Notes under the pieces: generated by a model
Databases searched by the model: none
Told to the model about the DNA's origin: nothing
The model's input: only the letters and a program-made list of their open reading frames with translations
Shown: piece after piece, positions 1-64,000 of the stretch
How positions within the stretch are numbered: the stretch's first letter is position 1
How the letters are laid out: the number at the start of each line of letters is the position of its first letter
Assembly: GCF_054482525.1 (NCBI RefSeq)
Contig: NZ_CM137006.1
DNA length: 64,000 bases
Reading direction: 5' to 3' (one strand)
Translations under genes and position numbers: made by a program

Positions 1-647
1 ACCACCCGCAAACGCTCCAGAGACTGGCGCAAACGTAGCGCATGTTCCTCATGGCTCTCTTTACCGCAACACGCCCCAGCGCAACGTTTTAATGCAGAAC
101 GAAAACAAGCACGCCCGCGGCTTAACGGTTCTAGTCCCAACAGGCCATAACAAAGTTTTTGTTCATCAGCGATGGTCTGCAATGCTTGCAAAGCTGCGCG
201 CCTATTGGCAAACAGGCCAAACAGGTTGGAGGCTCGTGAAAAATCCACCTCTTTGGCATACACCACATCAACACGCTTTTCATTTAATTGCAGGGCGCAG
301 AGCTGGCGATTGCGGCGCAACCGTTTATTAAACAGCGGCTGTTGTTCTTTGATTAATCGCGCTTCAAGGAGCAGAGCGCCGATTTCGCCTGCGGTGCAGA
401 TCCAGCTAATTCGCCGGGATTGCCGTAGCATGGCGGCTTCATCCGGGGTGCGTAAATGAGAAAGCACCCGACTGCGGATATTAACGCTTTTGCCGATATA
501 GAGCGGCATGGTGTCACTTTCGCCATGAAACAGATACACCCCTGGTCGGGTGGGTAAGTCATTAAGGAATGAACGTAAATGTTCGGGATATTCATAAATT
601 GCCGCAGCTTCAAATTCGAGCCGCGGAGAAGTTAAACGCCGTACCAC
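1..647 (-). CDS. cho: Cho (UvrC-homolog excinuclease), 3' end runs off window; GTG start
   Basis: Own minus-strand translation gives VRRLTSPRLEFEAAAIYEYPEHL...GVYLFHGESDTMPLYIGKSVNIRSRV (GIY-YIG motif); position downstream of nadE matches known order. Not in ORF track because it lacks a stop in the window. Confidence 0.8.
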   Translation of the reverse strand, partial: MVRRLTSPRLEFEAAAIYEYPEHLRSFLNDLPTRPGVYLFHGESDTMPLYIGKSVNIRSRVLSHLRTPDEAAMLRQSRRISWICTAGEIGALLLEARLIKEQQPLFNKRLRRNRQLCALQLNEKRVDVVYAKEVDFSRASNLFGLFANRRAALQALQTIADEQKLCYGLLGLEPLSRGRACFRSALKRCAGACCGKESHEEHALRLRQSLERLRV

Positions 648-739
648 TGTTGACTCCGAATGCTGGTTATCTATCCAGTGTAACAGGCGGGGAGCGATTA
701 AAAAAGAGGCGGGTTGATGACAAAGGTTACACCGTCTGA

Positions 740-835
740 CGTGCTACGCCTGTCAGGCCTATTCGACTCCTGCAATGTATTGAATTTGCATAGTTTTGTA
801 GGTCGAATAAGGCGTTCACGCCGCATCCGGCGTGA
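740..835. repeat. REP/BIME-like extragenic palindromic element
   Basis: Intergenic GC-rich palindromes (gcctgtcaggcc; cacgccgcatccggcgtgaac) typical of E. coli REP units between convergent genes. Confidence 0.5.
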
Positions 836-876
836 ACAAATTACTCTTTTTCGCACAATCCAATAGGTGCAAATTA

Positions 877-1704
877 TTACTTTTTCCAGAAATCATCGAA
901 AACGGTAATTGGCGGACGGCGTTTATGTTCGGTTTTCAGATACCAGTTCTCTATTGTTCTGGCGACCTGTTCAGGTACGTTTTTCCCTTCCAGATAGTCG
1001 TCGATATTGTCATAGGTCACGCCGAGTGCCACTTCATCTGGCAGAGAAGGGCGATCATCTTCCAGATCGGCCGTTGGCGCTTTCTTATAAAGGTGTTCCG
1101 GGCAACCTAATGCCGCCAGTAACTGTTTACCCTGACGTTTGTTGAGACGATACAGCGGATTAATGTCCGTACCGCCGTCACCATATTTAGTGAAGAATCC
1201 GGTAATGGCTTCTGCTGCATGATCGGTGCCCACCACGACACCGCTGGTCATACCCGCAATGCTATATTGTGCTTTCATCCGCTCACGCGCTTTTTCATTG
1301 CCACGGACAAAATCGCTCAGTTCAATGCCTGCTTCCCGCAATGCCTGCTCGCTTGCCAATACCGCGCCCTTGATATTAACGGTTAATACGCGATCCGGTT
1401 GAATAAAGGCAATGGCATCCTGGCAATCTTGTTCGTCGGCCTGAACACCATAGGGCAGGCGTACGGCAATAAATTGCAGCGATTCGTTGCCGGTTTCCTG
1501 GCGCAGCTCATTAATCGCCATCTGGCACAGCTTTCCGGCAAGCGTGGAGTCCTGACCGCCGCTGATCCCGAGCACCAGTGATTTAATGAACGGATAAGTT
1601 TGCAGGTAGCTTTTCAGAAAATCGACACTACGACGAATTTCCTCTTCAGCATTTATCTGCGGTTTTGCGCCCAGCGCCTTTATTATTTGTTGTTGCAATG
1701 TCAT
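877..1704 (-). CDS. nadE: NH3-dependent NAD+ synthetase
   Basis: 275-aa [36 protein letters not shown]...SGGQDS (PP-loop); recognised sequence. Confidence 0.95.
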
Positions 1705-1905
1705 TGAACCCCTCCAGACAGAAAAGACAAAACTTCCTTAAAGCTAACCCGTTGCTACTGAAACGACAAGCGACAGCGGGCTGAATGGTGGTTAAAACGT
1801 CATACAGGAATCCTCTGAAAGCGGAGCCGTTTCGTTCACGGGCTTGAAAAAGCGCCCAATGTATTCCAGGCTTATCTAACACGCTGATAAACAAGAGGAC
1901 GGAAT

Positions 1906-2244
1906 ATGAACAAGAATATGGCAGGAATTCTGAGTGCAGCGGCGGTATTAACCATGCTGGCGGGTTGTACGGCTTATGATCGTACCAAAGACCAGTTTGT
2001 ACAGCCTGTGGTGAAAGACGTCAAAAAAGGCATGAGCCGGGCGCAGGTTGCACAAATTGCAGGTAAACCTTCGTCTGAAGTGAGCATGATCCATGCTCGT
2101 GGTACTTGCCAGACCTACATCCTGGGTCAACGTGATGGTAAAGCAGAAACCTACTTTGTCGCGTTAGATGATACCGGACATGTCATCAACTCCGGTTATC
2201 AGACCTGTGCTGAATACGACACTGATCCACAGGCTGCGAAGTAA
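1906..2244 (+). CDS. osmE: Osmotically inducible lipoprotein OsmE
   Basis: 112-aa ORF with signal peptide and lipobox (LAGC); divergent from nadE as in E. coli. Confidence 0.9.
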
Positions 2245-2275
2245 TCACTTCGCCTGAAAGCTTGAGTTACAACGG

Positions 2276-2304
2276 AAACCGGCCATTGTGCCGGTTTTTT
2301 TTGG
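2276..2304 (+). terminator. Rho-independent terminator after osmE
   Basis: Hairpin aaccggcc-attg-tgccggtt followed by T8. Confidence 0.7.
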
Positions 2305-2542
2305 CCTGAGTTCTTAATTATCTTCGCGAATTATTTGCCCGAAATGTGAAGAGGGTCATAACCGCAGGTCAAGGAGAGACAATTTATAAGGTCAAAGAAA
2401 TACTATTGCTCAGGTCTATACCGTATACTCCTTTCAGCCACAAAAAAAGTCATGTTGGTTTCGCAAGTTACCCAGAGCATGGAAGCAGGTTAAGGCTTGC
2501 GGAGTGTCTGGCTGACAGATAATCGTCGATGAGGGCAGTTTT

Positions 2543-2863
2543 ATGGAAAAGAAACACATTTATCTGTTTTGTTCTGCGGGCATGTCTACCTCTTTACTGG
2601 TATCAAAAATGCGCGCACAGGCAGAAAAATATGAAGTTCCGGTCATTATTGAAGCATTTCCGGAAACACTGGCTGGTGAAAAAGGTCAGAATGCCGATGT
2701 CGTGTTATTAGGGCCGCAGATTGCTTATATGTTGCCCGAAATCCAGCGTTTGTTACCCAACAAACCGGTTGAAGTAATTGACTCGCTGCTTTATGGCAAA
2801 GTCGATGGTTTAGGCGTGCTTAAGGCTGCGGTTGCAGCGATTAAAAAAGCCGCAGCAAATTAA
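2543..2863 (+). CDS. chbB: PTS chitobiose-specific EIIB
   Basis: 106-aa [23 protein letters not shown] (EIIB Cys motif); first gene of chbBCARFG order. Confidence 0.9.
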
Positions 2864-2947
2864 TTTATTTTAAATTTTCCCGTCAAAGAGTTATTTCATA
2901 AATCAATACCGCAATATTTAAATTGCGGTTTTTAAGGGTATTTTTCT

Positions 2948-4306
2948 ATGAGTAATGTTATTGCATCGCTTGAAAAGGTACTCCTCCCTTTTGCAGTTAA
3001 AATAGGAAAGCAGCCACACGTTAATGCAATCAAAAATGGCTTTATTCGCTTAATGCCGTTAACCCTTGCGGGGGCCATGTTTGTATTAATTAACAACGTT
3101 TTTCTAAGCTTTGGGGAGGGGTCGTTTTTTTATTCCTTAGGTATTCGCCTGGATGCCTCAACCATTGAAACACTTAATGGTCTGAAAGGTATTGGCGGCA
3201 ACGTATATAACGGAACATTAGGGATAATGTCTTTAATGGCACCGTTCTTTATTGGCATGGCGCTGGCAGAAGAGCGTAAAGTCGATGCGCTGGCGGCTGG
3301 GTTGTTATCCGTTGCAGCATTTATGACCGTCACCCCATATAGTGTCGGTGAGGCCTATGCGGTTGGCGCAAACTGGTTAGGTGGGGCGAATATCATCTCC
3401 GGGATTATTATTGGCCTGGTGGTGGCAGAAATGTTTACCTTTATTGTCCGCCGCAATTGGGTCATTAAATTGCCCGATAGCGTACCTGCTTCAGTATCGC
3501 GTTCCTTCTCGGCTTTAATTCCCGGCTTTATTATTCTTTCCGTGATGGGGATTATTGCCTGGGCGTTGAATACCTGGGGCACCAACTTCCATCAGATCAT
3601 TATGGATACCATCTCAACCCCACTGGCATCGTTGGGTAGCGTGGTGGGCTGGGCCTATGTGATCTTTGTTCCACTGCTCTGGTTCTTCGGTATTCATGGT
3701 GCGCTGGCGCTGACCGCACTGGACAACGGCATTATGACGCCTTGGGCGCTGGAAAATATCGCGACCTATCAGCAATATGGTTCCGTCGAAGCGGCGCTGG
3801 CAGCCGGTAAGACCTTCCATATCTGGGCCAAGCCGATGCTGGACTCCTTTATTTTCCTCGGTGGCAGTGGTGCGACTTTGGGTCTGATCCTGGCTATCTT
3901 TATCGCTTCTCGCCGTGCTGATTATCGTCAGGTGGCAAAACTGGCGCTGCCGTCCGGCATCTTCCAGATTAACGAACCGATTCTGTTTGGTCTGCCAATT
4001 ATCATGAACCCGGTGATGTTTATTCCGTTTGTACTGGTACAACCGATTCTGGCGGCAATCACCCTCGCAGCTTACTACATGGGCATTATTCCTCCGGTGA
4101 CCAATATTGCACCGTGGACCATGCCAACCGGTCTGGGAGCCTTCTTTAATACCAACGGTAGCGTCGCCGCATTGCTGGTCGCACTCTTCAACCTTGGCAT
4201 CGCAACGTTAATTTATCTGCCCTTTGTTGTGGTCGCTAACAAAGCACAAAATGCGATTGATAAAGAAGAGAGCGAAGAAGATATCGCTAACGCCCTGAAA
4301 TTTTAA
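2948..4306 (+). CDS. chbC: PTS chitobiose-specific EIIC permease
   Basis: 452-aa polytopic membrane ORF in chb operon position. Confidence 0.9.
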
Positions 4307-4356
4307 TCGATGCCGGTACGGGTAATCGTGCCGGTAAGAATAGAGAGGAACGATGT

Positions 4357-4707
4357 ATGATGGATCTCGATAATATTCCCGATACGCAAACGGAAGCTGA
4401 AGAGCTGGAAGAAGTGGTGATGGGGCTTATCATCAACTCCGGACAAGCGCGCAGCCTGGCGTATGCGGCACTGAAACAGGCGAAGCAGGGCGATTTTGCC
4501 GCAGCAAAAGCCATGATGGATCAGTCACGGATGGCATTGAATGAAGCGCATCTGGTACAGACGAAACTGATTGAAGGCGATGCGGGCGAAGGTAAGATGA
4601 AAGTGAGTCTGGTGCTGGTCCACGCTCAGGATCATTTAATGACGTCCATGCTTGCGCGTGAACTGATTACCGAATTAATTGAGCTTCATGAAAAACTGAA
4701 GGCATAA
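4357..4707 (+). CDS. chbA: PTS chitobiose-specific EIIA
   Basis: 116-aa ORF, helical EIIA-lactose/cellobiose family, operon position. Confidence 0.9.
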
Positions 4708-4714
4708 GGAGTCG

Positions 4715-5557
4715 ATGATGCAGCCAGTGATTAACGCGCCGGAAATTGCCACTGCCCGAGAACAGCAGTTGTTTAATGGCAAAAATTTCCATGTGTTTAT
4801 CTATAACAAAACTGAGAGTATCAGCGGACTGCATCAGCACGACTATTATGAATTTACTCTGGTATTAACCGGGCGTTATTTCCAGGAGATTAACGGTAAG
4901 CGCGTGTTACTGGAACGGGGCGATTTTGTTTTTATTCCGTTAGGTTCGCACCATCAAAGTTTTTATGAGTTTGGTGCCACGCGCATATTGAACGTTGGGA
5001 TCAGTAAACGCTTTTTTGAGCAGCATTACCTGCCGTTGTTGCCTTATTGCTTTGTAGCTTCGCAGGTATACCGGACCAATAACGCTTTTCTCACCTATGT
5101 GGAAACAGTGATTTCTTCATTGAATTTCCGCGAAACAGGGCTGGAAGAGTTTGTTGAGATGGTTACTTTTTATGTCATTAACCGTTTACGTCATTACCGC
5201 GAAGAACAGGTGATTGATGATGTACCGCAGTGGCTGAAAAGTACGGTAGAAAAGATGCATGATAAAGAGCAGTTTAGTGAATCGGCGCTGGAGAATATGG
5301 TGACGTTGTCAGCCAAATCACAGGAATATTTGACGCGAGCGACTCAACGATATTATGGCAAAACACCAATGCAGATTATTAATGAGATCCGTATTAATTT
5401 TGCCAAAAAACAACTGGAAATGACCAACTATTCCGTGACGGATATTGCGTTTGAGGCCGGTTATAGTAGCCCGAGTTTGTTTATTAAAACGTTTAAGAAA
5501 TTAACGTCCTTTACGCCTAAGAGCTATCGTAAGAAATTGACTGAATTTAATCAGTAA
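4715..5557 (+). CDS. chbR: AraC-family dual regulator of chb operon
   Basis: 280-aa ORF with C-terminal AraC HTH ([13 protein letters not shown]). Confidence 0.9.
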
Positions 5558-5661
5558 GTCGTTATACCTGACAATTCACATATCTGTCCTGTTGCTGGAT
5601 TATTTATGTCCGGGGGGGCAGATATGCCAGATATCAGTATTCTGTACTGAAGGGAGAAATT

Positions 5662-7014
5662 ATGAGCCAGAAATTAAAAGTCGTCACTATTGGTGGCGGG
5701 AGCAGCTATACCCCGGAGTTACTGGAAGGATTTATTAAGCGTTATCACGAATTGCCGGTCAGCGAATTATGGCTGGTGGATGTCGAAGGTGGTAAAGCTA
5801 AACTGGATATTATTTTTGATCTCTGCCAACGGATGATTGATAACGCTGGCGTCCCGATGAAGCTTTATAAAACGCTGGATCGCCGCGAAGCATTGAAAGA
5901 TGCTGATTTCGTTACTACCCAACTGCGCGTAGGCCAATTACCGGCGCGCGCACTGGATGAACGTATTCCATTAAGTCATGGTTATCTTGGTCAGGAAACT
6001 AACGGCGCGGGCGGTCTGTTTAAAGGTCTGCGTACCATTCCGGTGATTTTTGACATCGTAAAAGATGTCGAAGAACTTTGTCCGAATGCATGGGTGATTA
6101 ACTTCACTAACCCGGCGGGAATGGTCACTGAAGCCGTTTATCGTCATACCGGATTTAAACGCTTTATCGGCGTGTGTAATATTCCGATCGGCATGAAGAT
6201 GTTTATTCGCGATGTTCTGATGCTGAAAGACAGCGATGATTTATCTATCGATCTGTTCGGCCTCAACCATATGGTGTTCATTAAGGATGTGCTGGTAAAT
6301 GGCAAATCACGCTTTGCCGAATTGCTTGATGGTGTGGCATCCGGGCAGTTAAAAGCATCTGGCGTTAAAAATATTTTCGATCTGCCATTTAGCGAAGGCT
6401 TAATTCGTTCTCTGAATCTGTTGCCGTGTTCTTATTTGCTTTATTACTTCAAGCAAAAAGAGATGCTGGCTATTGAAATGGGCGAATACTACAAAGGCGG
6501 CGCACGAGCGCAGGTAGTACAGAAAGTCGAGAAACAACTTTTTGAGCTGTATAAAAACCCGGAGTTGAAAGTTAAGCCGAAAGAACTGGAACAGCGCGGT
6601 GGGGCTTATTACTCTGATGCAGCATGCGAAGTGATCAACGCTATCTACAACGACAAGCAAGCTGAACATTACGTTAATATCCCGCATCATGGGCATATTG
6701 ATAATATTCCGGCAGACTGGGCGGTAGAAATGACCTGTACGCTGGGGCGCGATGGCGCGACGCCACATCCGCGCATTACGCATTTCGATGATAAAGTGAT
6801 GGGGCTGATTCACACCATTAAAGGCTTCGAGATTGCTGCCAGCAACGCCGCACTTAGCGGAGAGTTTAACGATGTGTTACTGGCCCTAAACCTTAGTCCG
6901 TTGGTGCATTCCGATCGCGATGCTGAGCTGCTGGCACGCGAGATGATTCTGGCGCACGAGAAATGGTTGCCAAATTTTGCCGACTGCATCGCAGAGCTTA
7001 AAAAAGCACATTAA
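5662..7014 (+). CDS. chbF: 6-phospho-beta-glucosidase (GH4, NAD/Mn-dependent)
   Basis: 450-aa ORF, N-terminal KVVTIGGGSSYTPEL Rossmann motif of family 4 glycosidases. Confidence 0.9.
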   Translation: MSQKLKVVTIGGGSSYTPELLEGFIKRYHELPVSELWLVDVEGGKAKLDIIFDLCQRMIDNAGVPMKLYKTLDRREALKDADFVTTQLRVGQLPARALDERIPLSHGYLGQETNGAGGLFKGLRTIPVIFDIVKDVEELCPNAWVINFTNPAGMVTEAVYRHTGFKRFIGVCNIPIGMKMFIRDVLMLKDSDDLSIDLFGLNHMVFIKDVLVNGKSRFAELLDGVASGQLKASGVKNIFDLPFSEGLIRSLNLLPCSYLLYYFKQKEMLAIEMGEYYKGGARAQVVQKVEKQLFELYKNPELKVKPKELEQRGGAYYSDAACEVINAIYNDKQAEHYVNIPHHGHIDNIPADWAVEMTCTLGRDGATPHPRITHFDDKVMGLIHTIKGFEIAASNAALSGEFNDVLLALNLSPLVHSDRDAELLAREMILAHEKWLPNFADCIAELKKAH

Positions 7015-7785
<771 letters not shown>

Positions 7786-7795
7786 GTAAGGTGGT

Positions 7796-7825
7796 AAGGT
7801 CACTCCCCAGGGGGCGTGACCTTAT
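7796..7825. terminator. Putative bidirectional terminator hairpin between convergent chbG and katE
   Basis: Inverted repeat aggtcac...tcccc-ag-ggggc...gtgacct in an 46-bp convergent intergenic gap. Confidence 0.45.
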
Positions 7826-7831
7826 CCATAT

Positions 7832-10093
7832 TTACGCCGGGATTTTGTCAATCTTAGGAATGCGTGACCACACGCGGTGTGCTGCCATCAGCGTTAACAG
7901 TTCATCCATAAAACTACCATCGGCGCTGTCAGCTTCCACAATCCCTTCTTCACCCTGGTCAGCGACCTTGATTGTTGCTTTAAACTTGCGCGCGTCTCCT
8001 GCCAGCGCAATCGGTTTAAGGTGTTTGTAGGCTTCCATCAGGTAGTAGTTGGCATCGCCGTTGTCAGCGATATCCGCGATATTGCCGCAAGGGACAATAA
8101 CCGCATCGACCGTCAGCGAAGGTGCACCGGCAAAGGTAGCGGCTATAGGCAACACCGTACCGTCATCCGCAGTCACTTCACCCATTCGGGAGTAGAGCAG
8201 TTTGGCATGAACGCCTTTGGCCTTCAGCGCCTTGAGAATGGCCAGAAGGTCTGCCGATCCCACTTCATCATTAAGTAAAATCGCTACCACGCGACCTTTC
8301 ACATCACCGTCAGGAATGGCGTACAAACTTAAGGATGGATCCTTTTTCAGACCGTTGACGTCCGGAGGCGGGGTGATATTCAGCTGGTCGTCCGTCAGCT
8401 CGATACCGAGATTTTTCGCCACCGCCTGGGCCAGAGTGAGATCAATATGTGCCAGCTGGTCAACAACGCGCTCACGAATATACGGACGAACTACTTTGCT
8501 TAACTCAAAACTGAAACCATCGACAATATGGCGCTGCTCGAATGGCGTCTGACTTAGCCAGAACAGACGCGGATGGGAATAATATTCGCCAAACGATGGG
8601 CTGCGCTCGCGAACTTTATTGCCTTCCACGCGCTCCTGGTATGATTCAAAACCGCCGCGTTTCGGCCCCGGCGGTGTTTCGCGCGGCCAGTTATCGTTGA
8701 TCGAGTTCGGTTCATAATTCGCCGGGTTAGTGTCGATCCCCATACGATGCATGCCGTCACGCTGGAAATTATGGTAAGGGCAGGTCGGGCGGTTAATCGG
8801 AATCTCATGGAAATTCGGCCCACCAAGACGACTGATTTGTGTATCGGTATAGGAGAACAAACGTCCCTGCAACAGGGGATCGTTGGTGAAGTCCAGACCA
8901 GGAACAATATGACCTGGATGGAATGCTGCTTGTTCGTTTTCGGCAAAGAAGTTATCCGGATTGCGATTGAGCACCATCTTGCCGACACGCTGAACGGGCA
9001 CCAGTTCTTCCGGGATAAGTTTAGTTGGATCAAGAAGGTCGAAGTCGAACTTAAATTCATCTTCCTCAGGAATCAACTGGAAGCCCAGTTCGTATTCCGG
9101 AAAATCGCCTGCTTCGATGGCTTCCCACAACTCGCGGCGGTGGAAGTCCGGGTCACGTCCGGTTAGTTTTTGTGCTTCATCCCAAACGAGTGAGGCTTTA
9201 CCTGCCAGTGGTTTCCAGTGGAAACGTACGAACGTTGCCTTCCCTTCGGCATTAATCAGGCGGAAGGTGTGAATACCGAAGCCTTCCATGGTGCGGTAAC
9301 TGCGCGGGATACCGCGATCCGACATCGCCCACATCACGTTGTGCAGAGTTTCAGGTTGCAGAGAAACATAATCCCAGAAAGTATCGTGGGCGCTTTGCCC
9401 TTGTGGAATTGCCCAGTGCGGTTCTGGTTTTACCGCATGAACAAAATCGGGGAATTTATGCGCATCCTGGATAAAGAAGATTGGCGTGTTATTGCCAACG
9501 AGGTCAAAAATACCCTCTTCAGTATAGAACTTGGTGGCAAAGCCACGGATATCACGCACGGTATCGGCAGACCCAGCACCACCCTGAACGGTAGAGAAAC
9601 GTACAAATACTGGGGTGATTTTATTCGGATCTGAGAGGAAATCCGCTTTGGTGATATCGCTTAAGCTTTTATATGGCTGGAAATAACCGTGAGCGGCTGA
9701 TCCGCGTGCATGAACAATACGTTCCGGGATGCGCTCATGGTCAAAGTGAGTGATTTTCTCGCGCAGAATAAAATCTTCCAGCAGCGTTGGACCACGGCTA
9801 CCGGCACGCAGTGAGTTTTGATCATCGGCGATGCGCACGCCCTGATTAGTGGTCAGCGCAAAATTTTCACTGCCTTTGCGTACGTCTTCCAGAGAATTAA
9901 GTTTTTCGTTACGCGTATCAGGGGCTTTCAGGCTCCCAGGGGCGGTAGGTTGTGCACCTGGCGGTGTTGGTTCAGCCGCTGGACGATGAGATCCGTCCTC
10001 AGGTGCCAGTGAGTCCATCCCCGGTTTCGCTTCGCTGGAATCGTGTAGTGGTGACTGGTGCTGATGTGGGTTCTTTTCGTTATGTTGCGACAT
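7832..10093 (-). CDS. katE: Catalase HPII
   Basis: 753-aa ORF, catalase core motifs ([24 protein letters not shown]) plus C-terminal extension typical of large-subunit catalases. Confidence 0.95.
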
Positions 10094-10275
10094 TGAACTC
10101 GTCTCCTTAACTTATTACTGAAAGGGCCGCTGTTTTGGTCAAAAAACCCTCTAACTATAGACCATCAGCCAGATCCCGCTTCGGAGACTATTCTGGAAAC
10201 GGTGTTATGAAATACACGCAAAGCGGGACGTACAGGGGCTAAATCGGCTAAACTACAGTTTTTCTGATTTTTAAT

Positions 10276-10539
10276 ATGCGTTTAGTGAAGCCAGTAATGA
10301 AGAAACCGCTCCGTCAGCAAAACCGCCAGATTATTAGCTATATCCCACGCACGGAACCCGCGCCGCCAGAACATGCGATAAAGATGGATTCGTTTCGTGA
10401 TGTCTGGATGCTGCGTGGCAAATATGTTGCGTTTGTACTGATGGGAGAGTCATTTCTGCGCTCACCGGCGTTTACTGTGCCTGAATCCGCCCAGCGTTGG
10501 GCAAATCAGATCCGCCAGGAAGGGGAAGTGACTGAGTAA
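10276..10539 (+). CDS. cedA: Cell division modulator CedA (probable true start at internal ATG 10297, 80 aa)
   Basis: ORF matches CedA from MKKPLRQQNRQIISYIPR onward; divergent from katE as expected. Confidence 0.8.
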   Translation: MRLVKPVMKKPLRQQNRQIISYIPRTEPAPPEHAIKMDSFRDVWMLRGKYVAFVLMGESFLRSPAFTVPESAQRWANQIRQEGEVTE

Positions 10540-10814
10540 GGCTTAGGTACCTCCCGGTTGGGCCGGGAGTTACATGACCTGAAATTCTGTATTTCGTTGC
10601 TACATTCATTCAATCCACCTGTAACAAAAAGCTGTCTTTGACGATCTATTGCTATAAATAAGTGATCTTTTTTCTTTAATTGTTTATTTATTTTATAATA
10701 GTTAAGTTTAGCTAATCAGAATGAGCTATTTTTGATAGTTCATCCTGTGGCGTTGCCATTAAACTTATATTGTAAATTGCTTAGATTCAAATGAGATAAT
10801 AATTTTGTTGAAAT

Positions 10815-11630
10815 ATGAGGTGGGAGATGTTTTCTACAAATTTAATACAGAGTGATTATGGTAATTTAAATATTAAAAACCTTGCCTTCGACTCTTTTAA
10901 AGAAAGACTGCAGTCTACCATGACAGCACTCACTTTCTTTATATCAACGGGTCAATGTGCCTGCGATGAAATAGCAGAATCAAACTTCAATTATATGATT
11001 GCCTATATGTCTAACATTAACTATGATGCCTCAAAGCCAGGAGCGCCAGCACTTAGTTTTGATACGTATCTGCAGGACAATGTTAAATATAGAGTGATAA
11101 TTAATAATCTTTATGGTAGTGAAATTAGAATAAGAGGTATTAATGAGAATTTTGTTGGGATGGATTTTACCTGTGAATTCCGACCAGAAAAAATGACCAA
11201 TTTGATCAATATAAAAAACAGGTTGGTTATTCACTATTTAAGAACGATATACTATGAACAAAATTATATACATCCTGTTGGGAGCATTTTTGCTGCGATT
11301 CAAAAAAATGAGAGTCTCCTAAAGTTTCCTTCGGTAATATCAATGCTTAATGTCAATCTTCTTTTTAATCCACTGAATCTTCCGGGAATGGGAAGTGGTG
11401 TGCTTGAAGAGATTATGAGTATTTCAGATAGTTCACTTAGAAAACGTCTTGGGTATGAGGTTTTAAGCTTCTCGCTACAAGCACATTCATTGAGTCAGGA
11501 ATGTATCGATAAGTTAGCCATTTTTTTCGCTGACGATCTGTTTAAATATGAGTCAGTATGCATCGCCGCGATGGAACATTTAAAAAGTAAGGCAACGGCC
11601 CCTATACAAAACGGACCGTTGCCAGCATAA
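10815..11630 (+). CDS. ydjO: Uncharacterized protein YdjO (AT-rich, likely horizontally acquired)
   Basis: 271-aa ORF in expected position between cedA and ydjN; strongly AT-rich coding sequence and upstream region. Confidence 0.7.
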   Translation: MRWEMFSTNLIQSDYGNLNIKNLAFDSFKERLQSTMTALTFFISTGQCACDEIAESNFNYMIAYMSNINYDASKPGAPALSFDTYLQDNVKYRVIINNLYGSEIRIRGINENFVGMDFTCEFRPEKMTNLINIKNRLVIHYLRTIYYEQNYIHPVGSIFAAIQKNESLLKFPSVISMLNVNLLFNPLNLPGMGSGVLEEIMSISDSSLRKRLGYEVLSFSLQAHSLSQECIDKLAIFFADDLFKYESVCIAAMEHLKSKATAPIQNGPLPA

Positions 11631-11633
11631 GAA

Positions 11634-13025
11634 TTAACGGTGTGCCAGTTCGGCGTCGTCTTCGCTATCCAGAATGGCTTTATCGGTTTGCTTCAGCCAC
11701 TGGCTGGTCAGCGTACCAGCGGTCATCGAGCCACTAACGTTTAGCGCCGTACGCCCCATGTCGATAAGCGGTTCAACGGAGATTAACAATGCCACCAGGG
11801 TTACTGGCAGGCCCATCGCAGGCAGCACAATCAGTGCGGCGAAAGTTGCACCACCACCGACACCGGCAACGCCTGCGGAACTAACGGTAACAATACCGAC
11901 CAGCGTCGCAATCCACATCGGGTCCAGCGGGTTAATGCCAACCGTAGGCGCAACCATCACCGCCAACATTGCCGGATACAAACCGGCGCAGCCGTTCTGA
12001 CCAATGGTCGCACCGAAAGAGGCGGCGAAACTGGCGATGGATTCAGGAACACCGAGTCGACGCGTTTGTGCTTCCACATTCAGTGGGATAGACGCAGCAC
12101 TGGAACGGCTGGTAAAGGCAAACGTCAGTACTGGCCATACCTTACGGAAGTACTTCAGCGGGCTCACGCCATTAATGCCCAGCAGAAGGCCATGCACTGC
12201 AAACATAATCAGAAGACCGAGGTAGGACGCGACAACGAAACTTCCCAGTTTGATGATGTCTTGCAGGTTAGAACCTGCAACCACTTTGGTCATCAGCGCC
12301 AGAACGCCGTAAGGGGTCAGCTGCATGACCAGGCGAACCAGTTTCATCACCCAGCTTTGCAGGGTATCGATAGCGGCTAAGACGCGTTCACCTTTCGGCG
12401 CATCATCCTTCAGCAGTTTCAGCGCAGCTACGCCGAGGAATGCGGCAAAAATTACCACGCTGATAATTGACGTCGGATTGGCTCCGGTCAGATCAGCAAA
12501 CGGGTTTTTCGGGATAAAGGACAAGACCAGCTGCGGAACGCTCAGGTCAGAGACTTTACCAACATAGTTACTTTCGATGGCGTTCAAACGTGCAGTTTCT
12601 GCACCACCCTGAACCAGACCTTCAGCCGTCAAACCAAACAGGTTGGTGACCAGCACACCGACCAGCGCCGCAATCAGCGTGGTAAACAAAAGCGTTCCGA
12701 TGGTCAGAAAACTGATTTTGCCTAACTGTGATGCGTTATGCAGACGGGCAACCGCGCTCAGAATAGAGGCGAAGACTAACGGCATAACGATCATTTGCAG
12801 CAGTTGAACATAGCCGTTACCAACAATGTTAAACCACTGTACAGAATCTTTAAGTACCTGGCTGTCAGAACCATAAATGGTATGCAGGGCAAGGCCAAAA
12901 ACCACACCCATCACCAGACCCACCAGCACTTTTTTCGCCAGACTCCACTGTTTATGGCGGGTCTGAGCCAGCGCAAACAGCAGTACAACGAACACCACGA
13001 TGTTCGCAATTAATGGAAAGTTCAT
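11634..13025 (-). CDS. tcyP: L-cystine transporter TcyP (dicarboxylate/amino acid:cation symporter family)
   Basis: 463-aa polytopic membrane ORF (ydjN); recognised sequence. Confidence 0.9.
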
Positions 13026-13157
13026 CCCCGTTCTCCTGATCTTATTATTTCTATCACTGCGTAGCAGTCATAGTGTTGGCGCAAGATTAACAGAACTGTG
13101 AGCTGGCTCTTATATTCAAATGGAATTGCTTATTCCAGAAAGGTGATTTTTGCCTTT

Positions 13158-28662: not shown

Positions 28663-29643
28663 ATGCTGACACTTGCCCGCCAACAACAGCGACAAAATAT
28701 TCGCTGGCTATTATGCCTGTCAGTTTTGATGCTGCTGGCGCTTCTCTTAAGCCTTTGCGCCGGTGAACAATGGATCTCGCCAGGTGACTGGTTTACTCCT
28801 CGTGGCGAACTGTTCGTCTGGCAAATTCGCCTGCCACGTACGCTGGCTGTATTGCTGGTTGGTGCGGCGCTGGCTATATCCGGCGCAGTAATGCAGGCGT
28901 TGTTTGAAAATCCTCTGGCAGAACCTGGACTACTTGGCGTCTCTAACGGTGCAGGCGTAGGGCTTATCGCCGCGGTATTGCTTGGGCAAGGGCAACTCCC
29001 AAACTGGGCACTAGGGCTGTGTGCGATTGCTGGCGCGCTTATCATCACTTTAATACTCTTACGTTTCGCCCGTCGTCATCTTTCGACCAGTCGGTTATTG
29101 CTGGCTGGCGTTGCATTAGGGATTATCTGTAGCGCACTAATGACGTGGGCTATCTACTTTTCCACCTCTGTTGATTTACGTCAGCTGATGTACTGGATGA
29201 TGGGCGGTTTTGGCGGCGTAGACTGGCGGCAAAGCTGGCTGATGCTGGCATTGATCCCCGTGTTGTTGTGGATCTGTTGTCAGTCCAGACCGATGAATAT
29301 GTTAGCACTTGGCGAGATCTCGGCGCGGCAACTGGGTTTACCCCTGTGGTTCTGGCGCAATGTGCTGGTGGCAGCGACCGGCTGGATGGTTGGCGTCAGT
29401 GTGGCGTTGGCGGGTGCTATCGGCTTTATTGGTCTGGTGATCCCACATATTCTCCGGTTATGTGGTTTGACCGATCATCGCGTATTACTTCCCGGCTGCG
29501 CGCTGGCAGGGGCGAGCGCATTGCTGCTGGCCGATGTTGTAGCGCGCCTGGCATTAGCTGCCGCAGAGCTGCCTATTGGCGTGGTCACCGCAACGTTGGG
29601 TGCGCCGGTGTTTATCTGGTTATTGTTAAAAGCAGGACGTTAG
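28663..29643 (+). CDS. btuC: Vitamin B12 ABC transporter permease
   Basis: 326-aa polytopic membrane ORF (FecCD family). Confidence 0.9.
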
Positions 29644-29705
29644 CCGCAAAAAGACGGTCTATGATTAAAAGCTAAGATTTTTACTGACCACACCCAGGAG
29701 AAACG

Positions 29706-30257
29706 ATGCAAGATTCCATTCTGACGACCGTAGTGAAAGATATCGACGGTGAAGTGACCACGCTGGAGAAGTACGCCGGTAATGTGCTGTTGATTGTCAA
29801 TGTCGCCTCAAAGTGTGGCTTAACGCCGCAATATGAGCAGTTGGAGAATATTCAGAAAGCCTGGGCCGATCGTGGTTTTGTGGTGCTGGGATTCCCGTGC
29901 AACCAGTTTCTGGAGCAAGAACCGGGCAGCGATGAAGAGATTAAAACTTACTGCACCACTACATGGGGGGTGACGTTCCCGATGTTCAGTAAGATTGAAG
30001 TTAATGGTGAAGGACGCCATCCGCTGTATCAAAAATTGATTGCCGCAGCGCCGACCGCAGTCGCGCCGGAAGAGAGCGGATTCTATGCCCGTATGGTCAG
30101 CAAAGGTCGTGCACCGCTGTACCCTGATGATATCTTATGGAATTTTGAGAAATTTTTAGTTGGCAGGGACGGATTGGTCATCCAGCGTTTTTCCCCGGAT
30201 ATGACGCCGGAAGATCCCATTGTGATGGAAAGCATTAAACTGGCGTTGGCAAAATAA
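29706..30257 (+). CDS. btuE: Glutathione peroxidase-family protein
   Basis: 183-aa ORF with [17 protein letters not shown] motif; stop overlaps btuD start (ATGA). Confidence 0.9.
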
Positions 30258-31006
30258 TGTCTATTGTGATGCAGTTACAGGATGTTGCGGAGTCTACCCG
30301 CCTGGGGCCGCTTTCTGGCGAGGTTCGGGCTGGGGAGATCCTGCACCTGGTGGGGCCGAACGGCGCGGGTAAGAGTACCTTACTGGCGCGAATGGCCGGA
30401 ATGACCAGCGGTAAGGGAAGCATTCAGTTCGCGGGGCAACCACTGGAAGCATGGTCCGCAACAAAACTCGCGCTGCATCGCGCCTATCTTTCACAACAGC
30501 AGACGCCGCCGTTTGCAATGCCGGTCTGGCACTACCTGACACTGCATCAGCACGATAAAACGCGTACCGAACTACTGAATGATGTCGCAGGGGCGCTGGC
30601 TCTTGATGACAAACTCGGACGTAGCACCAATCAACTTTCCGGCGGTGAATGGCAACGCGTACGTCTTGCTGCGGTGGTGCTGCAAATCACACCACAAGCC
30701 AATCCCGCAGGTCAATTGCTGCTTCTTGATGAGCCGATGAACAGTCTTGATGTTGCGCAACAAAGTGCGTTAGACAAAATTCTGAGCGCGCTGTGTCAGC
30801 AAGGACTGGCGATTGTGATGAGCAGTCACGATCTCAACCATACATTGCGTCATGCGCATCGGGCATGGTTGCTAAAAGGTGGAAAAATGCTGGCCAGTGG
30901 ACGCAGGGAAGAGGTGCTCACGCCGCCAAATCTGGCGCAGGCCTATGGGATGAATTTTCGCCGTCTGGATATCGAAGGTCACAGAATGCTGATTTCGACC
31001 ATCTGA
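30257..31006 (+). CDS. btuD: Vitamin B12 ABC transporter ATP-binding protein
   Basis: 249-aa ORF, Walker [10 protein letters not shown] and ABC signature LSGGEWQR. Confidence 0.9.
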
Positions 31007-31083
31007 TTTCATTAGTATCTTGAAAATCGGGTAATTACGACGCTAAATTAATGCAAGAATAAAAAACAGAGGAACCGTACGGA

Positions 31084-31548
31084 ATGCGTTTCTGCCTTAT
31101 TTTGATCACAGCACTGTTTCTGGCCGGTTGTAGCCACCATAAAGCACCGCCGCCAAATGCCAGACTTTCTGATTCGATTACCGTTATTGCCGGTTTGAAC
31201 GACCAGCTACAGAGCTGGCATGGCACGCCGTATCGTTATGGTGGCATGACGCGGCGCGGTGTGGACTGTTCGGGGTTTGTGGTTGTGACGATGCGCGATC
31301 GTTTCGATTTGCAGCTGCCCCGAGAAACCAAACAACAAGCCTCTATCGGCACGCAAATTGATAAAGACGAGTTGCTGCCAGGTGACCTGGTCTTTTTCAA
31401 AACGGGTTCCGGACAAAATGGTTTGCATGTAGGTATTTACGATACCAACAACCAATTTATCCACGCCTCTACCAGCAAGGGAGTGATGCGTTCCTCACTC
31501 GATAATGTCTATTGGCAGAAAAATTTCTGGCAGGCGAGACGAATCTAG
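31084..31548 (+). CDS. nlpC: NlpC/P60-family lipoprotein
   Basis: 154-aa ORF with lipobox LAGC and catalytic Cys context (DCSGFV). Confidence 0.85.
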   Translation: MRFCLILITALFLAGCSHHKAPPPNARLSDSITVIAGLNDQLQSWHGTPYRYGGMTRRGVDCSGFVVVTMRDRFDLQLPRETKQQASIGTQIDKDELLPGDLVFFKTGSGQNGLHVGIYDTNNQFIHASTSKGVMRSSLDNVYWQKNFWQARRI

Positions 31549-31794
31549 TATGTCGAAAAATGGACGGCGATGATACATCTCCGTCCATTTACTCCTGAAT
31601 ACAGTAGTATTTTACAGACAAAAATTCCGTAAATGGATTATTCGTTTATAATCAGGATAATCTAATAAAAGGACCCCTGAAAAAGTGGTTAACATGGAAC
31701 AAATGAAAGTTACTCCTTCTGTAATTGTTATGTCTTATGGCCTCATCCCTTTTAGCCGGATACTGAAAAACATCCTTCGAGAGGGACGGTTACC

Positions 31795-32508
31795 ATGAAG
31801 ATTTTTTTGGAGAATCTTTATCATTCTGATTGCTATTTCCTGCCGATAAGAGATAACCAGCAAGACCTTGTCGGCGTTGAGTTAATTACCCATTTCTCCA
31901 GTGAAGATGGTACGGTTCGTATCCCGACGAGTCGGGTTATAGCGCAACTTACCGCGGAGCAACATTGGCAATTATTTTCAGAGCAGTTGGAATTACTAAA
32001 ATCATGCCAACACTTTTTTATTCAACATAAACTCTTTGCCTGGCTTAATTTAACGCCACAAGTGGCTACTTTATTATTAGACAGGGATAATTACGCGGGC
32101 GAACTATTAAAATATCCGTTTATTGAACTGTTGATTAATGAGAATTACCCGCATCTCGATGAAGGAAAAGATAATCGCGATCTTTTGTCCTTATCGCAAA
32201 TGTATCCCCTTGTGTTAGGTAATTTGGGCGCAGGCAATAGCACAATGAAAGCGGTTTTTGATGGTCTTTTCACCCGCGTCATGCTGGATAAAAGTTTTAT
32301 TCAGCAACAAATCACGCATCGCTCCTTCGAACCGTTTATTCGTGCGATCCAGGCGCAAATTTCCCCATGTTGCAATTGCATCATCGCGGGGGGCATTGAT
32401 ACGCCAGAAATAATGGCACAGATTACCCCCTTTGATTTCCATGCTCTCCAGGGATGCCTGTGGCCTGCCGTTCCCATAAATCAGATAACGACGTTGGTTC
32501 AGCGATAA
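31795..32508 (+). CDS. ydiV: EAL-like anti-FlhDC factor YdiV
   Basis: 237-aa ORF in conserved position; degenerate EAL domain. Confidence 0.8.
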   Translation: MKIFLENLYHSDCYFLPIRDNQQDLVGVELITHFSSEDGTVRIPTSRVIAQLTAEQHWQLFSEQLELLKSCQHFFIQHKLFAWLNLTPQVATLLLDRDNYAGELLKYPFIELLINENYPHLDEGKDNRDLLSLSQMYPLVLGNLGAGNSTMKAVFDGLFTRVMLDKSFIQQQITHRSFEPFIRAIQAQISPCCNCIIAGGIDTPEIMAQITPFDFHALQGCLWPAVPINQITTLVQR

Positions 32509-32531
32509 CCCTCCTGTTTGCTGGTGTTTAA

Positions 32532-34007
<1,476 letters not shown>

Positions 34008-34010
34008 AGG

Positions 34011-34202
34011 CTACTTGGTCAACAGCAGCTTGCCAGCCTGAGTTTTACGGAGCAGATATTCTTGCCCGTCATGATCGATAATCAGTTTGCCATCCGGACC
34101 TAACAGTGTCTGGCTGGAAATTCGCCGAATAGGCTGCGGGGAAGCGGTCTTGTGATTGGCATCCGTTTCAGGCGTGAGTTTTCTGCTATCCGTATAACGC
34201 AT
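34011..34202 (-). CDS. ydiE: HemP-like small protein YdiE (63 aa)
   Basis: Start moved to ATG giving [18 protein letters not shown]... Confidence 0.7.
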
Positions 34203-34333
34203 AAAAATTAATAATAATTGATATAACAATGATTCTTATTATCAATATTCTGGCGGGCCAGAGCAAGCAGTAATTTGTTGAGAAGACAACAAGTTGCGCA
34301 GAAATGCCCATTCCGTCAGGAATGGGCACGCAT

Positions 34334-35380
34334 TCAGAAGCGGGTATCAACCGCAGAGGCGAGTTTTTCGACCAGGCGTTCGGTATCTTCCCAGCCCAGA
34401 CACGGGTCGGTAATCGATTGACCGTAAGTGAGCGGCTGACCGCCGACGATTTTTTGCGTTCCTTCGCGCAGGAAACTTTCCGCCATAATTCCAGCAATCG
34501 CCGTAGAGCCATTGCGGATTTGCTGACAAATATCCTCACAAACTTCTAACTGGCGACGGTGCTGCTTCTGGCAGTTACCGTGGCTGAAATCCACCACCAG
34601 ATGTTCAGGTAAATCAAACTCGTGCAGCGTATCGCAGGCTGCGGCGATATCATCGGCATGGTAATTCGGTTTTTTGCCGCCACGCATAATAATATGGCCA
34701 TACGGGTTGCCGCTGGTCTGATAGATGGTCATCTGACCATTTTTGTCTGGCGAGAGGAACATATGGCTGGCGCGGGCTGCGCGGATAGCATCCACAGCAA
34801 TCCGCGTGTTGCCATCGGTACCATTTTTAAAACCTACCGGACAGGAGAGTGCCGAAGCCATTTCACGGTGGATCTGACTTTCGGTAGTACGTGCGCCAAT
34901 CGCGCCCCAACTGATTAAATCAGCAATAAACTGACCGGTCACCATATCGAGGAACTCAGTCGCGGTGGGGACGCCCAGCTCATTTACCTGTAAAAGTAAT
35001 TTGCGCGCCAGCTCCAGACCGTGATTTACCCGATAGCTGCCGTTTAAATCCGGATCGGAGATTAGCCCTTTCCAGCCGACAACAGTTCGTGGTTTTTCAA
35101 AATAGGTGCGCATTACGATTTCCAGCCGTGACTGGTACTGGTTGCGCAGCGACTGCAGACGGGTGGCGTACTCCATTGCAGCGGTGAGATCGTGGATCGA
35201 GCAGGGGCCAATAATGACCAACAGTCGCTTATCTTCACCATTCAGTATTTTTTCAATTCTGCGGCGGGAGTCGGTGACATGGGTGGCGACGCCAGGCGTT
35301 ACGGGATACCGTAGCGCGAGTTCGGCGGGCGTTACCAGGCTCTCAATACGCGCAGTACGGAGTTCGTCAGTTCTGTTCAT
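34334..35380 (-). CDS. aroH: DAHP synthase, Trp-sensitive
   Basis: 348-aa ORF MNRTDELRTARIESLVTPAEL; class I DAHP synthase. Confidence 0.95.
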   Translation of the reverse strand: MNRTDELRTARIESLVTPAELALRYPVTPGVATHVTDSRRRIEKILNGEDKRLLVIIGPCSIHDLTAAMEYATRLQSLRNQYQSRLEIVMRTYFEKPRTVVGWKGLISDPDLNGSYRVNHGLELARKLLLQVNELGVPTATEFLDMVTGQFIADLISWGAIGARTTESQIHREMASALSCPVGFKNGTDGNTRIAVDAIRAARASHMFLSPDKNGQMTIYQTSGNPYGHIIMRGGKKPNYHADDIAAACDTLHEFDLPEHLVVDFSHGNCQKQHRRQLEVCEDICQQIRNGSTAIAGIMAESFLREGTQKIVGGQPLTYGQSITDPCLGWEDTERLVEKLASAVDTRF

Positions 35381-35525
35381 TACAAGTCTCAGAAATTTGT
35401 TGCTTCTACGGCAGGACTACCGGGAAGTGATGCGCATCACGATAAACCAATCGCAGCTGATTTCAAGTGCGAGGTGTGTCACACCTCGCCGGGTGGTTAG
35501 CATGATAACAAAAAAACAAGTTAAT

Positions 35526-35543
35526 GCACTAGTTCTCTAGTAC
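35526..35543. promoter_or_regulatory. TrpR operator (aroH)
   Basis: Minus-strand reads GTACTAGAGAACTAGTGC, a near-perfect palindrome of the CTAG-centred trp operator type, upstream of aroH and overlapping the ppsR 3' end. Confidence 0.6.
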
Positions 35544-36370
35544 ATTCGACGGCTAAGGCCCATGATATCGAGGATCTTGGTGGCAATCTCTTCTACCGAA
35601 TAATTGGTACTGTTAATCCACGGGATCTGATTTTTACGGTACAAGGCTTCTACTTCCGCGACTTCCATCCTGCACTGACGAAGCGAGGCATAGCGACTGT
35701 TCTCCCGACGTTCTTCGCGAATCGCCGCCAGACGTTCCGGGTCGATAGTCAGGCCGAACAATTTATGCTGAAGCGGTTTGAGCGACGCGGGTAGCACCAG
35801 ATTATCCATATCGTCGGCAATAAAGGGGTAGTTTGCCGCGCGGATACCAAATTGCATTGCCAGATACAGACTGGTGGGGGTTTTACCACAGCGAGAAACG
35901 CCGAGCAGGATCACCTGAGCCTGGTCCAGATTGCGTAACGAAATGCCATCATCGTGGGCGAGGGTGTAATCAATCGCAGCAATGCGCGCATCATATTTAT
36001 TGAGATTATTAGGGTTAAGGCCATGGGTACGATGAGCAATCGGCGTGGGATCCAGTTTCATCTCTTGTTGTAGCGGGGCAACCAGCGCCTGAACGATATC
36101 CTGGCAAAAGCCTTCACTTTGCAAGATGATGGCGCGAATCTCCGGCAACACGATGGAGTAGAAGACCAGCGGGCGCACACCTGTCTGGTGATAAATTGCG
36201 TCAATCTGATCCTTCACTGCCCGTGCACGGCTCTCATTTTCGACAAACGGCAGCGTAATGCTGCTGATAGTGACGGGAAATTGTGACATTACTGCGTGTC
36301 CTAATACCTCCGCAGTTATTGCCGTACCATCAGAAATATAAAAAACGTGGCGATCAACAGCATTATCCAT
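35537..36370 (-). CDS. ppsR: PEP synthase regulatory protein (bifunctional kinase/pyrophosphorylase)
   Basis: 277-aa ORF, DUF299; divergent from ppsA. Confidence 0.9.
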
Positions 36371-36702
36371 TTTGTTCTTCCCGTGATGCAGACATAATTC
36401 TATGAAAGCATAAATTAAAAACGCACAGAAGCGTAGAATGTTATGTCTGGTTTATAAAATGAACCTTCAATTTTATTATTTATGAAAACAGCATTTCATT
36501 TTTATGGTTTCGTTTATACCGATGGTTTATGTGGAAATTGTCGAATAGAGCAGGTTTGCGCAACGCTGGGATCAGTCTTAAAAAGTAAAAAAATATATTT
36601 GCTTGAACGATTCACCGTTTTTTTCATCCGGTTAAATATGCAAAGATAAATGCGCAGAAATGTGTTTCTCAAACCGTTCATTTATCACAAAAGGATTGTT
36701 CG

Positions 36703-39081
36703 ATGTCCAACAATGGCTCGTCACCGCTGGTGCTTTGGTATAACCAACTCGGCATGAATGATGTAGACAGGGTTGGGGGCAAAAATGCCTCCCTGGGTGA
36801 AATGATTACTAACCTTTCCGGAATGGGTGTTTCCGTTCCGAATGGTTTTGCCACAACCGCCGACGCGTTTAACCAGTTTCTGGACCAAAGCGGCGTAAAC
36901 CAGCGCATTTATGAACTGCTGGATAAAACGGATATTGACGATGTTACTCAGCTTGCGAAAGCGGGCGCGCAAATCCGCCAGTGGATTATCGACACTCCCT
37001 TCCAGCCTGAGCTGGAAAACGCCATCCGCGAAGCCTATGCACAGCTTTCCGCCGATGACGAAAACGCCTCGTTTGCGGTGCGTTCCTCCGCTACCGCAGA
37101 AGATATGCCGGACGCTTCTTTTGCCGGTCAGCAGGAAACTTTCCTCAACGTTCAGGGTTTTGACGCCGTTCTCGTGGCAGTGAAACATGTATTTGCTTCT
37201 CTGTTTAACGATCGCGCCATCTCTTATCGTGTGCACCAGGGTTACGATCACCGTGGCGTGGCGCTCTCCGCCGGTGTTCAGCGGATGGTGCGCTCCGACC
37301 TCGCATCTTCTGGCGTGATGTTCTCCATTGATACCGAATCCGGCTTTGACCAGGTGGTGTTTATCACTTCCGCATGGGGCCTTGGTGAAATGGTCGTGCA
37401 GGGTGCGGTTAACCCGGATGAGTTTTACGTGCACAAACCGACACTGGCGGCGAATCGCCCGGCTATCGTGCGCCGCACCATGGGGTCGAAAAAAATCCGC
37501 ATGGTTTACGCGCCGACCCAGGAGCACGGCAAGCAGGTTAAAATCGAAGACGTACCGCAGGAACAGCGTGACATCTTCTCGCTGACCAACGAAGAAGTGC
37601 AGGAACTGGCAAAACAGGCCGTACAAATTGAGAAACACTACGGTCGCCCAATGGATATTGAGTGGGCGAAAGATGGCCACACCGGCAAACTGTTCATTGT
37701 GCAGGCGCGTCCGGAAACCGTGCGCTCACGCGGTCAGGTCATGGAGCGTTATACGCTGCATTCACAGGGTAAGATTATCGCCGAAGGCCGTGCTATCGGT
37801 CATCGCATCGGCGCGGGTCCGGTGAAAGTCATCCATGACATCAGCGAAATGAACCGCATCGAACCTGGCGACGTGCTGGTTACTGACATGACCGACCCGG
37901 ACTGGGAACCGATCATGAAGAAGGCATCTGCCATCGTCACCAATCGTGGCGGTCGTACCTGTCACGCGGCGATCATCGCTCGTGAACTCGGCATTCCGGC
38001 GGTAGTGGGCTGTGGTGATGCAACAGAACGGATGAAAGACGGTGAGAACGTCACTGTTTCTTGTGCCGAAGGTGATACCGGTTATGTCTATGCGGAGTTG
38101 CTGGAATTTAGCGTGAAAAGCTCCAGCGTAGAAACGATGCCTGATCTGCCGTTGAAGGTGATGATGAACGTCGGTAACCCGGACCGTGCTTTCGACTTCG
38201 CCTGCCTGCCGAACGAAGGCGTCGGCCTTGCGCGTCTGGAATTTATCATCAACCGTATGATTGGCGTCCACCCACGCGCACTGCTTGAGTTTGACGATCA
38301 GGAACCGCAGTTGCAAAACGAAATCCGCGAGATGATGAAAGGTTTTGATTCTCCGCGTGAATTTTACGTTGGGCGTCTGACTGAAGGGATCGCGACGCTG
38401 GGTGCCGCGTTTTATCCGAAGCGCGTCATTGTCCGTCTCTCTGATTTTAAATCGAACGAATATGCCAACCTGGTCGGTGGTGAGCGTTACGAGCCAGATG
38501 AAGAGAACCCGATGCTCGGCTTCCGTGGCGCGGGCCGCTATGTTTCCGACAGCTTCCGCGACTGCTTCGCGCTGGAGTGTGAAGCAGTGAAACGTGTGCG
38601 CAACGACATGGGGCTGACCAACGTTGAGATCATGATCCCGTTCGTGCGTACCGTAGATCAGGCGAAAGCGGTGGTTGACGAACTGGCGCGTCAGGGGCTG
38701 AAACGTGGTGAGAACGGGCTGAAAATCATCATGATGTGTGAAATTCCGTCCAACGCCTTGCTGGCAGAGCAGTTCCTCGAATATTTCGACGGCTTCTCAA
38801 TTGGCTCAAACGACATGACACAGCTGGCGCTCGGTCTGGATCGTGACTCCGGCGTGGTGTCTGAACTGTTCGATGAGCGCAACGATGCGGTGAAAGCACT
38901 GCTGTCGATGGCGATTCGTGCCGCGAAGAAACAGGGCAAATATGTCGGGATTTGCGGTCAGGGTCCGTCCGACCACGAAGACTTTGCCGCATGGTTGATG
39001 GAAGAGGGGATCGATAGCCTGTCTCTGAACCCGGATACCGTGGTGCAAACCTGGTTAAGCCTGGCTGAACTGAAGAAATAA
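36703..39081 (+). CDS. ppsA: Phosphoenolpyruvate synthase
   Basis: 792-aa ORF; PEP-utilising enzyme motifs ([21 protein letters not shown]). Confidence 0.97.
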
Positions 39082-39087
39082 AATAAA

Positions 39088-39116
39088 TCCCCGGCGGCGT
39101 TTTGTCGCCGGGTTTA
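39088..39116. terminator. Bidirectional terminator between convergent ppsA and fadK
   Basis: Hairpin cccggcggcg-ttttgt-cgccggg with T-rich flanks. Confidence 0.7.
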
Positions 39117-39137
39117 TGTGATCCCCGAAGATGAAAC

Positions 39138-40784
39138 TTATTCAATCTCTTCACAGACATCCTGAGTTAATCGCCGCATAATATCTTTCCTTAACAAAAA
39201 CTTTTGTATTTTACCTGAGGCAGTGCGCGGTAGTTTTTCGATTACCACGATATGTTCAGGATATTTATATTTCGCGACCCGTTTACGGCTAAAAAAAGCC
39301 ACCACCTCTTCCAGCGATAATGAATGATGCGGTGCTTTCAGCACGACATAAGCGCATGAGCGTTCACCTAAACGTTCATCGGGCATCGCAACCACACAGG
39401 CATCGTGAATTTTAGGATGCTGCAATAAAATATCTTCTACTTCACGGCTGCTAATATTTTCGCCGCCGCGGACAATAATATCTTTCTTGCGCCCGGTTAT
39501 TTTTATATAGCCAGCCTCATCCATGCGGCAGAGATCGCCGCTGTAATACCAGCCTTCTTCATCCAGCGCACGGGCGGTTAATTCAGGTTCATCAAAATAC
39601 CCCATAAACACATTGGGGCCACGCGAGGCTTCTTCACCTTCGTAACCTGGCGGTAAGGTCTTGCGTGCGTCATCGACCACTTTAATCTCAACTCCTGCGG
39701 CAGCGTAACCATCGGTGTGCATAAAGCGCGATAAAGGATCGTCGAGATTCACCACTGCGTGCGGCGAACTTTCTGTGGAACCATAAACACTTAATAATTT
39801 AATGCCGTGCTGCTGGCATTCACGCGCCACTTTTTTGGGGATTGTGGTCCCGCCGCAAAGAAAGAAGCGCAGCGCTGAAAGGTCTGCGGGTTGTTTCTCC
39901 AGTAAATTCAAAAGATCATAGACAAACGGCGTTGCGCCGAGCATACAGGTGCAACGCTGCTGCTCAAGCAGCGCGAGACACGCATCAGGAGTGAAAATAT
40001 CTAACAACACGCTGCGAGCGCCAATTAAGAATGGTGCCGTTACGCCATGCAGAAAGCCCGTTGCATGACCAAGTGGCGCAGGCATCATAAAGACATCCTG
40101 CCAGGTCAGATTCAACCGCGCGCAATAAGCCCGCTCACTGGCGAGAATATTGTTATGCGTTAGCATCACGCCCTTTGGCAGACCCTCGGTTCCGGAGGTA
40201 AACAGCACCGCGGCTAATTCATCGCCGTGGACCGTTATCGCCGTGGTCAGAGGAGTATTGTCGGCGATAATCTGACTTAATGAGAGGGAAGAGGTGGCGG
40301 GAGCCAGTTTGTCCACGCCGACAATTTGTTGTAGTTGTGGAAGCTGATTTTGCAGCGGCAGGATTAAATCTACCGGACGCGTTTGTTTAAACAACGTCGG
40401 AGCAAAGAACATTTTTGCCTGACACTTATTGAGCACCCATACCAGTTCTGCTTCCCGCCAGGAAGGCAACAGCGGTACGGAAACCGCACCGATTTTCAGG
40501 CAGGCAAGATAGATAACGGTAAATTCACACCAGCCAGGCAGTTGAAATGCGATGCGATCGCCTGATTCAATACCCTTCGCTAACATCCAGTTTGCCAGAC
40601 AGCTCGCGGCGTGATCGAGCGCGCTATAGGTGTATGATGCACCATGATTATCGACCACGGCAATTTTGTCTGGCATCGCACGAGCGGTCTGCTGCCAGTA
40701 ATCGGCCAGCGAAGCATCGCCCCATAGCCCTTGCTGACGATACGCCGCACGACGTTGTTCGTTAAACGTTAATGTCACTTTCAT
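39138..40784 (-). CDS. fadK: Short-chain acyl-CoA synthetase (start set at ATG giving MKVTLTF; 548 aa)
   Basis: AMP-binding enzyme motifs (TSGTEGLPKG); first gene partner of ydiQRST cluster. Confidence 0.85.
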   Translation of the reverse strand: MKVTLTFNEQRRAAYRQQGLWGDASLADYWQQTARAMPDKIAVVDNHGASYTYSALDHAASCLANWMLAKGIESGDRIAFQLPGWCEFTVIYLACLKIGAVSVPLLPSWREAELVWVLNKCQAKMFFAPTLFKQTRPVDLILPLQNQLPQLQQIVGVDKLAPATSSLSLSQIIADNTPLTTAITVHGDELAAVLFTSGTEGLPKGVMLTHNNILASERAYCARLNLTWQDVFMMPAPLGHATGFLHGVTAPFLIGARSVLLDIFTPDACLALLEQQRCTCMLGATPFVYDLLNLLEKQPADLSALRFFLCGGTTIPKKVARECQQHGIKLLSVYGSTESSPHAVVNLDDPLSRFMHTDGYAAAGVEIKVVDDARKTLPPGYEGEEASRGPNVFMGYFDEPELTARALDEEGWYYSGDLCRMDEAGYIKITGRKKDIIVRGGENISSREVEDILLQHPKIHDACVVAMPDERLGERSCAYVVLKAPHHSLSLEEVVAFFSRKRVAKYKYPEHIVVIEKLPRTASGKIQKFLLRKDIMRRLTQDVCEEIE

Positions 40785-40840
40785 TTTGGACTCTCGAGAC
40801 AGAACATCAGGCCCGAGATGCGGGCCTGTGGGATGCATGA

Positions 40841-41134
40841 TTAGCCGTAGCGAAAATCAATACCGAAGGTGCCTGCGGGATATTGCCACTGTTCGAGAAT
40901 AGTGTTGCCGCACAGCACCCGACAGGTGCCGCACTCCAGACAACCGGCAGAATCAAAATGAATGTTGCCGGCGTCATCCTGCTTATAAAGTCCGGCAGGG
41001 CAGGCTTTCATTAATTTACGGAATTCATTGATATCGGGATTTGCCGCCAAAATGATATGCGGGTGGCCCTCATCAACATGGAATTTATTGACGCCTAATT
41101 TGATGTCGACGTTAACCGTAGCGTTCTGGCTCAT
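40841..41134 (-). CDS. ydiT: Ferredoxin-like protein (FixX family)
   Basis: 97-aa ORF with Cys cluster (CPAGLY...CLECGTCRVLC). Confidence 0.85.
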   Translation of the reverse strand: MSQNATVNVDIKLGVNKFHVDEGHPHIILAANPDINEFRKLMKACPAGLYKQDDAGNIHFDSAGCLECGTCRVLCGNTILEQWQYPAGTFGIDFRYG

Positions 41135-42420
41135 AGCGCGGTTGCTCCCTTAATGCCATCTTTCAGCAAGTTGATCAGCCCAATTTTCTTCGCGTGTCCC
41201 ATGATCATTTTGCGTACCGGCTGGTTTGGTTTGCCGTCAATGGTGAACATATCGTTCATGATGTCGGCGACCATGCGCGGATACTGACTAAACAGGCGCG
41301 GGTTTTCCATCAGCGCCGGGACCTTGCGAAAATGCTGCATATCGCGCATAACACAACTTTGTTCCAGCTCACGTTTGTATTGCGCCAGACTGCTGGCGGA
41401 GAAATCCGCGCGTTCTTTGGCGGCAATCACTGTTGTGGCGGCAGCCTGAGCTGATGCAATGGCTAAATCCATGCCGCGAACTGTAAAACCCAAATTCAGG
41501 CAGAAGCCTGCGGCGTCACCAACGATCATCACGCCATCGTTAACCAGCTGCGGCACCATCGCCAGACCGCCTTCCGGTACCATATGCGCGGAGTATTCAA
41601 GCAGTTTGCCGCCGCTAATCAGCGGGCGAATGGCGGGGTGTTGTTTAAAATCTTCCAGCATTTGCGGCACACTTTTTTGCGCATGGGCGATATCACCCAA
41701 TCCACAAACCAGCCCCAACGATACGGAATCATTGTTGGTATAGAGAAATCCGCCGCCCATCAGGCCGTCAGAAGGGGAACCGGCAAACAGCCAGGCGGCA
41801 CCTTCCTCGCCCGTAATATTAAAGCGATCGTTGATCTGTTCTGGTGTGAGGCCAATAACCTCTTTAACACCAACAGCGTAATGATGCGGATCGGAAGCGG
41901 GAACCATTCCCAGCGAGCGGCCAAGCATCGAGTTAACGCCATCAGCCAGAATCACCACATTCGCTTCAAGAACATCATCCCCGGCCTGAACGCCAGTGAC
42001 CTTGTTTCCTTCACGAACCAGCGCATCGACACGAACGCCCGGGATAAACTGCGCGCCAGCCTGTTCGGCTTGTTCCATCAACCACGGGTCCAGACGATTA
42101 CGCAATACGGTATAAGAAGCGTGTTGCGGAACATCTGGTTGCTCGCGGTGAAAATCGAGGGTAACGGCGCTTTCTTCGGTTAAGAAGGAGATTTTCTCGC
42201 GTGTGACCTTGCGTTCTACCGGCGCTGATACTGCAAAGCCTGGAATGATTGCTTCAAGTGTGTGGGCATAAAGACGCCCGCCGGTCATGTTTTTACATCC
42301 GGCACTGTCGCCGCGTTCTATCACCAGGACATCCAGCCCGGCTCGCGCCATGACCAGTGCGGCAACGCTACCGGCAACGCCCGCACCGACCACAATGGCA
42401 TCAAATTTGTCATCCGACAT
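41131..42420 (-). CDS. ydiS: Electron-transfer flavoprotein:quinone oxidoreductase (FixC family)
   Basis: 429-aa ORF, N-terminal FAD motif FDAIVVGAGVAGS. Confidence 0.9.
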   Translation of the reverse strand: MSDDKFDAIVVGAGVAGSVAALVMARAGLDVLVIERGDSAGCKNMTGGRLYAHTLEAIIPGFAVSAPVERKVTREKISFLTEESAVTLDFHREQPDVPQHASYTVLRNRLDPWLMEQAEQAGAQFIPGVRVDALVREGNKVTGVQAGDDVLEANVVILADGVNSMLGRSLGMVPASDPHHYAVGVKEVIGLTPEQINDRFNITGEEGAAWLFAGSPSDGLMGGGFLYTNNDSVSLGLVCGLGDIAHAQKSVPQMLEDFKQHPAIRPLISGGKLLEYSAHMVPEGGLAMVPQLVNDGVMIVGDAAGFCLNLGFTVRGMDLAIASAQAAATTVIAAKERADFSASSLAQYKRELEQSCVMRDMQHFRKVPALMENPRLFSQYPRMVADIMNDMFTIDGKPNQPVRKMIMGHAKKIGLINLLKDGIKGATAL

Positions 42421-42475
42421 GCGTTATGCTCCCTTCCCGCTGCGTTTACAGCGGGAGATGTGGTTGAAAGGGGAA

Positions 42476-43414
42476 TTAGCGGCTCAACTGGCTAATCAGG
42501 GCAGGGACGACTTTGTAGATATCGCCCACCAGACCGTAGTCGGCATAGTTGAAGATTGGCGCATTTTTATCTTTATTGATGGCGACAATCACTTTTGCGC
42601 CGTTGCCGCCAACCATATGCTGGATCTGCCCGGAGATCCCCAGCGTCAGGTAGAGATCGGATTTCAGCAACACGCCGGAGACACCGATATAACGTTCACG
42701 CTCCATCCAGTTCTCGCCTTCGGCAATTGGACGTGAACAGCCGACTTCAGCATTCAGAACCGCCGCCAGTTCGTGGACCATTTTCAGGTCATCCTGCGCA
42801 GCCAGACCACGACCGACGCCAACCACACGTTTTGCTTTGCTCAGGTCCACGCTGCTTGCCGCTTTCGCACGGCGTTCGCGACAGAGAATTTCATGACGCG
42901 GGGCAACATAAGGTACCGTTTCTGTCGGGCACTGATGAGCGGTATCACTGGTGCACGGTTCCTGAACACCGGGCGCAAGGGTAATGATCGCCAGCGGGCT
43001 GTTGATCTTTTCCTGTGCGAACGCTAACCCGCCATACATCCGGTGTTCGGCGCAAATGTGACCATCGACAATATCCACCGCAGTGGCATCGTTCACCAGC
43101 GCCGCATTCAGTTGCACACTTAACCGTGCTGCCAGAGCTTTACCACGTTTCGTCGCGGCCAGCAGCAACATAGAAGGGTGTTTATCTTTCAGCAGGGCAG
43201 CAATGCTTTCGGCGTAATTTTCAGTACGTTGCAGCGCATCATTTTGCTCAAGAACATAAATACATTTTGGACCATAAGGTATAACTGCCTGCGCCTGGTC
43301 GGTATTTTGTACAATGGCATACACCTGTTGGCCCCATTGCTGCGCGCCGCTAAACAGTTCAGCATAACGTTCAGGATTATCGCTAAAGACCCAGACGCTG
43401 TTTAATTGACTCAT
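42476..43414 (-). CDS. ydiR: Electron transfer flavoprotein alpha subunit (FixB family)
   Basis: 312-aa ORF. Confidence 0.9.
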   Translation of the reverse strand: MSQLNSVWVFSDNPERYAELFSGAQQWGQQVYAIVQNTDQAQAVIPYGPKCIYVLEQNDALQRTENYAESIAALLKDKHPSMLLLAATKRGKALAARLSVQLNAALVNDATAVDIVDGHICAEHRMYGGLAFAQEKINSPLAIITLAPGVQEPCTSDTAHQCPTETVPYVAPRHEILCRERRAKAASSVDLSKAKRVVGVGRGLAAQDDLKMVHELAAVLNAEVGCSRPIAEGENWMERERYIGVSGVLLKSDLYLTLGISGQIQHMVGGNGAKVIVAINKDKNAPIFNYADYGLVGDIYKVVPALISQLSR

Positions 43415-43433
43415 CGTTTCTTCTCCGTAGGCT

Positions 43434-44198
43434 TCAGTTCAGGGCTTTCTTCAGATGTTCCGCCAGCTCGGCAATGGCCTCCGGCGAATCGTTATCGAGA
43501 ATGATGTGCTTACGTTCTGTTTGCGGCGGTACGCGAATGCTGGTCAGTTCAGCAAGTGGCGCGCTCTGGCTCCAGCCAATGTCACTTGCCTGCCACTGAT
43601 TTATCGGTTTTTTACCCGCGCCGAGAATGGCTTTCATCGAAGGAATGCGTGGCATATTAATATCGGAGGTGACGCAGAGCACGGCTGGAACAGAGAGCTC
43701 AATAACTTCAACATCATCTTCAAGCGTGCGTTCAATCACCAGTGTATTGCCCTGACGCTGAATAGCACTCACTGCATTAATCACCGGAAGTTGTAGAATT
43801 TCTCCGACCAGCAAGCCAACCTGCTGGGCATAAAGGTCGCCGGAACCTTCACCAAAGATCAGTAAATCGAAGCCGATCTTTTCAACTGCTGCCGCCAGCG
43901 CCTTTGCGGTATCGAGAGGTAGTGCATGTTCAAGTTGCGCATCCTGCACCAAATACAGGCTATGTGGCCCGCGGGATAGCACGTCTTTGCGCACTTTCGA
44001 GTTCTGCAACAATGAGCCGCCAATGGTCAGCGCGGCTATCTCATCGTCATCTGTTGCAATCTGGCTTGCAGCTTCAATGGCATTGAGATCGAACTGGCTG
44101 ATTTTGGCGTCGGCATTGTCGAAATTCAGGGTATATTCTGGAGTGACAACAATGTCCTGTTCTTCAGGCACCAGCTTAAAGCAGGTTATTATTTTCAT
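43434..44198 (-). CDS. ydiQ: Electron transfer flavoprotein beta subunit (FixA family); start at ATG giving MKIITCFK
   Basis: 254 aa; track ORF N-terminal extension (to 44297) judged non-coding. Confidence 0.85.
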   Translation of the reverse strand: MKIITCFKLVPEEQDIVVTPEYTLNFDNADAKISQFDLNAIEAASQIATDDDEIAALTIGGSLLQNSKVRKDVLSRGPHSLYLVQDAQLEHALPLDTAKALAAAVEKIGFDLLIFGEGSGDLYAQQVGLLVGEILQLPVINAVSAIQRQGNTLVIERTLEDDVEVIELSVPAVLCVTSDINMPRIPSMKAILGAGKKPINQWQASDIGWSQSAPLAELTSIRVPPQTERKHIILDNDSPEAIAELAEHLKKALN

Positions 44199-44513
44199 GA
44201 TTTCTCCTGTGAGTCGCATACGGAACCATCTCCGATGGAAGGTAAAAATGGCCTGAAAATAGTGTGCGATAGCGGTGCGGGGTTTTCGACGGAGCAAGCT
44301 GTTTTCCTTGCCAACAATCTTGCAAAAAAAATGCGATCGCTAAAACAAAAGTGCAATTTGTGGCAATGTTGTTATTCCATGACCGTACAATCTTGCATTC
44401 AGTGTAAATAATCTTGTTTAGCTCTCGCTAAACGCGGTTGTATAACCGCAATACACGCCGTATTTTATCCGGCATATATTGTTTTTGCTTGCTCATGGAA
44501 TAGGGAGGTTGTC

Positions 44514-45425
44514 ATGTATCAACGCTGTTTTGATAACGCCAGCGAAACGCTGTTTGTCGCCGGTAAAACGCCACGGCTTTCACGTTTTGCATTTAGCGAT
44601 GATCCAAAATGGGAGTCCGGACATCACGTTCATGACAATGAAACCGAGTTGATTTACGTCAAGAAAGGGGTAGCAAGGTTTACCATCGATTCTTCGTTAT
44701 ATGTCGCGCATGCCGATGACATTGTGGTGATAGAACGTGGCAGGCTGCATGCGGTGGCCTCTGACGTTAACGATCCAGCAACGACGTGTACCTGTGCGCT
44801 GTACGGCTTTCAGTTTCAGGGGGCTGAGGAAAATCAGCTACTGCAACCGCATTCTTGCCCGGTAATTGCCGCAGGGCAGGGAAAAGAAGTCATTAAAACC
44901 TTATTTAATGAGCTAAGTGTGATTTTGCCGCAAAGTAAAAATAGCCAAACATCTTCGTTATGGGACGCATTTGCCTATACGTTAGCAATTCTTTACTATG
45001 AAAACTTTAAAAATGCTTATCGTTCGGAGCAGGGGTATATTAAAAAAGATGTTCTGATAAAAGATATTCTTTTCTATCTGAATAATAATTATCGCGAAAA
45101 AATCACTTTAGAGCAGTTATCGAAAAAATTTCGTGCCAGCGTCAGTTATATTTGCCATGAATTTACCAAAGAGTATCGTATTTCCCCTATTAACTATGTT
45201 ATTCAACGGCGTATGACGGAAGCGAAATGGTCACTCACTAATACTGAATTATCACAGGCAGAGATCTCCTGGCGTGTGGGTTATGAAAATGTCGATCACT
45301 TTGCCAAACTGTTTTTGCGCCATGTCGGCTGTTCGCCCAGCGATTACCGCAGGCAATTTAAAAACTGTTTTGCGGAACAAGAAATCCTATCTGAATTTCC
45401 TCAACCAGTAAGTCTTGCCGGATAA
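44514..45425 (+). CDS. ydiP: AraC-family transcriptional regulator
   Basis: 303-aa ORF with cupin N-domain and C-terminal AraC HTH. Confidence 0.85.
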   Translation: MYQRCFDNASETLFVAGKTPRLSRFAFSDDPKWESGHHVHDNETELIYVKKGVARFTIDSSLYVAHADDIVVIERGRLHAVASDVNDPATTCTCALYGFQFQGAEENQLLQPHSCPVIAAGQGKEVIKTLFNELSVILPQSKNSQTSSLWDAFAYTLAILYYENFKNAYRSEQGYIKKDVLIKDILFYLNNNYREKITLEQLSKKFRASVSYICHEFTKEYRISPINYVIQRRMTEAKWSLTNTELSQAEISWRVGYENVDHFAKLFLRHVGCSPSDYRRQFKNCFAEQEILSEFPQPVSLAG

Positions 45426-45467
45426 ATCTGGCGGCGCAGTTTGTTAAGAAGCTGCGCCGCCTGCAGA

Positions 45468-46619
45468 TTATTTGTTCTGATAATCTTTCAGGATCTGCCG
45501 ACCTGCTACGTAAATCATAATTTCGTCTGTACCGCCGCCGATACGTTCACAACGGACATCACGCCAGAAGCGGGAGACGCGCGCCTCATCGGTATAGCCC
45601 AGACCGCCCATGATTTGAATCGCATCATCAATGACTTCCATTGCGGTACGTGCGCAGTACAGTTTTGCCAGCGCCGCGCTGGTGCGCAGTGACTGATGCT
45701 GATCGGCTTGCCATGCCACTTTCAACACCATGTTGCGCATGTTGTCGATCTTAATCGCCATCAGCGCCAGTTTTTCCTGGATCATCTGGTTATGACCAAT
45801 TGGTTTACCAAAAGCGATACGTTGGTTGGCATAGCGGGCGGCATCTTCGAATGCGCATTCGGCAAAGCCGGTGCTGCGCGCGGCGTTGATCAGGCGCTCC
45901 ATCTCAAAGTTGTACATCACATTGAGGAAACCCATTCCTTCTTCGCCCACTATGTCGCTCTCTTCAACTTCCACGTTGTCGAGATAGACTTCGCAGGTGC
46001 TGAGCATATGCCAGCCGATTTTATGCAGCGGGTTAATCTTAATGCCGGGCTTACTGGAGTCGACCCACCACAGGGTGAAGGCTTTTTTGGGATCTTTCGG
46101 TTGCGGATCGCGCGCCAGCACCAGCATATACGGGTACTCTTTCGCACCGGTAATAAAGGTTTTCTGTCCATTGATGTAAACCTTGCCGTTTTTACGCGTG
46201 TAAGTGGTGGTAGCGCTGTTGTTATCTGAGCCAGCACCTGGTTCCGTCAACGCCAGGGCATAGGCGGGGTCGCCGGTTTCCAGGGTGCTTTCTGCCGTTT
46301 TACGTAGCTGCTCTGCAGAACCGAAACGGCGCATACTGTGAATACATTGACCGTTGGTGATCAAAAATGCCGGAGCACCGCATTTTGACACTTCCATCAG
46401 CGCCAGCATTTGGGTGACATAATCCGCAGGGATACCACCAAATTCTTCCGGCACGCCAAGCATGGAAATACCGTTATCCGCCAGTGCCCGCATAAACTCA
46501 CGCGGATATGTCCCGTTTTGATCGCAGGTGCGGAAATACTCTTCCGGAAAGTTAGTCGTAATCAGTTCGCGAATACTGGCCAGCAGCAGTTCTTGTTCTT
46601 CAGTTAAAGAAAAATCCAT
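45468..46619 (-). CDS. ydiO: Acyl-CoA dehydrogenase-family protein (start at ATG giving MDFSLTEEQ; 383 aa)
   Basis: ACAD fold motifs; track ORF start at 46673 is upstream in-frame extension. Confidence 0.85.
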   Translation of the reverse strand: MDFSLTEEQELLLASIRELITTNFPEEYFRTCDQNGTYPREFMRALADNGISMLGVPEEFGGIPADYVTQMLALMEVSKCGAPAFLITNGQCIHSMRRFGSAEQLRKTAESTLETGDPAYALALTEPGAGSDNNSATTTYTRKNGKVYINGQKTFITGAKEYPYMLVLARDPQPKDPKKAFTLWWVDSSKPGIKINPLHKIGWHMLSTCEVYLDNVEVEESDIVGEEGMGFLNVMYNFEMERLINAARSTGFAECAFEDAARYANQRIAFGKPIGHNQMIQEKLALMAIKIDNMRNMVLKVAWQADQHQSLRTSAALAKLYCARTAMEVIDDAIQIMGGLGYTDEARVSRFWRDVRCERIGGGTDEIMIYVAGRQILKDYQNK

Positions 46620-46632
46620 CATTATACTCCTG

Positions 46633-48228
46633 TTAATTAGCCGCTTCAGGCAGGACAAAACCCATCGCCGCATCGATAAATAATCTTTCGTCCATCAGTT
46701 TGAGTTCTGGCGAAATCACTGGGGTGAAATCCATTTTGTCGAGAATATCTTTTTGTAAATCGACGCCAGGAGCGATTTCGATTAAATGCAGGCCGTCTTC
46801 TTTTAGCGTGAATACGGCGCGCTCAGTGATATAACGAACATCCAGTCCTCGCTCGAGAGCGATTTTTCCGCTGAAAGTAATTTCTGGTAGTTCCCGAATA
46901 AATTTCTTCACCCGTCCTTCCTGGACGATATTTAATTTGCCGTCGGCAATTTCTGTTTTTAAACTGCCCGCAGTTAATGTGCCGCAGAAAACGATTTTCT
47001 TCGAAGTGGCACTGATATCAATAAATCCACCGGTGCCCATGATTTTACCATTGAATTTATGCACGCCGACGTTACCGTGCTGGTCGACTTCAGCAAAACT
47101 CAAATAACAAACATCCAGACCGCCACCGTGATAAAAATCAAACTGGGACGTCATATCCAGAATGGCACGGGTATTCACGTTCGCGCCAAAGGCGATCCCC
47201 TGTGAAGTAATACCGCCAATTGGGCCTGTTTCTACCGTCAGAATAAAGTCATCAGCACAACCTTCTTCCCGGGCGACCAGGCCAATGCCGTCAGCAATAC
47301 CGACGCCGACATTCCCCACTGCGCCTTTGCGCATTTCGAATAATGCACGCCGTGCAACTAATTTACGTTGGTTTAGGGGCAGGCTAAGTTTGGTGCTGTC
47401 ATCAAGGGTGAAGTCACCAGAAATAAAGCGGTTAACCGGTGCACCGCCATACAGTTGGGTTTGATCCGGATCGACTACCACAATATCCACCAGATAACCC
47501 GGAATACGGACAGATTTAGGATGCAGCGTGGCTTTCTTAACCATCTTCTGCACCTGCATCATCACAATACCGCCGTTATTGTGCACCGCCTGAGCAATAA
47601 CCAATGCGTCGAGATACATCACCTCATCTTCAAAAGTGGCGTAGCCTTCACTGTCGCAGGTGGTAGCGCGAATGAAGGCAATATCTGGCGCTATCGCTTT
47701 GTAATAGAGATATTCTTTGTTTTCAAACTCGACCAGTTTAATCAGGTCTTCTTTAGTGACTTCATTCAGTTTGCCGCCTTGCTGGCGTGGATCGACAAAT
47801 GTTCCGATACCAATATCACTAATAATACCAGGCTGGTGGGCTGCGGCGGCGCGTAAGGTTTGTGTAAGTACACCTTGTGGATAGTTATAAGCAATAATTT
47901 TATTTTGTTCTGCGAGATCAGAAATACGCGGCGATTGTCCCCAGTGCCCGCATAATGCCCATTTCACCAGACCTTCTTGCGCCAGCGGACTAATACCGCG
48001 GTCGGCGCGATCGCCAAGCCCTGTTGGACTAATAATCGATAAATTACGTGGCGTTTGAGTCTGTTTATATTTATCAGCAAGAGCAGTAATTAACGTGGTG
48101 GCTTCCAGAATACCGCCGCCAGCGCCTAACACACAAAGTGTTGCTTCGTCGGGAATATAATTCACCGCTTCCTGTGCCGACAGGACCGGCACTCGTCCAT
48201 TAATACGAGGTGGTTTTACAGGTTTCAT
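46633..48228 (-). CDS. ydiF: Fused alpha/beta acetate/acyl-CoA transferase
   Basis: 531-aa ORF, CoA-transferase family I. Confidence 0.9.
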   Translation of the reverse strand: MKPVKPPRINGRVPVLSAQEAVNYIPDEATLCVLGAGGGILEATTLITALADKYKQTQTPRNLSIISPTGLGDRADRGISPLAQEGLVKWALCGHWGQSPRISDLAEQNKIIAYNYPQGVLTQTLRAAAAHQPGIISDIGIGTFVDPRQQGGKLNEVTKEDLIKLVEFENKEYLYYKAIAPDIAFIRATTCDSEGYATFEDEVMYLDALVIAQAVHNNGGIVMMQVQKMVKKATLHPKSVRIPGYLVDIVVVDPDQTQLYGGAPVNRFISGDFTLDDSTKLSLPLNQRKLVARRALFEMRKGAVGNVGVGIADGIGLVAREEGCADDFILTVETGPIGGITSQGIAFGANVNTRAILDMTSQFDFYHGGGLDVCYLSFAEVDQHGNVGVHKFNGKIMGTGGFIDISATSKKIVFCGTLTAGSLKTEIADGKLNIVQEGRVKKFIRELPEITFSGKIALERGLDVRYITERAVFTLKEDGLHLIEIAPGVDLQKDILDKMDFTPVISPELKLMDERLFIDAAMGFVLPEAAN

Positions 48229-48370
48229 TGTTAATTCCTGATTCAGGTGTGATTTTCCCTACGCCTGATGGAGAATTAGCGCACAGAGACTCACGAAATA
48301 TTTTTATTAAATACGGTTGAATATATTTTTTAGTTCGGCGGGGAGGGTGTTCCCGCCGAAATATTATTGC

Positions 48371-49129
48371 TTATGCCTGGTGTAAAATAGTTAATACCGT
48401 GCGCAAATCATTTACCGAGATTTGCCCTGGCGCAGACGCTTTTTTTACCGCACCAAAAGTTGCCGCCGACCCAAATACTTCACCAGCCAGACGAGAAATT
48501 ACGCCAGTTTTTGCCATCGACATCGTGATAATTGGACGATCGGCATACTGCTCCTGCATCTCCAGGGTCGCGGCAAGCAACGTCAGCACATCGCTGGTAC
48601 TTTGCGGCATCAGCGCAATCTTAGGAATATCGGCGTCGAAGGACTGCATTTTGCGCAGACGGGCAATGATTTCTTCGGCTTCCGGCGTTTTATGGAAGTC
48701 ATGGTTGGACATGACAACTTTCACATCATGCGCGTGGGCGTAGGCGACGGTTTCTTTAACCTGATCATCACCGGTAAATAACTCCAGATCGATCATATCA
48801 ACCAGGCCGCTGTCGATGGCTGCACGATTGAGTGCAATATAAGCCTCGGTGGAAATCGCCTGCTCGCCGCCTTCTTTGGCACTGCGGAAGGTAAACAGCA
48901 GCGGTTTTTCTGGCATGGTCTCACGGAGAATTTTTGCCGCCGCCATGACAGACTCCACATTGGAGAGGTCGGCATAGTGGTCCACACGCCATTCCAGAAT
49001 ATCAAAGTCCGCTTCACGATAGGCGAGAGCTTCGGATTTCACGCTGGCGATATCTTTCGCCATCAGCGAGACGATGATTTTAGGTGCGCCCGTACCAATG
49101 ACGAGATCTTTTACAGTTACGGTTTTCAT
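48371..49129 (-). CDS. aroD: 3-dehydroquinate dehydratase type I
   Basis: 252-aa [29 protein letters not shown]. Confidence 0.95.
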
Positions 49130-49159
49130 TTTTTACCCTTTCTGCACGCGGTCAGCCTG

Positions 49160-50026
49160 TCAGGCACCGAACCCCATGACCTGTTTAACATATTCCAGAG
49201 GGAAATCTTTGCCAGTCCATAACGTGAACTGTTCAGCCCCTTGCCACAACAACATGCCGTATCCATCAATTGTTTTGCAACCAGCTTGTTGCGCCTGCTG
49301 CAATAACTTCGTCATATGCGGGTTATACACGCATTCAGTGACCAGAAGTCCCGGATGTAACAGACTGATATCATTAACCAATGATTCATTCTCAAGGGGT
49401 TTCATACCCACTTTTGTGCCATTGGTTAAAATGTCGGCGGAAGCCAGGGCTTCAGCAAAGGCTTGCTGATCGGCGAGATCGGTAACCGTGACGACACAAT
49501 CGGTGTTTTCATTAACCCGCTGCGCGAAGGCGAGGGCTTTATCGAAGAACTCATCCCGACGGTTAAAGAGTTTAATTTCTTTTAAACCTTCAATTGCCCC
49601 CTGCGCGCCAATTGCCGTTGAGGCACCTCCGGCCCCTAACAGCACCATCGTTTTGCCTTTGATATCAAAACCGCTCTCTTTAATGGCGCGAATATGCCCC
49701 GTGCCGTCGGTGTTATAGCCACGCAGATAGCCATCATCATTAACGATGGTGTTGATGGCCCCCACCAGTTTGGCAGCTGGCGTTAATTCATCTACATATT
49801 CACACGCCAGTTGTTTGTTGGGCATCGATACACCAGTTCCGCGCATTTTGAGGGCTTTTAATCCTTCAATTGCTCCGGGAAAGCTATCGTTATCCACTTC
49901 GAAGGCCATATAGGTAAATGGCAATCCTGCTTTTTCTAAGGCTTTATTCTGCATTTCGGGCGATAAACTGTGGCGGATGGGATAGGCCATCAGCCCAATC
50001 AATTCGTATTTTGCGGTAACATCCAT
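49160..50026 (-). CDS. ydiB: Quinate/shikimate 5-dehydrogenase
   Basis: 288-aa ORF, shikimate dehydrogenase fold (GAGGAS motif). Confidence 0.9.
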
Positions 50027-50037
50027 AATTAACTCCT

Positions 50038-51309
50038 TTAACCTCTATGCTTAATTGTGTTTAACCGGGTGCTAAATTTACGCTCGCCAAACCGCACATC
50101 ATTTTCAGGAATAATGAAAACGCGGTAATAGCGGATAAAGACAATAATTGCGGTAATCAGGGCCAGCAGCGCGAAAGTAAAATCGAGAACAATGATATAT
50201 TGCAGGCCGATGTTCGACAGATAACCGGTAATCAGCGGAATAACAAAGTTAGCCAGTCCACCCATCATCATATAAATACTGGTGACTTTGGCTTTGCTTT
50301 TTGGAAAAAACTCTGACATGACCGAAACGCCGAGCTGTAAAATGCCGCCAGCCGCTGAGAAACCGATAACAAAGGCTCCGGCATTGCACACCAGTGGAGA
50401 AGGGTACAGGTAGATAATGGCAGCTGTTATTGTTGCCAGTGCAGAGTTAAATACATTAGCCCAGATGGGCCGGATCATTTTTTTTAGTAGTGCGGCAAAA
50501 ATAAAGACACAGACTAATGAGCCCATACTGTAATAAGAGATGGTTTTTAATGCTTCAGCTTCTGACATACCAGCAAAAGCCATCGCATATTTGGGCATCC
50601 ACACCACAATCACATAAAAGGTCGAGAATGCGGCTACGCCGAACATTACCGATGAAACACCTTCCAGCCAGACTAATGGTTTGCTGTTCATTTGTGGTAA
50701 TTCATGAGCTACGCTGGCGTCCACCAACTGGCTGGGGAATTTGCTTTTCAACAGCATCAGCGTGATCAGTAAAAATAGGATGCCTGGAATAATCAGCCCA
50801 TAGCCGTACCAGATGTTATTGAGCAACATATAGCTCACCAGCATTGGGTAGAACATTTGTCCGAATGACACCATCGCTTTAACCAGTATGACCGCCGAAC
50901 CAGAGGCTTTCGGAAAGCATTCCATGAGCGCAGGGTAGCCACCCGTATCCAGCGCTGAGTTAGCGATACCTACGCACACTGCCAGACAGTAGGCGAGAGT
51001 TAAATTCGGGCAAGCGGGAATACCAAAGAAGAATAGCAGGTACATTATTACTGCCATTAATATCACCGCCCGACGACCAAACTTATCGGAGATCACACCG
51101 AAGAATAAAATACTGATCAATCGCCCCAAACCGATACCGGAAATTAAATAGGCAATGCCCGCGTTGTCAGTGGAAAACTTTTCTGCCAGAGATGACATAT
51201 TTTGGGCAAGCGTAATAACACTAATGCCGTGCAGGAAATAGCTGAAGTAAATACAAAGAACAGCCAGGATAAATGGCGTGCTGAAAGCCTTATTTTGAGA
51301 CATTTTCAC
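50038..51309 (-). CDS. ydiN: MFS transporter YdiN
   Basis: 423-aa 12-TM-like ORF. Confidence 0.85.
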
Positions 51310-51529
51310 AGCTCCTTGCTGAAAGATAATTTCGTTACCGTACGTATTGTTCTCCGACGGTTTACATAATTACTATACTGAAGATGATTTTCCCTGGGTA
51401 CATGGCATAAAGTTTATGTTTCCAGGAATATTGCATGTCATAGTTTGTTTTTGATCGCGATTTTCCTTAGTTAGCGCAGAAAGAGTTATTTATCCGTAAG
51501 ATCTTGCATGACCTGAAAAGAATATTGCA

Positions 51530-52744
51530 TTACCCACCCGGAGCGGCATTTTCCTTTAGCGAGTGATGCCACGTTTCTTTGCGGCTGCGTAAGCCGATAA
51601 ACAGTGCCAGTAAAAAGCCGATGGCAGCGATGGCGGTATCGAACCACATAATATCGGCAATACTTCTTTGGGACAGATGAGCCGTAATCAACGGAATAGT
51701 AAAGGTCGCAATACTGCCCGCACTGTAATAGATCCCTGTAGCTTTACCTTTAGCGTAGGGGAAACGTTCAGCCATTAATGTCAGGCCAATTTGCACAACA
51801 CCTCCAGCAGAGGTAAAACCAATGACAAAAGCAAATATTATCACCACATAAAATGTGGGATGCAGACAGACGGTAAACAGAGCAATAAATGAGATAAAGG
51901 TGTACAGCATCAGTAATGTTGTTGGGCGAACGGTATTACGAATGAGTGGAGCGGTGATAAATACACAAAGCAGCGAACCCACGGTGTAGATACTGAGTAG
52001 TTTGATCGACATAGTGTATGACATGCCTGCAACAAATTGTCCGTACTGTGCCAGCCACTGGCTAACCAGATAAAAGGTTGCCATTGAGATATAGCCATAT
52101 AAGGTATAACTGGCTAAATCGATTATTGAGCAGCGATGTTCCGTAGAGCTGGTGGTTTTCTCTATGACAGGTAAGCGACGACCCGGATGGGGTGGGAACG
52201 TACAACGGTATAAAAACAGAGCGTTAATAAACATAATGCCTGCGGCAATCATAAAGGACCAGCCGAACCACAGTTCAGCCCACACTAACAGGCTGATGAT
52301 TAGCGGTAATAAAAATTGCCCGCTGGAAACAAATGCTTTAATTAAAATATTGGCTGTACCCGGTGAGCGTGGAAAAGCTTCCATCAAACTGGGATAGGTG
52401 CCTGCATCGAGAAAACTGTTTGCCATTCCCGCCAGAAAGCCCAAACCATAAGCGATAATGATGTTATTGGTGTGCAGGATGCCAAAAAAGAAGGCCATAT
52501 AGCAGCACATCCCGAGCATGATAAAAGGGCGGCGACCAAAGCGATCGGATAATAATCCTGCAAAAAGCAAGACACTTAATCGACCAATACCCAGCGATGA
52601 GATAACTATTGAGACGCCTGCGGCATTAGTCTGCCAAAGCGTCTCCAGCGAGGCCATATTCAGGCTCATCAAAATGACGCCCATACCATGCACCAGGTAA
52701 TTAAAATACAACCCAAGTGCGGTAGGGAAATAGGGATTTTTCAT
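51530..52744 (-). CDS. ydiM: MFS transporter YdiM
   Basis: 404-aa membrane ORF, paralogous to ydiN. Confidence 0.85.
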   Translation of the reverse strand: MKNPYFPTALGLYFNYLVHGMGVILMSLNMASLETLWQTNAAGVSIVISSLGIGRLSVLLFAGLLSDRFGRRPFIMLGMCCYMAFFFGILHTNNIIIAYGLGFLAGMANSFLDAGTYPSLMEAFPRSPGTANILIKAFVSSGQFLLPLIISLLVWAELWFGWSFMIAAGIMFINALFLYRCTFPPHPGRRLPVIEKTTSSTEHRCSIIDLASYTLYGYISMATFYLVSQWLAQYGQFVAGMSYTMSIKLLSIYTVGSLLCVFITAPLIRNTVRPTTLLMLYTFISFIALFTVCLHPTFYVVIIFAFVIGFTSAGGVVQIGLTLMAERFPYAKGKATGIYYSAGSIATFTIPLITAHLSQRSIADIMWFDTAIAAIGFLLALFIGLRSRKETWHHSLKENAAPGG

Positions 52745-52843
52745 AGGTTCTACTTAGCAAAGGTGCTTTAAAAAGTGAAGCGATGTTGTATCAGCATCCG
52801 TTCATTATTGTTGTAACAACGACAATTCCTTTCTGTGGGAAAA

Positions 52844-53200
52844 TTAACAAAGGCGCTCCAGATCGTGTGCATATAATTCAGCGGCTACCGATTGATAGAT
52901 CTTCCAGTCAATAAAATTGCCATCAGGGTAGACACGTTGAAACGCGGTTAAGTCGGGGAAAAAACGCATGGTGTTGTTGCCGATGCGGTTATTTATTTTC
53001 TCTATGATGGCATGAAGATGTTTTTTTCGTTGCTGTCGCATAGCCAACAGTTGCTCGACCACACGATCAGGAATGGCGCATTTGCCATTTTCCCACTGAC
53101 GCCAGCTTTCATTGTCACCGGTCTGGGCAATCCAGGTCGCGCATTCATCAATAGTCATAGCAAAAATATGGCGAAGAGCCTGGAGTTCATAAGCGTTCAT
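52844..53200 (-). CDS. ydiL: Uncharacterized protein YdiL (118 aa; start at ATG giving MNAYELQ)
   Basis: Recognised sequence; last core gene before the accessory element. Confidence 0.8.
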   Translation of the reverse strand: MNAYELQALRHIFAMTIDECATWIAQTGDNESWRQWENGKCAIPDRVVEQLLAMRQQRKKHLHAIIEKINNRIGNNTMRFFPDLTAFQRVYPDGNFIDWKIYQSVAAELYAHDLERLC

Positions 53201-53338
53201 CGTGTAATGGCTGCATGAAATAAACAATAAAATATAAATAACATTATCAGCCTGCCGACGGCTTGAAGAGAGTCACAGTATCTTGTGCAACATTATTGGA
53301 AAGCGTGAGGGGCGAGGTAGCGAAGCGGAAAAATGTTA

Positions 53339-53443
53339 AAAAAAAGCCCATCGTGGGAGATGGGCAAAGACTACACACAGCAATTCGTTGTTTCACTCAG
53401 GGGATTTAAGTCATTGATTGATTTATGGGTATGCGGTTTTTCG
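53339..53443 (-). ncRNA. rprA: sRNA RprA (3' ~69 nt canonical, 5' end divergent)
   Basis: Minus strand 53407->53339 reads AAAUCCCCUGAGUGAAACAACGAAUUGCUGUGUGUAGUCUUUGCCCAUCUCCCACGAUGGGCUUUUUUU (rpoS-pairing region plus terminator); the 5' end coordinate is extrapolated from the expected length. Confidence 0.7.
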
Positions 53444-53472
53444 GCATAAACCAAATTAAGCAAGGCTTGAAA

Positions 53473-54054
53473 ATGGACACACAAATTGCACACATATCGC
53501 ACACAAATAAAAAGGGGTATGTATGGCGCAAGCGTTATGAAAAACGCACGATTGAAATCATCCTACGCACCCGTGATAAATCAATTGCCATAAAAAGAGC
53601 GGCATCAATAACAATTCGCTATATGGAATTAAAATCACTTGACGTTCCATTTAAAGCAATGCTGGAAATGTTAAAAAAGTTTCGTGATGGTCTGATTACG
53701 TCACATGACATTGAGCGCTTAAGGTCGATTGCGATAGCTTCACAGGAAGCTCCACACGCCGCTGTAACCGCTTCGCCTATACAAAGTGTTGGCTATGATG
53801 TCAAAACCGCTCAGAAAGCCGCACAGGGGCATTCCCTTGGCGATGCTCAAAAAGTGTACTTTGGCGCCAACACCGAATGGAAAGAAAAAACCATCAAGGC
53901 TTATTCTGGTTGTATCGACCGCTTTATTTTATGGTGCGCTAATAAAAATATTCATACCGTGGAAGAAATAACGAAAGAGCATGTGATTTCATTTAAATCC
54001 AGCATGGATGAAGAAAAATTAGCCTCCATGACTAAATTTCGCATAATAATATGA
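53473..54054 (+). pseudogene. Tyrosine-recombinase (integrase)-like N-terminal fragment; catalytic domain absent
   Basis: ORF ends after a SAM-like core-binding segment (TIKAYSGCIDRFILWCANKNIHTVEEITKEHVISFKSSMDEEKLASMT); no downstream RHRY catalytic domain; start uncertain (53425/53473). Confidence 0.4.
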
Positions 54055-54362
54055 TTCGGGTTAGCATAACCAATACTTTTATTAAAGCCTATGTATGCAC
54101 CAATTTCTTTATACTTTAACTTAGTGAAATCTGAAATAATACTCAGTGGCTGCAATACGTTATGTCCATTGTGCGCCCCTTCATTAGCGCAAAATCCTGT
54201 ATTTGCAAACTGACCTTTATCACGCCAGATGAATCTATCAACGCCGCCACATACAGGACATGGTGTATGTTCATTTGGTTTAATATCAATTCCAAAATCA
54301 TTCATATGCACCAATGGATTCTTTTTAATATAATTATTCAAATCAGTAAAGAAATTAGCCAT
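53952..54362 (-). pseudogene. Primase N-terminal zinc-ribbon fragment (P4-alpha/T7-gp4-type CPxCGG..C), truncated
   Basis: HTPCPVCGGVDRFIWRDKGQFANTGFCANEGAH zinc-ribbon signature; ORF stops after about 135 aa and overlaps the integrase fragment on the opposite strand. Confidence 0.45.
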
Positions 54363-54681
54363 TATATTTGCTCCCGTATCGCCTTGCTGGATGCTTTGCA
54401 AAGAAATCAACGATATCTTGTTTGCGATACCAGATATAACCGTCTAATTCATGATGAATTTCTTGCGGAAATTCTTTAGGGTTAAAGCGTTTGGCGGCAT
54501 AAAACATTGGTTTAGTAACACCAGATAAAGCAATTGCATCATTGCCACACACAAGCCCTGTAAGTTGCACTTTCTGCGATTGTTCTTTTATCTGTGCCGC
54601 GATTAGCCTTTTATTCTCATTAACGTATTTTTCAATCTGTAGCTTACGCATTTTTTCGCGCATGTAATTTATATCGGTCAT
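54355..54681 (-). CDS. AlpA/excisionase-like DNA-binding protein
   Basis: 108-aa ORF; C-terminal segment TKPMFYAAKRFNPKEFPQEIHHELDGYIWYRKQDIVDFF resembles AlpA-family HTH. Confidence 0.5.
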   Translation of the reverse strand: MTDINYMREKMRKLQIEKYVNENKRLIAAQIKEQSQKVQLTGLVCGNDAIALSGVTKPMFYAAKRFNPKEFPQEIHHELDGYIWYRKQDIVDFFAKHPARRYGSKYNG

Positions 54682-54697
54682 TTTAGTATCCTATATA

Positions 54698-56200
54698 TTA
54701 AGTCATTATCTGTGCTGGTGGGGTAATGATATGAATTATCCCTCGATTATTCATAATGAATCTACATCGTTCAAGCCCTGTAATTGCTCGCTTTATATTA
54801 TTTGGCTGCATTTTATACTCAGTTTTTAATGCCTTCGTTAAATCGGATTCATGTACACAGCCATCAGCACTAAATTCCATTAACTGTATTATCATTTCTA
54901 AAACTCGTTCTTGTGCTGGTGCATTTTTCTTTTTTAACTCGCTCATATATGAGTCGTAAGCGAGAGTATTATTACGCGCAGCATTTTGAGTAAAATTAAC
55001 TCCTGCTTCATATGATTCTGCATTTACAGCGTTTTGCATTAATTGCTTATTTTGCTGTTGCGTTGTTAGTGGTTGCCGCTGTTGCGTGTGCATTTGCGCA
55101 TAATCATTTATCGGTGATTGCTGCATGATAAATGGTTCATCATTAGCTTGTTTGCGTTCTATTTTTCCTGCTGCAATTACTGGAGTTGGCCTATCAATAA
55201 ATACCAACGTCTTAGTATTGGCGTTTACCTGATAACCTTTTGCATTTTCTTCGGGATAATCGCATAATTCATTATTAATATCATGTAATTCACAGACGGT
55301 AATTCCGTTATCCGCTGTGCATAAATCAAATTGCATCACTGGTAATTTTGCAGCGCTACGGTTTTTTTCGATAGTGAGTGATACGGATAACCCAAAATCA
55401 TTACCCTGCATTTGCTCTAGTTTAATGACTGTATCAGAGTCATTTTTAAGGGTAATGGCTCCTTTCATACCTTTAGCCGCATCTTTGCCGCCGTGGTGAA
55501 CCATCAAGACAAAAGAATTTGTTTCTACTGCAATTCTTTTCAAAATCGAAATCAGCTTACGCATTGCAATAGCATCATTTTCATCAGGATTTTCCATATC
55601 CAAAATGGTTTTTCCATCAATGCTTTTTTTTGTGTAGTATGCCAAAAATGAAGAAAGCGTATCAAAACAAATGATGCCGCCTTTGTTATTGGTGATTTTA
55701 TTTACATCATTTATTATTCGATTCTGTATTTCTTTATCAAATAAGTTTATTTGTGGTGACAAGATGTGCATTCTGTCATTTTTAACGCCACTATTAAACT
55801 TATTAGACCACGCTGTATTTCGATCTTTGATTTCAACGCCTGTTTCACCATCAAAATAAAAAGCATGGCATTCTTTAGCAACTCGCAAACCAGCCCACGG
55901 TTTACCCTGTGCAACTCTGTTTAAAAGAGATAATGCCGCAAATGATTTGCCTGTGTTGGATTCACCATAAAGGAAGCCGACCTGTTTTCGGTTAAATAGA
56001 TTTTCAATTACAGGGCGTAACCGCTTTTCTGATTGCAATTGAATTTCAGCTAATTCAATTGCACACAATTCATCATTTATACCATCATATTCAGACCACT
56101 CACCGTAGTTGGCGGGTGCGTAATAATCAATCGCGAGAGTGTAATAATAATCAGGAATAGCAGACCAATCAATAAACATTCCTGTGCACATATCATTCAC
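54698..56200 (-). CDS. RepA-like/RecA-fold P-loop ATPase (replicative helicase-type) with C-terminal putative winged-helix domain
   Basis: 500-aa ORF; Walker A GESNTGKS, Walker B-like IICFDTLSS, LMVHHGGK; adjacent iteron array. Confidence 0.6.
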   Translation of the reverse strand: MNDMCTGMFIDWSAIPDYYYTLAIDYYAPANYGEWSEYDGINDELCAIELAEIQLQSEKRLRPVIENLFNRKQVGFLYGESNTGKSFAALSLLNRVAQGKPWAGLRVAKECHAFYFDGETGVEIKDRNTAWSNKFNSGVKNDRMHILSPQINLFDKEIQNRIINDVNKITNNKGGIICFDTLSSFLAYYTKKSIDGKTILDMENPDENDAIAMRKLISILKRIAVETNSFVLMVHHGGKDAAKGMKGAITLKNDSDTVIKLEQMQGNDFGLSVSLTIEKNRSAAKLPVMQFDLCTADNGITVCELHDINNELCDYPEENAKGYQVNANTKTLVFIDRPTPVIAAGKIERKQANDEPFIMQQSPINDYAQMHTQQRQPLTTQQQNKQLMQNAVNAESYEAGVNFTQNAARNNTLAYDSYMSELKKKNAPAQERVLEMIIQLMEFSADGCVHESDLTKALKTEYKMQPNNIKRAITGLERCRFIMNNRGIIHIITPPAQIMT

Positions 56201-56247
56201 CGTAATTTGGGTATTTAATTAAGAAAAATTCAATTACTTCTTCTTTT

Positions 56248-56400
56248 TTATATAGATGCTTTGTTTTTTTTGTTTTTATCGCAAGTAACTAAATGCTCTT
56301 TTGGAAATTCTTTAGGGTTAAAACGTTTAGCCATATAAAAAGCGGTTGAGCCAATTTTAGCCAAAAGTTGTGCTTCACGAGGTGTAATTAAGTCGCTCAT
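56248..56400 (-). pseudogene. Second, truncated AlpA-like copy (50 codons)
   Basis: MSDLITPREAQLLAKIGSTAFYMAKRFNPKEFPKE...; DNA about 56305-56340 is an imperfect duplicate of 54473-54510; ends in a poly-T/A tract. Confidence 0.35.
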
Positions 56401-56689
56401 GTAGGGTATCTCTTAGATGTATTCTGAGTGCGGTCATGGTAGGCGAGGGGAGGAATAGCGGCAAGCATTACCGGATATAGTAAGCACTACCAGCTAAAGT
56501 CTAACTAACTGTCAACAGATTGAGGCTAAAACCACTGTATGTAAATTCAATTTTAAAAATTAAAAATCATTCTGGCTTAACTAATTATGCTCAATTTAAA
56601 TTGAATCTGATAATAAAAAGAATCAATAAAATGGATTTAGTGATTTTTAGTTGGACGAAATCGTTCATTTTATGTGCATTGCTCGCTGG

Positions 56690-56925
56690 TGATAATTCAA
56701 CCAATCCATTCAACCTATTCGAATGGGTGGTGAATTTTTGACCGAATTAAATTCACCTGAATATTCACCGAATGATTCACCTGAATCATTCAGCCCTTCA
56801 TTCACCACGAAACCCAGGCGCGGCGGGGCTTACAGGCCGATTCATTCACCTGAATATTCACCTGAATATTCACCTGAATTATTCAACCAAAAATTCACCT
56901 TCATATTCACTCATTCACCTCTCTA
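56690..56925. repeat. Iteron array: at least 9 TTCACC hexamers, including tandem palindromic 12-mers ATTCACCTGAAT
   Basis: TTCACC at 56751, 56763, 56775, 56800, 56844, 56856, 56868, 56893, 56913; three exact tandem 12-mers at 56843-56878. Confidence 0.65.
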
Positions 56926-57236
56926 TAAATAAGCATTGGAATGCTTTTTATAGAGGTTGATGAATGAAGGTCGTTCAAGTGAATGAACTGTGAGTTGGGT
57001 AAACCCCTAGGGGTTGGGGGTGTTGTCGATTTGTGGTAAATTCCTTCTGCCAGCGTGAAAAAGGCGCTGGTGGGGATTTGCAGCCCCAAACAAACAAAAC
57101 CATTGGCAAGGAATTGCCGATGCGCGTGCGCACGTCAGTTATGGCGGTCACGGCGAGGGAGTCGAAAGGCTCGCCAGTTTTGTTTGTTTGCTGGTACTGC
57201 AAACCTCGTCGTGATCGTCACCACGGGGATGCATGT

Positions 57237-57488
57237 ATGCAGGAAACAGACTGGCACAAAGCGGATATTCTTGCCTCTTTAAAGAAAAAGAAAATCAGCA
57301 TGGCGGGATTATCCCGTGAACATGGTTTATCAAGTAGCACGTTGCTAAATGCACTTAGTAGAGAATGGCCTAGAGGCGAATTAATTATTGCTAATGCAAT
57401 TGGTGTGTCACCTCAAGAAATATGGCCTTCTAGGTATTTTGAAAAAGATGGCTCTCCAAAAAATCGTGTGATTCGTAAACCTGTTTAA
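57237..57488 (+). CDS. Ner-like DNA-binding protein (Mu Ner / Nlp family)
   Basis: 83 aa MQETDWHKADILASLKKKKISMAGLSREHGLSSSTLLNALSREWPRGELIIANAIGVSPQEIWPSRY matches the Ner family signature; upstream in-frame extension of track ORF judged non-coding. Confidence 0.7.
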   Translation: MQETDWHKADILASLKKKKISMAGLSREHGLSSSTLLNALSREWPRGELIIANAIGVSPQEIWPSRYFEKDGSPKNRVIRKPV

Positions 57489-57705
57489 ATAAGTCAATGC
57501 GTCTCTGATTAAAAGGGGCGCATTTTTGTTTTTACTGACTTGTTGCAATGTGGGATATGTTGCGCACGTGTGTGCGATAGTTGTTAATTGTTTTTTGTAC
57601 TAGTTAACAAATACGAATTTTCTGAGGGTGCTATTTTGGGTTTTAGCTGCGGCTTCGCCTTGCTGCCCTTCGGGCTGGTGGTGCAAGAAGAATGTTTGAA
57701 AACTT

Positions 57706-57751
57706 CCTTTTCTTTGCTTCACCAGCCCCGTAGGGGCGTGAGCGTAGCGAA
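57706..57751 (+). repeat. 46-bp direct repeat, copy 1 (identical to 61912-61957)
   Basis: ccttttctttgcttcaccagccccgtaggggcgtgagcgtagcgaa; contains hairpin GCCCC-GTA-GGGGC. Confidence 0.85.
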
Positions 57752-57849
57752 CCTAATCACTTTGATTTTGACACATATCGGTTCTATCATTTTCAGGAAA
57801 ATCATCATAGAATTATATAAAACATACGATTTTTAAGGTGAATTTTTAA

Positions 57850-59001
57850 ATGCACGAGAAAGCGCAAACAAAAATAAAAGATACTATTAGAGAAATACTA
57901 ATCACTCCAGCAATCGCTTTTACTGGTCGTGCAGGTCATTTTGATTTTTCATTATATGAAGTTTTAGCAAATGAGCTTAACAAAAGAAAGATAAAGTTTA
58001 AAATTGATAAATTATCATGTTGGATTATTTTTGATGGCGCAAAAAAACATTACTTTCAAGATAAATCAATTACTGACGCACAAGCGATAAATGATTTTGT
58101 GGATACGTTATGTAGTATTTACTGTGAAACACCTATGGATTACTCCATCGATTTTCACTTTAGAAATTTAAAAATCGATATCAACCCGATTGATTATGAG
58201 TTTGTTTCAATTAGAGCGGGTGAGGATATTGGTATTGGTTTGTTCGCTGAAAAAGAAAAGTATGCGATTGCGAGCATTAAAAAGAATGGCTATCTTTCAG
58301 GTGGTTATCCTAGCTCATTTATAAAATCGATTTTGCAAGATTTGAAAATCTTCATTTTTTTGATTAAAAGCATTAATTTGATTAAGACAGGAAAAACCAA
58401 TTTAGCATCCACGTTATTTCAATCGATGTCCGGTCATGCTGACACAATTAAGATTGATTGCGTTAATGTTAAATATCCTTGGATGAATAGCAGTGTCCAT
58501 ATTTCAGAGTCGGTAGGGAAATTTTTACACAACTTTATCTTCAATTATGAATTTGAAGAAGGCTACATTATAGAAAAAATAGATCATTCGCTTCAGCTAA
58601 TGAATGCAATAGTAAAAGATGAGTCAAAAGAAGCCTTGCGTATCAAGGCTGCAATTGATTGGTTGGTGCAATCTGAAATCACTGATGATGAAACCATGTC
58701 TTTTATTCAAATTTGCATGGGGCTTGAATCAATTTTTGGTGATGATGATTATGAGGGTGGCCTAACAAACATACTATCTGATAGATGCGCCTACTTAATA
58801 GGGAATAAAATTAAAGAGAGGAGATTTATAAAGGACACATTTAAAAAAATATATCAAGTTAGGTCAAAGATAGTGCATGGCGTAAGAAATCATTTATCAG
58901 ATGATGAATTATATTTTAGGCATTTAGCATATTCATATTTAGAGCGTTCTATTCTAAAAGAAATTCAAAATTTAGACCTGCAATCCCATCAGGCGACGTG
59001 A
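57850..59001 (+). CDS. Hypothetical 383-aa protein with C-terminal HEPN-like R-x4-H-G motif (candidate Abi-type RNase)
   Basis: Long AT-rich ORF with SD aaggtg 11 nt upstream; RSKIVHG at residues 338-344 (nt 58861-58881) in a helical C-terminal domain. Confidence 0.65.
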   Translation: MHEKAQTKIKDTIREILITPAIAFTGRAGHFDFSLYEVLANELNKRKIKFKIDKLSCWIIFDGAKKHYFQDKSITDAQAINDFVDTLCSIYCETPMDYSIDFHFRNLKIDINPIDYEFVSIRAGEDIGIGLFAEKEKYAIASIKKNGYLSGGYPSSFIKSILQDLKIFIFLIKSINLIKTGKTNLASTLFQSMSGHADTIKIDCVNVKYPWMNSSVHISESVGKFLHNFIFNYEFEEGYIIEKIDHSLQLMNAIVKDESKEALRIKAAIDWLVQSEITDDETMSFIQICMGLESIFGDDDYEGGLTNILSDRCAYLIGNKIKERRFIKDTFKKIYQVRSKIVHGVRNHLSDDELYFRHLAYSYLERSILKEIQNLDLQSHQAT

Positions 59002-59288
59002 AGCTTGTGCGCTTCATTATGGGGCTAGCCGCCATCAGGCAAGGCGATTGCATGTCTTTGCGCTTCGTCGCCTCCTGATGCGTTCTGTGAAGATGTCGAT
59101 CATTTAGTGAGCGCGGCGGATGTTGCTGATGGATAGTGTGGATGCAACTGAACCATACCGCGAAAAGTGGCAGGATTGCGCCGGAATCGTACCGCTAGCA
59201 GGTGTTGAGTGTAAGAAGTAGTGATTGGGTGAAATGAAGATAGAAGGCCGCATAGAGGCATACAACTAGCCTTATGCGGTTGGCTGGT

Positions 59289-59732
59289 TCAGCACTGGTA
59301 AAAGTTGGCGAGGTGTGGAATATGGCTGGTGGTGGTTTCGAAAGCCTTGAGGCGTCCATTTTTATCTTTTTTCAAGTAGAGCATTTTTAGTGCTGGTGGA
59401 AATACTGAATCCATAATTCCATAAACTCCCACATTTTCGTTTTCTTCTTTAAGCATTCCCCAATATTGATAACCATTTAATGCGCTATCATCAATGCCCG
59501 TTCCAACGCGCTTAATGTGGGCAAGATATCGGCCTTTTATCGTAAAGCTAAATGATTCATCACGTTCATTTGTGCAAGTGTAAAATCCATCATCGCTTTC
59601 ATTTATAACTTCAGATGCTTCACGATTTAATGAGTACTTGTCTAAGTTGTTTATGATGTCACTTCGCTGTGCGCATCCAGTCAAATTTAGAATGGTAAAA
59701 ATTAGTACAGAAGATGCAAGATATTTGTTCAT
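59289..59732 (-). CDS. Hypothetical lipoprotein (147 aa)
   Basis: MNKYLASSVLIFTILNLTGC signal peptide plus lipobox; start at internal ATG 59732. Confidence 0.6.
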   Translation of the reverse strand: MNKYLASSVLIFTILNLTGCAQRSDIINNLDKYSLNREASEVINESDDGFYTCTNERDESFSFTIKGRYLAHIKRVGTGIDDSALNGYQYWGMLKEENENVGVYGIMDSVFPPALKMLYLKKDKNGRLKAFETTTSHIPHLANFYQC

Positions 59733-59818
59733 TTTGATTATCCATATGAAAAGCAAGGTACTTAGATTAAATTACCCTGCTTAAGCAGTAATTAGCGGTT
59801 CCGTTAATAGAGGGTAGA

Positions 59819-60178
59819 TTATTTGTTAATTTGTTTTTTAGTGTGTGAGATAAAATTTCTAAGTAAATCTTTTTCAATTACAATTTCACATTTTAGGTTT
59901 TGGCTATCGACCGCATCAATTCTATCAAACCAAAACATTAATTCCTGGCTTGCATCGCATTTACGTTTGAATTTAATTGCCCTGCCGAATTTTTCACTTA
60001 AAGAATCATCATCACATAAAAAATAAATTTTATTATTAATGGTGATTTGAATTAAATATGTCTTCCTCGTTAGGTAATCTAACCTTTCGTTAGCTTTCAG
60101 TAAGTTAGCTTCAGCTTGTTTGATGCGTATAAGAGCATCCTCTTTGCTTAAAGGGGATGTATTGACAGACTTGATCAT
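59819..60178 (-). CDS. Hypothetical protein (119 aa), upstream partner of the lipoprotein gene
   Basis: ORF co-oriented with and 62 bp upstream of the lipoprotein gene; no recognisable family. Confidence 0.5.
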   Translation of the reverse strand: MIKSVNTSPLSKEDALIRIKQAEANLLKANERLDYLTRKTYLIQITINNKIYFLCDDDSLSEKFGRAIKFKRKCDASQELMFWFDRIDAVDSQNLKCEIVIEKDLLRNFISHTKKQINK

Positions 60179-60287
60179 AATTTAATCCTTTGGTTAAGAT
60201 TCATCAAAAATATGCCATAAATAGCCTTGAAGGTTGTGTGGAATACATATTATGATAGCTTCATCTAATCAGCAAGGGGAATAATAG

Positions 60288-60443
60288 ATGCCTTCTAAAC
60301 GTGTTATATGCTCACTTGATGAGCAAGAGTTAGATATTCTCGAAAAATATAAATTACATTATAAAAATATGCATGGCGTAAAATTAAACAGAACGGCAAT
60401 TATCAAAATGTTGATTAGTCGTCTATCAAAAGAAATTCAATAA
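60288..60443 (+). CDS. Small putative ribbon-helix-helix (CopG/Arc-like) regulator, 51 aa
   Basis: MPSKRVICSLDEQELDILEKYKLHYKNMHGVKLNRTAIIKMLISRLSKEIQ: beta-strand then two helices pattern; divergent from the minus-strand pair; below ORF-track cutoff, found by own reading. Confidence 0.45.
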   Translation: MPSKRVICSLDEQELDILEKYKLHYKNMHGVKLNRTAIIKMLISRLSKEIQ

Positions 60444-60495
60444 TAATTCTAATTACCAATTAATTTAAACTTCACATAATTAAAGAGGCAACTCT

Positions 60496-60810
60496 ATGCA
60501 CACTCTTTTTTCTAAATTTAAAAACAGGAAAATTAAAATGTATCAACCACGTTATAAAAGCAGAATGATTGACGATAATGAATATAATCAGGTGCTTCAA
60601 TCGAGAATGCAAAATCTTTTAAATCAATATAATAATGAGGTTTCAAACTTAACCCGCATTGGTGTTACAAATTTGGGTTTCGGCCGATGGGATAATGGAG
60701 AGAGCAAAATCAATAACCACGTTAATAAAGTAAGTGAGACTTTGGAAAAGATGCAATCTACGCAAGCCTTGATTGATGCTCTTGCAAATGAAATTACACA
60801 AACTAATTAA
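60496..60810 (+). CDS. Hypothetical small protein A (104 aa)
   Basis: ORF with SD aaagagg 8 nt upstream; AT-rich. Confidence 0.5.
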   Translation: MHTLFSKFKNRKIKMYQPRYKSRMIDDNEYNQVLQSRMQNLLNQYNNEVSNLTRIGVTNLGFGRWDNGESKINNHVNKVSETLEKMQSTQALIDALANEITQTN

Positions 60811-60894
60811 TCGAATGGGGGATGCTTTAAATGGTAATCGCAATCATGGTTGTAATGTTTTGGGCTTTCCTGATTCTTAAAGAGGAAATGAAAT

Positions 60895-61179
60895 ATGGTT
60901 AAATTTGGAGTGTTTTACCATCATGCATGGGGTGATGGTAAAAAGGAAATCCCGCCACCTGATTTAAATTACATCCGAACCGATCCACATAAAAATAATG
61001 AAATTGCTTTAGATGTTTTTGATTCAAGAATGGACGCACAAAAACGCGCTGATTTACTAAATTCACGCATGGCAAAAAATCAAACTGGTCAGCATTATGT
61101 TGCGCCAACAACGCAAGAAACCAAAACGGCTCAAAAGCGCTTTAAGTTTCCTTGTACTAGCATTTATGGGTGGAAATGA
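60895..61179 (+). CDS. Hypothetical small protein B (94 aa)
   Basis: ORF with SD aagagga; N-terminus KFGVFYHHAWGDGKKEIPPPD resembles that of protein C. Confidence 0.5.
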   Translation: MVKFGVFYHHAWGDGKKEIPPPDLNYIRTDPHKNNEIALDVFDSRMDAQKRADLLNSRMAKNQTGQHYVAPTTQETKTAQKRFKFPCTSIYGWK

Positions 61180-61181
61180 AA

Positions 61182-61556
61182 ATGAGTAAACAATTCGGTG
61201 TTTTCTTTTGGCGAAAAGGTGACGCTATTACCGATATCCCGTCAGATAAAAATGTTGCAAATCGCGGAGTAAAGCCTAAGCGCATTTTTTCAGATTATAT
61301 TGATGGAATGCGATATAAAGATAAAATGAATGCAACAATTCCAGCGGCGCAAAAAGGTAAATATGAATATGTATTAGCGGAAATTGTTGAACCAGACCCG
61401 AACAATACAAAGGTGTTGTTTAAATCTGGAAATTTAACAGAAGCATTAAGGGCGAAGCGACAAACAACCGAACAAATCAACCGAAATAAAATTGATGCAA
61501 TGATTAAAGAAGCCGCACACGATTACCTTTACACTATTACAGGAATGGAAAAATGA
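61182..61556 (+). CDS. Hypothetical small protein C (about 125 aa; start at ATG 61182 or 61176)
   Basis: QFGVFFWRKGDAITDIPSDKN N-terminus paralogous to B; abuts stop of B. Confidence 0.5.
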   Translation: MSKQFGVFFWRKGDAITDIPSDKNVANRGVKPKRIFSDYIDGMRYKDKMNATIPAAQKGKYEYVLAEIVEPDPNNTKVLFKSGNLTEALRAKRQTTEQINRNKIDAMIKEAAHDYLYTITGMEK

Positions 61557-61852
61557 TTATTGACGAGCGATTTATTAAATGGTCAATGGTGCTGGTGGAG
61601 GCCGGAAAGCCATCACCCAGCCTCGCGGGGCTTTATAAAGGAAACACTAAAGGATTAATCTTTTATAAAACACGTGAATTGGCATCAAATGCAGCCACTA
61701 AACGGAATGAGCAATTAGCAGGAACTAAATCAACCAGCCGATTTAAAATCATTAAATTGCATGACGCAGAAGCACAACAGAAACATGATTTTCAGTTAAA
61801 ACAGGAACGCCAGCGCCGCGATGCACGCCATATGCGCCGATTTGGTTTCTAA
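61553..61852 (+). CDS. Hypothetical small protein D (99 aa), basic C-terminus
   Basis: Start ATG overlaps stop of C (ATGA), indicating translational coupling. Confidence 0.5.
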   Translation: MIIDERFIKWSMVLVEAGKPSPSLAGLYKGNTKGLIFYKTRELASNAATKRNEQLAGTKSTSRFKIIKLHDAEAQQKHDFQLKQERQRRDARHMRRFGF

Positions 61853-61911
61853 ATATAACTCAATAACTCAACCAATGGTGATGTTAAAGAATAAGGTGGC
61901 CTTAAATTTCA

Positions 61912-61957
61912 CCTTTTCTTTGCTTCACCAGCCCCGTAGGGGCGTGAGCGTAGCGAA
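61912..61957 (+). repeat. 46-bp direct repeat, copy 2 (identical to 57706-57751)
   Basis: Same 46-mer, 37 bp upstream of the tape-measure-like ORF. Confidence 0.85.
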
Positions 61958-61993
61958 ATAAGTAACATTAATATCAAATCAGAGGTAAATAAA

Positions 61994-64000: not shown

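Follow-up and report, generated by a model that had tools for sequence, protein, structure and literature searches.

How did ydjO, a gene far richer in AT than the genes around it, come to lie between cedA and tcyP, two convergent genes, and is it kept silent there by H-NS? We analysed this locus within a stretch of 64,000 nucleotides (hereafter the window) and compared it with other genomes of Escherichia and with outgroups.

Base composition and layout of the ydjO locus

Positions 10540-11633 of the window are identical (100%) to the record of E. coli SCU-102, the annotation of which gives the following layout.

Left end: chbG, followed by katE (minus strand)
10276-10539, plus strand: cedA
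10817-10820, plus strand: GAGG, Shine-Dalgarno sequence of ydjO
10827-11630, plus strand: ydjO coding sequence, 267 aa (as annotated by RefSeq in the identical record)
11634-13025, minus strand: tcyP
Right end: ydjM

The encoded protein is 94% identical in amino acids to YdjO of K-12 (b1730) over 267 aa, and the gene order is the same. The first-pass annotation had taken katE as the left neighbour of ydjO. The gene which adjoins ydjO is cedA, as 10276-10539 matches the Pfam family CedA with an E-value of 1e-45, and katE lies farther left. The start of ydjO had been placed at ATG 10815, which is not preceded by a Shine-Dalgarno sequence, whereas the supported start, ATG 10827, is the RefSeq start and has GAGG 6 nt upstream.

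Positions 10580-10814 and ydjO had also been described as much more AT-rich than katE and tcyP, and calculation bears this out. GC content is 0.268 in 10580-10814, upstream of ydjO, and 0.355 in the ydjO open reading frame (10815-11630), giving 0.336 over the full interval 10580-11630, as compared to 0.503 in chbG, 0.519 in katE, 0.515 in cedA, 0.529 in tcyP and 0.504 in ydjM. GC at codon positions 1, 2 and 3 of ydjO is 0.40, 0.34 and 0.33, the third-position value standing against 0.52-0.58 in the neighbours, and the FYMINK fraction of YdjO is 0.38 versus 0.21-0.26 in the compared proteins. A uniform base composition is ruled out by the sliding-window calculation, in which GC falls from 0.52 at 10400-10600 to 0.275-0.285 at 10600-10900, stays at 0.30-0.39 across ydjO and reaches 0.53-0.60 inside tcyP. 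The drop starts near 10575, just past a GC-rich hairpin at 10551-10569. The 1051-bp interval belongs to the lowest 2.1% of equal-sized stretches of the window (mean 0.468, SD 0.058), and the trough ranks third-deepest within it. The deeper troughs of the window are located inside a prophage-like island at 53-64 kb.

The cedA-tcyP junction and the history of the islet

A scan with CedA as query and one genome per bacterial species yielded 54 loci, 48 of them outside Escherichia. In 43 of these 48, including Citrobacter, Salmonella, Enterobacter, Kluyvera, Leclercia and Atlantibacter, cedA and tcyP are convergent and only 53-115 bp apart; the spacing is 143-357 bp in four others and 911 bp in one (Siccibacter). 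YdjO-like coding potential was found in none of the 48. The compact junction is also present in E. whittamii, in Escherichia sp. E1V33 and in two records filed as E. coli which, with a CedA identity of only 90%, probably represent cryptic-clade species.

The same junction is common within E. coli itself. Among 5426 complete E. coli genomes, 4264 carry the ydjO islet and 1124 (~21%) a compact junction of 46 bp, as seen in strains CFT073, R10 and A4. The islet-free genomes include CFT073, a classic phylogroup B2 strain, and strains of serotypes O25:H4 and O18, which we take to be phylogroup B2 as well (phylogroup being assigned here by serotype). The spacer of the compact junction is a bidirectional terminator, AAAAAACGCCTGTCGGGATGACAGGCGTTTT, with a fold z-score of -5.1. 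Taken over about 45 other Enterobacteriaceae, several non-coli Escherichia lineages and CFT073-type E. coli, compact spacers of 46-110 bp bear one such terminator for both genes. Alignments with islet-free genomes define the inserted segment and the elements at its two ends.

About 10522-11632: inserted islet of ~1.1 kb, as delimited by alignment to the islet-free E. coli strains R10, A4 and CFT073, to E. whittamii and to others
10522-10539, plus strand: islet-type 3' end of cedA, ...QEGEVTE-stop (ancestral type, ...QENEVEE-stop)
10551-10569, plus strand: GC-rich 8-bp hairpin after the cedA stop codon, no U-tract, -25.6 kcal/mol in an 81-nt context, z = -2.3
11591-11623, minus strand: 11-bp hairpin (inverted repeat I6) followed by the U-rich tail UUACUUUUUAAAU, inside the last 13 codons of ydjO

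The islet stands in place of 68 bp, which comprise the last 6 codons of cedA, the bidirectional terminator and a short spacer. These comparisons show that the compact junction is ancestral and the ydjO islet inserted, because outgroups and part of E. coli keep the same ydjO-free junction. The first-pass annotation had regarded ydjO as an acquired gene, and this reading is upheld by the intact empty site in outgroups and in ~21% of E. coli and by the lack of any YdjO homologue outside Escherichia. Conservation across Enterobacteriaceae is thus ruled out by comparative presence and absence, the ydjO-containing islet being confined to Escherichia, AT-rich and variably present. Neither terminal direct nor inverted repeats were found at its junctions, and it contains no integrase, transposase or other mobility genes. 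Islet-bearing and islet-free haplotypes differ to an ordinary extent, by 1-3 positions per 100 bp, as far as both junctions, and the idea that recombination had left diverged, imported flanks was therefore rejected.

Insertion of the islet has consequences for both neighbours, as the ancestral shared terminator of cedA and tcyP is absent from the islet-bearing locus. On the cedA side, the hairpin at 10551-10569 is conserved in the three aligned E. coli alleles (window, K-12 and L006) while E. albertii has a different one; judged from its structure it may at best be a weak terminator or an RNA-stabilising stem. On the tcyP side, the hairpin at 11591-11623 closely follows the tcyP stop codon, and its position and U-rich tail suggest that it is likely the tcyP terminator. 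In a serum transcriptome of extraintestinal pathogenic E. coli (ExPEC), ydjO was listed beside ydjN (tcyP) and genes of the CysB regulon. It could be speculated that this listing reflects read-through from tcyP antisense to ydjO rather than co-regulation.

The islet has been damaged or replaced in several strains. Escherichia sp. MOD1-EC7003 carries an 892-bp deletion, which leaves the last 32 codons of ydjO and runs exactly between the two copies of a direct repeat.

10639-10650, plus strand: left copy of the direct repeat TGACGATCT(A/G)TT (repeat family D8)
11531-11542, plus strand: right copy of the same repeat

In strain HH45 a 130-bp replacement sequence, unique to that genome, occupies the locus; it was rejected as the typical ydjO-less state, the common islet-free form being the 46-bp junction. 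IS1 is present within the locus in ET915 and AH65, and interruptions of ydjO by IS10 and other insertion sequences have been described in the literature. The gene is dispensable, and insertion sequences target the AT-rich DNA.

When the outgroup loci were searched with tblastn, E. albertii proved to have a divergent homologue immediately 3' of cedA. The full-length protein (P0068, 257 aa, 125 cluster members) was recovered by profile search with E = 7e-86, and the gene order is chbG-cedA-[gene]-tcyP. YdjO is only 33-36% identical between E. albertii and E. coli, as compared to 92% for CedA and 98% for TcyP. The E. albertii islet is equally AT-rich (GC 0.32-0.34), its cedA has the islet-type end (EGEVAE-stop), and the orthologous GGCAACGGCCC... 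hairpin is found at the same place in the last codons. The islet is thus old and its acquisition not recent, because its orthologue in E. albertii, just as AT-rich, occupies the same site. As GC has not drifted to the host value despite this age, AT-richness is a maintained state of this DNA and not the signature of a fresh import.

This age raises an alternative, namely that the common ancestor of Escherichia already had the islet and that B2 E. coli, E. whittamii and the other cryptic lineages lost it, with no later gain or spread. E. albertii is usually placed outside the E. coli and cryptic clades, and its islet shares the insertion site, the type of cedA end and the 3' hairpin with that of E. 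coli; independent losses do occur, as seen in the MOD1-EC7003 deletion, the HH45 replacement and the IS insertions. Against this, the islet-free junction has an intact ancestral terminator and cedA end and shows no deletion scar. Since a deletion cannot recreate the ancestral junction, loss would need recombination with an islet-free allele and hence a polymorphism maintained across speciation, and we consider ancestral presence followed by such losses unlikely, though worth weighing. The history of the islet may be either a single gain with recombinational spread or a long-lived presence/absence polymorphism.

The control region upstream of ydjO

Three elements of the region between cedA and ydjO are relevant for its possible regulation.

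10580-10814, plus strand: AT-rich upstream region, GC 0.268
10721-10743: imperfect palindrome ATGAGCTAT-TTTTG-ATAGTTCAT (9-5-9, 8 of 9 positions complementary)
10776-10803, plus strand: counterpart of the sigma-70 'constitutive' ydjO promoter, ATTGCT-16-AATAAT in the window and ATGACT-16-AATAAT in K-12 (PMC3946193)

In K-12, the spacer between cedA and ydjO is one of 78 promoter islands, 1811053_320 (PMC3661553, Table 1), which is bound by H-NS in both the Kahramanoglou (MG1655) and the Oshima (W3110) data sets (column H = 'K') and is linked to a gene that both Nakamura and Lawrence predict to be foreign (PMC3661553). Mapped through NC_000913.3, with an estimated offset of 1977 bp between genome versions, this island corresponds roughly to window 10610-10929 and coincides with the GC minimum. 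Genomic SELEX placed an H-NS site in the K-12 spacer that overlaps the RpoD holoenzyme promoter (PMC3946193), and an RpoS holoenzyme SELEX peak lies inside ydjO (PMC5493296). Purtov et al. 2020 proposed that an excess of promoters together with H-NS silences acquired genes (PMC7054387).

The window allele differs from K-12 in the -35 hexamer, the K-12 allele being 5-7% different. A consensus promoter scan, the algorithm of which differs from that of Panyukov and Ozoline, found 3 sites as compared to 4.1 in composition-matched shuffles, and the high-affinity H-NS motif was not enriched in a scan. These two scans make the case for H-NS binding and silencing neither stronger nor weaker. No report of ydjO expression or derepression in an hns mutant was found in the accessible literature mentioning ydjO. 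Given the binding of H-NS in K-12, we infer that ydjO is silenced by H-NS.

The palindrome is the sole such site in the window. Four E. coli loci, including two from the window strain, and E. albertii share its 20-mer core, ATGAGCTATTTTTGATAGTT, without a change, and the DNA around it is largely unalignable between the upstream regions of the two species. This pattern of conservation makes the palindrome a candidate operator for some regulator.

Taken together, we consider it likely, with good confidence, that the locus is an Escherichia-only insertion of 1.1 kb which carries the orphan gene ydjO, is bound by H-NS upstream in K-12 and is most likely xenogeneically silenced. A segment of 1.1 kb was inserted between convergent cedA and tcyP, displacing their shared bidirectional terminator. 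It carries the GC-rich hairpin, a control region of ~250 bp, very AT-rich and with the palindrome and the sigma-70 promoter, and ydjO itself, the last 13 codons of which hold the hairpin that most likely terminates tcyP now. H-NS would nucleate on the AT-rich upstream DNA and spread over the promoter, keeping ydjO off under laboratory conditions, and expression would need an anti-silencing signal that possibly acts at the conserved palindrome.

YdjO, its evolution and comparison with known systems

ydjO is a real gene, fast-evolving under purifying selection. Its dN/dS (Nei-Gojobori) is 0.15-0.27 as compared to 0.01-0.09 in the flanks, and its dS is 0.18 as compared to 0.03-0.11. Between the window and K-12, dN/dS is 0.15, with 26 synonymous and 17 non-synonymous differences, as compared to 0.02-0.09 for flanking genes, and the islet is more polymorphic than its surroundings.

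Identity of window and K-12, cedA-ydjO spacer: 93.0%
Identity of window and K-12, ydjO: 94.7%
Identity of window and K-12, flanking genes: 96.7-99.2%, except chbG (91.9%)

Divergence is deeper still in a rare mosaic E. coli allele (P0005, locus L006), whose first 165 codons have a dS of 0.87 and a dN of 0.16 (ratio 0.19) while the last 100 codons are nearly identical. Although YdjO is only 33% identical between them, E. coli and E. albertii both retain an uninterrupted frame of 257-267 codons. An intact coding sequence is annotated in all islet-bearing complete genomes sampled, bar the two IS1 cases; a 260-aa variant without the last seven codons is found in two sampled complete genomes. Decay by frameshift at the A7 run (11302-11308) was rejected: the A8 form, which stands for 2273 clustered protein sequences, traces to a short-read assembly and occurs in no complete genome. 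Purifying selection implies that ydjO is expressed and useful under some condition.

YdjO is an acidic protein of 267 aa and 30 kDa (pI 5.6) with no evident membrane segment or signal peptide, and is predicted to be soluble. Outside E. coli/Shigella, a word-indexed search of 5.8 billion proteins found no homologue, and phmmer, run exhaustively on 1.84 billion representatives, likewise found sequences and fragments only there; the later profile search added E. albertii as the only further relative, with none outside Escherichia. A candidate distant homologue (P0034, 26% identity) was rejected, as it derives from an E. coli contig in which A and G are swapped (518 A>G and 374 G>A changes and almost nothing else). 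This contig comes from one sequencing run and is an artefact. Paralogy with YahL and YjfZ, which are of similar size, was also rejected, no similarity being seen by BLASTP or hhalign. YdjO had no match in Pfam, PHROG, PADLOC or a PDB sequence search and only a chance match far below the cut-off in NCBIfam, and Rfam gave no match. Two AlphaFold2 runs on shallow alignments gave unusable models with pLDDT values of 44.9 and 46.1, showing at this low confidence helices at the N-terminus, a sheet of four strands and, in the C-terminal third, helices again. With these low-pLDDT models as query, Foldseek found nothing in the PDB below E = 0.04, and TM-scores were under 0.2. The biochemical role of YdjO cannot be read from its sequence or predicted structure.

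It seems rather doubtful, though conceivable, that ydjO is a regulated, fast-evolving and recombining Escherichia-specific locus rather than silent baggage. Diverged alleles (P0005, and E. albertii at 33% identity) are under purifying selection and share the operator-like core of the palindrome. If this were true, a host, a competitor or a phage would be the partner of YdjO in an evolving interaction, and ydjO would be under a dedicated regulator and would have been discarded by the B2 extraintestinal lineages.

A further possibility is that low GC is no foreign signature and reflects mutational bias towards AT in a young, fast-evolving gene under weak constraint and in its spacer. The rate of YdjO evolution, more than ten times that of its neighbours (33% versus 92-98% identity to E. 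albertii), and its raised dS would fit this, as would the fact that no search of proteins, phages or plasmids found a donor. However, outgroups have ~50 bp where the islet has 1.1 kb, so that this DNA came from somewhere; codon positions 1 and 2 and the amino acid composition are AT-shifted as well, and a dN/dS far below 1 speaks against free drift. We regard AT bias as an improbable explanation of the composition.

It is very improbable that ydjO is a spurious or decaying reading frame and that only the DNA matters, for instance as a spacer or a terminator cassette. The lack of a domain, the poor structure models, the absence of ydjO in 21% of genomes, IS insertions in several strains and the many truncated protein fragments in databases would be expected of such a frame. 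The dN/dS of 0.15-0.27, including 0.19 over the diverged N-terminal half, the frame kept in both species, the intact coding sequences of sampled complete genomes and the restriction of the A8 frameshift to a short-read assembly speak against it. That the islet is what remains of a mobile element (insertion sequence, prophage or integrative island) is hardly credible: it is AT-rich, lineage-restricted and variably present, but has no integrase, transposase or terminal repeats, the flanks have no annotated tRNA gene, no PHROG or PADLOC match and no phage copy was found, and three 'plasmid' matches proved to be mislabelled chromosomes of 4.8-4.9 Mb.

The preferred reading, an inserted and silenced islet, is a textbook kind of case. 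Silencing of horizontally acquired AT-rich genes by H-NS is known from the Navarre, Lucchini, Oshima and Grainger data sets. ydjO resembles such genes in its GC deficit of 15-25 points, in its absence from sister lineages and in the published H-NS occupancy over the K-12 ydjO promoter and 5' end (PMC3946193). Unlike typical H-NS-silenced islands, it forms a single-gene islet, has no mobility genes, is old and is under purifying selection. An AT-rich, H-NS-bound ydjO is already published for K-12, whose counterpart is itself listed among the promoter islands (Panyukov and Ozoline 2013, PMC3661553; Purtov et al. 2020, PMC7054387). In comparison to that entry, the window allele is 93% identical in the spacer, has another -35 hexamer and shows no excess of promoter sites in a simple scan. 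What our analysis adds is incremental: the ancestral junction, the ~21% absence, the E. albertii orthologue and purifying selection, together with deep allelic divergence, the conserved upstream palindrome and the (likely) embedded terminator. The locus is also a clean example of an orphan gene slotted between convergent genes and swapping their shared terminator for hairpins of its own.

YahL, YdjO and YjfZ have been described as 'conserved signature proteins' of E. coli/Shigella, and ydjO has been proposed as an exclusive and conserved qPCR marker for water testing, although its assay had a lower detection rate (93%) and a weaker correlation with plate counts (PMC11057252). Our results agree with this claim in that no YdjO homologue occurs outside Escherichia. 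They differ from it in that ydjO is not universal, being absent from 1124 of 5426 complete E. coli genomes, and not exclusive, as E. albertii has an orthologue that is 33-36% identical. The absence of ydjO from ~21% of E. coli, among them CFT073 and O25:H4 strains, the major extraintestinal pathogenic lineages, corrects the marker claim, and strains without ydjO may explain both the 93% detection and the weaker plate-count correlation of the assay.

The palindrome upstream of ydjO and variation within the gene

Two short sequence features, in coordinates of the window, are considered for ydjO (10827-11630, + strand):
10721-10743, upstream of ydjO, imperfect palindrome of 23 bp, ATGAGCTAT-N5-ATAGTTCAT
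11302-11308, within ydjO, A7 run

The 20-nt core of the palindrome is the same in E. coli and E. albertii, despite the fact that ydjO and the E. albertii gene are only 33% identical. The palindrome may represent an operator for some regulator.

Variation within the gene itself is exemplified by a mosaic ydjO allele, which is present in another E. coli genome (GCA_025283635.1; locus L006, 6001-6804). Codons 1-165 of this allele, together with the promoter-proximal DNA, are deeply diverged from the window allele (dS 0.87) while codons 166-267 are near-identical to it. This pattern implies that the diverged part would have been derived from an unsampled ydjO lineage through recombination inside the gene. 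Frameshifted forms, in which the A7 run is replaced by A8 or A6, are seen in protein databases built from short-read assemblies and are absent from complete genomes, and are therefore probably assembly or sequencing errors.

The locus in HH45 and E. albertii

In E. coli HH45 (locus L001, 1079-5219), the ydjO islet is replaced by a GC-rich sequence of 130 bp, for which no match could be found in any other complete E. coli genome. The same locus carries an IS110-family fragment and a truncated katE. In two E. albertii loci (L071 and L072, 3331-3574), katE is not present between chbG and cedA, and these two genes are separated by 244 bp.

Other genes and AT-rich regions of the window

Two further AT-rich regions are located in the window:
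18969-20867, trough with GC of about 0.38-0.39, coinciding with espL1 (annotated type III secretion effector gene) and adjoining thrS
53472-63981, prophage- or satellite-like island with an integrase fragment, a primase-helicase domain gene, an AAA ATPase, a HEPN-domain protein and a tail tape-measure fragment

The island is the most AT-rich region of the window and adjoins the sRNA gene rprA (53335-53455). Divergence of chbG (7027-7785) from K-12 is unusually out of line with its neighbourhood, since it is 91.9% identical to its K-12 counterpart as compared to 96.7-99% for other genes nearby, and is longer by 9 nt. In the window strain, the annotation gives selO (32571-34006) as a pseudogene carrying a frameshift.

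A base-swapped contig and published data sets

The protein P0034, retrieved at 26% identity to YdjO, is a false homologue. Its source, a public Logan contig of the cedA-ydjO-tcyP locus (SRR33321306; L008), has A and G interchanged nearly throughout: relative to K-12, A>G differences number 518 and G>A differences 374. Remote-homology searches can be contaminated by converted-base data sets of this kind.

In published data, ydjO has been listed alongside ydjN/tcyP and CysB-regulon genes in an ExPEC serum transcriptome, and ydjO point mutations have been reported in two long-term evolution lines, which are the only lines retaining hydrogen production (PMC4145685, PMC10997342).

Follow-up and report, generated by a model that had tools for sequence, protein, structure and literature searches.

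A defective tyrosine-integrase island at the 3' end of the small RNA gene rprA, with a hybrid rprA copy as its probable attachment scar

A hybrid rprA copy beside a truncated integrase gene

We analysed a 64,000-nucleotide stretch of contig NZ_CM137006.1 (assembly GCF_054482525.1), hereafter the window, in which Rfam places a match to the small RNA RprA (RF00034) at 53336-53456 on the minus strand. At 81.4 bits (E 2.3e-9), this copy passes the gathering score of 70, but intact rprA copies in two other carriers, FREC5 and S10, reach 118.8 bits each, and the hybrid copies of those genomes score ~80. The covariance alignment flags non-standard pairs in the window copy, confined to the 5' stems. 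On the minus strand, CATACCCATAAATCAATCAATGACTT occupies 53433-53408 and is followed by AAATCCCCTGAGTG...GGGCTTTTTTTT; across the homology break the letters pass from CCGCATACCCATAAATCAATCAATGACTT to AAATCCCCTGAGTGAAACAACGAATTGCTGTGTGTAGTCTTTGCCCATCTCCCACGATGGGCTTTTTTTT. The 71 nt at 53337-53407 (minus strand) show 100% identity to nt 37-106 of K-12 rprA plus one base (A), confirming the match that the original prediction had drawn below 53407. The foreign letters that it gave in place of the canonical RprA 5' stem-loop are exactly those found, and the AT-rich foreign DNA that it placed above 53407 is indeed there (GC content 30-46% across 53500-64000), with an integrase-like ORF whose N-terminal fragment begins at 53473 on the plus strand. 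In a megablast search of 5,426 complete E. coli genomes, nearly all match from 53407 downwards, through the 3' part of rprA and then ydiL; the sequence above 53407 is common to only 5 genomes and, aligned to K-12, is not a normal rprA allele.

The 11-bp hairpin of the RprA 5' stem-loop (nt 3-30) folds in the native copy and is absent from the hybrid, in which the central pairing region and the Rho-independent terminator are both present (nt 37-106 as in K-12; terminator detected). On the rprA-sense strand, a scan upstream of the hybrid gave no sigma-70-like promoter. Instead of a promoter of its own with an RcsB box upstream, the hybrid is preceded by the P arm of an integrated element and by the integrase gene in antisense orientation, and the native rprA upstream region is present only at the other junction, attL. 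The features of this part of the window are as follows.

53336..53456, minus strand: hybrid 'rprA' of Rfam and PGAP, read here as the attR junction (81.4 bits versus 118.8 for an intact copy; second rprA in RefSeq)
53337..53407, minus strand: 71-bp direct repeat, rprA nt 37-106 plus A; second copy at ~64978-65048, outside the window
53362..53376, minus strand: probable strand-exchange interval, rprA nt 68-82, GTGTAGTCTTTGCCC, from Salmonella, E. ludwigii, FREC5 and L128 variants
53369..53407, minus strand: RprA central pairing region, nt 37 to ~75, predicted from crossover mapping to be element-borne and part of the attP P arm
53408..53472, minus strand: conserved P arm from the core to the integrase start, containing AATCAATGACTTA, from an alignment of 8 elements
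53473..54054, plus strand: tyrosine integrase of 193 aa, reduced to its N-terminal SAM-like domain by deletion of the catalytic domain
53477..53507, minus strand: three direct TTTGTGTGY-type repeats with 11-bp spacing, overlapping the integrase start codon
53952..54362, minus strand: primase fragment, zinc-ribbon part only
54036..54037, no strand: deletion junction, 1,874 bp relative to FREC5 (L001 19714/19715 versus L003 18126/20001)
54698..56179, minus strand: AAA_25 / RepA-like replicative helicase
56751..56911, plus strand: ATTCACCTGAAT iterons (repeat family D1), between the helicase operon and the C4/HTH module
57137..57225, plus strand: C4-type antisense RNA, a P1/P4-type immunity RNA (Rfam C4, 65.8 bits)
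57237..57488, plus strand: Ner/SfsB-like HTH regulator, directly downstream of the C4 RNA
57850..59001, plus strand: 383-aa cargo protein, labelled HEPN domain-containing in RefSeq
61994..63982, plus strand: protein with a lambda-H-like tape-measure C-terminal domain, 662 aa

The 65-bp P arm is nearly invariant in the 8 aligned elements, with integrases that diverge by up to 36%. Within it, AATCAATGACTTA abuts the core and, judged by eye, fits what we take to be the IHF consensus, WATCAANNNNTTR. Two of only three window-wide matches to the TTTGTGTGY-type repeat fall in 53477-53507, and a matching triplet is found in the P' arm at the far end of the element; the repeats are probably arm-type sites of the integrase, and both they and the IHF-like site may act at att. 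The P arm region and rprA also have the 9-mer ATAAATCAA in common, which hints at an ancestor that had taken up a still longer piece of rprA, for instance through imprecise excision, the 5' part of which later decayed. More distant integrases of the clade, which reside at other sites, have similar GTGYAT-type repeats over the integrase start. Elsewhere in the window, the Rfam matches of the core genome (Phe leader at 24684-24808, STnc540 at 28504-28662 and ES036 at 755-797) are ordinary.

The far junction and the position of strand exchange

The far junction lies beyond the window and was read from the near-identical E. coli SCU-102 (NZ_CP051753.1), from which we infer that of the window's strain: between window 33150-64000 and SCU-102, identity is 99.994%, with 2 of 30,851 positions different. 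The gene order in SCU-102 is ydiK, rprA, an 11.6-kb island with the integrase fragment, a second "rprA", which is the window copy and is so labelled by RefSeq, and ydiL; the 71-nt direct repeat flanks the insertion on either side. On the ydiK side (L001 8667-8774), all 106 nt are identical to K-12 rprA, as are the 85 nt upstream so far as aligned, which we take to hold the RcsB-dependent promoter. The displaced 5' part and promoter region that the original prediction had expected at the far end of the element are therefore there, but as part of a complete gene, and its proposal that rprA was left as a promoter-swapped hybrid is not supported. In the window's coordinates, the intact rprA would lie at 64977-65084, ~1 kb past the window end, and so was not visible to a reader of the window alone. 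Every other carrier examined likewise has a complete rprA at the other junction: the target gene is reconstituted at one end. The far-end rprA is the host promoter region and host 5' part joined to a terminator supplied by the element, and since the rebuilt gene in E. coli carriers is wild type, RprA should keep its size and its Rcs control there. The copy in the window is a redundant duplicate, the by-product that such integration always leaves. It is predicted to be silent, and read-through transcription antisense to the integrase gene may pass through it despite the lack of a consensus promoter.

Natural variants locate the exchange. One Salmonella genome keeps the native terminator, GCCCGTCTCCTACGATGGGC, in its ydiL-side attR, an RprA primer in PMC6202311 confirming that this sequence is native, and has GCCCATCTCCCACGGTGGGC in the functional, ydiK-side attL; from nt 83 onwards, attR is therefore host DNA and attL element DNA. 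In E. ludwigii, attL is canonical and attR carries a non-native 17-nt block at nt 51-67; since Enterobacter species representatives are all canonical at these positions, attR nt 51-67 is element DNA. FREC5 has C57T, and the metagenome contig L128 another variant within nt 51-67, each in the attR copy only. Together, these markers put the crossover within nt 68-82, its 5' bound based on three natural variants, and strand exchange most likely takes place there, at the 5' foot of the rprA terminator. The identity block of the SU10-type elements described below starts at nt 76 (TTTGCCC), which could narrow the interval to nt 76-82 if the integrase clade shares its core. With a crossover at nt 68-82, the "RprA seed" at 53369-53407 would be the element's own copy, and host DNA would comprise the terminator only, from 53338 to ~53368. 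The homology break at 53407/53408 thus stands as originally drawn, but the true boundary between host and element most likely falls ~35 nt below it, at 53362-53376.

We observe the repeat, an intact attL rprA, empty sites elsewhere, the deletion in the integrase gene and, across five genera, integrases of this family at rprA; very probably, window 53336-53456 is the attR of a defective 11.6-kb tyrosine-integrase element that entered the 3' end of rprA site-specifically, with rprA rebuilt at attL. The attP of such an element would carry a copy of rprA nt 37-106, and strands would be exchanged near the 5' foot of the terminator, at nt 68-82. The ydiK-proximal attL would then consist of the host promoter region, host rprA from nt 1 to ~75 and the element's terminator, a full and normally regulated rprA; the ydiL-proximal attR, in the window, would consist of the element's P arm, including its own nt 37 to ~75, and the host terminator, a redundant fragment.

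In hosts with a terminator unlike that of the element, such as Salmonella, integration alters three positions of the active RprA terminator. In GCA_017604765.1 (L120 12571-13069), the functional attL rprA has G83A, T89C and A93G relative to the native gene, all three derived from the element.

Gene content and mobility of the element

The 1,874-bp deletion took the catalytic domain of the integrase, a GIY-YIG nuclease gene and most of the primase gene, and it is also present in SCU-102, 19KM1776 and PCN033. The element is consequently immobilised in this lineage: with its integrase truncated, the window copy cannot excise on its own. What had been called a prophage is a degraded, 11.6-kb satellite-like island. 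FREC5 and S10 hold 13.0-kb and 14.5-kb versions between the same two junctions, and here the gene adjoining the junction encodes a full, 401-aa tyrosine integrase (PF00589) with conserved HCYRH and RVY stretches, which we take to be parts of the catalytic R-H-R-Y set. Their other genes encode a GIY-YIG/DUF723 nuclease, a zinc-ribbon/Toprim primase, an AAA_25 or DUF3987 helicase, a C4-type RNA followed by a Ner/SfsB-like HTH regulator, a ~390-aa protein, several small ORFs and a lambda-H-like tape-measure C-terminal protein of 660-740 aa, with a variable cargo slot adjoining attL. Judged by comparative genomics, the family as a whole appears to be mobile. The five metagenome contigs that match are all attR forms of integrated elements; a search of IMG/VR, the phage collection and metagenome contigs for an excised, circular attP found none. 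Neither the integrase protein nor the whole FREC5 element resembles anything among 50,697 deposited phages; the 42-nt sequence from the 3' part of rprA (nt 41-82) was not found in IMG/VR, nor were integrase peptide patterns in GTDB genomes or IMG/VR.

The cluster of ATTCACCTGAAT iterons is probably the replication origin of the element. The loop of the C4 RNA, GTTTTGTTTGTTTG, is perfectly complementary to CAAACAAACAAAAC (57087-57100), 40 nt upstream on the same strand, and the RNA is kept in all relatives; together with the downstream HTH gene it looks like an RNA immunity module of the P1/P4 style. A 46-nt repeat, CCTTTTCTTTGCTTCACCAGCCCCGTAGGGGCGTGAGCGTAGCGAA, stands just upstream of the 383-aa and tape-measure-like genes (57706-57766 and 61912-61972) and is repeated in FREC5 too. 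Pairing of the C4 RNA with this repeat (family D2) was considered and rejected, as the two are not complementary. The 383-aa protein has no match in Pfam, PADLOC or NCBIfam; for the 205-aa and PIN cargo proteins, PADLOC gave no matches and NCBIfam added none. An AlpA/Xis-like identity for the 50-aa and 108-aa paralogues proved unsupported, Pfam returning nothing for the 108-aa protein. PHROG scans of all ORFs matched only tape-measure, repressor, primase, helicase, integrase and endonuclease. A tape-measure-like gene is thus kept in a 12-14.5-kb element without any other recognisable virion gene, which is unusual for a satellite-like island; the protein hints at tail hijacking, and its gene points to a siphovirus as the possible helper.

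The island is like P4-like satellites and Gram-negative PICIs in its size of 12-14.5 kb, its integrase at one end, its variable cargo slot near att, its replication module of primase and helicase with iterons, and its immunity RNA of the C4/CI type, the last a P4-like trait found here at 57137-57225. Unlike P4-like satellites, it has separate genes for primase and helicase and includes the lambda-H-like tape-measure gene, and we detected neither the alpha primase-helicase nor, in the PHROG scans of all ORFs, homologues of the capsid-size genes psu, delta and sid or other capsid-redirection genes. To our knowledge, no helper phage of the rprA element has been described.

Recurrence at rprA and alternative readings

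The integrase family comprises 77 clustered proteins, many without a species name; all species-named members come from Enterobacteriaceae. Related integrases of 49-87% identity sit at rprA in E. coli, Salmonella, Citrobacter, Enterobacter and Klebsiella, carried by 12-14.5-kb satellite-like elements and by SU10-like prophages. By integrase identity, the relatives divide as follows.

64-87% identity: same satellite-like island, in Salmonella, C. freundii, C. portucalensis, E. ludwigii and Phytobacter; adjoins rprA; identity block nt 37-106
49-58% identity: SU10-like (portal/adaptor) prophages, in E. coli and K. aerogenes; at rprA; 31-bp identity block, nt 76-106, terminator only
36-47% identity: other elements and hosts, at other loci; no identity block

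In the last group, an integrase of 47% identity lies next to fnr in K. quasipneumoniae and others of 36-37% lie next to an M32 peptidase gene in Citrobacter and Enterobacter (L011-L013); no Rfam families were found at those junctions.

The rprA site is uninterrupted in 5,405 of 5,423 complete E. coli genomes and interrupted in 18, five of which carry this family, so that empty sites in relatives accompany the 71-bp flanking repeats; among GTDB species representatives (106 loci), only a handful have extra terminator copies. Being almost invariant across genera (~100 species representatives), rprA nt 37-106 offer a dependable target. Phytobacter massiliensis JC163 (L032, L033) has a tandem array of an intact rprA, an 8-kb satellite remnant, a hybrid, 1.8 kb of sequence and an SU10-type terminator copy. 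In Enterobacter asburiae AEB30 (L104), a second terminator copy with a third type of arm follows rprA by 1.4 kb. Klebsiella "plasmids" carrying rprA turned out to be mislabelled pieces of chromosome.

That a foreign element integrated site-specifically within rprA, as originally proposed, is borne out by the repeats, the empty sites and the integrase. Had this split the gene, the strain would be left with only a hybrid sRNA that has a foreign 5' end and promoter, with altered RprA size or Rcs control. The hybrid is the sole copy visible inside the window, and its 5' part and upstream region are foreign, as this account would have it; the complete rprA with native upstream sequence at the other junction of SCU-102, and the complete gene in all other carriers examined, make it very unlikely. 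That the sequence is a lineage-specific rprA allele or an assembly artefact, as an Rfam alignment spanning the full length might suggest, is so improbable that we give it almost no weight: the same junctions recur in five independent complete E. coli genomes, in other genera and in metagenomes, and both nt 37-106 and the 5' stem-loop of rprA are near-invariant in ~100 species representatives.

A different account grants the integration and assigns the element's copy of nt 37-106 a function, as an RprA mimic acting on RpoS, CsgD, NarP or RicI circuits or as a sponge for RprA partners; this copy, which resembles the processed 47-nt RprA and the pairing region at nt 30-70, would then be expressed from the element and be more than a passive part of attP. 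The hybrid does cover the processed form and most of that pairing region, and processed RprA, the last 47 nt, is active alone (PMC9262595). Moreover, rebuilding rprA does not require nt 37-75, but 7 of the 8 elements aligned, with integrases up to 36% divergent, match the host exactly over these positions, and P1-like phage-plasmids carry an independent RprA-like RNA (63 bits). Against this, the hybrid has no promoter-like site upstream, all variants seen (FREC5 C57T, the E. ludwigii block and L128) fall in nt 51-67 of the pairing region itself, and conservation is nearly as high in the P arm next to them, so that either constraint on attP function or conversion between the two 71-bp repeats accounts for the conservation of nt 37-75. 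We consider such a mimic improbable. It is likewise doubtful that the satellite family carries nt 37-106 as an element-encoded sRNA module, or that integrase transcripts reading through attR form a perfect anti-RprA sponge. The former would mean that mobile elements repeatedly borrow the 3' half of RprA to enter the Rcs/RpoS/biofilm/conjugation network, and the latter would link envelope stress to control of the element.

The P1-like phage-plasmids are 88-91 kb long, encode pacA, lpa, a phage repressor and tRNAs, and occur in E. coli and Enterobacter. Their RprA-like RNA lies at L130 5947-6049 (plus strand) in E. coli CH468 plasmid unnamed5 (NZ_JBRBPZ010000006.1) and also in NZ_CP085744.1 and NZ_CP074151.1; its Rfam score, 63.4 bits (E 1.3e-6), falls short of the gathering score, 70. 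With rprA this RNA shares nt 61-92 exactly, and its terminator variant, ACGGTGGGC, is the one that the element supplied to the Salmonella attL copy; the RNA is absent from the deposited phage collection.

Integration into rprA, with the gene rebuilt at attL, is classical in mechanism; the target, the integrase clade and the satellite-like element family are new. Among CC-licensed PMC papers and bioRxiv preprints we found none that names rprA as an attachment site, the only literature trace being the presence of the RprA Rfam model in the set of non-coding RNA targets scanned by Phage_Finder v2.5. P4 integrates at leuX and CP4-57 at ssrA. Integrative elements that target the 3' ends of tRNA or tmRNA genes are the subject of Williams 2002, cited in PMC12540744. 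As in those elements, the integrase is of the tyrosine type and adjoins att, attP brings along the 3' end of an RNA gene, so that one junction regains the whole gene and the other keeps a partial duplicate, the exchange falls close to a stem-loop, and one integrase clade spans different element types. Unlike theirs, the target here is an Hfq-dependent regulatory sRNA gene, and identity continues for ~39 nt on the 5' side of the inferred crossover, so that the element carries a longer piece of the gene than its repair would need. Also comparable are the prophages phiOXC141 in pneumococcal csRNA3 (PMC9764711) and phiEf11 in ffs (PMC12540744), where attB likewise lies inside a small non-coding RNA gene and the incoming element supplies the replacement end. 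At csRNA3, however, the replacement changes the sRNA and its activity (PMC9764711), whereas RprA rebuilt in E. coli carriers is wild type; among rprA carriers, only the Salmonella lysogen, with its three terminator changes, offers a mild analogue of that alteration.

Where carriers are annotated by PGAP and Rfam, rprA appears twice; the second entry marks an att scar, and this strain should not be taken for a promoter mutant of rprA. The natural SNP markers narrow the crossover to 15 nt at the terminator foot. An uncharacterised, small clade of integrases, limited to Enterobacteriaceae as far as its members carry species names, serves satellite-like islands and SU10-like prophages alike, and rprA, one of the most conserved enterobacterial sRNA genes, joins the short list of regulatory-RNA attachment sites.

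Follow-up and report, generated by a model that had tools for sequence, protein, structure and literature searches.

The analysed stretch of DNA (64,000 nt, hereafter the window) carries the left end of an integrative, phage-satellite-like island whose insertion site is the 3' end of the Escherichia coli sRNA gene rprA. The observed sequence patterns make it very probable that this island is a decayed element, stranded by one deletion, subsequently hit by an A7-to-A8 slip, and clonally inherited.

The island measures 11,641 bp, and its ends are perfect 71-bp direct repeats of the rprA 3' end (Table 1). This measurement was made on SCU-102, which shows 0 mismatches to the window across 11,292 bp. 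In most E. coli genomes, the match to the query ends at window position 53407. The gene itself stays intact because the island brings its own copy of the rprA 3' end: the complete rprA is located at the attR end of the island, where the full-length gene in relatives scores 118.8 bits against Rfam RprA (RF00034). The copy at attL scores 81.4 bits (gathering score 70), and its poorly matched 5' part comes from the island and contains a 21-nt insertion. rprA is a previously unreported attachment site; the literature searched held nothing relevant on rprA or ydiL/ydiK as an integration site.

Table 1. Features of the rprA island, in window coordinates.
Feature	Coordinates	Strand	Basis or remark
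attL core, 71-bp perfect direct repeat, equal to rprA 3' end	53337..53407	.	longest common substring of attL and attR regions, SCU-102
rprA 3' fragment at attL	53336..53456	-	labelled a second rprA in RefSeq; native part only the 3' 71 nt
Integrase stump, 193 aa	53473..54054	+	first 188 of the 401 residues of a tyrosine recombinase, then 5 foreign residues (FRIII)
Primase stump, 136 aa	53952..54362	-	residues 1-108 of a 330-aa Zn-ribbon and Toprim primase plus 28 foreign residues
Deletion junction	54036..54037	.	blastn alignment to FREC5
108-aa protein, putative AlpA-like fold	54355..54681	-	ORF intact
RepA/DnaB-like AAA_25 helicase, 493 aa	54698..56179	-	Pfam AAA_25 1.8e-23; PHROG helicase-primase families; ORF intact
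Small wHTH (putative AlpA-like) gene, frameshifted	56193..56400	-	heads the leftward operon
Iteron array, ATTCACCTGAAT, 5 exact copies and degenerate ones	56751..56911	+	TRF and repeat finder
C4/CI-class antisense RNA	57137..57225	+	Rfam RF01695, 65.8 bits, gathering score 45
Ner/SfsB-like HTH_35 regulator, 83 aa	57237..57488	+	Pfam HTH_35 2.4e-30; PHROG 'transcriptional repressor'
383-aa cargo protein, C-terminal HEPN-type R-x4-H motif (R338...H343)	57850..59001	+	ORF intact; RefSeq HEPN domain protein
Seven small cargo ORFs	59289..61852	.	all intact; RefSeq annotation
662-aa protein with lambda tape-measure C-terminal domain	61994..63982	+	intact; Pfam Tape_meas_lam_C 8e-15; PHROG tape-measure families
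attR, second 71-bp copy	64978-65048 (window-equivalent)		about 1 kb past the window end

A first-pass annotation, made from the letters alone, had described an integrase-like ORF and a primase zinc-ribbon ORF as truncated and overlapping at 53952-54054. Alignment to an intact relative in E. coli FREC5 bears this out and maps a single deletion to the base. By blastn, 1,874 bp of FREC5 (L001 13238-15111) are missing from the window, the left arm pairing window 52800-54036 with L001 12001-13237 and the right arm pairing window 54037-54636 with L001 15112-15711. Zero bases of microhomology are shared at the junction relative to FREC5 (93% identical there), a statement that holds relative to FREC5 only, because this closest intact reference is only 89-93% identical and no intact progenitor of the window's own sequence type was found. 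When a full-length integrase of that type was sought, only the truncated cluster came up; the search also missed the FREC5-type cluster and was therefore not exhaustive.

The missing segment holds integrase residues 189-401 (the whole catalytic domain), one complete GIY-YIG/T5orf172 gene, and primase residues 109-330, including Toprim. Accordingly, the only Pfam matches of the integrase stump are to a SAM-like core-binding domain (PF13495, 5.9e-07, 30.2 bits, cut-off 27). The truncation claimed for this ORF is thus real, although it falls about 15 residues before the end of the core-binding domain in the intact protein rather than after it. A check for tyrosine-recombinase catalytic residues gave a clear answer: PF00589 spans residues 234-385 of the intact FREC5 integrase, whose sequence carries the motifs GMRVSE, HCYRHS and RVY, and is absent from the stump, so that the R...HxxR...[H/W]...Y active-site residues are not retained. 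The primase stump matches Zn_Ribbon_Prim only (PF08273, 7.7e-09, 36.2 bits, cut-off 23) and lacks the Toprim catalytic domain. The intact FREC5 primase has a PHROG 'DNA primase' match (2.6e-25) and Toprim_3 at residues 216-310, the latter at 23.1 bits and thus below the Pfam cut-off of 27.2. The two stumps overlap by 103 bp on opposite strands because each reading frame continues past the junction on the antisense of the other gene as far as the next stop codon, and the foreign tail of the primase stump is accordingly read from integrase antisense. Judged by their alignment to intact homologues, both stumps are true truncations from one deletion. No complete integrase was found elsewhere in the element, and there was no second recombinase among the island ORFs scanned with Pfam and PHROGs.

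The polarity of this difference could in principle be reversed, with the short form ancestral and FREC5, S10 and others having gained the 1.9 kb, for example as a GIY-YIG homing endonuclease cassette. The nuclease gene in the missing segment does belong to a class, GIY-YIG/T5orf172, that is often mobile. However, the segment also holds the only integrase catalytic domain and the primase Toprim domain, both stumps end in out-of-frame tails from each other's antisense, and every other family member examined has the long form, at three integration sites and in four genera. An ancestral short form is already contradicted by these observations, and we regard it as highly improbable.

Having located the deletion, we turn to the two genes annotated as AlpA-like, both of which are present. 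The label itself found no sequence-profile support: the 108-aa, 50-aa, 68-aa and 89-aa proteins gave no AlpA or excisionase match in Pfam (E <= 10), NCBIfam (E <= 1) or PHROGs (E <= 0.01), and a profile search of PDB sequences gave no relevant match up to E = 10. In the 108-aa protein, a 40-residue helix at the N-terminus precedes a putative winged helix of the MerR/excisionase type at the C-terminus. A profile search of species-representative contigs confirmed no locus with a 108-aa family alignment, because those genomes do not carry the element, and a search of viral contigs gave a single locus, which reads as a prophage-region call.

The small putative winged-helix (wHTH) gene is frameshifted. 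Its ORF (56400-56248) encodes 50 aa, compared with 68 aa for the unbroken gene, and ends just past an A8 run (T8 on the plus strand) at 56264-56271, which is the poly-T/A tract previously noted at the end of this copy. DNA alignments show A7 at this position in FREC5, Salmonella L005 and E. coli L016, and the rest of the 3' coding sequence of the window copy is still readable in the +1 frame to 56193. By these alignments, the gene was broken separately by an A7-to-A8 slip, independent of the deletion. At such an A8 run, partial bypass by transcriptional slippage or reversion can occur.

The two wHTH genes also share a DNA motif, reported earlier as an imperfect duplication of roughly 35 bp. 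It is real and lies near the positions first given for it, but its length is 44 nt (54461-54504 and 56297-56340, 37/44 identical); a binomial estimate puts the chance of so good a pair in 10.7 kb at about 1e-6. In both genes the motif codes for FY[A/M]AKRFNPKEFP[Q/K]E. Its interpretation as part of the decay did not survive comparison, because both genes are conserved paralogues in the intact elements of FREC5, S10 and Salmonella Baguida, and an intact Salmonella element carries the same 37/44-nt match.

Among 5,426 complete genomes, three carry the deleted form, all with an identical junction. The same three (PCN033 being the presumed third) are the only ones at least 99% identical over the 22.7-kb flank. 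In these genomes, the deletion allele thus appears confined to one clonal backbone and to rprA. In a wider search of NCBI, ENA and Logan, 297 and 316 contigs encoded the exact stump proteins, and 260 encoded the 50-aa protein. The A7 allele was found on 9 contigs, representing four distinct places among the matches listed. One A7 locus, in the sister assembly L016, was compared at the DNA level: it has the identical junction 40-mer and 99.955% identity over 11.2 kb, differs from the window at four other sites besides the run, and combines an intact small 68-aa gene with a nonsense codon (Q321*) in the tape-measure-like gene. On another contig (L019), the helicase gene call is split. The deletion therefore came first, and later lesions differ by sublineage. 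The same integrase type has been inactivated in parallel elsewhere, by two frameshift alleles in E. coli and, in Enterobacter asburiae, by a split integrase gene with loss of the whole replication module.

This distribution also bears on the concern that the junction and the frameshift are artefacts of assembly or sequencing, long-read assemblies being error-prone at homopolymer runs. We consider the chance of this negligible, given that three complete genomes, each sequenced independently, share both the junction and the A8 run, that the stump proteins (about 300 contigs) and the 50-aa product recur exactly on so many others, and that L016 departs from the window at more than the run itself.

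Together, the deletion, the frameshift, the lack of a second recombinase and the clonal allele fit a once-mobile element that has since become stranded. A single illegitimate deletion of 1,874 bp fused integrase codon 188 to primase codon 109, taking with it the active site of the recombinase, the nuclease gene and the catalytic domain of the primase. The A7-to-A8 slip later cut the small wHTH protein in the window's sublineage, and the island has been inherited vertically. With the recombinase, nuclease and primase catalytic functions lost and the small wHTH protein truncated, no excision, integration or self-priming of replication would therefore be expected in cis, and the island is probably immobile.

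Other replication and regulatory parts have been kept. Five iteron matches were found, against 0.32 expected by chance, and the array is a putative replication origin; it is kept in FREC5, which has the same helicase type, and absent from S10, which has a DUF3987 helicase. With RF01695, the model that detects the antisense RNA, the P4 cI region reaches 74.9 bits, and matches in FREC5, S10 and Salmonella L005 reach 60-66 bits. A perfect 14-nt complement to the C4 RNA loop lies at 57087-57100. P4 has a seqA/seqB pairing, which this complementary upstream box of the island recalls. A repeat of about 60 nt, considered as a target of the C4 RNA, was rejected for want of complementarity. A promoter and terminator consensus scan gave nothing above background. 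The intact helicase, iterons and 108-aa wHTH gene count against full inactivation, and a related integrase and primase acting in trans could move or replicate the island.

Since both 71-bp att repeats are perfect, a closely related integrase could still excise the island in trans, and helpers excise and replicate some minimal satellites. The element might therefore still be mobile by way of the integrase and primase of a co-resident related element or of a helper phage, the more so as the C4 RNA is intact along with the parts just named and family members swap integrases and helicases. Continued mobility of this kind is nevertheless unlikely. The deleted integrase/primase segment has no DNA homologue in the rest of the three complete carrier genomes, the deleted form occurs only at rprA in one clonal backbone, and secondary null mutations are piling up by sublineage (the helicase call, the small wHTH gene and the tape-measure-like gene). 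We therefore favor a stranded, vertically inherited island.

The cargo had been described as retained, which is true of the window, where the cargo ORFs are intact, but not of the sister assembly, with its nonsense mutation in the tape-measure-like gene. Across 31 homologues of the HEPN protein (22-90% identity), R338, S339, H343 and G344 never vary and K340 and I341 hardly do, and the protein has no PADLOC or Pfam match. Those of the small cargo ORFs that were scanned had no PHROG, Pfam or PADLOC match. The tape-measure-like protein shares only about 33% identity across about 90 aa with any sequenced phage, and the literature searched held nothing relevant on satellites with tape-measure genes. 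No known defence system was recognized by PADLOC in a set of ten island proteins, which comprised six cargo proteins of the window, the helicase, the Ner-like regulator, the 205-aa protein from the attR end and an S10 PIN-domain protein. A 96-aa gene of FREC5 that is missing from the window was considered as a third decay lesion and rejected, since intact S10 also lacks it.

The intact relatives show what the complete element looks like. Their left arm consists of a tyrosine integrase followed by an opposite-strand operon running towards it, in the order small wHTH, helicase, 108-aa wHTH, Zn-ribbon/Toprim primase and GIY-YIG/T5orf172 nuclease, with the putative iteron origin directly upstream. 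Independent intact architectures were found in E. coli S10, Salmonella Baguida, other Salmonella and Hafnia alvei. Intact copies measure about 13-14.5 kb, and integrases and helicases (AAA_25 or DUF3987) are exchanged between members. Index blocks of Salmonella assemblies that list the family number in the thousands, and it is also found in Citrobacter, Enterobacter, Hafnia, Kluyvera and E. coli. Megablast against phage and plasmid collections gave no record matching the island, tblastn gave no match to the integrase in phages, and no packaging gene (terS, rpp, cpm, ppi or capsid-redirecting) was found among the island ORFs scanned with PHROGs and Pfam. We know of no helper phage for these elements, and the literature searched contained no description of the family.

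We also compared the island and its family to known satellites. The resemblance to P4 (11.6 kb) extends to size class, a tyrosine integrase adjoining the att site, a leftward replication operon headed by a small regulator, putatively of the Vis/AlpA type in the island, iterons in the divergent region upstream of that operon, and an RNA that Rfam places in one class with the P4 CI immunity RNA. By tblastn, the family primase and the primase domain of P4 alpha are homologous (4.6e-19 at 25% identity; range 1e-12 to 4.6e-19). Unlike P4, the family has no detectable sid, psu, delta, epsilon, P4-type integrase or vis, encodes primase and a swappable helicase as separate genes, has its C4-class RNA in the rightward operon, preceding a Ner-like gene, includes HEPN and tape-measure-like proteins in its cargo, and uses an sRNA gene, rprA, as att site. 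[quoted passage not shown] When all P4 proteins were searched by tblastn against the window, FREC5 and S10 islands, alpha alone matched, and psu, sid, delta and epsilon had no PHROG or Pfam match. At most three of the seven components are thus present (a generic integrase, an AlpA-like fold and an alpha-like primase), fewer than the five that this definition calls for.

Gram-negative PICIs such as EcCICFT073 resemble the family, which likewise has an integrase, a putative AlpA-type regulator heading a primase/helicase operon, an adjacent putative iteron origin, a size of 10-15 kb and an exclusively chromosomal location. They differ from the island in that its integrase and replication operon are convergent, not divergent, and that terS, rpp, capsid-redirecting and other packaging genes are missing from it by PHROGs and Pfam. 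Cryptic prophage and satellite remnants of E. coli share with the island a history of stranding by lost recombination and replication followed by vertical inheritance, with piecemeal further gene decay and some cargo intact. Here, unlike in those remnants, the inactivating event, the order of lesions and the parallel inactivations can be read from public genomes.

Given these likenesses, we tentatively suggest that the intact relatives may be an undescribed family of P4-sized Enterobacteriaceae phage satellites, with interchangeable integrases (targeting rprA or other sites), swappable helicases and a P4-type CI/C4 RNA switch. The tape-measure-like protein and the HEPN nuclease would replace sid/psu/delta and would act on a siphovirus helper or competitor, and the window copy would be a domesticated remnant kept for its cargo. 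The satellite biology proposed here is drawn from gene content and is possible rather than probable in this full form.

Decay in itself is routine biology, and this is an ordinary stranded mobile element. It has consequences for annotation: RefSeq lists the two stumps (WP_001366382.1 and WP_071526501.1) as ordinary proteins, which are better read as pseudogenes or remnants, and the rprA fragment at attL, also listed as an ordinary gene, is better read as a remnant. The case is unusually well resolved: public genomes reveal the first deletion, the sequence in which later lesions arose and the parallel inactivations. Of more interest, as a by-product, is the element family itself, with P4-like replication and immunity parts, an rprA att site, and HEPN and tape-measure-like cargo.

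The window carries E. coli chromosome with ydiB, ydiN, ydiM, ydiL and onwards, and in almost all other E. coli genomes the match ends at 53407, having taken in ydiL and the small-RNA gene rprA. GC content drops to 30–40% beginning at about 53400, and the interval 52800–57600 is 100% identical in three complete genomes, 19KM1776, SCU-102 and PCN033. Both the SCU-102 annotation and direct comparison give an island of 11,641 bp, bounded by perfect direct repeats of the rprA 3′ end (Table). The far end holds a full rprA, completed by island-borne sequence, while the integrase-side copy is a 3′ fragment only, yet the Rfam model gives it 81 bits. In RefSeq this attL fragment (53336–53456, minus strand) is entered as a second rprA. 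Over the 22.7-kb flank the SCU-102 sequence falls 1 nt short of the window's length, and its annotation shows selO as frameshifted, so the exact match of the window is 19KM1776 and not SCU-102.

Table. Features of the island and its flank, in window coordinates.
Feature	Position	Strand	Remarks
selO	32571–34007	+	intact 478-aa ORF
Direct repeats (island limits)	53337–53407 and window-equivalent 64978–65048		perfect, 71 bp; second copy just past window end
Integrase stump	53473–54054	+	193 aa; SAM-like core-binding domains only
Primase stump	54362–53952	-	136 aa; primase zinc ribbon only
Iteron array	56751–56911		5 exact ATTCACCTGAAT copies plus several degenerate, vs 0.32 expected in whole window
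C4/CI-class RNA	57137–57225	+	Rfam RF01695, 65.8 bits; directly upstream of Ner-like gene
HEPN cargo protein	57850–59001	+	C-terminal RSKIVHG (R-x4-H)
Tape-measure-like protein	61994–63982	+	662 aa; lambda tape-measure C-terminal domain

The first-pass annotation described truncated integrase and primase ORFs overlapping on opposite strands, and we recovered both, with the overlap at 53952–54054. An intact relative occupies the same site in E. coli FREC5. By blastn, window 52800–54036 corresponds to 12001–13237 of the FREC5 locus and window 54037–54636 to 15112–15711; 1,874 bp is absent from the window, with zero shared bases at the junction relative to this reference. The deletion removed integrase residues 189–401 (Pfam PF00589 lies at 234–385 of the intact protein, and the HCYRHS and RVY motifs are readable in the lost part), the entire GIY-YIG/T5orf172 nuclease gene, and primase residues 109–330, including Toprim_3 (216–310). 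The stumps end in foreign tails of 5 and 28 residues read over the junction from the other stump’s antisense, and this read-through fully accounts for the overlap. RefSeq lists the fusion stumps, WP_001366382.1 and WP_071526501.1, as ordinary proteins and not as pseudogenes. Since the long architecture recurs at three different sites of integration, in E. coli S10, several Salmonella and Hafnia alvei, the short form is the derived one.

A second lesion affects the smaller of the two winged-helix (wHTH) genes, which, as had been noticed at first pass, finishes beside a homopolymer run. This run (56264–56271) is A8 in the window and A7 in both an E. coli sister assembly and the intact homologue from Salmonella Baguida; the A8 allele leaves a 50-aa product in place of 68 aa, with the remaining coding sequence readable in the +1 frame. 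The gene was disrupted by an event separate from the deletion. The DNA motif shared by the two wHTH genes is also real, although at 44 nt (54461–54504 and 56297–56340, 37/44 identical) it is longer than the roughly 35 nt first proposed; its translation in both genes is FY[A/M]AKRFNPKEFP[Q/K]E. Its interpretation as a decay-associated duplication was mistaken, as intact elements show the similarity too (again 37/44 in Salmonella Baguida, 32/44 in FREC5 and 25/44 in S10). Every intact element compared has both genes (108 aa and 68–89 aa), which are old paralogues, so that their pairing is no mark of decay.

The in-frame reconstruction of the small protein has an exact match in public data. One of its host loci, the sister assembly (L016), shares the identical deletion junction and 99.955% identity over 11.2 kb, and combines the A7 allele with a premature stop (Q321*, window-equivalent 62954 C>T) in the tape-measure-like gene. 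A further locus (L017) has the same stump-sized calls and its tape-measure-like gene is split in the same way, and in another contig (L019) the helicase call is split. The deletion thus came first, followed by secondary lesions that differ between sublineages. The same integrase type has been knocked out independently elsewhere: E. coli has two frameshift alleles, one of them (L015) in an otherwise intact element. A conserved repeat of about 60–110 nt with core CCTTTTCTTTGCTTCACCAGCCCCGTAGGGGCGTGAGCGTAGCGAA stands ahead of the HEPN and tape-measure-like genes (57665–57775 and 61912–61972), and also follows the integrase gene in intact relatives; further copies lie at 13880–13990 of the FREC5 locus and 11232–11343 of L013. 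Enterobacter asburiae combines a split integrase with loss of the whole replication/immunity block, a loss that fits recombination between two 85–110-nt repeat copies, apparently the integrase-proximal and HEPN-proximal ones.

The island has no recombinase gene besides the integrase stump, and no relatives of the deleted DNA were found elsewhere in the three carrier genomes. Only three genomes share at least 99% identity with the window across the 22.7 kb of flanking chromosome (all others reach at most 98.7%), two of them the island carriers 19KM1776 and SCU-102 and the third presumably PCN033. The exact stump proteins occur in 297 and 316 public contigs, and the intact FREC5-type integrase in 67. 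The lack of a second recombinase or deleted-DNA relative, the single backbone and the exact stumps agree in pointing to a stranded island, which we infer to be immobile; as its att repeats, helicase and iterons are intact, mobilisation in trans might still occur. The first-pass reading of decay was thus largely right, the lesions being one deletion plus one homopolymer slip, without the duplication. The island is an ordinary stranded mobile element.

In intact family members the left end is occupied by a tyrosine integrase gene, and the operon read leftward contains the small wHTH, helicase, 108-aa wHTH, primase and GIY-YIG nuclease genes, the helicase being swapped between AAA_25 and DUF3987 types. 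The rightward arm comprises a C4-class RNA, a Ner-like regulator, a HEPN-motif protein, small unknown ORFs and the 662-aa tape-measure-like protein. The family is widespread and modular (Salmonella and Hafnia loci L005 and L008–L011, and E. coli S10). Its integrases are unrelated (401, 418 and 450 aa) and insert it at rprA, next to an epimerase gene resembling ybjS, or in the gap between a trmL-like gene and cpxA, and the last cargo gene codes for a PIN_12 protein or for an unknown protein of 205 or 454 aa. Index blocks listing one 108-aa homologue number 7,129, with Salmonella as the source of the names and read loci. The iteron array, which separates the leftward replication operon from the rightward one and lies upstream of the former, is probably the replication origin; it is kept in FREC5 (AAA_25 helicase) and not in S10 (DUF3987 helicase).

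The second hairpin loop of the C4 RNA is perfectly complementary over 14 nt to a same-strand box some 40 nt further upstream (57087–57100), and over 9–10 nt to a stretch that begins 15 nt inside the HEPN ORF (57864–57873). This layout is reminiscent of seqA/seqB/seqC pairing in P4. The HEPN protein, for which PADLOC and Pfam gave no match, diverges fast (35–47% identity between otherwise similar elements) and has relatives in Pseudomonas; in its conserved motif R338, S339, H343 and G344 never vary, and K340 and I341 almost never do. The tape-measure-like protein, found here in a non-phage island, is conserved across the family (661–737 aa), and its identity to the tape-measure proteins of sequenced phages is only ~33% over ~90 aa.

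The family resembles P4, whose CI immunity RNA region is matched by the same Rfam model (RF01695, 74.9 bits), whose alpha primase domain is homologous to the family’s primase, and whose operon and origin layout is similar. However, P4-like satellites are defined by seven components (PMC8628076), and sid, psu, delta, epsilon, the P4-type integrase and vis were all undetectable in the family, which places it outside that definition. PICIs differ in having packaging genes, of which the island has no recognisable one. No phage or plasmid record matches the island, and the literature searches turned up no description of the element family and no report of attachment at rprA. The decay of the window’s copy is itself routine; the family may represent an undescribed satellite type and, if the satellite reading is true, is the more novel side of the finding.

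Follow-up and report, generated by a model that had tools for sequence, protein, structure and literature searches.

What is the function of the dense array of short repeats that lies in the 836-bp intergenic region between a leftward operon, encoding AlpA-like proteins and an AAA_25 helicase, and a rightward Ner-like gene in the 64,000-nucleotide stretch of DNA analyzed here (the window)? A preliminary description had placed the array in a divergent control region, as the layout of the flanking genes bears out. Based on a comparison of related loci, we consider it probable (approximately 0.78) that the array represents the iterons of the replication origin of an integrated island, and that these are read by the C-terminal winged helix of the helicase. 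Because this winged helix is proposed to read the ATTCACC units, the protein would be both initiator and helicase.

The island, its relatives and the repeat array

The array sits in an island of ~11.6 kb, located between ydiL and ydiK, that has copies of the RprA sRNA gene at its bounds (53336-53456 in the window and 20578-20685 in L001). As 71 bp are identical at both ends, we conclude that the island integrates into the 3' part of rprA. The region 56400-57300 has 100% identity to the chromosome of E. coli PCN033. The following genes are relevant here:

53425-54054, plus strand: truncated integrase
53952-54410, minus strand: truncated primase Zn-ribbon fragment
54355-54681, minus strand: 108-aa AlpA-like protein
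54698-56200, minus strand: 500-aa AAA_25 ATPase/helicase, intact in this copy
56248-56400, minus strand: AlpA-like small HTH protein, first gene of the leftward operon (50 aa here, 68 aa in relatives)
57137-57225, plus strand: C4 antisense RNA (Rfam RF01695, 65.8 bits)
57237-57488, plus strand: Ner-like HTH gene

To the right of the Ner-like gene follow genes for a HEPN protein, several products of no named function and a tape-measure-like protein.

The window carries a decayed copy of the element, as its integrase, primase, and small HTH gene are all truncated (decay at 54036/54037, 54637-54701, and 56248-56400). In strain FREC5 (L002) the element is intact: its integrase is of full length, and it also has a GIY-YIG gene, a Zn-ribbon/Toprim primase of 330 aa, a gene for a 96-aa protein, and a first gene of 68 aa. 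Relative to this copy, a deletion of 1,874 bp in the window fuses the N-terminus of the integrase to the N-terminus of the primase at 54036/54037, and took the catalytic half of the integrase, the GIY-YIG gene, and the Toprim part of the primase. The 96-aa gene is also missing. An origin in the window is probably a relic, no longer used for autonomous replication.

Near full-length copies of the region were found in only 4 of 5,426 complete E. coli genomes, and the island family in 5 of the 5,426. In strain S10 (L003) the same island occupies the same site with a DUF3987 helicase replacing the AAA_25 enzyme; it is unique, as no other DUF3987-type island was found in E. coli. Homologs of the AAA_25 helicase (57-100% identity) make up a narrow family, with members in E. 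coli, Enterobacter, and Salmonella and 349 sequences in the related Salmonella cluster; L006-L013 were taken from the genomic contexts of these homologs. The related Salmonella islands occupy a different site, beside an epimerase gene. A metagenome scan with a conserved box described below gave five useful loci (L015, L016, L018, L020, and L021) and three chance matches (L017, which was without long ORFs and was set aside, L019, and L022), while a scan of viral contigs gave one rearranged locus, L014, that was left out. Scans of species-representative genomes with the 108-aa protein and with an alignment of the helicase found nothing, and our literature search returned nothing on this island family.

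In the rightward unit, the C4 RNA precedes the Ner-like gene, and the region upstream of C4 has a leader hairpin that is conserved (about 57048-57074), while TGgTAAATT at 57034-57042 is a candidate extended -10. A perfect long-range pairing of 14 nt joins 57087-57100 (CAAACAAACAAAAC) and 57177-57190; L003 has CTAATGAC/GTCATTAG instead, a compensatory change that would fit a structured precursor or a cis target. C4 was also called in L003 and L007, and modules of a C4-like RNA and a Ner-like gene exist outside the island family (L004 9001-9419 and L005 8908-9165), one of them near tRNA-Asn, beside integrases and a fragment of a conjugative nickase. A gene related to the Ner-like one, accompanied by a C4-like stretch, occurs among IS elements in ~320 of 5,426 E. 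coli genomes.

The 383-aa HEPN-domain protein (57850-59001; NCBI name), encoded immediately to the right of the Ner-like gene, is only 41% identical between islands whose neighboring genes are 85-94% identical. It had no PADLOC or PHROG match, PADLOC likewise gave nothing for the neighboring proteins, and it may be a variable defense or cargo gene. The 662-aa product of 61994-63982 has matches to tape-measure proteins of phage tails, in their C-terminal part (PHROG 339 and 24), and its relatives have Pfam Tape_meas_lam_C. A PHROG search with seven neighboring ORFs gave no match, and no capsid, terminase, or other tail genes were recognizable in the 11.6-kb island. Based on the tape-measure-like gene, the island may be a satellite that interferes with or borrows the tail assembly of a helper. 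Upstream of this gene is a conserved element (61905-61955) with a GC hairpin (CCTTTTCTTTGC..ACCAGCCCCGTAGGGGCGTGAGCGTAGCGAA) that recurs, inverted, to the right of the L011 and L012 arrays and may be a shared promoter or terminator element.

Within the array, the 191 bp from 56729 to 56919 have 10 exact copies of the hexamer TTCACC, nine on the plus strand and one on the minus strand, in agreement with the preliminary count of at least nine in about 180 bp. From the rest of the window 0.17 copies would be expected (Poisson probability of at least 10, ~6e-15). With up to one mismatch to ATTCACC allowed, there are 17 sites in 56695-56984 (290 bp) versus ~1.25 expected from the window-wide density of 4.16 per kb in the same scan. 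The spacing of sites, start to start, is mostly 12-13 bp. The layout of the array and of its surroundings is as follows:

56510-56515, minus strand: TTGACA, candidate -35 of the leftward operon from sequence comparison, present in nearly all relatives
56520-56690: AT-rich tract, candidate unwinding region, directly left of set 1
56532-56552: conserved box CCACTGTATGTAAATTCAATT, inside the AT-rich tract
56695-56806, plus strand: putative iteron set 1, seven direct copies and one inverted, with sites starting at 56695 and 56708 (ATTCAAC), 56729 (ATTCACC, inverted), 56751, 56763, and 56775 (ATTCACC), 56788 (ATTCAGC), and 56800 (ATTCACC)
56807-56843: GC-rich spacer between the sets (68% GC in 56800-56839)
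56844-56919, plus strand: putative iteron set 2, seven direct copies, of which three are tandem ATTCACCTGAAT units (56844-56879), followed by sites at 56881 (ATTCAAC), 56893 (ATTCACC), 56905 (ATTCACT), and 56913 (ATTCACC)
56921-56955: bulged hairpin, a 35-nt imperfect palindrome with 15 paired positions
56959-56984, minus strand: two inverted degenerate iterons, ATTCATC (56959-56965) and ATTCACT (56978-56984)

Exact ATTCACCTGAAT units start at 56751, 56775, 56844, 56856, and 56868. The 12-mer is a 5+5 inverted repeat with CC at its center, and had rightly been described as a near-palindrome. The three exact tandem copies also described are real (TRF period 12), although their coordinates had been given one base off, as 56843-56878. 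Three tandem units are found in the window and L016, and two in L002, L015, and L020. The cores of set 1 are kept in L002, L015, L020, and L012, and the inverted degenerate copies are kept in the relatives that share the window's type of helicase tail (type A, below). In a comparison of four type A loci, variable columns number 4 of 112 in the cores versus 29 of 165 outside them (Fisher p = 2.6e-4), that is, the iteron cores are more conserved than the spacers, in a footprint-like manner.

The order of elements (box, AT-rich tract, set 1, GC-rich spacer, set 2, bulged hairpin, inverted copies) is the same with all three tail types of the AAA_25 helicase, and a counterpart of the GC-rich spacer was found with all repeat types. 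GC content in 120-bp windows is at its island-wide minimum (20%) for those starting at 56527-56533, in the AT-rich tract. The box is kept in all AAA_25-type loci and absent from the DUF3987 locus L003; its distance to the array is 95-140 bp, and that to TTGACA is variable. The hairpin folds with a dG of -9.6 kcal/mol (z -6.3; -5.3 to -6.5 for its equivalents in relatives) and its shape is kept despite sequence changes in L020, L012, L006, and L011, while none was found in L003 (z -1.0). This distribution suggests that the box and the hairpin may be parts of the origin that accompany the helicase core, e.g., as a loading or priming site. The leftward and rightward promoters are candidates proposed from sequence: a consensus scan gave no score to the TTGACA, which is 180 bp from the nearest iteron, and promoter and terminator sites in the consensus scan were no more numerous than in shuffled sequence. 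A consensus search for DnaA and IHF sites found none. To the right of the array, a G-rich palindromic sequence, ACCCCTAGGGGTTGGGGGT, at 57003-57021 is kept in type A loci, and a near-identical copy in the opposite orientation lies in the center of the L003 array region (about 7808-7832).

Candidate partners of the repeat motif

Twelve loci were compared, the window included. The array is in the same place in every one, and its motif differs:

ATTCACC: type A tail; window, L002, L012, L015, L020; 6-9 copies on the plus strand
C(A/G)CCAG: type B tail; L006, L007, L008/9, L010, L018; 5-9 copies (L006, L007, L008, L010, L018)
GGTTGATT: type C tail; L011; GTTGATT in four plus-strand and two minus-strand copies
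TTTCCAG: DUF3987 helicase; L003; TTCCAG in four plus-strand and three minus-strand copies

ATTCACC was never found in the type B and C loci, and L003 has one chance copy of it on each strand. The first ~400 residues of the helicase are well conserved, whereas the last ~110 fall into three types (A, B, and C) that coincide exactly with the motifs. Over the last 105 residues, identity is 53-78% within type A and 50-69% within type B, versus 25-34% when tails of different types are aligned over their full length, with short local matches reaching 42%. Across the 12 loci, four tail/helicase classes correspond to four motifs. By sequence comparison, the motif follows the C-terminal domain of the helicase exactly and follows no other protein, which supports the earlier suggestion of the ATPase C-terminal domain as a binder.

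Two comparisons bear on this correspondence. The E. coli islands L002 (motif A) and L006 (motif B) have a nucleotide identity of 98-100% in the primase and in 1 kb of the helicase core, and of only ~40% in two separate blocks, one coding for the tail and the other comprising the start of the helicase gene, the gene for the small HTH protein, and the array. Conversely, the flanks of L012 are unrelated to those of L002, yet the type A tail, the ATTCACC array, its spacing, and the hairpin are kept. That two separate blocks change together in otherwise identical or unrelated backgrounds suggests that they are functionally coupled and not simply linked. The co-variation is strong but not statistically deep, as the motif classes number four and the independent recombination events perhaps three or four.

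Other candidates for the binder were examined against the same loci. The Ner-like protein, which had also been proposed as a binder in the preliminary description, does not co-vary with the motif: it is 86-100% identical across all loci carrying it and 89-99% identical between loci with entirely different repeats, and its gene (the C4/Ner module) is absent beside the L011 and L012 arrays, and it was rejected on both grounds. The 108-aa AlpA-like protein (80-98% identical throughout) and the small AlpA-like product of the first gene, whose 68-aa type is found beside motifs A, B, and C and whose 89-aa type is found beside B and TTTCCAG, were rejected since neither co-varies with the motif. Neither the primase (99% identical between L002 and L006) nor the 96-aa protein tracks the motif, and both were discarded, as were the N-terminus and core of the helicase; the core is 94% identical between L002 and L006 but 57% between L002 and L012, though the latter two have a motif in common.

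The 500-aa helicase matches Pfam AAA_25 at residues 57-241 (E = 2.3e-21), its PHROG matches are families of replicative helicase-primases, and it is 29-31% identical to replicative helicases of Dhillonvirus-like phages. One homolog has the NCBI name "helicase RepA family protein". The full-length model was poor (pLDDT 50) and too weak for a fold search, so the assignment as a helicase rests on the Pfam and PHROG matches and the identity to phage helicases. The proposed iteron reader was modeled separately:

54698-55030, minus strand: helicase C-terminal domain, last ~110 aa, proposed iteron reader

AlphaFold2 gave the last 112 residues a mean pLDDT of 82, exceeding 90 across an H-H-H-strand-strand winged-helix part that follows a long helix. 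All top PDB matches in Foldseek were winged-helix domains (Zur/Fur DNA-binding domains, Rpa2 WH, MCM WH), with weak E-values (0.02 and above). The tail is predicted to be a winged helix, and its predicted recognition helix, located by reading the alignment against the AlphaFold2 helix positions, differs between tail types.

In each of the three motif types that go with AAA_25, the strongest units are near-palindromic around a short asymmetric center, e.g., ATTCA-CC-TGAAT (window 56751-56879), CCAC-CA-GTGG (L006-L008), and AATCA-ACC-TGATT (L011 array), a symmetry that hints at two winged helices binding one unit as a dyad. At their other end, the AAA_25 helicase (56100-56200, N-terminus) and the unrelated DUF3987 helicase (L003 5294-7078) have in common a short N-terminal motif, FID(W/R)xAxPD(Y/F), that is repeated in L003; residues 2-32 of the L002 protein and 41-71 of the L003 protein are 71% identical over 31 aa. 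The motif may dock a common partner such as the primase.

A candidate origin and its rivals

We infer binding, origin firing, self-loading, and a role for the hairpin as follows. Helicase subunits would bind both sets of about seven direct repeats via their flexible C-terminal domains; the bound helicase would open the adjoining AT-rich tract and then load itself; and priming, possibly at the conserved bulged hairpin, would fall to the Zn-ribbon/Toprim primase, an enzyme that this copy has lost and relatives retain intact. By analogy with iteron plasmids, the occupied iterons may also damp both divergent promoters. Against an origin, the 12-13-bp spacing is not helically phased, and an array placed between divergent promoters could have a regulatory role.

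Such a role could be that of a multi-site operator through which the Ner-like protein, the small AlpA-like protein, or the 108-aa AlpA-like protein controls the divergent promoters. All three have HTH-type matches or motifs, and the array is indeed between two divergently transcribed units. However, none of the three co-varies with the repeat motif, and L011 and L012 have arrays without an adjoining C4/Ner module. The array is also clear of the leftward candidate -35 (by 180 bp) and of the rightward candidate extended -10 (by at least 50 bp), and ~15 sites are unusually many for an operator, and we regard this explanation as very unlikely. The preliminary description had left the choice between an origin and a multi-site operator: comparative evidence favors the former, while the lack of co-variation argues against an operator of the Ner-like protein. 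A more conservative alternative retains the helicase tail as the binder but makes the array mainly a control element, in autorepression or in copy control by handcuffing like P4 crr, with the true start of replication elsewhere. The same co-variation of motif and tail applies to it, and the array is in a promoter region. Moreover, in iteron plasmids and in P4 the sites of the initiator serve both control and initiation. Yet the island has no second ATTCACC cluster to be the real origin (the TTCACC pair at 61908/61924 is a conserved unrelated element, constant across tail types), and it is the array that the AT-richest tract and the conserved hairpin adjoin. We consider a mainly controlling array unlikely.

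That the array is instead a packaging (pac/cos) or partition site, acting with a helper phage or a partition system, would suit an island that resembles a phage satellite in its integrase, primase, helicase, and tape-measure-like gene, and repeat arrays can be centromere-like sites. But no gene for a terminase small subunit or a ParB-like protein was recognized in the island, and that the motif tracks the helicase tail would be unexpected if it were read by a helper terminase, making this a highly improbable function. Lastly, two ORFs span the array, 56723-56932 (69 aa) and 56772-56960, and the DNA repeats could merely mirror the peptide repeats of a small protein encoded by the former, which is open in the window, L002, and L015. 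Its substitutions, however, have no third-position bias and are mostly non-synonymous (15:2, 8:2, and 19:6), L020 has a frameshifting 1-nt indel and L012 11-nt indels, and the same place holds arrays of other motif types in relatives. ORF 56772-56960 lacks a start codon in three relatives, and no coding signature was found in either ORF across the relatives. The substitution pattern, indels, and missing start codons uphold the earlier dismissal of these ORFs as artefacts, and we give a small repeat protein almost no credence.

With the origin preferred, its kind is most likely a familiar one, while the island family that carries it is apparently undescribed. A broader proposal, which we put forward tentatively and consider possible but rather doubtful, is that the rprA-integrating E. 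coli islands and the related Salmonella islands are an undescribed phage-satellite-like family with a replicon of exchangeable parts. The helicase would supply a core of the RepA type and a winged-helix tail that can be swapped, and a cassette of matching iterons would complete the set, with the box, AT-rich tract, and bulged hairpin going with the core as a loading or priming site. Joint swaps of tail and iterons would create new replicon specificities, which would avoid cross-talk or incompatibility between co-resident islands, and the position of the origin between two promoters would tie replication to the C4-RNA/Ner switch.

If confirmed, the system would be a natural experiment on the evolution of origin specificity. 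As the near-identical L002 and L006 are set apart only by the tail of the helicase and by the block of iterons, specificity swaps are directly testable. Confirmation would also extend the helicase plus winged-helix initiator design of the SaPI/PICI Reps and P4 alpha to a RepA-type AAA_25 helicase. The island family, rare and unclassified, deserves attention, and for annotation purposes 56520-56990 should be regarded as a probable origin and the ORFs across it disregarded.

Comparison with known replicons

The SaPI Reps are self-loading helicases whose C-terminal winged helix recognizes iterons (PMC9371898), and the origins of E. coli PICIs are sets of iterons next to rep, with a rep-ori fragment that replicates (PMC6092414). 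The island resembles these systems in having one protein as helicase and initiator with a C-terminal winged helix for short repeats (here proposed), two iteron sets with some copies in the opposite orientation, matched allelic Rep/ori specificity pairs (here from comparative evidence), and a small, integrase-bearing element with a primase that is separate or fused. It differs in the helicase core, which is SF3/MCM-like AAA+ in the SaPI Reps and Pfam AAA_25 (RepA-like) here, and in the placement of the origin, which is immediately 3' of rep in SaPIs and PICIs, whereas the array is 5' of the operon, in the divergent promoter region. In the former the center between the sets is AT-rich, while here the spacer is 68% GC and the AT-rich tract is left of set 1; the sites here are also more numerous (~15), with a 12-bp unit.

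The preliminary description likened the repeats to the iterons of satellite phage P4. In the P4 record TGTTCACC is annotated as type 1 repeats, and ori (9086-9809) lies between orf88 (vis) and sid. In both elements the origin, proposed or known, is thus between a leftward operon, with an AlpA/Vis-like gene first and replication genes last, and a rightward operon, and TGTTCACC has the hexamer TTCACC, while the crr variant TATTCACC contains ATTCACC. In our literature search the octamer TGTTCACC was found in primer sequences only. The reader of the P4 repeats is the primase-helicase, through its C-terminal domain. No homology between this domain and the tail profile was detectable by hhalign (probability 0.06%), and PDB searches with the tail gave no pointer to the P4 alpha domain, which may be absent from the libraries searched. 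The P4 helicase is of a family other than AAA_25, the primase is a separate gene here, and the unit here is ATTCACC(TGAAT), whereas the P4 8-mers are ~10-11 bp apart and mostly without dyad symmetry; there is no second, crr-like ATTCACC cluster in the window. As no similarity between the tail and the C-terminus of alpha could be detected, the shared TTCACC is best treated as coincidence or convergence. The likeness to P4 consequently stands for the hexamer and the position of ori, and does not extend to homology of the binding domain or to the helicase family.

A third comparison is with the oriV of RSF1010, which has the RepA helicase, its own primase, iterons, and adjoining hairpin single-strand initiation signals (PMC8567376). 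RSF1010 RepA was not retrieved in single-sequence and profile searches of PDB sequences with the helicase. The IncQ plasmid and the island are alike in having an element-encoded primase at an iteron origin (in the island, a putative one) with a hairpin beside the iterons, and perhaps also in having a RepA-type (AAA_25) helicase. They differ in that RSF1010 has a separate initiator, RepC, and its RepB' primase acts on the ssiA/ssiB hairpins, whereas in the island the putative DNA-binding domain is fused to the helicase, and the candidates for priming are the Zn-ribbon/Toprim primase of the relatives and one conserved hairpin.

Follow-up and report, generated by a model that had tools for sequence, protein, structure and literature searches.

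What is the long, structured leader that precedes a gene for a Ner-like regulator in the 64,000-nucleotide stretch of DNA analysed here (the window)? The first-pass annotation had noticed a 13-bp perfect inverted repeat in this leader and had taken it for part of a structured RNA. The repeat exists, shifted by 1-2 nt from where it had first been placed: AAACAAACAAAAC at 57088-57100 faces its exact complement GTTTTGTTTGTTT at 57177-57189, and the pairing grows to a perfect 14 bp (57087-57100 with 57177-57190), with 76 nt separating the arms. No other perfect inverted repeat in the 64-kb window has arms of 13 nt or more separated by no more than 120 nt. In windows simulated with a second-order Markov model, inverted repeats of the same class occur at a mean of 0.13 per window and at least once in 13 of 100 windows, and the rarity of the repeat, taken alone, is modest. 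The region 57000-57240 has a predicted folding energy of -106.1 kcal/mol (z = -5.4 relative to shuffles). RefSeq annotates no RNA here and nothing between the flanking genes, and neither a tRNA nor a tmRNA was found in the window.

A whole-window Rfam scan identifies the 3′ half of the element. Positions 57137-57225 on the + strand match the C4 antisense RNA family (RF01695) with 65.8 bits, at a threshold of 45; the match is full length (model positions 1-87 of 87) and contains zero non-standard pairs. A C4 model that we built ourselves scores the window copy at 89.2 bits. The leader element is an unannotated member of the known C4/CI antisense RNA family, typified by phages P1 and P4, together with a matching upstream a1/b1 site. 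The coordinates of all features are collected in Table 1.

Table 1. Features of the c4-ner leader and transcription unit (positions in the window).
Feature	Position	Strand	Basis
Putative sigma-70 promoter: -35 TTGGGG (57014-19), extended -10 TGgTAAATT (57034-42)	57014..57042	+	inferred from sequence
Hairpin H1 (GCCAGCGU / GCGCUGGU, loop GAAAAAG)	57049..57071	+	predicted folds; homologues
Hairpin H2 (GGGG/CCCC), loop shows a1 = TTTGCAG (57077-57083)	57072..57087	+	RNAalifold consensus
b1 site CAAACAAACAAAAC, 5′ arm of the repeat, complement of the C4 loop b′	57087..57100	+	complementarity; homologues
Hairpin H3 (CAUUGGCAA-GGAA-UUGCCGAUG), 9 bp	57101..57122	+	predicted folds; compensatory changes
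Spacer before C4, includes GTGCGCAC palindrome (57126-57133)	57123..57142	+	present in sequence
C4-type antisense RNA, predicted mature form, ~80 nt	57143..57222	+	ends inferred from alignment to annotated P1 c4 RNA
C4 helix P1, 17-bp acceptor-like stem	57142-58 / 57204-20	+	RF01695 match, covariation
C4 helix P2, GAAA-capped hairpin	57159-72	+	RF01695 match, covariation
C4 helix P3 (second hairpin), b′ loop at 57177-57190	57173-95	+	RF01695 match, covariation
a′ junction CTGCAAA	57197-57203	+	complement of a1; 3′ junction
ACCA tail after the long stem	57220-23	+	ACC kept in all members
Shine-Dalgarno GGGGA (57224-28) and Ner-like gene, ATG 57237, stop 57486-88, 83 aa	57224..57488	+	RefSeq has the same start
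Intrinsic terminator-like hairpin, 11-bp stem then T-run TTTGTTTTTA	57496..57534	+	terminator scan

The C4 match changes the way in which the repeat has to be read. In the first-pass annotation, the 13-bp repeat was the helix that closes a multi-hairpin element; its 3′ arm is instead the 13-nt loop of the P3 hairpin (b′), inside an RNA whose fold is backed by covariation. A smaller hairpin proposed at the same time, GGCGAG...CTCGCC, falls outside the conserved fold, in which GGCGAGG (57152-58) and CCTCGTC (57204-10) are partners in the long C4 stem, and helix P2 is formed by GAGTC/GGCTC. The proposed GGCAA-GGAA-TTGCC hairpin is present at 57105-57118, where it is the core of the 9-bp hairpin H3. 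The GTGCGCAC palindrome is present as well, but homologues do not conserve it.

The fold was assessed by comparison with homologous loci, most of which are referred to by their L numbers. In E. coli S10 (81% identical), FREC5 and Phytobacter, a Ner-like gene follows C4 directly; the same is true of 12 of the 80 IMG/VR loci that encode Ner relatives and of 9 metagenome contigs. About 13 related modules, all located 5′ of Ner-like (HTH_35) genes, retain the C4 fold with many compensatory changes. In a model-fitted alignment of 14 sequences, including those of P1 and phage ASU11, 98.9% of the cells in the C4 helices are paired and double changes are found in 14 of 27 pairs. None of 500 shuffles reaches the observed C4 covariation, and only 32-47% of cells are paired when the partners are slid by 1-3 columns. 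An independent MAFFT alignment of eight full leaders, analysed with RNAalifold, again gives the C4 fold, along with the hairpin that carries a1. The long-range helix is not recovered by RNAalifold. The alignments demonstrate that positions 57142-57220 correspond to a predicted three-helix C4 RNA. With the full-length family match and the covarying fold, the earlier reading as a structured non-coding RNA holds, and a distinct gene for a small RNA lies within the leader.

The 5′ arm of the repeat lies in the portion of the leader upstream of C4. Here, two hairpins (H1 and H2) are followed directly by b1, with a1 displayed in the second loop. a1 is complementary to a′ over 7 nt, and a1 and b1 are situated 75-120 nt upstream of a′/b′ within the same predicted transcript. 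H1 occupies the position of the first hairpin in IsrK/SeqA/c4-a1b1, and homologues retain it with other stem sequences and with the loop GCAAAAUC, which is identical to the isrK consensus and to P4. H2 shows double changes in five of its eight pairs, and one a1/a′ position covaries, being U-A in 5 sequences and C-G in 3. Leaders of the isrK/c4-a1b1 type have this same layout, even though neither of the Rfam models, isrK (RF01394) or c4-a1b1 (RF03163), matches the window leader at E ≤ 10 in a search of 56400-58000. The pairing of H3 is also kept: L111 has the compensatory pair AGCAA/UUGCU, while S10 and the L018 group have wholly different sequences that still pair. H3 is not followed by a U-tract, although IsrK and P4 carry a terminator hairpin at that position, and a terminator scan found no intrinsic terminator between a1/b1 and the Ner gene. 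H3 and the spacer together are 31% identical to S10, and no conserved role was found for the spacer.

What gives the repeat strong support, on comparative sequence evidence, is that the two arms remain complementary in every homologue although their sequences differ. There are about ten different and unrelated b′ loop sequences across lineages, each with its own matching b1 (the window, S10/L112, L018, L020/L079, L030/L032, L041, L019, L115, L114 and L119). In each case b1 matches the b′ of the same homologue over 7-14 nt at the same position in the leader, with one mismatch in L030. The combined score of cognate a1 and b1 in Ner-linked modules is 13-21 nt, relative to a mean of 7-9 nt for non-cognate combinations; L030 scores lower owing to the mismatch in its b1. 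As a positive control, our site-finding script recovers the annotated a1, b1, a2 and b2 of P1 exactly. Between the window and S10, the segments H1+H2/a1 and P3-stem/a′ are both 100% identical, whereas b1 and b′ are each only 38% identical. A variable b1/b′ within constant flanks is the pattern expected of a specificity determinant. Since the window shares the annotated upstream layout of P1 (a1, b1, and a C4 with b′ and a′), we conclude that the two arms of the inverted repeat are an antisense loop and its own putative target, as are b′ and b1 in phage P1. At the level of sequence, the a1/b1 complementarity and covariation, the RNA family and the fold are all established.

The boundaries of the transcription unit can be placed with varying precision. 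TAAATT (57037-42, preceded by TG) lies six nt 5′ of H1, and a -10-like hexamer is located 5-7 nt before H1 in most lineages inspected by eye (the window group, S10, the L018 group, L019 and L115). In addition, the similarity to L005 starts at TTGTGGTAAATTC, at the -10-like hexamer. On these grounds, transcription probably starts near G57049. A promoter scan made no call at 57014..57042, which is attributable to the weak -35. The protein encoded downstream matches Pfam HTH_35 (E = 5.8e-31) and PHROG 769, a transcriptional repressor family, and its start codon lies 14 nt past the predicted 3′ end of mature C4. The terminator that ends the c4-ner transcription unit is conserved in L005 and L006.

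Several described systems share parts of this arrangement. The immI operon of P1/P7 (a1 b1 - c4 - a2 b2 - icd - ant) encodes an RNA of the same Rfam family and with the same three-helix fold as that in the window. In both, a hairpin loop presents b′ and the 3′ junction contains a′; the transcript carries first a1, in the loop of a hairpin, and then b1 ahead of the C4 RNA; and ACC comes after the long stem, as it does in RNase P substrates. However, P1 has a2 and then b2 downstream of c4, over the icd ribosome-binding site, for which the window has no equivalent. The genes regulated in P1 are icd-ant, an antirepressor operon, whereas C4 in the window is followed by the HTH_35/Ner-like gene and then a terminator. 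The b1/b′ complementarity is also longer in the window (14 bp, vs. 7-8 in P1), and the host element is a small chromosomal island rather than a plasmid prophage.

The CI RNA of the satellite phage P4 is likewise a member of the C4 family (74.9 bits on RF01695), and the region upstream of it matches isrK with 60.8 bits and c4-a1b1 with 44.1 bits. Both P4 and the island in the window are small and integrative and have integrase and primase/helicase genes; no capsid genes were seen in the window. In P4, CI RNA is part of the replication-operon leader, whereas the module in the window forms a unit of its own, transcribed divergently from the replication genes. The window also has no equivalent of the downstream seqC of P4 (recovered here as 7 + 9 nt) and lacks the terminator that P4 has between a1/b1 and C4. 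Gifsy-1, with IsrK and a downstream C4-like RNA (STnc1160), and lambdoid phages such as ASU11, with tandem isrK and C4 matches, have the same order as the window, namely a1/b1 leader, C4 and regulated gene. H1 and H2 of the window correspond to the IsrK systems in position and loop content, but the window leader matches neither of the two Rfam models and has no IsrK terminator. The IsrK systems regulate orf45-antirepressor, in contrast to the Ner-like gene found here.

Two IMG/VR loci, L036 and L033, also combine this C4 with a relative of the Ner-like gene (56-57% identity), but their C4 is followed by a spacer of 85-130 nt with a2/b2, which the window lacks. The b2 of L036 spans GGAGA, the ribosome-binding site of a Ner protein that is extended by 14 residues at its N-terminus; the a2/b2 of L033 is followed by a leader ORF of 25 codons that overlaps the start of Ner. 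The leaders of both loci give near-threshold isrK and c4-a1b1 matches (40-61 bits for P4, L036 and L033 together). The form in the window looks like a derivative that has lost the a2/b2 spacer segment. It should be noted that a SHSPTFLPF peptide follows a2/b2 in both loci, much as icd does in P1; it is encoded by the separate 25-codon ORF in L033 (1102-1179) and is fused to the Ner N-terminus in L036 (1460-1500).

The second target, a2/b2, has a combined length of 14-19 nt in the systems that have it (7 + 10 nt in ASU11, 7 + 9 in P4, 7 + 12 in L036 and 8 + 6 in L033, in addition to P1). In the compact modules, where C4 ends 12-45 nt ahead of the Ner start codon and to which the window belongs, the best downstream a2/b2 scores are 0-10 nt, no better than those of non-cognate pairs. 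The best downstream score in the window is 10 nt (TGCAG + AAACA at the start codon), which equals the non-cognate maximum. By this comparison, the absence of any a2/b2 above chance level from the compact form is a solid difference from P1, P4, ASU11, L036 and L033. Because no a2/b2 lies over the ribosome-binding site, it should not be assumed that C4 blocks the translation of the next gene.

Other candidate targets were considered and rejected. A possible a2/b2 at the Ner start (TATGCAG at 57236-42 and AAACAGAC at 57244-51) scores at the non-cognate level and shows no covariation in S10, L115, L119 and the L018 group. A search for a two-part target elsewhere in the islands, on either strand, gave nothing clearly above shuffle level; the best hits in the island, of 14-15 nt, fall in the ATPase gene (55533 and 55176) and lack a counterpart in S10. 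When 2.9 million IMG/VR viral contigs were searched for a phage target matching b′/a′ (TTTGCAG, 1-30 nt, AAACAAACAAAAC), only the island itself was recovered as such, the 14 other contigs with the exact pattern all being without a nearby C4; a search of this kind, being exact, may overlook imperfect targets. Finally, a ‘P0’ helix, in which the spacer before C4 would hide the ribosome-binding region of Ner, is not general across lineages: the duplex between the spacer and the Ner ribosome-binding/start region has z-scores of -2 to -3 in S10 (L002 6090-6230) and the L018 group (L018 780-930), and of approximately 0 in the window, L114, L112 and L119.

Related systems suggest what the RNA might do. 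The a1/b1 and a2/b2 scheme of C4 systems has been laid out previously (PMC2864571 Additional file 1), and both C4 and CI are cut by RNase P (PMC5499578). IsrK is a homologue of SeqA, and the action of CI RNA has been described (PMC4825925); the term ‘IsrK-C4 immunity system’ has also been used (PMC3632133). In P4, the upstream site seqA (= a1/b1) is a true target, and pairing with it leads to premature termination (PMC4825925; PMC3632133). In the literature that we searched, no paper ties a C4 RNA to Ner-like genes.

Taking the locus as a whole, the leader is very probably an IsrK/SeqA-plus-C4/CI antisense module, of the kind that confers RNA-based immunity in phages P1/P7 and satellite P4, that would control the Ner-like (HTH_35) gene, with 57049-57236 as the untranslated leader of that gene. 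By analogy, C4 would most likely be cut out by RNase P, pair with the a1/b1 leader and control the expression of the Ner-like protein. The features of an RNase P substrate, a 17-bp acceptor-like stem followed by ACCA, are present in the sequence, and the ACC is found in all members. On the model of P1, P4 and IsrK, transcription would begin near 57049, and RNase P would cut at about G57143 and release a stable ~80-nt C4 RNA with ACC(A) at its 3′ end. Its b′ and a′ would pair with a1/b1 in the leader of transcripts that start at the same promoter, whether in cis while the precursor is still uncut or intermolecularly after the cut. Such pairing would set the amount of full-length c4-ner RNA, and hence of the Ner-like regulator, and the module would constitute an RNA-level immunity or feedback loop whose specificity resides in the b′/b1 sequence. 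Our preferred guess is a route similar to that of P4 seqA, in which pairing at the upstream site would make the c4-ner transcript terminate early or alter the way it is processed.

A more specific version of this proposal is put forward tentatively, with chances that we place somewhat below even. The compact C4 would mask no ribosome-binding site, and its only conserved partner would be the a1/b1 of its own leader. The module would thus be a self-contained RNA-RNA switch that acts through termination, as in P4 seqA, or through its own processing, sets the level of a Cro/Ner-type regulator and defines immunity types among the islands at rprA and ssrA.

The RNA family is a known one; what is unusual is the compact arrangement before a Ner-like gene, without the classical downstream target. 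The modules extend the range of P1/P4-type antisense RNAs to those wired to Ner-like regulators across a family of small integrative elements. One subfamily has apparently lost the classical target at the ribosome-binding site, yet its RNA and the upstream site continue to co-evolve. The compact modules are therefore a clean natural system in which to study the role of the long-puzzling upstream a1/b1 (seqA/IsrK) site alone. Should immunity types indeed be set by the b′/b1 pairs, these pairs could also account for which satellite-like islands are compatible.

The complementarity between b1 and b′ would also allow a purely cis-acting leader switch, in which pairing of b1 with b′ (and of a1 with a′) in one transcript alternates with the C4 fold and controls Ner-like expression without a free small RNA. 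The minimum-energy fold does include the long-range helix. When the cis and C4 folds are each enforced, they differ by at most 1 kcal/mol in the window (-88.8 kcal/mol for cis and -89.8 kcal/mol for C4), L018 and L079, and in L019 the cis fold is the more stable. On the other hand, it is 6-11 kcal/mol worse in S10, L020 and L032, and the structure that is conserved and covaries is the C4 fold, not the cis helix. The covariation of b1 with b′ suits cis and trans pairing equally, but the 13-nt loop cannot be fully paired while its own 5-bp stem stays closed. Precedents exist for both modes. In Gifsy-1, a long-range helix between IsrK and the downstream region, switched by an RNA in trans, has been proven by compensatory mutants (PMC4825925), whereas the homologous C4/CI RNAs are processed and act in trans. 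Neither fold makes the Ner ribosome-binding region consistently more accessible in the predictions. The idea that the cis fold hides this site was rejected, as the accessibility in the cis fold is not consistently below that in the C4 fold and is often higher. We consider the cis switch unlikely, but a serious contender nonetheless, and continue to favour an antisense RNA that is released and pairs with a1/b1.

Another possibility is that C4 or the a1/b1 leader is directed at a different element, such as an ant-operon site or a C4 RNA of a helper phage, in which case the a1/b1 of the island would be a decoy or by-product. Cross-talk between satellite and prophage through IsrK-C4 has been proposed (PMC3632133), an internal a2/b2 is missing from the compact module, and its a′ motif CTGCRAA is shared with the C4 of the lambdoid phage ASU11, which has a full a2/b2 before its antirepressor gene. 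However, the exact search for TTTGCAG-AAACAAACAAAAC described above found no such target in the viral contigs beyond the island and the 14 contigs without a nearby C4, and no close relative of the window C4 was found in the phage collection. An external target is improbable on this evidence, and the leader of the c4-ner transcript itself is retained as the likely partner.

Translation of ORF 57033-57488 as an N-terminal extension of the Ner-like protein, which the first-pass annotation had already argued against, is barely conceivable. The frame is open in the window, FREC5, S10 and L019, and AAGGA-N7-ATG (57108-57122) lies in frame, but stops inside or just past C4 interrupt it in six of ten homologues (L018, L020, L030, L032, L041 and L079). 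Moreover, the changes between the window and S10 in the upstream frame are of the stem-compensating kind, together with indels; homology to Ner/HTH_35 starts at residue 5 of the 83-aa protein; and RefSeq calls the short gene from ATG 57237. A tempting over-long ORF is corrected in this way. As for a chance low-complexity repeat, or a site that acts as DNA (a protein-binding inverted repeat or a cruciform) without RNA function, the arms are indeed of low complexity (A/C-rich and G/T-rich) and simulated windows do contain such repeats at times, but this reading is effectively refuted already by the comparative data, with the complementarity kept in about ten unrelated sequences, always between the C4 loop and the same leader position, and with the arms lying within a covariation-supported RNA family.

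The module belongs to a mobile island of ~11.6 kb that is inserted in the sRNA gene rprA, with a copy of rprA at each end (53336-53456 in the window; 5387-5507 and 17028-17135 in L001). The window is E. coli DNA, and the region is 100% identical to that in strains PCN033, SCU-102 and 19KM1776 and occurs in only 5 of 5426 complete genomes; the C4 RNA adds an unannotated regulatory RNA gene to this rare E. coli island. In addition to the c4-ner unit, the island encodes an integrase fragment, a primase zinc-finger fragment, a helicase-primase-like ATPase, a HEPN protein, small ORFs and a tape-measure-like protein. The integrase, within 53425-54410, is a 209-aa N-terminal fragment that is overlapped by the primase zinc-finger fragment, and in the S10 relative the integrase and a toprim gene are intact. 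The island copy in the window is probably decayed and immobile. As it looks decayed, with only a fragment of the integrase, the module may lack current selection in this strain. The same module adjoins RprA in Phytobacter massiliensis, and in more distant relatives the C4-Ner module is located ~750 nt from partial tmRNA or tRNA matches.

Several other repeats were observed in the island. Dense direct and inverted repeats of TTCACC(TGAAT), in more than 10 copies at 56695-56920, separate the leftward replication genes from the c4 promoter and resemble iterons or operators. A 46-nt repeat, CCTTTTCTTTGCTTCACCAGCCCCGTAGGGGCGTGAGCGTAGCGAA, is found at 57706-57751 and 61912-61957, ahead of the HEPN gene and the tape-measure-like gene, and its first copy lies inside a larger hairpin (57672-86 / 57714-28). 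A similar palindrome, CCCCTAGGGG, is located at 57004-57013, just 5′ of the c4 promoter, and these elements may represent a shared regulatory site. A 44-nt repeat with 84% identity occurs at 54461-54504 and 56297-56340 in two small leftward ORFs of 108 aa and 50 aa, which have the motif AKRFNPKEFP in common and encode paralogous small proteins. The other Rfam matches in the window, at 24684-24808, 28504-28662 and 755-797, are the Phe leader, STnc540 and ES036, respectively, which are ordinary chromosomal RNAs of E. coli.

Follow-up and report, generated by a model that had tools for sequence, protein, structure and literature searches.

Two identical 46-base repeats in a satellite-like island are the conserved 3′ halves of strand-specific hairpins

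What are two identical 46-base repeats doing ahead of two different genes? In the window analysed here (the whole stretch of DNA, 64 kb), the 46-mer CCTTTTCTTTGCTTCACCAGCCCCGTAGGGGCGTGAGCGTAGCGAA occurs exactly twice, on the + strand at positions 57706-57751 and 61912-61957, 4206 nt from start to start. No further copy was found in the window at up to three mismatches, and the chance expectation is zero (no match across 100 dinucleotide-preserving shuffles). The earlier note had reported identical copies in the same orientation, each shortly upstream of a rightward gene, with a GCCCC-GTA-GGGGC hairpin and a sharp 3′ boundary, and all of this holds. Copy 1 ends 98 nt before the ATG (57850) of a HEPN-like gene and copy 2 ends 36 nt before the ATG (61994) of a tape-measure-like gene; the small hairpin, here P2, lies at 57725-57737 and 61931-61943 on the + strand; and the 30 nt 3′ of each copy show no significant likeness (72 of 500 shuffles equal the score). 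The weaker upstream similarity needs rewording: direct similarity is marginal (17 of 500 shuffles score as well), and what unites the two upstream stretches is their purine-rich sequence, in each case an inverted counterpart to the pyrimidine tract of the repeat. The two repeats are real, and they are the conserved 3′ halves (module M) of two strand-specific hairpins, H1 and H2.

Both copies sit in a rare, phage-satellite-like island of about 11.6 kb, the insertion site of which is the sRNA gene rprA. The island integrase is of the P4 type, and the content comprises an integrase remnant, a helicase-primase, a C4/CI-type antisense RNA, a Ner-like regulator, the HEPN gene (57850..59001, + strand, annotated as a HEPN domain protein) and the tape-measure-like gene (61994..63982, + strand, PHROG tail tape measure families and TIGR01541). 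For comparison we used about 20 related islands from E. coli, Salmonella, Enterobacter, Citrobacter, Phytobacter and metagenomes. All islands with the tape-measure gene keep both M copies at the same two places, and the positions are held in islands of five genera, including the most diverged island. Across 10 islands, the M core is 88-90% identical, the sequence flanking copy 2 is 59-80% identical, and that following copy 1 is 43-53% identical. M occurs in 5 of 5426 E. coli genomes, solely within this island family and at two or three places in each, whereas none was found outside these islands in the 5426 genomes, in 50,697 phage records or in IMG/VR. A dispersed repeat of the REP, REPIN or ERIC kind was rejected on these grounds; the earlier note had named membership of a known IS/REP family as a refutation of its view. 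The hairpin element whose 3′ half is module M belongs exclusively to a small family of satellite-like islands integrated at rprA.

The element has three parts: a long irregular stem-loop, whose 3′ strand M supplies with its pyrimidine tract and ACCAG; an abutting G+C hairpin of 4-5 bp with a GNA or GNRA loop (P2); and the tail GUGA-GCGNAGC-GAAC. In H1 (57636..57756, + strand), copy 1, or M1, is the 3′ arm (covariance model R1 matches 57703-57752 with 74.6 bits). The 5′ arm is M1′, an inverted, degenerate module copy on the − strand at 57652..57697 (20.6 bits, E=2e-4), which lies only 10 nt from M1 and carries its own small hairpin, GCCC-GAA-GGGC on the − strand. All related islands have a corresponding inverted copy. 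M1′ and M1 fold into a near-continuous rod of about 120 nt with an MFE of −56.4 kcal/mol (z=−4.06; none of 200 shuffles folds equally well), within which the nearly invariant M1 tail, GTGA-GCGTAGC-GAAC (57738..57752, +), is paired with the 5′ arm. Copy 2, or M2 (R1 match 61909-61958, 70.4 bits), sits between the tape-measure-like ATG and the stop codon (61852) of orf99, a product with an Arg-rich C-terminus for which a fold search gave no informative match. To stem-loop SL-I of H2 (61876..61930, +), seen in the predicted folds, M2 contributes its pyrimidine tract and CACCA, which pair with a degenerate inverted arm; P2 of M2 appears in all single-sequence folds and in the consensus fold. The M2 tail (61944..61958, +) is predicted to be unpaired, and after it come an A+U-rich leader of 36 nt and the ribosome-binding site of the tape-measure-like gene; every lineage keeps M2 35-36 nt from the ATG. 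The predicted irregular duplexes measure about 45 bp in H1 and about 16-21 bp in H2.

Selection acts on the folding of the + strand. H1 of the relatives folds at −55 to −61 kcal/mol, usually with a gain of 5-10 kcal/mol on the + strand, which in type-A hairpins is the more stable of the two strands. Covariation, which the earlier note had proposed to examine, is present: double changes occur at 5 of 28 H1 pairs, a formally modest signal among closely related sequences. The closing stem UGGUG/CACCA has become UGGUA/UACCA in Salmonella islands, and the underlying change (GGUG/CACC to GGUA/UACC) is present in M1′, M1, M2′ and M2. Across 14 distinct H1 sequences, G·U outnumbers A·C by 77:9, and this bias, together with the compensatory changes, indicates folding of the + strand. 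The P2 loop of the relatives reads GTA, GAA, GCA or GTAA, always GNA or GNRA, and the stem is shortened on both sides together (GCCC-GAA-GGGC) in FREC5 M1 and L041 M2. Two unrelated H1 5′ arm sequences (types A and B) each pair with the invariant tail, in which variation is limited to the N of GCGNAGC (T, G or A). In H2 the arm opposite M2 has degenerated, yet its pairing and M2 itself are kept. We infer that it is as RNA, and not as single-stranded DNA, that the strand folds; the + strand may also have a role at the DNA level, since GNA-capped mini-hairpins and G·T wobbles are also favourable in single-stranded DNA.

These changes bear on the idea that M is a double-stranded DNA site shared by two units, either the upstream half of a promoter that needs an activator, or an operator to which an island or helper protein binds. 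Its invariant core and sharp 3′ edge, the constant distance from M2 to the ATG, the association of the tail with a co-directional gene and an A+T-rich −10-like hexamer, noted by eye some 9-16 nt beyond M where the downstream sequences are unrelated, would all suit such a site. However, strand-biased G·U and compensatory changes are unexpected for a duplex site, the spacing of the P2 palindrome varies (11, 13 or 14 bp), and there is no acceptable −35. The best sigma-70-like promoter after M1 (57762-57790), which probably belongs to the HEPN gene and follows H1, would place M1 at about −46 to −91, while the sigma-70-like site after M2 overlaps the tape-measure-like ATG. We consider a duplex site improbable.

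The placement of the hairpins is equally regular. All elements share the orientation of the rightward genes and occupy gaps that separate rightward transcription units. In intact relatives one comes after int; H1/M1 stands after the C4-RNA/Ner module and before a swappable cargo gene; and H2/M2 separates a small-ORF operon from the tape-measure-like gene. Only elements ahead of a co-directional gene, namely five cargo types and the tape-measure gene, have the tail; the element after int lacks it, and so do the two islands in which the tape-measure gene has given way to a convergent gene. Most likely, the module M hairpins are transcript signals ahead of rightward genes rather than boundaries of an inserted cassette. 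Our best explanation, a tentative one, is that they are cis-acting RNA punctuation or leader elements in rightward transcripts, whose promoters, RNA ends and any processing are putative. The long stem would serve as a processing or 3′-end-protecting structure, of the RNase III or stable 3′ hairpin type, and would uncouple the downstream message from upstream sequence, while P2 and the tail would provide a common 5′ leader for the two downstream genes. The irregular duplex that an RNase III site requires is predicted in both H1 and H2. No intrinsic terminator was called at H1 or H2 in the window, nor in S10; P2 is followed by GUGAGCG without a U run, and only in Salmonella H2 is the inner stem followed by a pyrimidine tract. 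RNase III cleavage and 3′-end protection are sequence-independent and so do not by themselves explain the near-invariant tail, which may reflect gene conversion combined with multiple pairing constraints, or a specific reader.

The earlier note had the repeats bracket an accessory cassette, and in this it was mistaken: seven of the eight genes in the interval belong to the conserved core, and only the first, the HEPN gene, varies. This slot directly after M1 holds genes of 133 aa, 155 aa or 151+226 aa in Phytobacter, L031 and L039, and homology to the Phytobacter island ends at 57757, the swap boundary falling 6 nt after M1. The proposed comparison of islands with and without the 57.7-61.9 kb segment found no island lacking it; loss of M2 accompanies loss of the tape-measure gene, which is outside the interval. 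Site-specific sites that bound a cassette were therefore rejected, and the note's alternative of recombination sites is unsupported for cassette ends, given an interval that is mostly core and positions fixed in five genera. It survives in another sense, for homologous recombination and gene conversion demonstrably have junctions at the hairpins. Lineage-specific variants are common to both M copies, with M1′, M1 and M2 co-varying by lineage, and the L031 copies carry the same two insertions, outside GCGTAGC of the tail, which points to gene conversion; the copies are homogenised by it. The deletion forms that join int, hairpin and cargo, as well as replacements of the tape-measure gene, have their junctions inside the hairpins. 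A Chi sequence, GCTGGTGG, lies in the H1 5′ arm (57674..57681, +) and pairs with CACCAGC of the repeat; the island has six Chi sites on the same strand, a 70-fold enrichment. That recombination is what the element is for, be it through site-specific cassette-bounding sites or through homologous anchors and Chi-associated hot spots for module exchange, nevertheless seems doubtful to us. No empty-site or interval-deleted form was seen among the related islands, the interval travels without a recombinase, the far end of the cargo has no hairpin, attC-type core sites are unmatched by eye, and long conserved flanks would serve homologous exchange far better. Exchange accounts for a side effect, not for the selection on folding.

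Concerted evolution also fits a functionless REPIN- or MITE-like palindrome that settled at three intergenic sites in an ancestral island, its copies kept alike by gene conversion only, and each element is indeed an inverted pair of one unit of about 50 nt, as in REPINs. Against this stand the absence of copies outside the islands in the collections searched, the fixation of the same sites in five genera, and the decay of the M2 partner arm while pairing and M2 were preserved. We give this possibility little weight. The elements resemble REP/BIME, REPIN and ERIC sequences in being imperfect palindromes of about 100-130 nt made of two inverted units, each with a small G+C hairpin, and in their intergenic location, transcribed with the flanking genes (for M, presumably so). 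They differ in the two or three copies confined to one island family, and a RAYT-type GTAG is not conserved. Integron attC is likewise a strand-specific imperfect hairpin beside a swappable gene, with a sharp cassette boundary at the hairpin 3′ end. In contrast to attC, RYYYAAC/GTTRRRY cores are absent by eye, the far cargo end is bare, the integrase is P4-type rather than IntI, and most of the supposed cassette is core.

A different reading of the transcript signal is that it controls elongation, working like lambda nut, HK022 put or RfaH ops/JUMPStart. P2 and the tail, as nascent RNA or as a mini-hairpin of the non-template DNA strand, would recruit a host, island or helper factor to RNA polymerase, and transcription would then continue into the cargo and tape-measure genes. 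This is unlikely, if the strongest of the alternatives. As with nutL/nutR and putL/putR, two near-identical same-strand copies head different rightward units; a small hairpin has a GNRA-like loop (on a stem of 4-5 bp, where boxB has a 5-bp stem and a GNRA-like pentaloop to which an arginine-rich N protein encoded nearby binds); SL-I and P2 repeat the two abutting stem-loops of HK022 put, although we know of no sequence likeness between M and put; and the nearly invariant linear tail, found only where a co-directional gene follows, suggests sequence-specific recognition. Like ops/JUMPStart, M is a conserved element of about 40-50 nt in the leaders of several operons. Its GCGTAGC is one base different from the ops core, GCGGTAGC, and could form the same kind of non-template-strand mini-hairpin. 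However, boxA (CGCUCUUUA / UGCUCUUUAACAA) has no match at up to three mismatches at or beside either copy, and the 12-nt ops consensus GGCGGTAGnnTG has none at up to two at either copy, the equivalent of its critical T varying (T, G or A). Unlike in nut, the conserved linear part is 3′ of the hairpin instead of 5′, and the pyrimidine tract 5′ of P2 differs between lineages and is base-paired in the long stem. No N-, Q- or NusG-like protein was detected, nor was a NusG paralogue seen in the island. A nut site lies between a promoter and the terminators that it overrides, but beyond neither copy did the scanned stretch give a predicted terminator-like site on the + strand, and the tail is masked by pairing in H1. 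From the earlier note's likening of the repeats to boxA-boxB, a strand-specific RNA signal with a GNA-capped hairpin before rightward genes remains the leading class of explanation, while the specific likeness does not.

H1 could also form a small RNA of its own instead of a leader, given the canonical terminator (57496-57524) before it and the probable HEPN promoter after it. As a riboregulator pair, M1′ would be antisense to M2 in the tape-measure leader, M1 would act as a cis 'cover', and the lineage-specific pyrimidine tracts would determine specificity, following the logic of P4 seqA/seqB/seqC with CI RNA or P1/P7 a1b1/C4/a2b2, where an antisense segment has two direct-repeat target copies. 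Directly upstream of H1, an alignment of 12 islands shows a conserved non-coding block (57540..57635, +) that contains the inverted repeat TTGTTAA...TTAACAA; most islands also have a promoter-like TTAACA-N18-TATCTA there, assigned by eye and not confirmed by a promoter scan. The M1′ × M2 duplex is worth −51 kcal/mol, equal to M1′ × M1; co-variation by lineage is as in those systems; in L035/L036, M1′ matches M2 at 21/21 positions and M1 less well; and the same logic is already at work in the island's true C4 RNA (57137-57225, 65.8 bits, RF01695), 480 nt upstream. Nevertheless, we find such a pair hard to credit. M1 is so near M1′ that the intramolecular rod should form first, locking the antisense arm with its adjacent target, and the L035 pattern is accounted for by exchange with the int-proximal hairpin type. 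Islands L024, L033, L039 and L040 keep H1 intact without M2, the distal target, or the tape-measure gene, so the role of H1 is independent of M2. H1 and H2 also miss the C4 model even at E≤5, and the other Rfam families gave only sub-threshold chance matches, lying over 57653-57747 (mir-667, 22 bits; snoZ163, 20 bits).

For the favoured reading as RNA punctuation or leader elements, the comparison is with T7 RNase III sites and lambda sib. The T7 sites are without an invariant 3′ extension such as that of module M, and, unlike sib, the int-proximal hairpin is not across att from int. The likeness is in repeated, irregular intercistronic or 3′-UTR hairpins of at least two helical turns and, as for sib after int, in one copy right after int in the intact relatives.

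The two copies of the 46-bp repeat lie exactly at 57706-57751 (copy 1) and 61912-61957 (copy 2), both on the + strand, with no further match at ≤3 mismatches; the 46-mer occurred in none of 100 shuffles. As the earlier note had described, the repeat contains the small hairpin GCCCC-GTA-GGGGC, has a sharp 3' boundary (no significant likeness in the 30 nt beyond it) and stands shortly before a rightward gene, with 98 nt between the end of copy 1 and the ATG of the HEPN-like gene and 36 nt between the end of copy 2 and the ATG of the tape-measure-like gene. The similarity it had reported upstream holds only marginally for the 45 nt before the copies when these are compared as direct sequence. The host DNA is an E. 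coli chromosome, in which an island of ~11.6 kb (53336-64000 and beyond; 15837-27585 in L001) is inserted in the sRNA gene rprA, duplicated at both ends. From left to right, the island carries a truncated integrase, a primase remnant and a helicase-primase, an array of ~12-nt iterons (ATTCACCTGAAT, 56750-56911) that separates the leftward replication genes from the C4 promoter region, a C4/CI-type antisense RNA (57137-57225, + strand; RF01695, 65.8 bits), a Ner-like regulator (57237-57488) with a canonical terminator, copy 1, the HEPN gene, two leftward genes, five small rightward genes, copy 2 and the tape-measure-like gene. A deletion (53425-54410) truncates the integrase and the primase in this island. 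The tape-measure-like gene has no close phage relative, the best showing 33% identity over 90 aa.

The island is rare, being present in five of 5426 complete E. coli genomes. It was found neither among 50,697 phage records nor in IMG/VR (0 matches in a pattern scan), and megablast and blastn searches with the region and with the copy-1 hairpin returned nothing from phages and only the five islands from E. coli genomes. A scan of GTDB genomes with an 18-mer (GGGCGTGAGCGTAGCGAA) recovered Phytobacter as the sole relative; the other 18 matches correspond to about the chance expectation, plus three unrelated repeat families in Planctomycetota-type MAGs. The 18-mer also lies within repeated hairpin elements of distant MAGs (L007-L010 and L014 from Phycisphaerae/Armatimonadetes; L004 and L015; L012 and L013), GTTTAGCCGGGGCGTGAGCGTAGCGAACCCCCGGCTAAAC has four copies in one Phycisphaerae bin, and in Kiritimatiellae the 18-mer stands after a GTA-looped hairpin. 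These hairpin contexts are curious, though the total of matches is near that expected by chance. A full-text literature search yielded no account of the repeat or of the island family. With its integrase, split helicase-primase, C4 RNA, Ner, swappable cargo and tape-measure-like gene, the island looks like a member of an apparently undescribed satellite family.

Protein look-ups with orf99, a small protein of the island, and two collection scans gathered ~20 islands from E. coli, Salmonella, Enterobacter hormaechei, Citrobacter, Phytobacter and metagenomes. The chromosomal site is identical in all relatives whose contigs reach the flanks, and wherever the tape-measure gene is present, both copies occupy the same two positions. 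Only the first of the eight genes between the copies varies, this slot being filled by a HEPN gene of several types or by a 133-aa, 155-aa or 151+226-aa gene, and the other seven form a conserved core. Therefore, the repeats do not bracket an accessory cassette, as had been proposed. Copy 2 travels with the gene on its right, not with the interval on its left; in two islands, a convergent 454-aa gene replaces the tape-measure gene and the part of copy 2 comprising the small hairpin and the 3' tail is gone. Short-read assemblies of related islands in Logan (L027, L030, L032) are broken exactly inside both copies. These breaks independently confirm that assembly graphs can collapse over a repeat of this length, and draft genomes will often contain islands of the rprA satellite-like family in pieces.

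A covariance model of the ~50-nt module that contains the 46-mer finds two strong + strand copies per island (M1 and M2) and a weaker inverted copy, M1', directly left of copy 1 (57652-57697, minus strand, 20.6 bits). It follows that copy 1 makes up the 3' arm of a rod of ~120 nt, H1 (57636-57756), with a fold of -56.4 kcal/mol (z=-4.06); in relatives, H1 reaches -55 to -61 kcal/mol. SL-I (61876-61930), the irregular stem-loop to which copy 2 contributes the 3' arm, is shorter than H1; its other arm has decayed in sequence and retained its pairing. In both elements SL-I is abutted without spacer by the small hairpin P2 (4-5-bp G+C stem; loop GUA, GAA, GCA or GUAA), followed by the tail GUGA-GCGNAGC-GAAC, which occurs only where a co-directional gene comes next. 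A third hairpin of this family lies right after the integrase stop codon in the intact related islands FREC5 and S10 (L002 3018-3113; L003 2900-2988). It keeps a GNRA-capped G+C hairpin (AGCCCC-GNRA-GGGGCU) without the tail, its position is reminiscent of lambda sib, and the region is deleted in the window's island.

Sequence changes in the hairpins preserve the pairing. Five pairs of the H1 consensus have changes on both sides with pairing kept, and in the Salmonella islands all four arms have GGUA/UACC in place of the closing stem GGUG/CACC. One C and one G of P2 were lost together in M1 of FREC5 and in M2 of L041, another related island, and the 5' arm comes in two unrelated types, A (GCUGCGGCUUCGCCUUGCUGCGC) and B (GUUCACUUCGUUCACGC), either of which pairs with the invariant tail. 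Summed over 14 distinct H1 sequences, G·U pairs number 77 and A·C one-by-one mismatches 9, and type-A hairpins fold 5-10 kcal/mol better on the + strand than on the - strand. Together, the G·U excess, the better + strand folding and the pairing-preserving changes point to the + strand, that is, the rightward transcript, as the putative folded strand; + strand single-stranded DNA is possible in principle. A promoter or operator recognized as duplex DNA is improbable, because the strand bias and the variable spacing of P2 argue against it. We give a similarly small chance to the view that the hairpins are a palindromic repeat without function.

The pyrimidine tract of the repeat differs among lineages and is identical in both copies of one island: UUGCUUCACCAG in the window, FREC5 and L041, UUCACCCACCAG in S10, Phytobacter, L028 and others, UUGCCCUACCAG in Salmonella and UUUACCCACCAG in L037. 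Within an island, M1 and M2 share 43-50 matching positions in the 50-52-column module alignment. In L031, the same two single-G insertions are found in the tail of both copies, indicating that gene conversion is at work. Across 10 islands, conservation at both sites peaks in the module core, whose identity is 88-90%; the surroundings of copy 2 reach 59-80%, and the stretch downstream of copy 1 reaches 43-53%.

Several rearrangements have their junctions at the hairpins. Homology to Phytobacter stops 6 nt past copy 1; three metagenomic or ENA contigs carry an integrase-hairpin-cargo form from which the replication and immunity modules are missing; and H1 has an int-type 5' arm in FREC5 and an int-type centre in L035. 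The island also holds six Chi sites (GCTGGTGG at 54714, 57066, 57674, 59325, 59392 and 61591) in 10.5 kb of 38% G+C DNA, versus 0.08 expected (P about 4e-10), all on the + strand and none on the other. One of them (57674-57681) lies in the 5' arm of H1. FREC5 has Chi at the same positions, and S10 at some of them. Same-strand Chi sites may shield the island's DNA from RecBCD while it is replicating or linear, or may channel recombination. The suggestion that the repeats are recombination sites marking a cassette was rejected, the interval being mostly conserved core with no empty site or interval deletion among the related islands. A role as recombination anchor has, in our view, a low probability: since folding and strand bias are under selection and neither an empty site nor an interval deletion was seen, we read the junctions as consequences of dispersed repeats plus Chi, not as the reason for the elements' existence.

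Several known classes of element were set aside. Over the whole island, Rfam (E≤5) gave real matches only for C4 and RprA and none for the hairpins. Scans of E. coli genomes and GTDB led us to reject a dispersed REP/ERIC-type repeat, and a canonical terminator is recognizable only in the inner stem of the Salmonella copy-2 hairpin. The repeat shows no complementarity to the island's C4 RNA and is not a target of it. The module has no acceptable -35 for a sigma-70 promoter, the -10-like hexamers after it are indistinguishable from A+T richness, and resemblances to MotA-box, sigma-E and SP6-like sequences, seen by eye, are not conserved across lineages. An ORF (57588-57836) passes through copy 1; a coding reading was rejected because its frame is disrupted by the indels of P2 and the tail. 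Cos/pac sites, arm-type integrase sites and P4-type iterons do not fit in position or conservation.

Of the classes considered, a cis-acting structured signal in rightward transcripts has the best support; it would serve the gene on its right. As its role we tentatively favour a punctuation or leader function, in which the long stem would process and protect transcript ends and P2 plus tail would form a common leader. An elongation-control signal of the nut, put or ops kind is unlikely; the comparison with boxA-boxB sites made in the earlier note was right in spirit and fails as to membership. Scans for boxA and ops were negative. Less likely still is an antisense-target pair with M1' acting against M2, since H1 persists in islands without M2 and M1 sits only 10 nt from M1'.

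Other parts of the island have counterparts in known elements. The RNA at 57137-57225 is a genuine C4/CI-type antisense RNA, with a loop region complementary to 57072-57108 upstream and to 57226-57256 downstream, across the Ner start codon; the duplexes, of -35 and -31 kcal/mol, were equalled by none of 300 shuffles. This is the layout of P1 a1b1/C4/a2b2 or P4 seqA/B/C, here predicted to control a Ner-type regulator. The iteron array (56750-56911) is probably the island origin and recalls the P4 origin iterons (TGTTCACC). Directly after the variable cargo lies a G+C-rich non-coding block (59032-59198) that is 95% identical to Phytobacter, versus ~78% for the adjoining genes; it has no significant fold or Rfam match and is present only in islands of the rprA family. 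The small ORFs had no matches in PHROGs, NCBIfam or PADLOC, and the orf99 model (pLDDT 80) no fold match in the PDB. No protein of the family is better conserved than orf119 (59819-60178, minus strand; 119 aa), with a mean column identity of 92%. Its motif YLIQITINNKIYF is weakly similar to the GIY-YIG domain of I-TevI (E=0.22), a likeness that a profile search did not confirm, and its AlphaFold model (pLDDT 55) was not good enough to be of use. The small rightward operon opens with a gene (60288-60443, + strand) that by eye resembles a ribbon-helix-helix regulator. Orf94, orf124 and orf99 may be distant paralogues (13-22% identity).

The element is a new, family-specific case of a repeated regulatory hairpin in a phage-like element, and a compact, clean example of a conserved strand-specific structured repeat without an Rfam family. 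It is also a small-scale showcase of gene conversion, compensatory evolution and Chi enrichment, and a reminder that exact direct repeats several kilobases apart in a mobile element are not necessarily insertion marks. It is placed where the island's regulatory core meets, on the one hand, a swappable gene of defence type and, on the other, an unusual tape-measure-like gene; should it control them, it offers a handle on cargo expression or silencing independent of the island's immunity circuit. A bolder and rather improbable proposal is that the hairpin set is the satellite's second, previously unseen RNA specificity system beside the C4 RNA or, alternatively, that an elongation factor reads the invariant GNA mini-hairpins on the non-template strand. 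If such a specificity system exists, expression of the swappable defence cargo and of the tape-measure-like gene would be coupled to one riboregulator. The H1 transcript would then carry the antisense arm M1', the modules would be its addressed targets, and the four tract variants, each common to M1', M1 and M2 of an island, would define compatibility groups, the counterpart of the C4 a'/b' sequences in P1/P7 heteroimmunity.

Follow-up and report, generated by a model that had tools for sequence, protein, structure and literature searches.

A fused HEPN protein, predicted to act as an RNase and a plausible anti-phage defence candidate, on a satellite-like island at rprA

Introduction

To our knowledge, it is unresolved for most single-protein defence systems how infection is sensed. 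The closest described system for the protein studied here is ApeA (Gao et al. 2020), for which mechanistic work (bioRxiv 10.64898/2026.01.26.701840 and 10.64898/2026.03.20.713152) revealed a decameric ring of dimers, a ligand pocket between the N-terminal and HEPN domains, and tRNA anticodons or phage RNA as targets. Its catalytic arginine is experimentally essential (mutants R521A and R502A). As references, we used Ec1ApeA (WP_000706972.1), Ec2ApeA (WP_032180471.1) and the PADLOC model PDLC02157. HEPN domains are defined by a conserved R-x4-6-H motif, in which the arginine is directly followed by a polar residue, and by a second conserved acidic residue in helix 2, and HEPN domains without catalysis have typically lost the Rx4-6H motif (PMC3710099). 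The hotspots of P4 and P2 are sites at which one defence system takes the place of another (PMC9122126).

Here we describe a gene in a window of 64,000 nt, i.e., the whole stretch of contig NZ_CM137006.1 (assembly GCF_054482525.1) that was analysed. A sequence-only reading had singled it out as a possible HEPN defence gene.

Results

A conserved gene under purifying selection

The ORF of 383 aa was found where it had been placed, on the + strand and with an ATG start. The gene and the parts of its product are as follows.

57850–59001, + strand: HEPN-candidate gene encoding a two-domain protein of 383 aa (ORF with ATG start; product identical to RefSeq WP_000544521.1)
57850–58545, + strand: N-terminal alpha/beta domain, aa 1–232, fast-evolving (secondary structure from an AF2 model), a putative sensor or regulatory domain
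58546–58617, + strand: connecting helix, aa 233–256, the most variable segment (helix 237–256 in the AF2 model; mean pairwise identity 14%)
58618–58974, + strand: HEPN module, aa 257–375, with helices H1 (260–277), H2 (281–296, containing E293), an insert helix (305–317, containing D311, R312 and C313), H3 (321–342) and H4 (351–374)
58861–58881, + strand: predicted catalytic motif R338-S-K-I-V-H343-G344, based on residue invariance and alignment to the catalytic residues of ApeA

Three complete E. coli genomes match the window at 100% identity over this locus. The full-length protein matched 58 homolog clusters, while the HEPN profile matched at least 212 representative clusters (50% identity level) at E<1e-30; of the best 150 profile matches listed, almost every one was about 400 aa long. 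Comparison of the window allele with that of strain FREC5 resulted in a dN/dS of about 0.12. Thus, the gene is real, conserved and under purifying selection. With a GC content of 32.2% (37.6% for the island described below and 48.7% for the remainder of the window), the ORF is AT-rich, as had been noticed; among 1-kb bins, 58001–59000 (GC 0.324) ranks second in AT-richness, and 60001–61000 (0.318) is lower in GC.

The HEPN module and its motif

RSKIVHG was confirmed at residues 338–344 (nt 58861–58881) and is the sole R-x4-6-H of the protein. Its helical setting was also borne out, the motif lying at the C-terminal end of helix 321–342 in the AlphaFold model. Taken alone, the motif is no better a HEPN signature than expected by chance, as 71% of shuffles of the 383-aa protein contained R-x4-6-H (mean of 1.17 per shuffle) and 1.8% contained RxxxxHG. 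It carries weight only because of its invariance across the family and its place in the fold. In an alignment of 39 sequences, R338, S339, H343, G344, D311 and C313 were invariant. Among 63 diverse sequences, down to about 20% identity, this was the case for R338, S339, H343, E293, R312 and R324, with G344, D311 and C313 each conserved in at least 90%.

The AF2 model (pLDDT 86) revealed helices H1–H4 around R338 and H343, with helix 321–342 stopping at the motif, a loop at 343–350, H4 at 351–374 and an extra helix at 305–317 between H2 and H3. With respect to the definition of HEPN domains, R338, the polar S339, H343 and E293 are invariant in both alignments, and E293 lies inside the modelled helix 281–296; the predicted fold and the placement of the motif fit the definition of PMC3710099. 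A Foldseek search of the model against the PDB returned only noise (pentameric ion channels, TM of about 0.1). Altogether, the C-terminus is very probably a HEPN-type RNA-cutting domain.

The N-terminal domain

Mean pairwise identity is 21% in the N-terminal domain versus 52% in the HEPN module, and P95 and G147 are the only invariant residues of the former. For the N-terminal 250 aa, in which no family had been recognised, searches of Pfam, NCBIfam, PADLOC and the sequences of the PDB gave no match. The N-domain profile also matched 160 of the 161 full-length relatives that the HEPN module had picked up. A modular sensor common to other effectors was considered and rejected, as the profile search returned only proteins of the same architecture and never the domain alone or on another effector. 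For that reason, its role as a sensor is suggested by analogy only. Judged from these sequence comparisons, the two parts always occur together.

Database searches

The complete protein had no match in Pfam, NCBIfam or PADLOC, and PDB sequences searched with the single protein and two profiles gave nothing useful. PHROGs returned only a family of unknown function (E 1e-3), and zero homologs were found in 50,697 phage genomes. A Pfam scan of 38 close and 62 distant relatives revealed no bridge to a named HEPN family, and ten distant relatives searched against PADLOC and NCBIfam gave only marginal DzbB matches. Pfam HEPN_Apea (PF18739) matched neither the protein nor any of these 38 and 62 relatives; this result is without weight, since the model also misses bona fide ApeA (0/23 at E<=1e-3).

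The exact protein is listed in Table S10 of DefensePredictor (2026) as a predicted novel defence gene with a log-odds of 10.25 (stringent cutoff 4), a score only partly independent of context because neighbouring integrase-type genes contribute to it. WP_000544521.1 is absent from the 118 units cloned in that study. Literature searches for this accession or for the rprA-site island found nothing specific. To call the system novel, as had been proposed, was an overstatement, given this entry and the RefSeq product name, which already reads "HEPN domain-containing".

The island at rprA

The surroundings had been taken for a prophage remnant; instead, the gene lies on a decayed integrative, satellite-like island of roughly 11.5 kb inserted at the rprA sRNA gene. 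The following features were annotated.

53336–53456, − strand: rprA, sRNA gene and insertion site of the island
53457–64000, no strand: decayed integrative, satellite-like island at rprA, running about 1 kb beyond the window end; rprA duplicated
57137–57225, + strand: C4-type antisense (immunity) RNA (Rfam RF01695, full length, 65.8 bits; gathering score 45)
57237–57488, + strand: gene for a Ner-like HTH repressor (phrog_769, transcriptional repressor, E 2e-30)
57496–57534, + strand: terminator-like hairpin and T-run after the HTH gene (11-bp stem, then TTTGTTTTTA)
57650–57770, + strand: structured leader with copy 1 of a 46-bp repeat (57706–57751), MFE −50.2 kcal/mol, z −4.75
57762–57790, + strand: sigma-70-like promoter candidate TTGATT-17-TATCAT (consensus match only)
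61912–61957, + strand: copy 2 of the 46-bp repeat, 36 nt upstream of a tape-measure-like gene and unchanged in FREC5

A second rprA copy was found at the far island end in 19KM1776, FREC5 and S10. The gene set comprises an integrase, a primase/helicase module, AlpA-like genes and the C4/CI-type immunity RNA; with regard to packaging, capsid redirection and helper dependence, only the tape-measure-like gene is recognisable. The integrase and primase genes are truncated in the window and intact in FREC5 and S10. A moron cassette between repeats, as the sequence-only reading had it, does not describe the HEPN gene, which is a fixed component in the same slot of every island variant examined. Its slot was also considered as a variable cargo hotspot, and this was rejected: S10, which seemed to lack the gene by megablast, has an allele of 41% identity in this very position.

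The C4 RNA, whose loop has an exact 14-nt complement at 57087–57100, was also identified in FREC5 and S10, and the Ner-like HTH gene is 92% identical in S10. Since the HTH gene is missing at the K. aerogenes, P. aeruginosa and phage-plasmid loci and the C4 RNA is missing from most HEPN-gene loci, both were rejected as an obligate partner or antitoxin. The HTH gene is part of the regulatory module of the island.

The two 46-bp copies (57706–57751 and 61912–61957) are exact, as had been read, with none expected by chance, but the gene is not a cassette framed by them: copy 1 lies 99 nt upstream of the HEPN start codon and copy 2 2.9 kb past its stop codon, with seven ORFs between. In the S10 island, only the HEPN-side copy was detected. 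The repeat had no match in the phage collection, so that its reading as a phage-derived element is unsupported. As a target of the C4 antisense RNA it was likewise rejected, as no convincing complementarity was seen and the sole strong C4 target is the 14-mer at 57087–57100. None of 200 shuffles of the leader folded as well, and its two GC hairpins still pair in FREC5 via double changes. Promoter-like sites in the region showed no enrichment over shuffles. The terminator-like hairpin after the HTH gene suggests that the HEPN gene is transcribed as a unit of its own.

Distribution and allele exchange

Eight different genomic contexts had no neighbouring gene in common, which agrees with the proposed single-gene system without a conserved partner. 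The gene was found on rprA islands of E. coli and K. aerogenes, including a gutted island that lost its replication genes; in P. aeruginosa 18 nt after an integrase gene, on a common element; in further Pseudomonas loci adjoining conflict genes (PAAR/CTD9/MC5/AAA_23); on SSU5-type phage-plasmids, alone on the opposite strand; and standalone in a Geobacteraceae MAG.

Flanking DNA is 93–100% identical between islands but the HEPN ORF only 58–79%, and dS is 0.87–1.75 in the gene versus 0.19–0.29 in flanking genes. One island backbone holds a natural series of alleles with identities of 98%, 72%, 41% and 38%, among them those of FREC5 (72%), S10 (41%) and a decayed E. coli island (38%). Positive selection in place as the cause of divergence is unsupported at a dN/dS of about 0.12; a dS so far above that of the flanks points to recombination of old alleles. 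Based on these sequences, deeply diverged HEPN alleles have been recombined into an otherwise conserved island backbone.

Discussion

Function and alternative explanations

An infection-triggered RNase is the most likely function of this protein, where we infer its RNase activity, dimerisation, autoinhibition, trigger, RNA target and phage protection. A composite R338/H343 active site would arise from the pairing of two HEPN modules, and the N-terminal domain would keep this site off until an infection cue, sensed via the same domain, frees it. The freed enzyme would then cut RNA, tRNA anticodon loops being the best precedent, and phage production would stop. A defence role is suggested by the mobile-element contexts, the pattern of allele swapping and the machine-learning prediction, which makes the gene a plausible and good anti-phage candidate. 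We consider it probable that it encodes a stand-alone, mobile-element-borne anti-phage or exclusion effector acting in an ApeA-like manner, with a HEPN RNase fused to a fast-evolving N-terminal domain.

Since the HEPN gene belongs to the fixed core of rprA islands, a role in the life cycle of the island itself would fit too; the island would then use the RNase at its own induction, for example for host shut-off or decay of helper-phage transcripts to the advantage of the satellite. In favour of this, every intact rprA island examined has the gene in one position, behind the C4 RNA and the Ner-like gene, and an exact 46-bp element lies upstream of both the HEPN and the tape-measure-like genes, both highly divergent, which hints at co-regulation of two phage-facing functions. 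However, S10 shows only the HEPN-side copy, the family also occurs on elements without satellite features (integrase-adjacent slots of P. aeruginosa, phage-plasmids, the Geobacteraceae MAG), and the gene persists in islands that lack replication genes and whose integrase genes are fragmented or truncated, suggesting that it is of use whether or not the island can move. We regard this explanation as unlikely. Still less likely is an addiction or toxin-antitoxin-like toxin with an unrecognised antidote, be it a small RNA, the structured leader or an autoinhibitory N-terminal domain: neither an MNT gene nor any other conserved neighbour was found across contexts, the C4 RNA is missing from most HEPN-gene loci, and a 9-mer match is at chance level (an estimated 3 or so expected in the island). 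Moreover, the tyrosine of the HepT RX4HXY motif is missing (G344, V345), and a conserved N-terminal domain of 232 aa is atypical for such a toxin.

Two further explanations concern the protein as such. That the C-terminal module is a HEPN-like helical bundle without nuclease function, acting for example in nucleotide or ligand binding or in regulation, seems very improbable, as the arginine, the polar residue after it, the histidine and the helix-2 glutamate do not vary among the 63 sequences, whose identity goes down to about 20%, the Rx4-6H motif typically absent from non-catalytic HEPN domains is kept, and the invariant residues align to proven catalytic residues of ApeA. That the ORF is spurious or its motif fortuitous can be dismissed almost entirely. 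Though long ORFs arise in AT-rich DNA and R-x4-6-H occurs in 71% of shuffles, this explanation is refuted by homologs numbering in the hundreds, the confidently predicted fold, the invariance of the motif residues and strong purifying selection (dN/dS of about 0.12).

Beyond the preferred ApeA-like effector, we tentatively put forward, as possible though somewhat short of probable, that the protein represents a distinct and widespread family of single-chain HEPN immune RNases apart from ApeA (the HEPN profile matching, at E<1e-30, at least 212 clusters of the 50% identity level in Gammaproteobacteria and beyond), whose hypervariable N-terminal domain would read a phage-specific cue directly and whose specificity would be reshuffled by swaps of old alleles into conserved satellite-like islands and phage-plasmids. 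If so, the allele series of 98/72/41/38% would be a ready-made map of trigger specificity. The near-constant HEPN module, the very different N-terminal domains and the near-identical islands offer a natural experiment in which the specificity part and the trigger could be traced by allele swaps. If confirmed, a compact HEPN defence family (about 380–400 aa), common in Enterobacteriaceae and Pseudomonas and moving on satellite-like islands and phage-plasmids, would join the single-protein RNase systems modelled by ApeA.

Comparison with known systems

Like ApeA, the window protein is encoded by a single gene without a partner and carries its catalytic HEPN domain (predicted to be catalytic here) C-terminally after non-catalytic domains in one polypeptide. 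Both genes reside on mobile elements, Ec2ApeA in a P2-like prophage. BLAST and hhalign placed Y335, R338 and H343 on the essential catalytic arginine of ApeA and its helix, RSKIVHG being matched to the catalytic residue R521 in Ec1ApeA and to R502/H507 in Ec2ApeA. The catalytic helix reads KIYQVRSKIVH in the window protein, RIYKVRNKITH in Ec1ApeA and RIYRTRNLIVH in Ec2ApeA, which results in a common signature [KR]-I-Y-x-x-R-[SN]-x-I-x-H, preceded upstream by L-x-[DE]-R-x-x-Y; the ApeA counterpart of the E293 region is W-I-A-x-E-S-L. In UniProt, several full-length structural neighbours are named "Apea-like HEPN".

Nevertheless, an identity as ApeA was rejected. The PADLOC ApeA model gave no match to the window protein at E<=1 (controls: E=0 for Ec1ApeA, 1.3e-12 for Ec2ApeA) nor any to ten distant relatives. 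In hhalign, the window family reached a probability of only 14.6–16.2% over 75 columns, and reciprocal HMM scores across the families were at most 14 bits versus 218 and 868 within each; beyond the catalytic half of the HEPN domain, homology is undetectable. The protein is also some 200 aa shorter (383 aa versus 583–601 aa). [quoted passage not shown] The ring, the ligand pocket and the RNA targets are features of ApeA; the window protein is described here from its sequence and a predicted model.

HepT-type toxins of HEPN-MNT pairs (PDB 5yep, 7ae2, 8xdj) and HEPN proteins of the HI0074/TTHA0636 type share only 8–14% identity with the window protein. They are minimal, while the window protein has an N-terminal extension of 256 aa, and no MNT antitoxin gene was found near it or in the other contexts examined. 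Likewise, the tyrosine of RX4HXY that is AMPylated by MNT is missing in RSKIVHGV. Other single-protein defence systems with a HEPN domain, namely PD-T7-4 (DUF4145), DS-11 (CBS+HEPN; DefensePredictor) and Dazbog DzbB, follow the same general logic, in which the HEPN effector has a regulatory part, either fused to it or as a partner. PD-T7-4 was the top HHblits match of the window protein in DefensePredictor (probability 55.9, 18% coverage), and two distant relatives gave marginal matches to the model of DzbB (E 2.5e-3 and 0.037), all below significance. Neither the window protein nor its relatives revealed a Pfam DUF4145 or CBS domain, and the window protein itself had no PADLOC match of any kind.

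The gene resembles the defence genes of satellites and prophages in being accessory, AT-rich and carried by a satellite-like integrative element. Unlike in the P4 and P2 hotspots, the slot always holds the same gene family and only alleles are exchanged, so that a satellite-like island may hold a fixed defence gene that is diversified by allele exchange rather than by swaps of whole systems.

The putative HEPN gene and its homologs

The ORF that a sequence-only reading of the window had proposed as a HEPN gene was found as claimed:

57850-59001, plus strand: HEPN gene, ORF with ATG start, 383 aa (identical to RefSeq WP_000544521.1)

Its product carries the claimed RSKIVHG at residues 338-344 (nt 58861-58881), which is the sole R-x4-6-H of the protein, and the AT-rich setting was borne out by GC contents of 32.2% for the ORF, 37.6% for the island and 48.7% for the remaining window. 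The caveat that the motif may be coincidental was justified as well: R-x4-6-H appeared in 71% and RxxxxHG in 1.8% of shuffled versions of the protein; therefore, the motif by itself is no proof. A search of 5.8 billion proteins with the full protein revealed 58 clusters of homologs from Enterobacteriaceae, Pseudomonas, and one Geobacteraceae MAG. When the C-terminal 150 aa were used as a profile on 1.84 billion representative proteins, 8,460 clusters matched at E<=1e-3 (212 at E<1e-30), and the best 150 matches listed were mostly c. 400 aa long with the domain at the C-terminus. In comparison with the allele of E. coli genome FREC5, dN/dS was c. 0.12 for each half. Judged by these sequence data, the gene is real and functional.

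Domain architecture

The AlphaFold2 model of the protein was confident (mean pLDDT 86, pTM 0.84). In its C-terminal module (aa 257-375), E293 lies within helix 281-296, an additional helix between H2 and H3 (305-317) bears D311 and R312, helix 321-342 terminates at the RSKIVHG motif, as the HEPN criteria of Anantharaman et al. 2013 (PMC3710099) demand, and H4 comprises residues 351-374. S339 provides the polar residue directly after R338, and the model agreed with each of these points of the HEPN definition. Positions invariant in 39 sequences included W271, E293, G297, D311, R312, C313, R324, Y335, R338, S339, H343, and G344, and of these, E293, R312, R324, Y335, R338, S339, and H343 were still invariant in a more distant set of 63 (mean column identity 22%). 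Foldseek against AFDB50 resulted in full-length matches to proteins of c. 400 aa, aligned over 390-430 columns with TM values as high as 0.86. Two results weaken the HEPN assignment: Foldseek against PDB was negative, and no sequence library (Pfam, NCBIfam, PADLOC, PHROGs, PDB sequences) recognised the protein, with relatives scanned too. Based on conservation and model, the module very probably represents a catalytic HEPN domain, and we regard the predicted fold together with the predicted catalytic competence as highly likely.

The N-terminal 232 aa form an alpha/beta domain in the model, and neither Pfam nor PDB sequences yielded a match, in line with the earlier statement that this region belongs to no recognisable family. 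A shuffled module was considered and rejected, as the N-domain profile matched 160 of 161 full-length relatives that had been retrieved via the HEPN module alone, and its own database search returned only proteins of the same architecture. With mean pairwise identities of 21% for the N-domain, 14% for the connecting helix, and 52% for the HEPN module, the sequences indicate that the N-domain evolves far faster than the HEPN module.

The rprA island

The surrounding region, previously taken for a prophage remnant, is better described as a decayed integrative, satellite-like island of c. 11.5 kb. Its attachment site is rprA, an sRNA gene flanked by ydiL and ydiK, and rprA is duplicated at both island ends. 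It begins near 53457 and extends beyond the window end. Copies of rprA were located at 53336-53456 (minus strand) in the window and at 19978-20085 in comparison locus L001; the copy by the integrase scored c. 80 bits versus 114-119 bits for the distal one, a difference to be expected at a hybrid att site. No paper describing rprA as an integration site was found in the literature. Intact islands of E. coli genomes FREC5 and S10 encode an integrase, a GIY-YIG nuclease, a primase (330 aa), an AAA or DUF3987 helicase, AlpA-like genes, a Ner-like repressor, the HEPN gene, several small genes, and a tape-measure-like gene. At 53425-54410 in the window, the integrase is reduced to a 209-aa N-terminal fragment and the primase to a zinc-finger fragment, and because of these truncations the island is probably immobile. 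Further features were identified as follows:

54355-54681 and 56248-56400, minus strand: two small AlpA-like genes
56751-56911: iteron-like repeat array, palindromic unit ATTCACCTGAAT
59289-59756, minus strand: convergent gene downstream of the HEPN gene, annotated as hypothetical
61994-63982, plus strand: tape-measure-like protein, 662 aa

The AlpA-like genes share a 44-bp repeat (54461-54504 and 56297-56340, 84% identical) encoding AKRFNPKEFP in both, and appear to be paralogous regulators on either side of the helicase gene. The iteron-like array occupies the intergenic stretch from which the minus-strand replication operon and the C4/HTH/HEPN genes diverge, and is probably a replication origin or an operator array of the island. 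The convergent gene, with a lipoprotein-type signal (…LNLTGC…), is kept at the same position in island variants. The tape-measure-like protein had matches among the tail tape-measure families of PHROG, with E-values as low as 3.5e-21, its ends being conserved and its middle highly divergent between variants; besides it, no recognisable virion genes were found in the island. In E. coli PCN033 and SCU-102, the region equivalent to 57000-60000 matched at 100% identity but was split into two segments extending over 4,958 bp; both genomes therefore carry an insertion of c. 1.96 kb within this 3-kb stretch, possibly an IS.

Allele exchange, repeats and antisense RNA

A megablast impression that the S10 island lacks the HEPN gene was rejected, as a 401-aa allele occupies the same slot.

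Protein identity between the window and S10 islands
Ner-like repressor: 92%
Downstream 119-aa gene: 87%
HEPN gene: 41% over the whole protein (near-identical in the C-terminal module, largely diverged in the N-terminal 250 aa)
Tape-measure-like gene: 37%

At the DNA level, the flanks were 93-100% identical to FREC5, the HEPN ORF 58-79%. Synonymous divergence was 0.87-1.75 in the HEPN gene versus 0.19-0.29 in flanking genes; therefore, these sequences point to old alleles that were recombined into a conserved island backbone and did not diverge in place. Such a pattern is typical of genes confronting rapidly changing partners and is compatible with an immune sensor, though no proof of one.

The 46-bp repeats do exist as two exact copies (57706-57751 and 61912-61957), but they do not enclose the HEPN gene in a cassette, since 2.9 kb separate its stop codon from the second copy, which lies before another gene. 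Among the genes compared across islands, the two that diverge most, the HEPN and the tape-measure-like gene, are those preceded by the repeat, and the repeat was absent from phages and from all but 5 of the 5,426 E. coli genomes. The HEPN leader (57650-57770) folds at -50 kcal/mol (z -4.75), and its two small GC hairpins remain paired in FREC5 via double changes. The repeat could be a regulatory element common to both genes, or mark a breakpoint of recombination. One antisense RNA was detected:

57137-57225, plus strand: C4-type antisense RNA (Rfam RF01695, full length, 65.8 bits versus a gathering score of 45)

It lies directly upstream of the Ner-like repressor gene, recurs in the islands of both FREC5 and S10, and is absent at other HEPN-gene loci. 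An exact 14-nt complement to its hairpin loop is located at 57087-57100, 37 nt upstream, an arrangement that resembles immI of phage P1. A 9-10-nt complement to the same loop within codons 5-8 of the HEPN ORF (57864-57873) is at chance level.

Genomic contexts and putative function

The single-gene claim held, since no neighbouring gene was conserved across the contexts compared. Besides intact rprA islands of E. coli, these were a gutted E. coli island retaining only integrase fragments, the HEPN gene, an IS, and a PIN_12 gene; a K. aerogenes island with the HEPN gene directly after the integrase gene; an element common in P. aeruginosa, with the start of the HEPN gene 18 nt past the integrase gene; a Pseudomonas neighbourhood with the conflict genes PAAR, CTD9, MC5, and AAA_23; a Geobacteraceae MAG; and SSU5-type phage-plasmids of Enterobacter and Klebsiella, where it stands alone on the opposite strand, with the partition gene on one side and the tail-fibre module on the other. 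Homologs also matched similar Cronobacter plasmids of c. 100-110 kb, and 50,697 phage genomes contained no homolog. Separately, a PIN_12-domain protein of c. 381 aa is encoded at the right end of related rprA islands outside the window (L003, 15967-17112; L009, 14138-15292; L004, 10661-11806); since the gutted island, too, has retained its gene, we regard it as a second nuclease or defence candidate of these islands.

The presence of the HEPN family in unrelated elements and its retention in gutted islands argue against the main rival explanation, in which the protein serves the island's own life cycle, as its fixed position within the island and the 46-bp element common to it and the tape-measure-like gene would suggest. 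We consider a predicted role in defence or exclusion quite probable. In the best-supported model overall, an infection-triggered single-chain HEPN RNase, which we judge somewhat probable, the protein would dimerise, the N-domain would autoinhibit the RNase, and infection would supply the activating trigger. The activated enzyme would then act on an RNA target, by analogy to ApeA tentatively tRNA.

The claim of novelty was overstated, as the exact accession is included in Table S10 of DefensePredictor (Science 2026, PMC13092281), a list of 1,041 clusters from the E. coli pangenome whose uncharacterised proteins are predicted to act in defence. A novel HEPN defence gene has therefore already been published as a prediction. 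The entry has a mean log-odds of 10.25 (stringent cutoff 4), no DefenseFinder homolog, no Foldseek hit, and PD-T7-4 (DUF4145) as best HHblits match (probability 55.9, 18% coverage). The signature of the family was found in 0 of the 118 cloned units of that study, and for a relative in Table S4 the best remote match was ApeA. Altogether, the gene is a sound experimental candidate, for which the natural allele series is convenient.

Comparison with ApeA

ApeA is a known single-gene HEPN RNase defence system (bioRxiv 10.64898/2026.01.26.701840 and 10.64898/2026.03.20.713152). Full-length Ec1ApeA (601 aa) and Ec2ApeA (583 aa) were recovered from complete genomes via DNA in the ApeA preprint supplement. 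The PADLOC ApeA model detected both (E=0 and 1.3e-12, respectively), whereas the window protein gave no match at E<=1. Comparison of the family alignments with a 23-sequence ApeA alignment using hhalign reached a probability of 15-16% over 75 columns, and reciprocal HMM scores were <=14 bits versus 218 and 868 bits within each family. Pfam HEPN_Apea matched 0 of 23 real ApeA sequences at E<=1e-3 and thus cannot arbitrate. While ApeA was described as mostly helical with three domains and a split, insertion-rich HEPN (ApeA preprint), the window protein falls 200 aa short of that length and combines a compact HEPN with an N-domain of alpha/beta type. Based on these scores, length, and domains, membership in the ApeA family was rejected. 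The two are alike in the catalytic helix (KIYQVRSKIVH versus RIYKVRNKITH and RIYRTRNLIVH) and in L-x-[DE]-R-x-x-Y preceding it, and R338 aligns with the catalytic-helix Arg of ApeA, whose mutation abolished defence (ApeA preprint). Thus, by sequence and predicted structure, the window protein lies outside the ApeA family yet follows the same kind of design, and is a predicted single-protein HEPN defence design distinct from ApeA. The interpretation given in the sequence-only reading is partly supported.

Follow-up and report, generated by a model that had tools for sequence, protein, structure and literature searches.

A GC-rich intergenic segment of an Escherichia coli chromosome was found to be a single-copy, non-coding piece of a rare integrated island of enterobacteria. 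The segment is part of the island backbone and forms the constant right edge of a slot for cargo genes, and it is not a partner of the HEPN-annotated gene that fills this slot here. The properties conserved in it are composition, length and strand asymmetry. We tentatively propose, with somewhat less than even confidence, that the segment is a transcription boundary, wherein hairpins at both ends and a Rho-loading tract would end a leftward lipoprotein operon.

A non-coding unit between convergent genes

The DNA analysed (the window) is a stretch of 64,000 nucleotides from this E. coli chromosome (GCF_054482525.1, NZ_CM137006.1), and it is identical to strain PCN033 over the BLASTN query. A profile made from 13 related copies (nhmmer, E = 4.6e-73) places the bounds of the unit at 59029–59285, close to the 59005–59285 given in an earlier note that was made from the sequence alone. 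The unit spans 257 bp with about 52% GC and is present in one copy per island. The description in the earlier note holds. The segment is GC-richer than its flanks (0.545 at 59000–59199 and 0.505 at 59100–59299, or 0.51–0.55, versus 0.30–0.37), no ORF of at least 60 aa is present (the longest ORFs that touch it have 53–54 aa), the flanking genes are convergent, and both quoted arm pairs of two imperfect inverted repeats are found in the sequence.

The upstream flank is the HEPN-annotated gene (RefSeq annotation; 383 aa, 57850–59001, + strand), a variable cargo outside the unit whose protein carries an R-x4-H motif and shares 41% amino acid identity with the copy in strain S10. The downstream flank, convergent with the cargo gene, is a lipoprotein-like gene with the lipobox LTGC (59289–59732, − strand), and its product is 36% identical to the S10 copy. 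Together with a 119-aa gene (59819–60178, − strand) it makes up a two-gene leftward unit, of which the lipoprotein-like gene is the last member.

Inverted repeats lie at both ends of the unit. The left one (59033–59080) begins about 30 nt past the HEPN stop codon and has arms catcaggcaaggcg at 59033–59046 and cgcctcctgatg at 59069–59080, with an inner AGGCG/CGCCT stem and an apical part of 22 nt. The right one is a GC-rich hairpin on the − strand (59248–59279; arms ccgcatagaggc at 59248–59259 and gccttatgcgg at 59269–59279), which lies about 10 nt past the lipoprotein stop codon and is followed on the − strand by CCUUCUAUCUUCAUUUC. This is likely the 3′-end hairpin of the lipoprotein mRNA.

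In the alignments, the best-conserved block is CGCCTCCTGATGCGTTCTGTGAAGATGTCGATCAT at 59069–59103, whose motif TGAAKNNNTNGRTCRY is present in 11 of 12 copies. A second conserved block, TTGCGCCGGAATCGTACCGC at 59176–59195, was recognised from alignment and spacing; the distance between the two is constant, with a 106-nt span in 8 of 10 copies. Between them is a Chi-like octamer, GCTGATGG (59125–59132, + strand), which differs from Chi (5′-GCTGGTGG-3′) at a single position. Exact Chi is absent from the segment of the window, with the next two exact copies at 59325 and 59392, and occurs at the homologous place of the unit in 7 of the first 13 variants. When 9-mers common to the segment and the rest of its island were sought in ten islands, only Chi-containing ones were shared in five of them, and other shared 9-mers were limited to two or three closely related islands. 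A 34-nt stretch (59156–59189) is absent in strain FREC5, where it was deleted between two TACCGC direct repeats.

Occurrence in a syntenic island

Among 5,426 complete E. coli genomes searched by BLASTN, five carry the segment, always at this locus. Carrier strains include PCN033, SCU-102 and 19KM1776. Three of these copies are identical, that of FREC5 has the 34-nt deletion and that of S10 is about 72% identical. The earlier note had considered a fragment of a core gene captured during rearrangement and had proposed BLASTN as the check. This search identified no known gene, the E. coli matches being the island itself, and there was likewise no match in 50,697 phage records (three variants of the segment as queries), in 72,556 plasmids or, for conceptual translations, in Pfam. 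Pattern scans gave no match in viral contigs, one identical copy in metagenomes, and one true match (Phytobacter) plus three chance matches in species genomes.

Relatives were gathered by searching with the HEPN protein, by looking up contigs, by the pattern scan of species genomes and by querying viral contigs with the 119-aa protein. This yielded 15 related loci with 14 distinct variants, and a profile search finds the unit exactly once in each. The variants come from Escherichia, Citrobacter, Salmonella, Enterobacter, Klebsiella and Phytobacter and from one IMG/VR contig, and all lie in the same syntenic island.

The unit and the HEPN gene do not occur strictly together. In a Phytobacter locus (L020) the unit is kept and HEPN is replaced by an unrelated 133-aa ORF, and in the IMG/VR contig (L022) the unit is kept beside a small hydrophobic ORF in place of HEPN. 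The profile search finds no unit elsewhere in the window or beside the HEPN homologues L012, L015, L016 and L017; HEPN homologues that lack the unit sit in Edaphovirga, in a metagenome contig and in Pseudomonas prophages. Because the unit is kept without HEPN and is absent beside HEPN genes outside the island, it is part of the backbone, and an antitoxin-like RNA partner of HEPN was rejected for this lack of co-occurrence.

The cargo slot runs from an HTH_35 gene to the segment (57850–59001 in the window; about 6740–7704, − strand, in L020, with the 133-aa ORF at 7254–7655; 4690–4890 in L022). It mostly holds the HEPN-annotated protein, the N-terminal two thirds of which are very variable. HEPN homologues are also found directly beside integrases in Pseudomonas prophages, in Klebsiella and in decayed E. 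coli islands. Further variable cargo, a PIN_12 gene, is seen at the right end in L003, L009, L011 and L013.

No sign of a coding function

One + strand frame is free of stop codons for 58–77 codons in six of the first 13 variants and for 122 codons in a seventh, L010. The frame is broken early in the copy of the window and in those of FREC5, L006, L011 and L020, and among the first 13 variants it has no start codon in common. Indels of 34, 8 and 2 nt separate the variants, and the column entropy of their alignment reveals no 3-base periodicity. Conceptual translations match no Pfam family, and a search of 5.8 billion proteins with the 122-aa translation of L010 returned only itself, that is, a gene call on the same DNA. 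A coding gene, a pseudogene and a recognisable gene fragment were therefore rejected for want of a shared start, periodicity and homologues.

Fast divergence and held composition

The conserved look of the segment is misleading because both flanking genes are hypervariable, and the proposal that it is conserved beyond these flanks (HEPN and lipoprotein) was withdrawn after comparison with the 119-aa gene. Mean pairwise identity is 0.62 in the segment versus 0.70 at third codon positions of this gene, and invariant columns make up 0.24 versus 0.35 (ten taxa). The segment diverges at least as fast as synonymous sites of the neighbouring gene, and there is no evidence for strong constraint on its sequence as a whole. 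The invariant columns are clustered (p = 0.0005, six taxa), possibly owing to a small number of constrained blocks or to recombination, as seen in the mosaic of L020.

The mosaic copy (L020, 6480–6737; Phytobacter) is nearly identical to the window type over its left ~155 nt and is of the S10/L006 type in its right part. The switch lies near TACCGCCAG, where FREC5 has its repeat-mediated deletion of 34 nt, and points to recombination inside the segment.

All 14 variants have a GC content of 0.46–0.55, versus GC3 values of 0.29–0.34 in island genes, and their + strands contain 26–34% G and 16–24% C. Length is 256–268 nt in 13 of the 14.

These values bear on the possibility that the segment is a decaying relic with no present function, such as an old ORF or foreign GC-richer DNA that was fixed in the ancestor of the island and can still be aligned by shared descent. 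Divergence equal to or above that of synonymous sites would be expected of such a relic, and a + frame that is open in 6 of 13 variants (to 122 codons in L010) and broken in the rest resembles the neutral decay of an old ORF. The + strand excess of G over C also matches the coding-strand bias of + strand genes, and the terminal branches carry a net excess of GC-to-AT changes. However, this excess (122 GC-to-AT versus 81 AT-to-GC polarised changes) is well under the ~2.4:1 expected under free decay to the GC3 level, a comparison that is indicative only, as the sequence pairs overlap and significance is overstated. A relic would also have had to hold 46–55% GC in 14 of 14 variants at about 38% divergence, to undergo few indels at near-constant length, to maintain its hairpins through sequence turnover and to be kept through cargo replacement, and it has no homologues at the DNA level (E. 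coli genomes, phages and plasmids) or at the protein level. We consider this origin unlikely.

RNA structure and RNA families

A small RNA was another suggestion of the earlier note, to be checked by structure-conservation analysis. The analysis lends it little credit. Rfam 15, searched with the whole window, gives no match to the segment at the gathering score, and the best hit in an E-value search of 58900–59400 reaches 14.6 bits versus a cut-off of 42 bits. A scan found no promoter-like site in the segment. The structure conservation index is 0.09 on the + strand and 0.06 on the − strand, and the alifold energy is no better than that of column shuffles (z of −0.9 for the full unit and −0.5 for its middle, with a weak signal at the left hairpin on both strands).

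Folding of single sequences yields a similar picture. The z-scores of −1.1 (+ strand) and −0.7 (− strand) are not beyond chance for the composition, and their mean over 13 variants is about −1. The fold energy of the − strand RNA is −64 kcal/mol versus −87 kcal/mol for the + strand, and − strand z-scores are about −0.7 to −1.5. The RNAalifold consensus amounts to −6.9 to −7.2 kcal/mol over ~260 nt, and in averaged base-pair probabilities only the left inverted repeat and the right hairpin recur, equally on both strands. A large conserved RNA fold is unsupported, and a large structured RNA was rejected since alifold, averaged pair probabilities, shuffles and z-scores are all weak.

A functional RNA read from the + strand could also be a more modest entity, namely a 3′-UTR element of the cargo transcript or a small RNA derived from its 3′ UTR. 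Such an RNA would be GC-rich within an AT-rich element, like the C4-type RNA region of the same island (57137–57225), and G-U pairing is favoured by the surplus of G relative to C in that strand. In the alifold structure, 88% of cells are paired versus 84% in shuffles, and pairs changed on both sides number 10 versus 5.2 in shuffles (0/500), in both cases for a structure drawn from the same alignment. Moreover, 94% of cells retain a long-range pairing of 7 bp (GAUCAY/GUGAUU), mostly by wobble-compatible changes. Against this stand the small consensus energy, just −6.9 kcal/mol per 260 nt, the low conservation index and shuffle z-scores, single-sequence z-scores of about −1, and pair probabilities that back only the end hairpins, alike on both strands. 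A second alifold helix is broken without compensation in the L007/L008/L013 group of the alignment, and a promoter-like site, a hairpin plus U-run and an Rfam family are all lacking. We judge a + strand RNA of this kind to be quite improbable.

The C4/CI-type antisense RNAs of P1, P7 and P4 (RF01695) are similar to the segment in that it forms a GC-rich patch in AT-rich DNA, and one C4-type RNA is encoded in the same island. Unlike these RNAs, the segment matches no Rfam family, is not complementary to the C4 loop and lacks a conserved fold.

A candidate transcription boundary

The remaining suggestion of the earlier note, convergent terminators, is the one closest to the evidence, and it stands in part. 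A hairpin follows the lipoprotein stop codon and a rut-like leftward tract is present in 14 of 14 variants, but the pattern of an intrinsic terminator is missing. This pattern, a G+C-rich hairpin with a loop of 3–8 nt followed by a U-run, was sought at 56800–60400, and no instance lies inside 59005–59285 on either strand. In the right hairpin the loop measures 9 nt and the tail is a mixture of C and U. Neither end hairpin fits the pattern of the scan, and both were rejected as intrinsic terminators.

The hairpins themselves persist. In every variant a GC-rich hairpin lies past the lipoprotein stop codon, with sequence, loop and register that differ between groups, so that structure is maintained here despite sequence turnover. 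The left repeat has 86% of cells paired, with many single mismatches and few compensatory changes.

The rut-like tract is a C-rich, G-poor run of the leftward transcript (59057–59385, − strand), the longest such run in the island, which covers nearly the whole unit and ~100 nt at the end of the lipoprotein gene. The excess of G over C on the + strand is held at ~50% GC, and therefore the leftward transcript is at its most C-rich and G-poor within the island at this place. In 78-nt windows of the leftward RNA, C/G rises to 3.0 (99th percentile of the island) and C to 38% (99.7th percentile), while G falls to 12%. The corresponding values across all 14 variants are C/G of 1.9–3.5, 32–41% C and 9–19% G. 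No window of the + strand RNA passes a filter of at least 30% C and C/G of at least 1.5 in any of the 14 variants. G also exceeds C on the + strand island-wide, and the skew is thus partly non-specific to the segment.

We also applied the RUT step of RhoTermPredict through our own regex re-implementation. All variants pass, with 31–147 windows on the − strand RNA and 0–6 on the + strand RNA, under a C>G criterion that is permissive and a regular-C criterion (every 11–13 nt) that is weak at 35% C. RhoTermPredict is a program that over-predicts. Its model calls for a 78-nt window with C/G above 1, scored highest above 2, and with C every 11–13 nt, followed within 150 nt downstream by a pause site that is either a GC-rich hairpin with a loop of 4–8 nt or the element G−11 G−10 Y−1 G+1 (PMC6407284). 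The left inverted repeat (59033–59080) lies at the distance of this pause site, with an apical part of 22 nt versus the 4–8-nt loop of the model. The leftward RNA of the segment has no conserved ORF or periodicity and folds weakly, in keeping with the untranslated and weakly structured state that the model presupposes.

The steps that lead from this composition to Rho action are inferred. Two convergent units would meet at the segment, with the cargo gene (HEPN in this case) reading rightward and the lipoprotein/119-aa operon reading leftward. Ribosomes would stop at the lipoprotein stop codon (59289), and Rho would then load on RNA that is untranslated, C-rich, G-poor and weakly folded, ending the leftward transcript ahead of any antisense read-through into a toxin-like cargo gene. 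Once the transcript is trimmed, the GC-rich hairpin immediately past the lipoprotein stop codon could provide a stable 3′ end. Dar and Sorek, in 2018, reportedly observed that Rho-terminated transcripts are trimmed back to an upstream stem-loop. Leftward RNA polymerase may pause at the left inverted repeat, which may instead or in addition form the 3′ hairpin of the cargo mRNA. The Chi or Chi-like octamer would simply be the share of the segment in an island-wide excess of Chi, and not the reason for its existence.

Rho suppresses antisense transcription and is frequently active on AT-rich DNA of horizontal origin, toxic prophage genes among it, and Rho-dependent transcripts undergo extensive processing of their 3′ ends (PMC12360218, a review). 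The segment resembles the Rho-dependent terminators (rut tract plus upstream 3′-end hairpin) that close operons in horizontally acquired E. coli DNA in several ways. Its untranslated C-rich, G-poor tract continues for far more than 78 nt past a stop codon, conservation concerns its composition and not its sequence, and a stable hairpin without a U-run stands between stop codon and tract. It also sits where antisense read-through into a toxin-like neighbour would start. However, a segment that is GC-rich for its surroundings and has a near-constant length, conserved blocks and a Chi site differs from what rut sites need. A rut site requires neither 50% GC, near-constant length and fixed block spacing nor clustered invariant columns, which counts against the action of Rho as a full explanation.

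The surrounding island

The island is about 11.6 kb long, bears an integrase gene and is inserted in the small-RNA gene rprA. A full RprA copy is present at 53336–53456 (Rfam), and a second copy is found just beyond the window end in PCN033. The gene order is integrase and primase (both truncated here), AAA_25-type helicase (− strand), iteron array, C4-type RNA, HTH_35 gene, HEPN-annotated gene, the segment, lipoprotein-like gene (− strand), 119-aa gene (− strand), and a rightward operon that ends in a tape-measure-like protein. Other Rfam matches at gathering score, expected there, are confined to the host part of the window (1–53300) and comprise the Phe leader (24684–24808), STnc540 (28504–28662) and ES036 (755–797).

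The copy of the island in the window looks defective. When 53425–54410 is compared with 161–2924 of L002, the integrase has ~190–210 aa (401 aa in relatives), no GIY-YIG gene is present, and of the primase just the zinc-binding end is left. Intact versions occur in strains FREC5 and S10.

An iteron-like 12-bp repeat, ATTCACCTGAAT, is present in ~9 copies in two clusters (56751–56911), between the leftward replication genes and the C4-type RNA. These repeats look like iterons of a replication origin, and their TTCACC core presumably recalls the type-1 repeat of the P4 ori. The segment, which has no internal repeats, was rejected as a replication origin given these iterons.

The C4-type antisense RNA (57137–57225; RF01695, 65.8 bits) carries a loop with an exact 14-nt complement, CAAACAAACAAAAC, at 57087–57100, 37 nt upstream on the same strand (0.07 expected by chance). 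This RNA and its target recall seqA/seqB of P4 and the c4 targets of P1. The complement lies there and none is found in the segment, and the latter was dropped as a target of the C4-type RNA.

A 61-nt repeat occurs at 57706–57766 and 61912–61972 (89% identical), upstream of the cargo gene and of the tape-measure-like gene, and also near the integrase end in L006, L008 and L014. Its role may be that of a regulated promoter or terminator, or it may be a mobile repeat. A longer repeat unit, at about 57665–57756, forms the left edge of the cargo slot. This unit is imperfectly palindromic and contains the small GC hairpins GCCC-TTC-GGGC and GCCCC-GTA-GGGGC, and each of its arms bears a Chi or Chi-like octamer.

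The tape-measure module (61182–63982) consists of two small overlapping ORFs (124 and 99 aa) followed by the gene of a 662-aa protein. This protein has matches to tape-measure families (PHROG, E = 3.5e-21; in relatives, Pfam Tape_meas_lam_C) and no tblastn match at 1e-10 in the 50,697 phage records. No capsid or terminase genes are recognisable in the island. Our literature searches found no description of this island; among the literature searched, no satellite type is described that is ~11 kb long and has its own tail-length module but lacks recognisable capsid and terminase genes.

Six Chi sites (GCTGGTGG), all on the + strand, are located at 54714, 57066, 57674, 59325, 59392 and 61591. They fall within 10.5 kb of 38%-GC DNA (53457–64000) in which 0.36 would be expected (third-order Markov model; none of 300 simulations reaches six), and the 53 kb of host DNA in the window contains four. 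Chi is also in excess in the related islands L002, L003, L005, L006 and L014, and several sites occupy conserved non-coding places. Such a load suggests either exposure to RecBCD during a linear or rolling-circle DNA stage or cargo exchange stimulated by Chi.

A possible site acting as DNA

The same features invite another view of the segment, as a cis-acting DNA site read by proteins. It might be a cos- or pac-like packaging site of a phage satellite or a recombination anchor of the cargo slot. The unit persists as a backbone element whichever of three cargo genes adjoins it, its left boundary, (T)CAGG(Y)AAGG, is sharp, and its near-constant length, fixed block spacing and clustered invariant columns would suit such a site. 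Its position at the edge of a cargo slot parallels that of the defence hotspot near the cos site of P4-like satellites (PMC11364771). The iterons (56751–56911), the C4-type RNA and att (at rprA), which are cis elements too, occupy other places in the island. The richness in co-oriented Chi sites fits a linear or rolling-circle DNA stage, and seven of the first 13 variants have Chi within the unit. Both the mosaic of L020 and the repeat-mediated deletion of FREC5 fall within the unit.

Divergence at or above the level of synonymous sites, however, is unlike that of a site recognised by proteins, and FREC5 lacks most of the second conserved block in an island that otherwise looks intact. Similarity is absent to the 50,697 phage records, to prophages of the 5,426 E. 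coli genomes, to plasmids and to the P4 cos. No lambda-type or P2-type cosN exists anywhere in the island within 2–3 mismatches, and no terminase-like gene was recognised in it. Overall, a site of this type seems rather improbable to us.

The cos region of P4 is comparable in that the segment is non-coding and GC-richer, lies in an integrase-bearing element of ~11–12 kb and adjoins a slot of swapped cargo. In contrast to the P4 and P2 cos, it has no sequence similarity, no cosN and no constraint at the level of sequence. The island departs from P4 in other respects as well, since its helicase is unrelated to P4 alpha (the only replication gene compared) and it has six Chi sites where P4 has none. 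Mimicry of a cos site was rejected on the lack of a lambda or P2 cosN, of similarity to P4 and of a phage tblastn match for the tape-measure-like protein at E ≤ 1e-10. These comparisons concern a cos site copied from a helper of the lambda or P2/P4 type, and the helper may be of another kind. Resemblances to oriT, XerCD/dif-like, IHF and Ner sites were dropped, as no match was seen by eye.

Discussion

Our findings carry a caution for the reading of intergenic DNA. A non-coding patch may seem conserved beside hypervariable neighbours, and the property that is conserved can be composition rather than sequence. Taken alone, the segment has little weight, being most likely an insulator at the end of an operon that prevents antisense transcription into a toxin-like cargo gene. 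It is ordinary in kind, and its held GC content and length are only partly explained. It is doubtful, yet conceivable, that the segment is instead an essential cis site of an undescribed family of phage-satellite-like islands, either a new packaging or processing site or a fast-evolving RNA with a shape beyond the reach of the present alignment. If so, it would mark the fixed edge of a swappable defence-gene slot in islands that integrate at rprA and are equipped with a C4-type immunity RNA, iterons, a tape-measure-like module and an unusually large number of co-oriented Chi sites. The island itself is more unusual than the segment and is possibly a new kind of satellite or integrative element.
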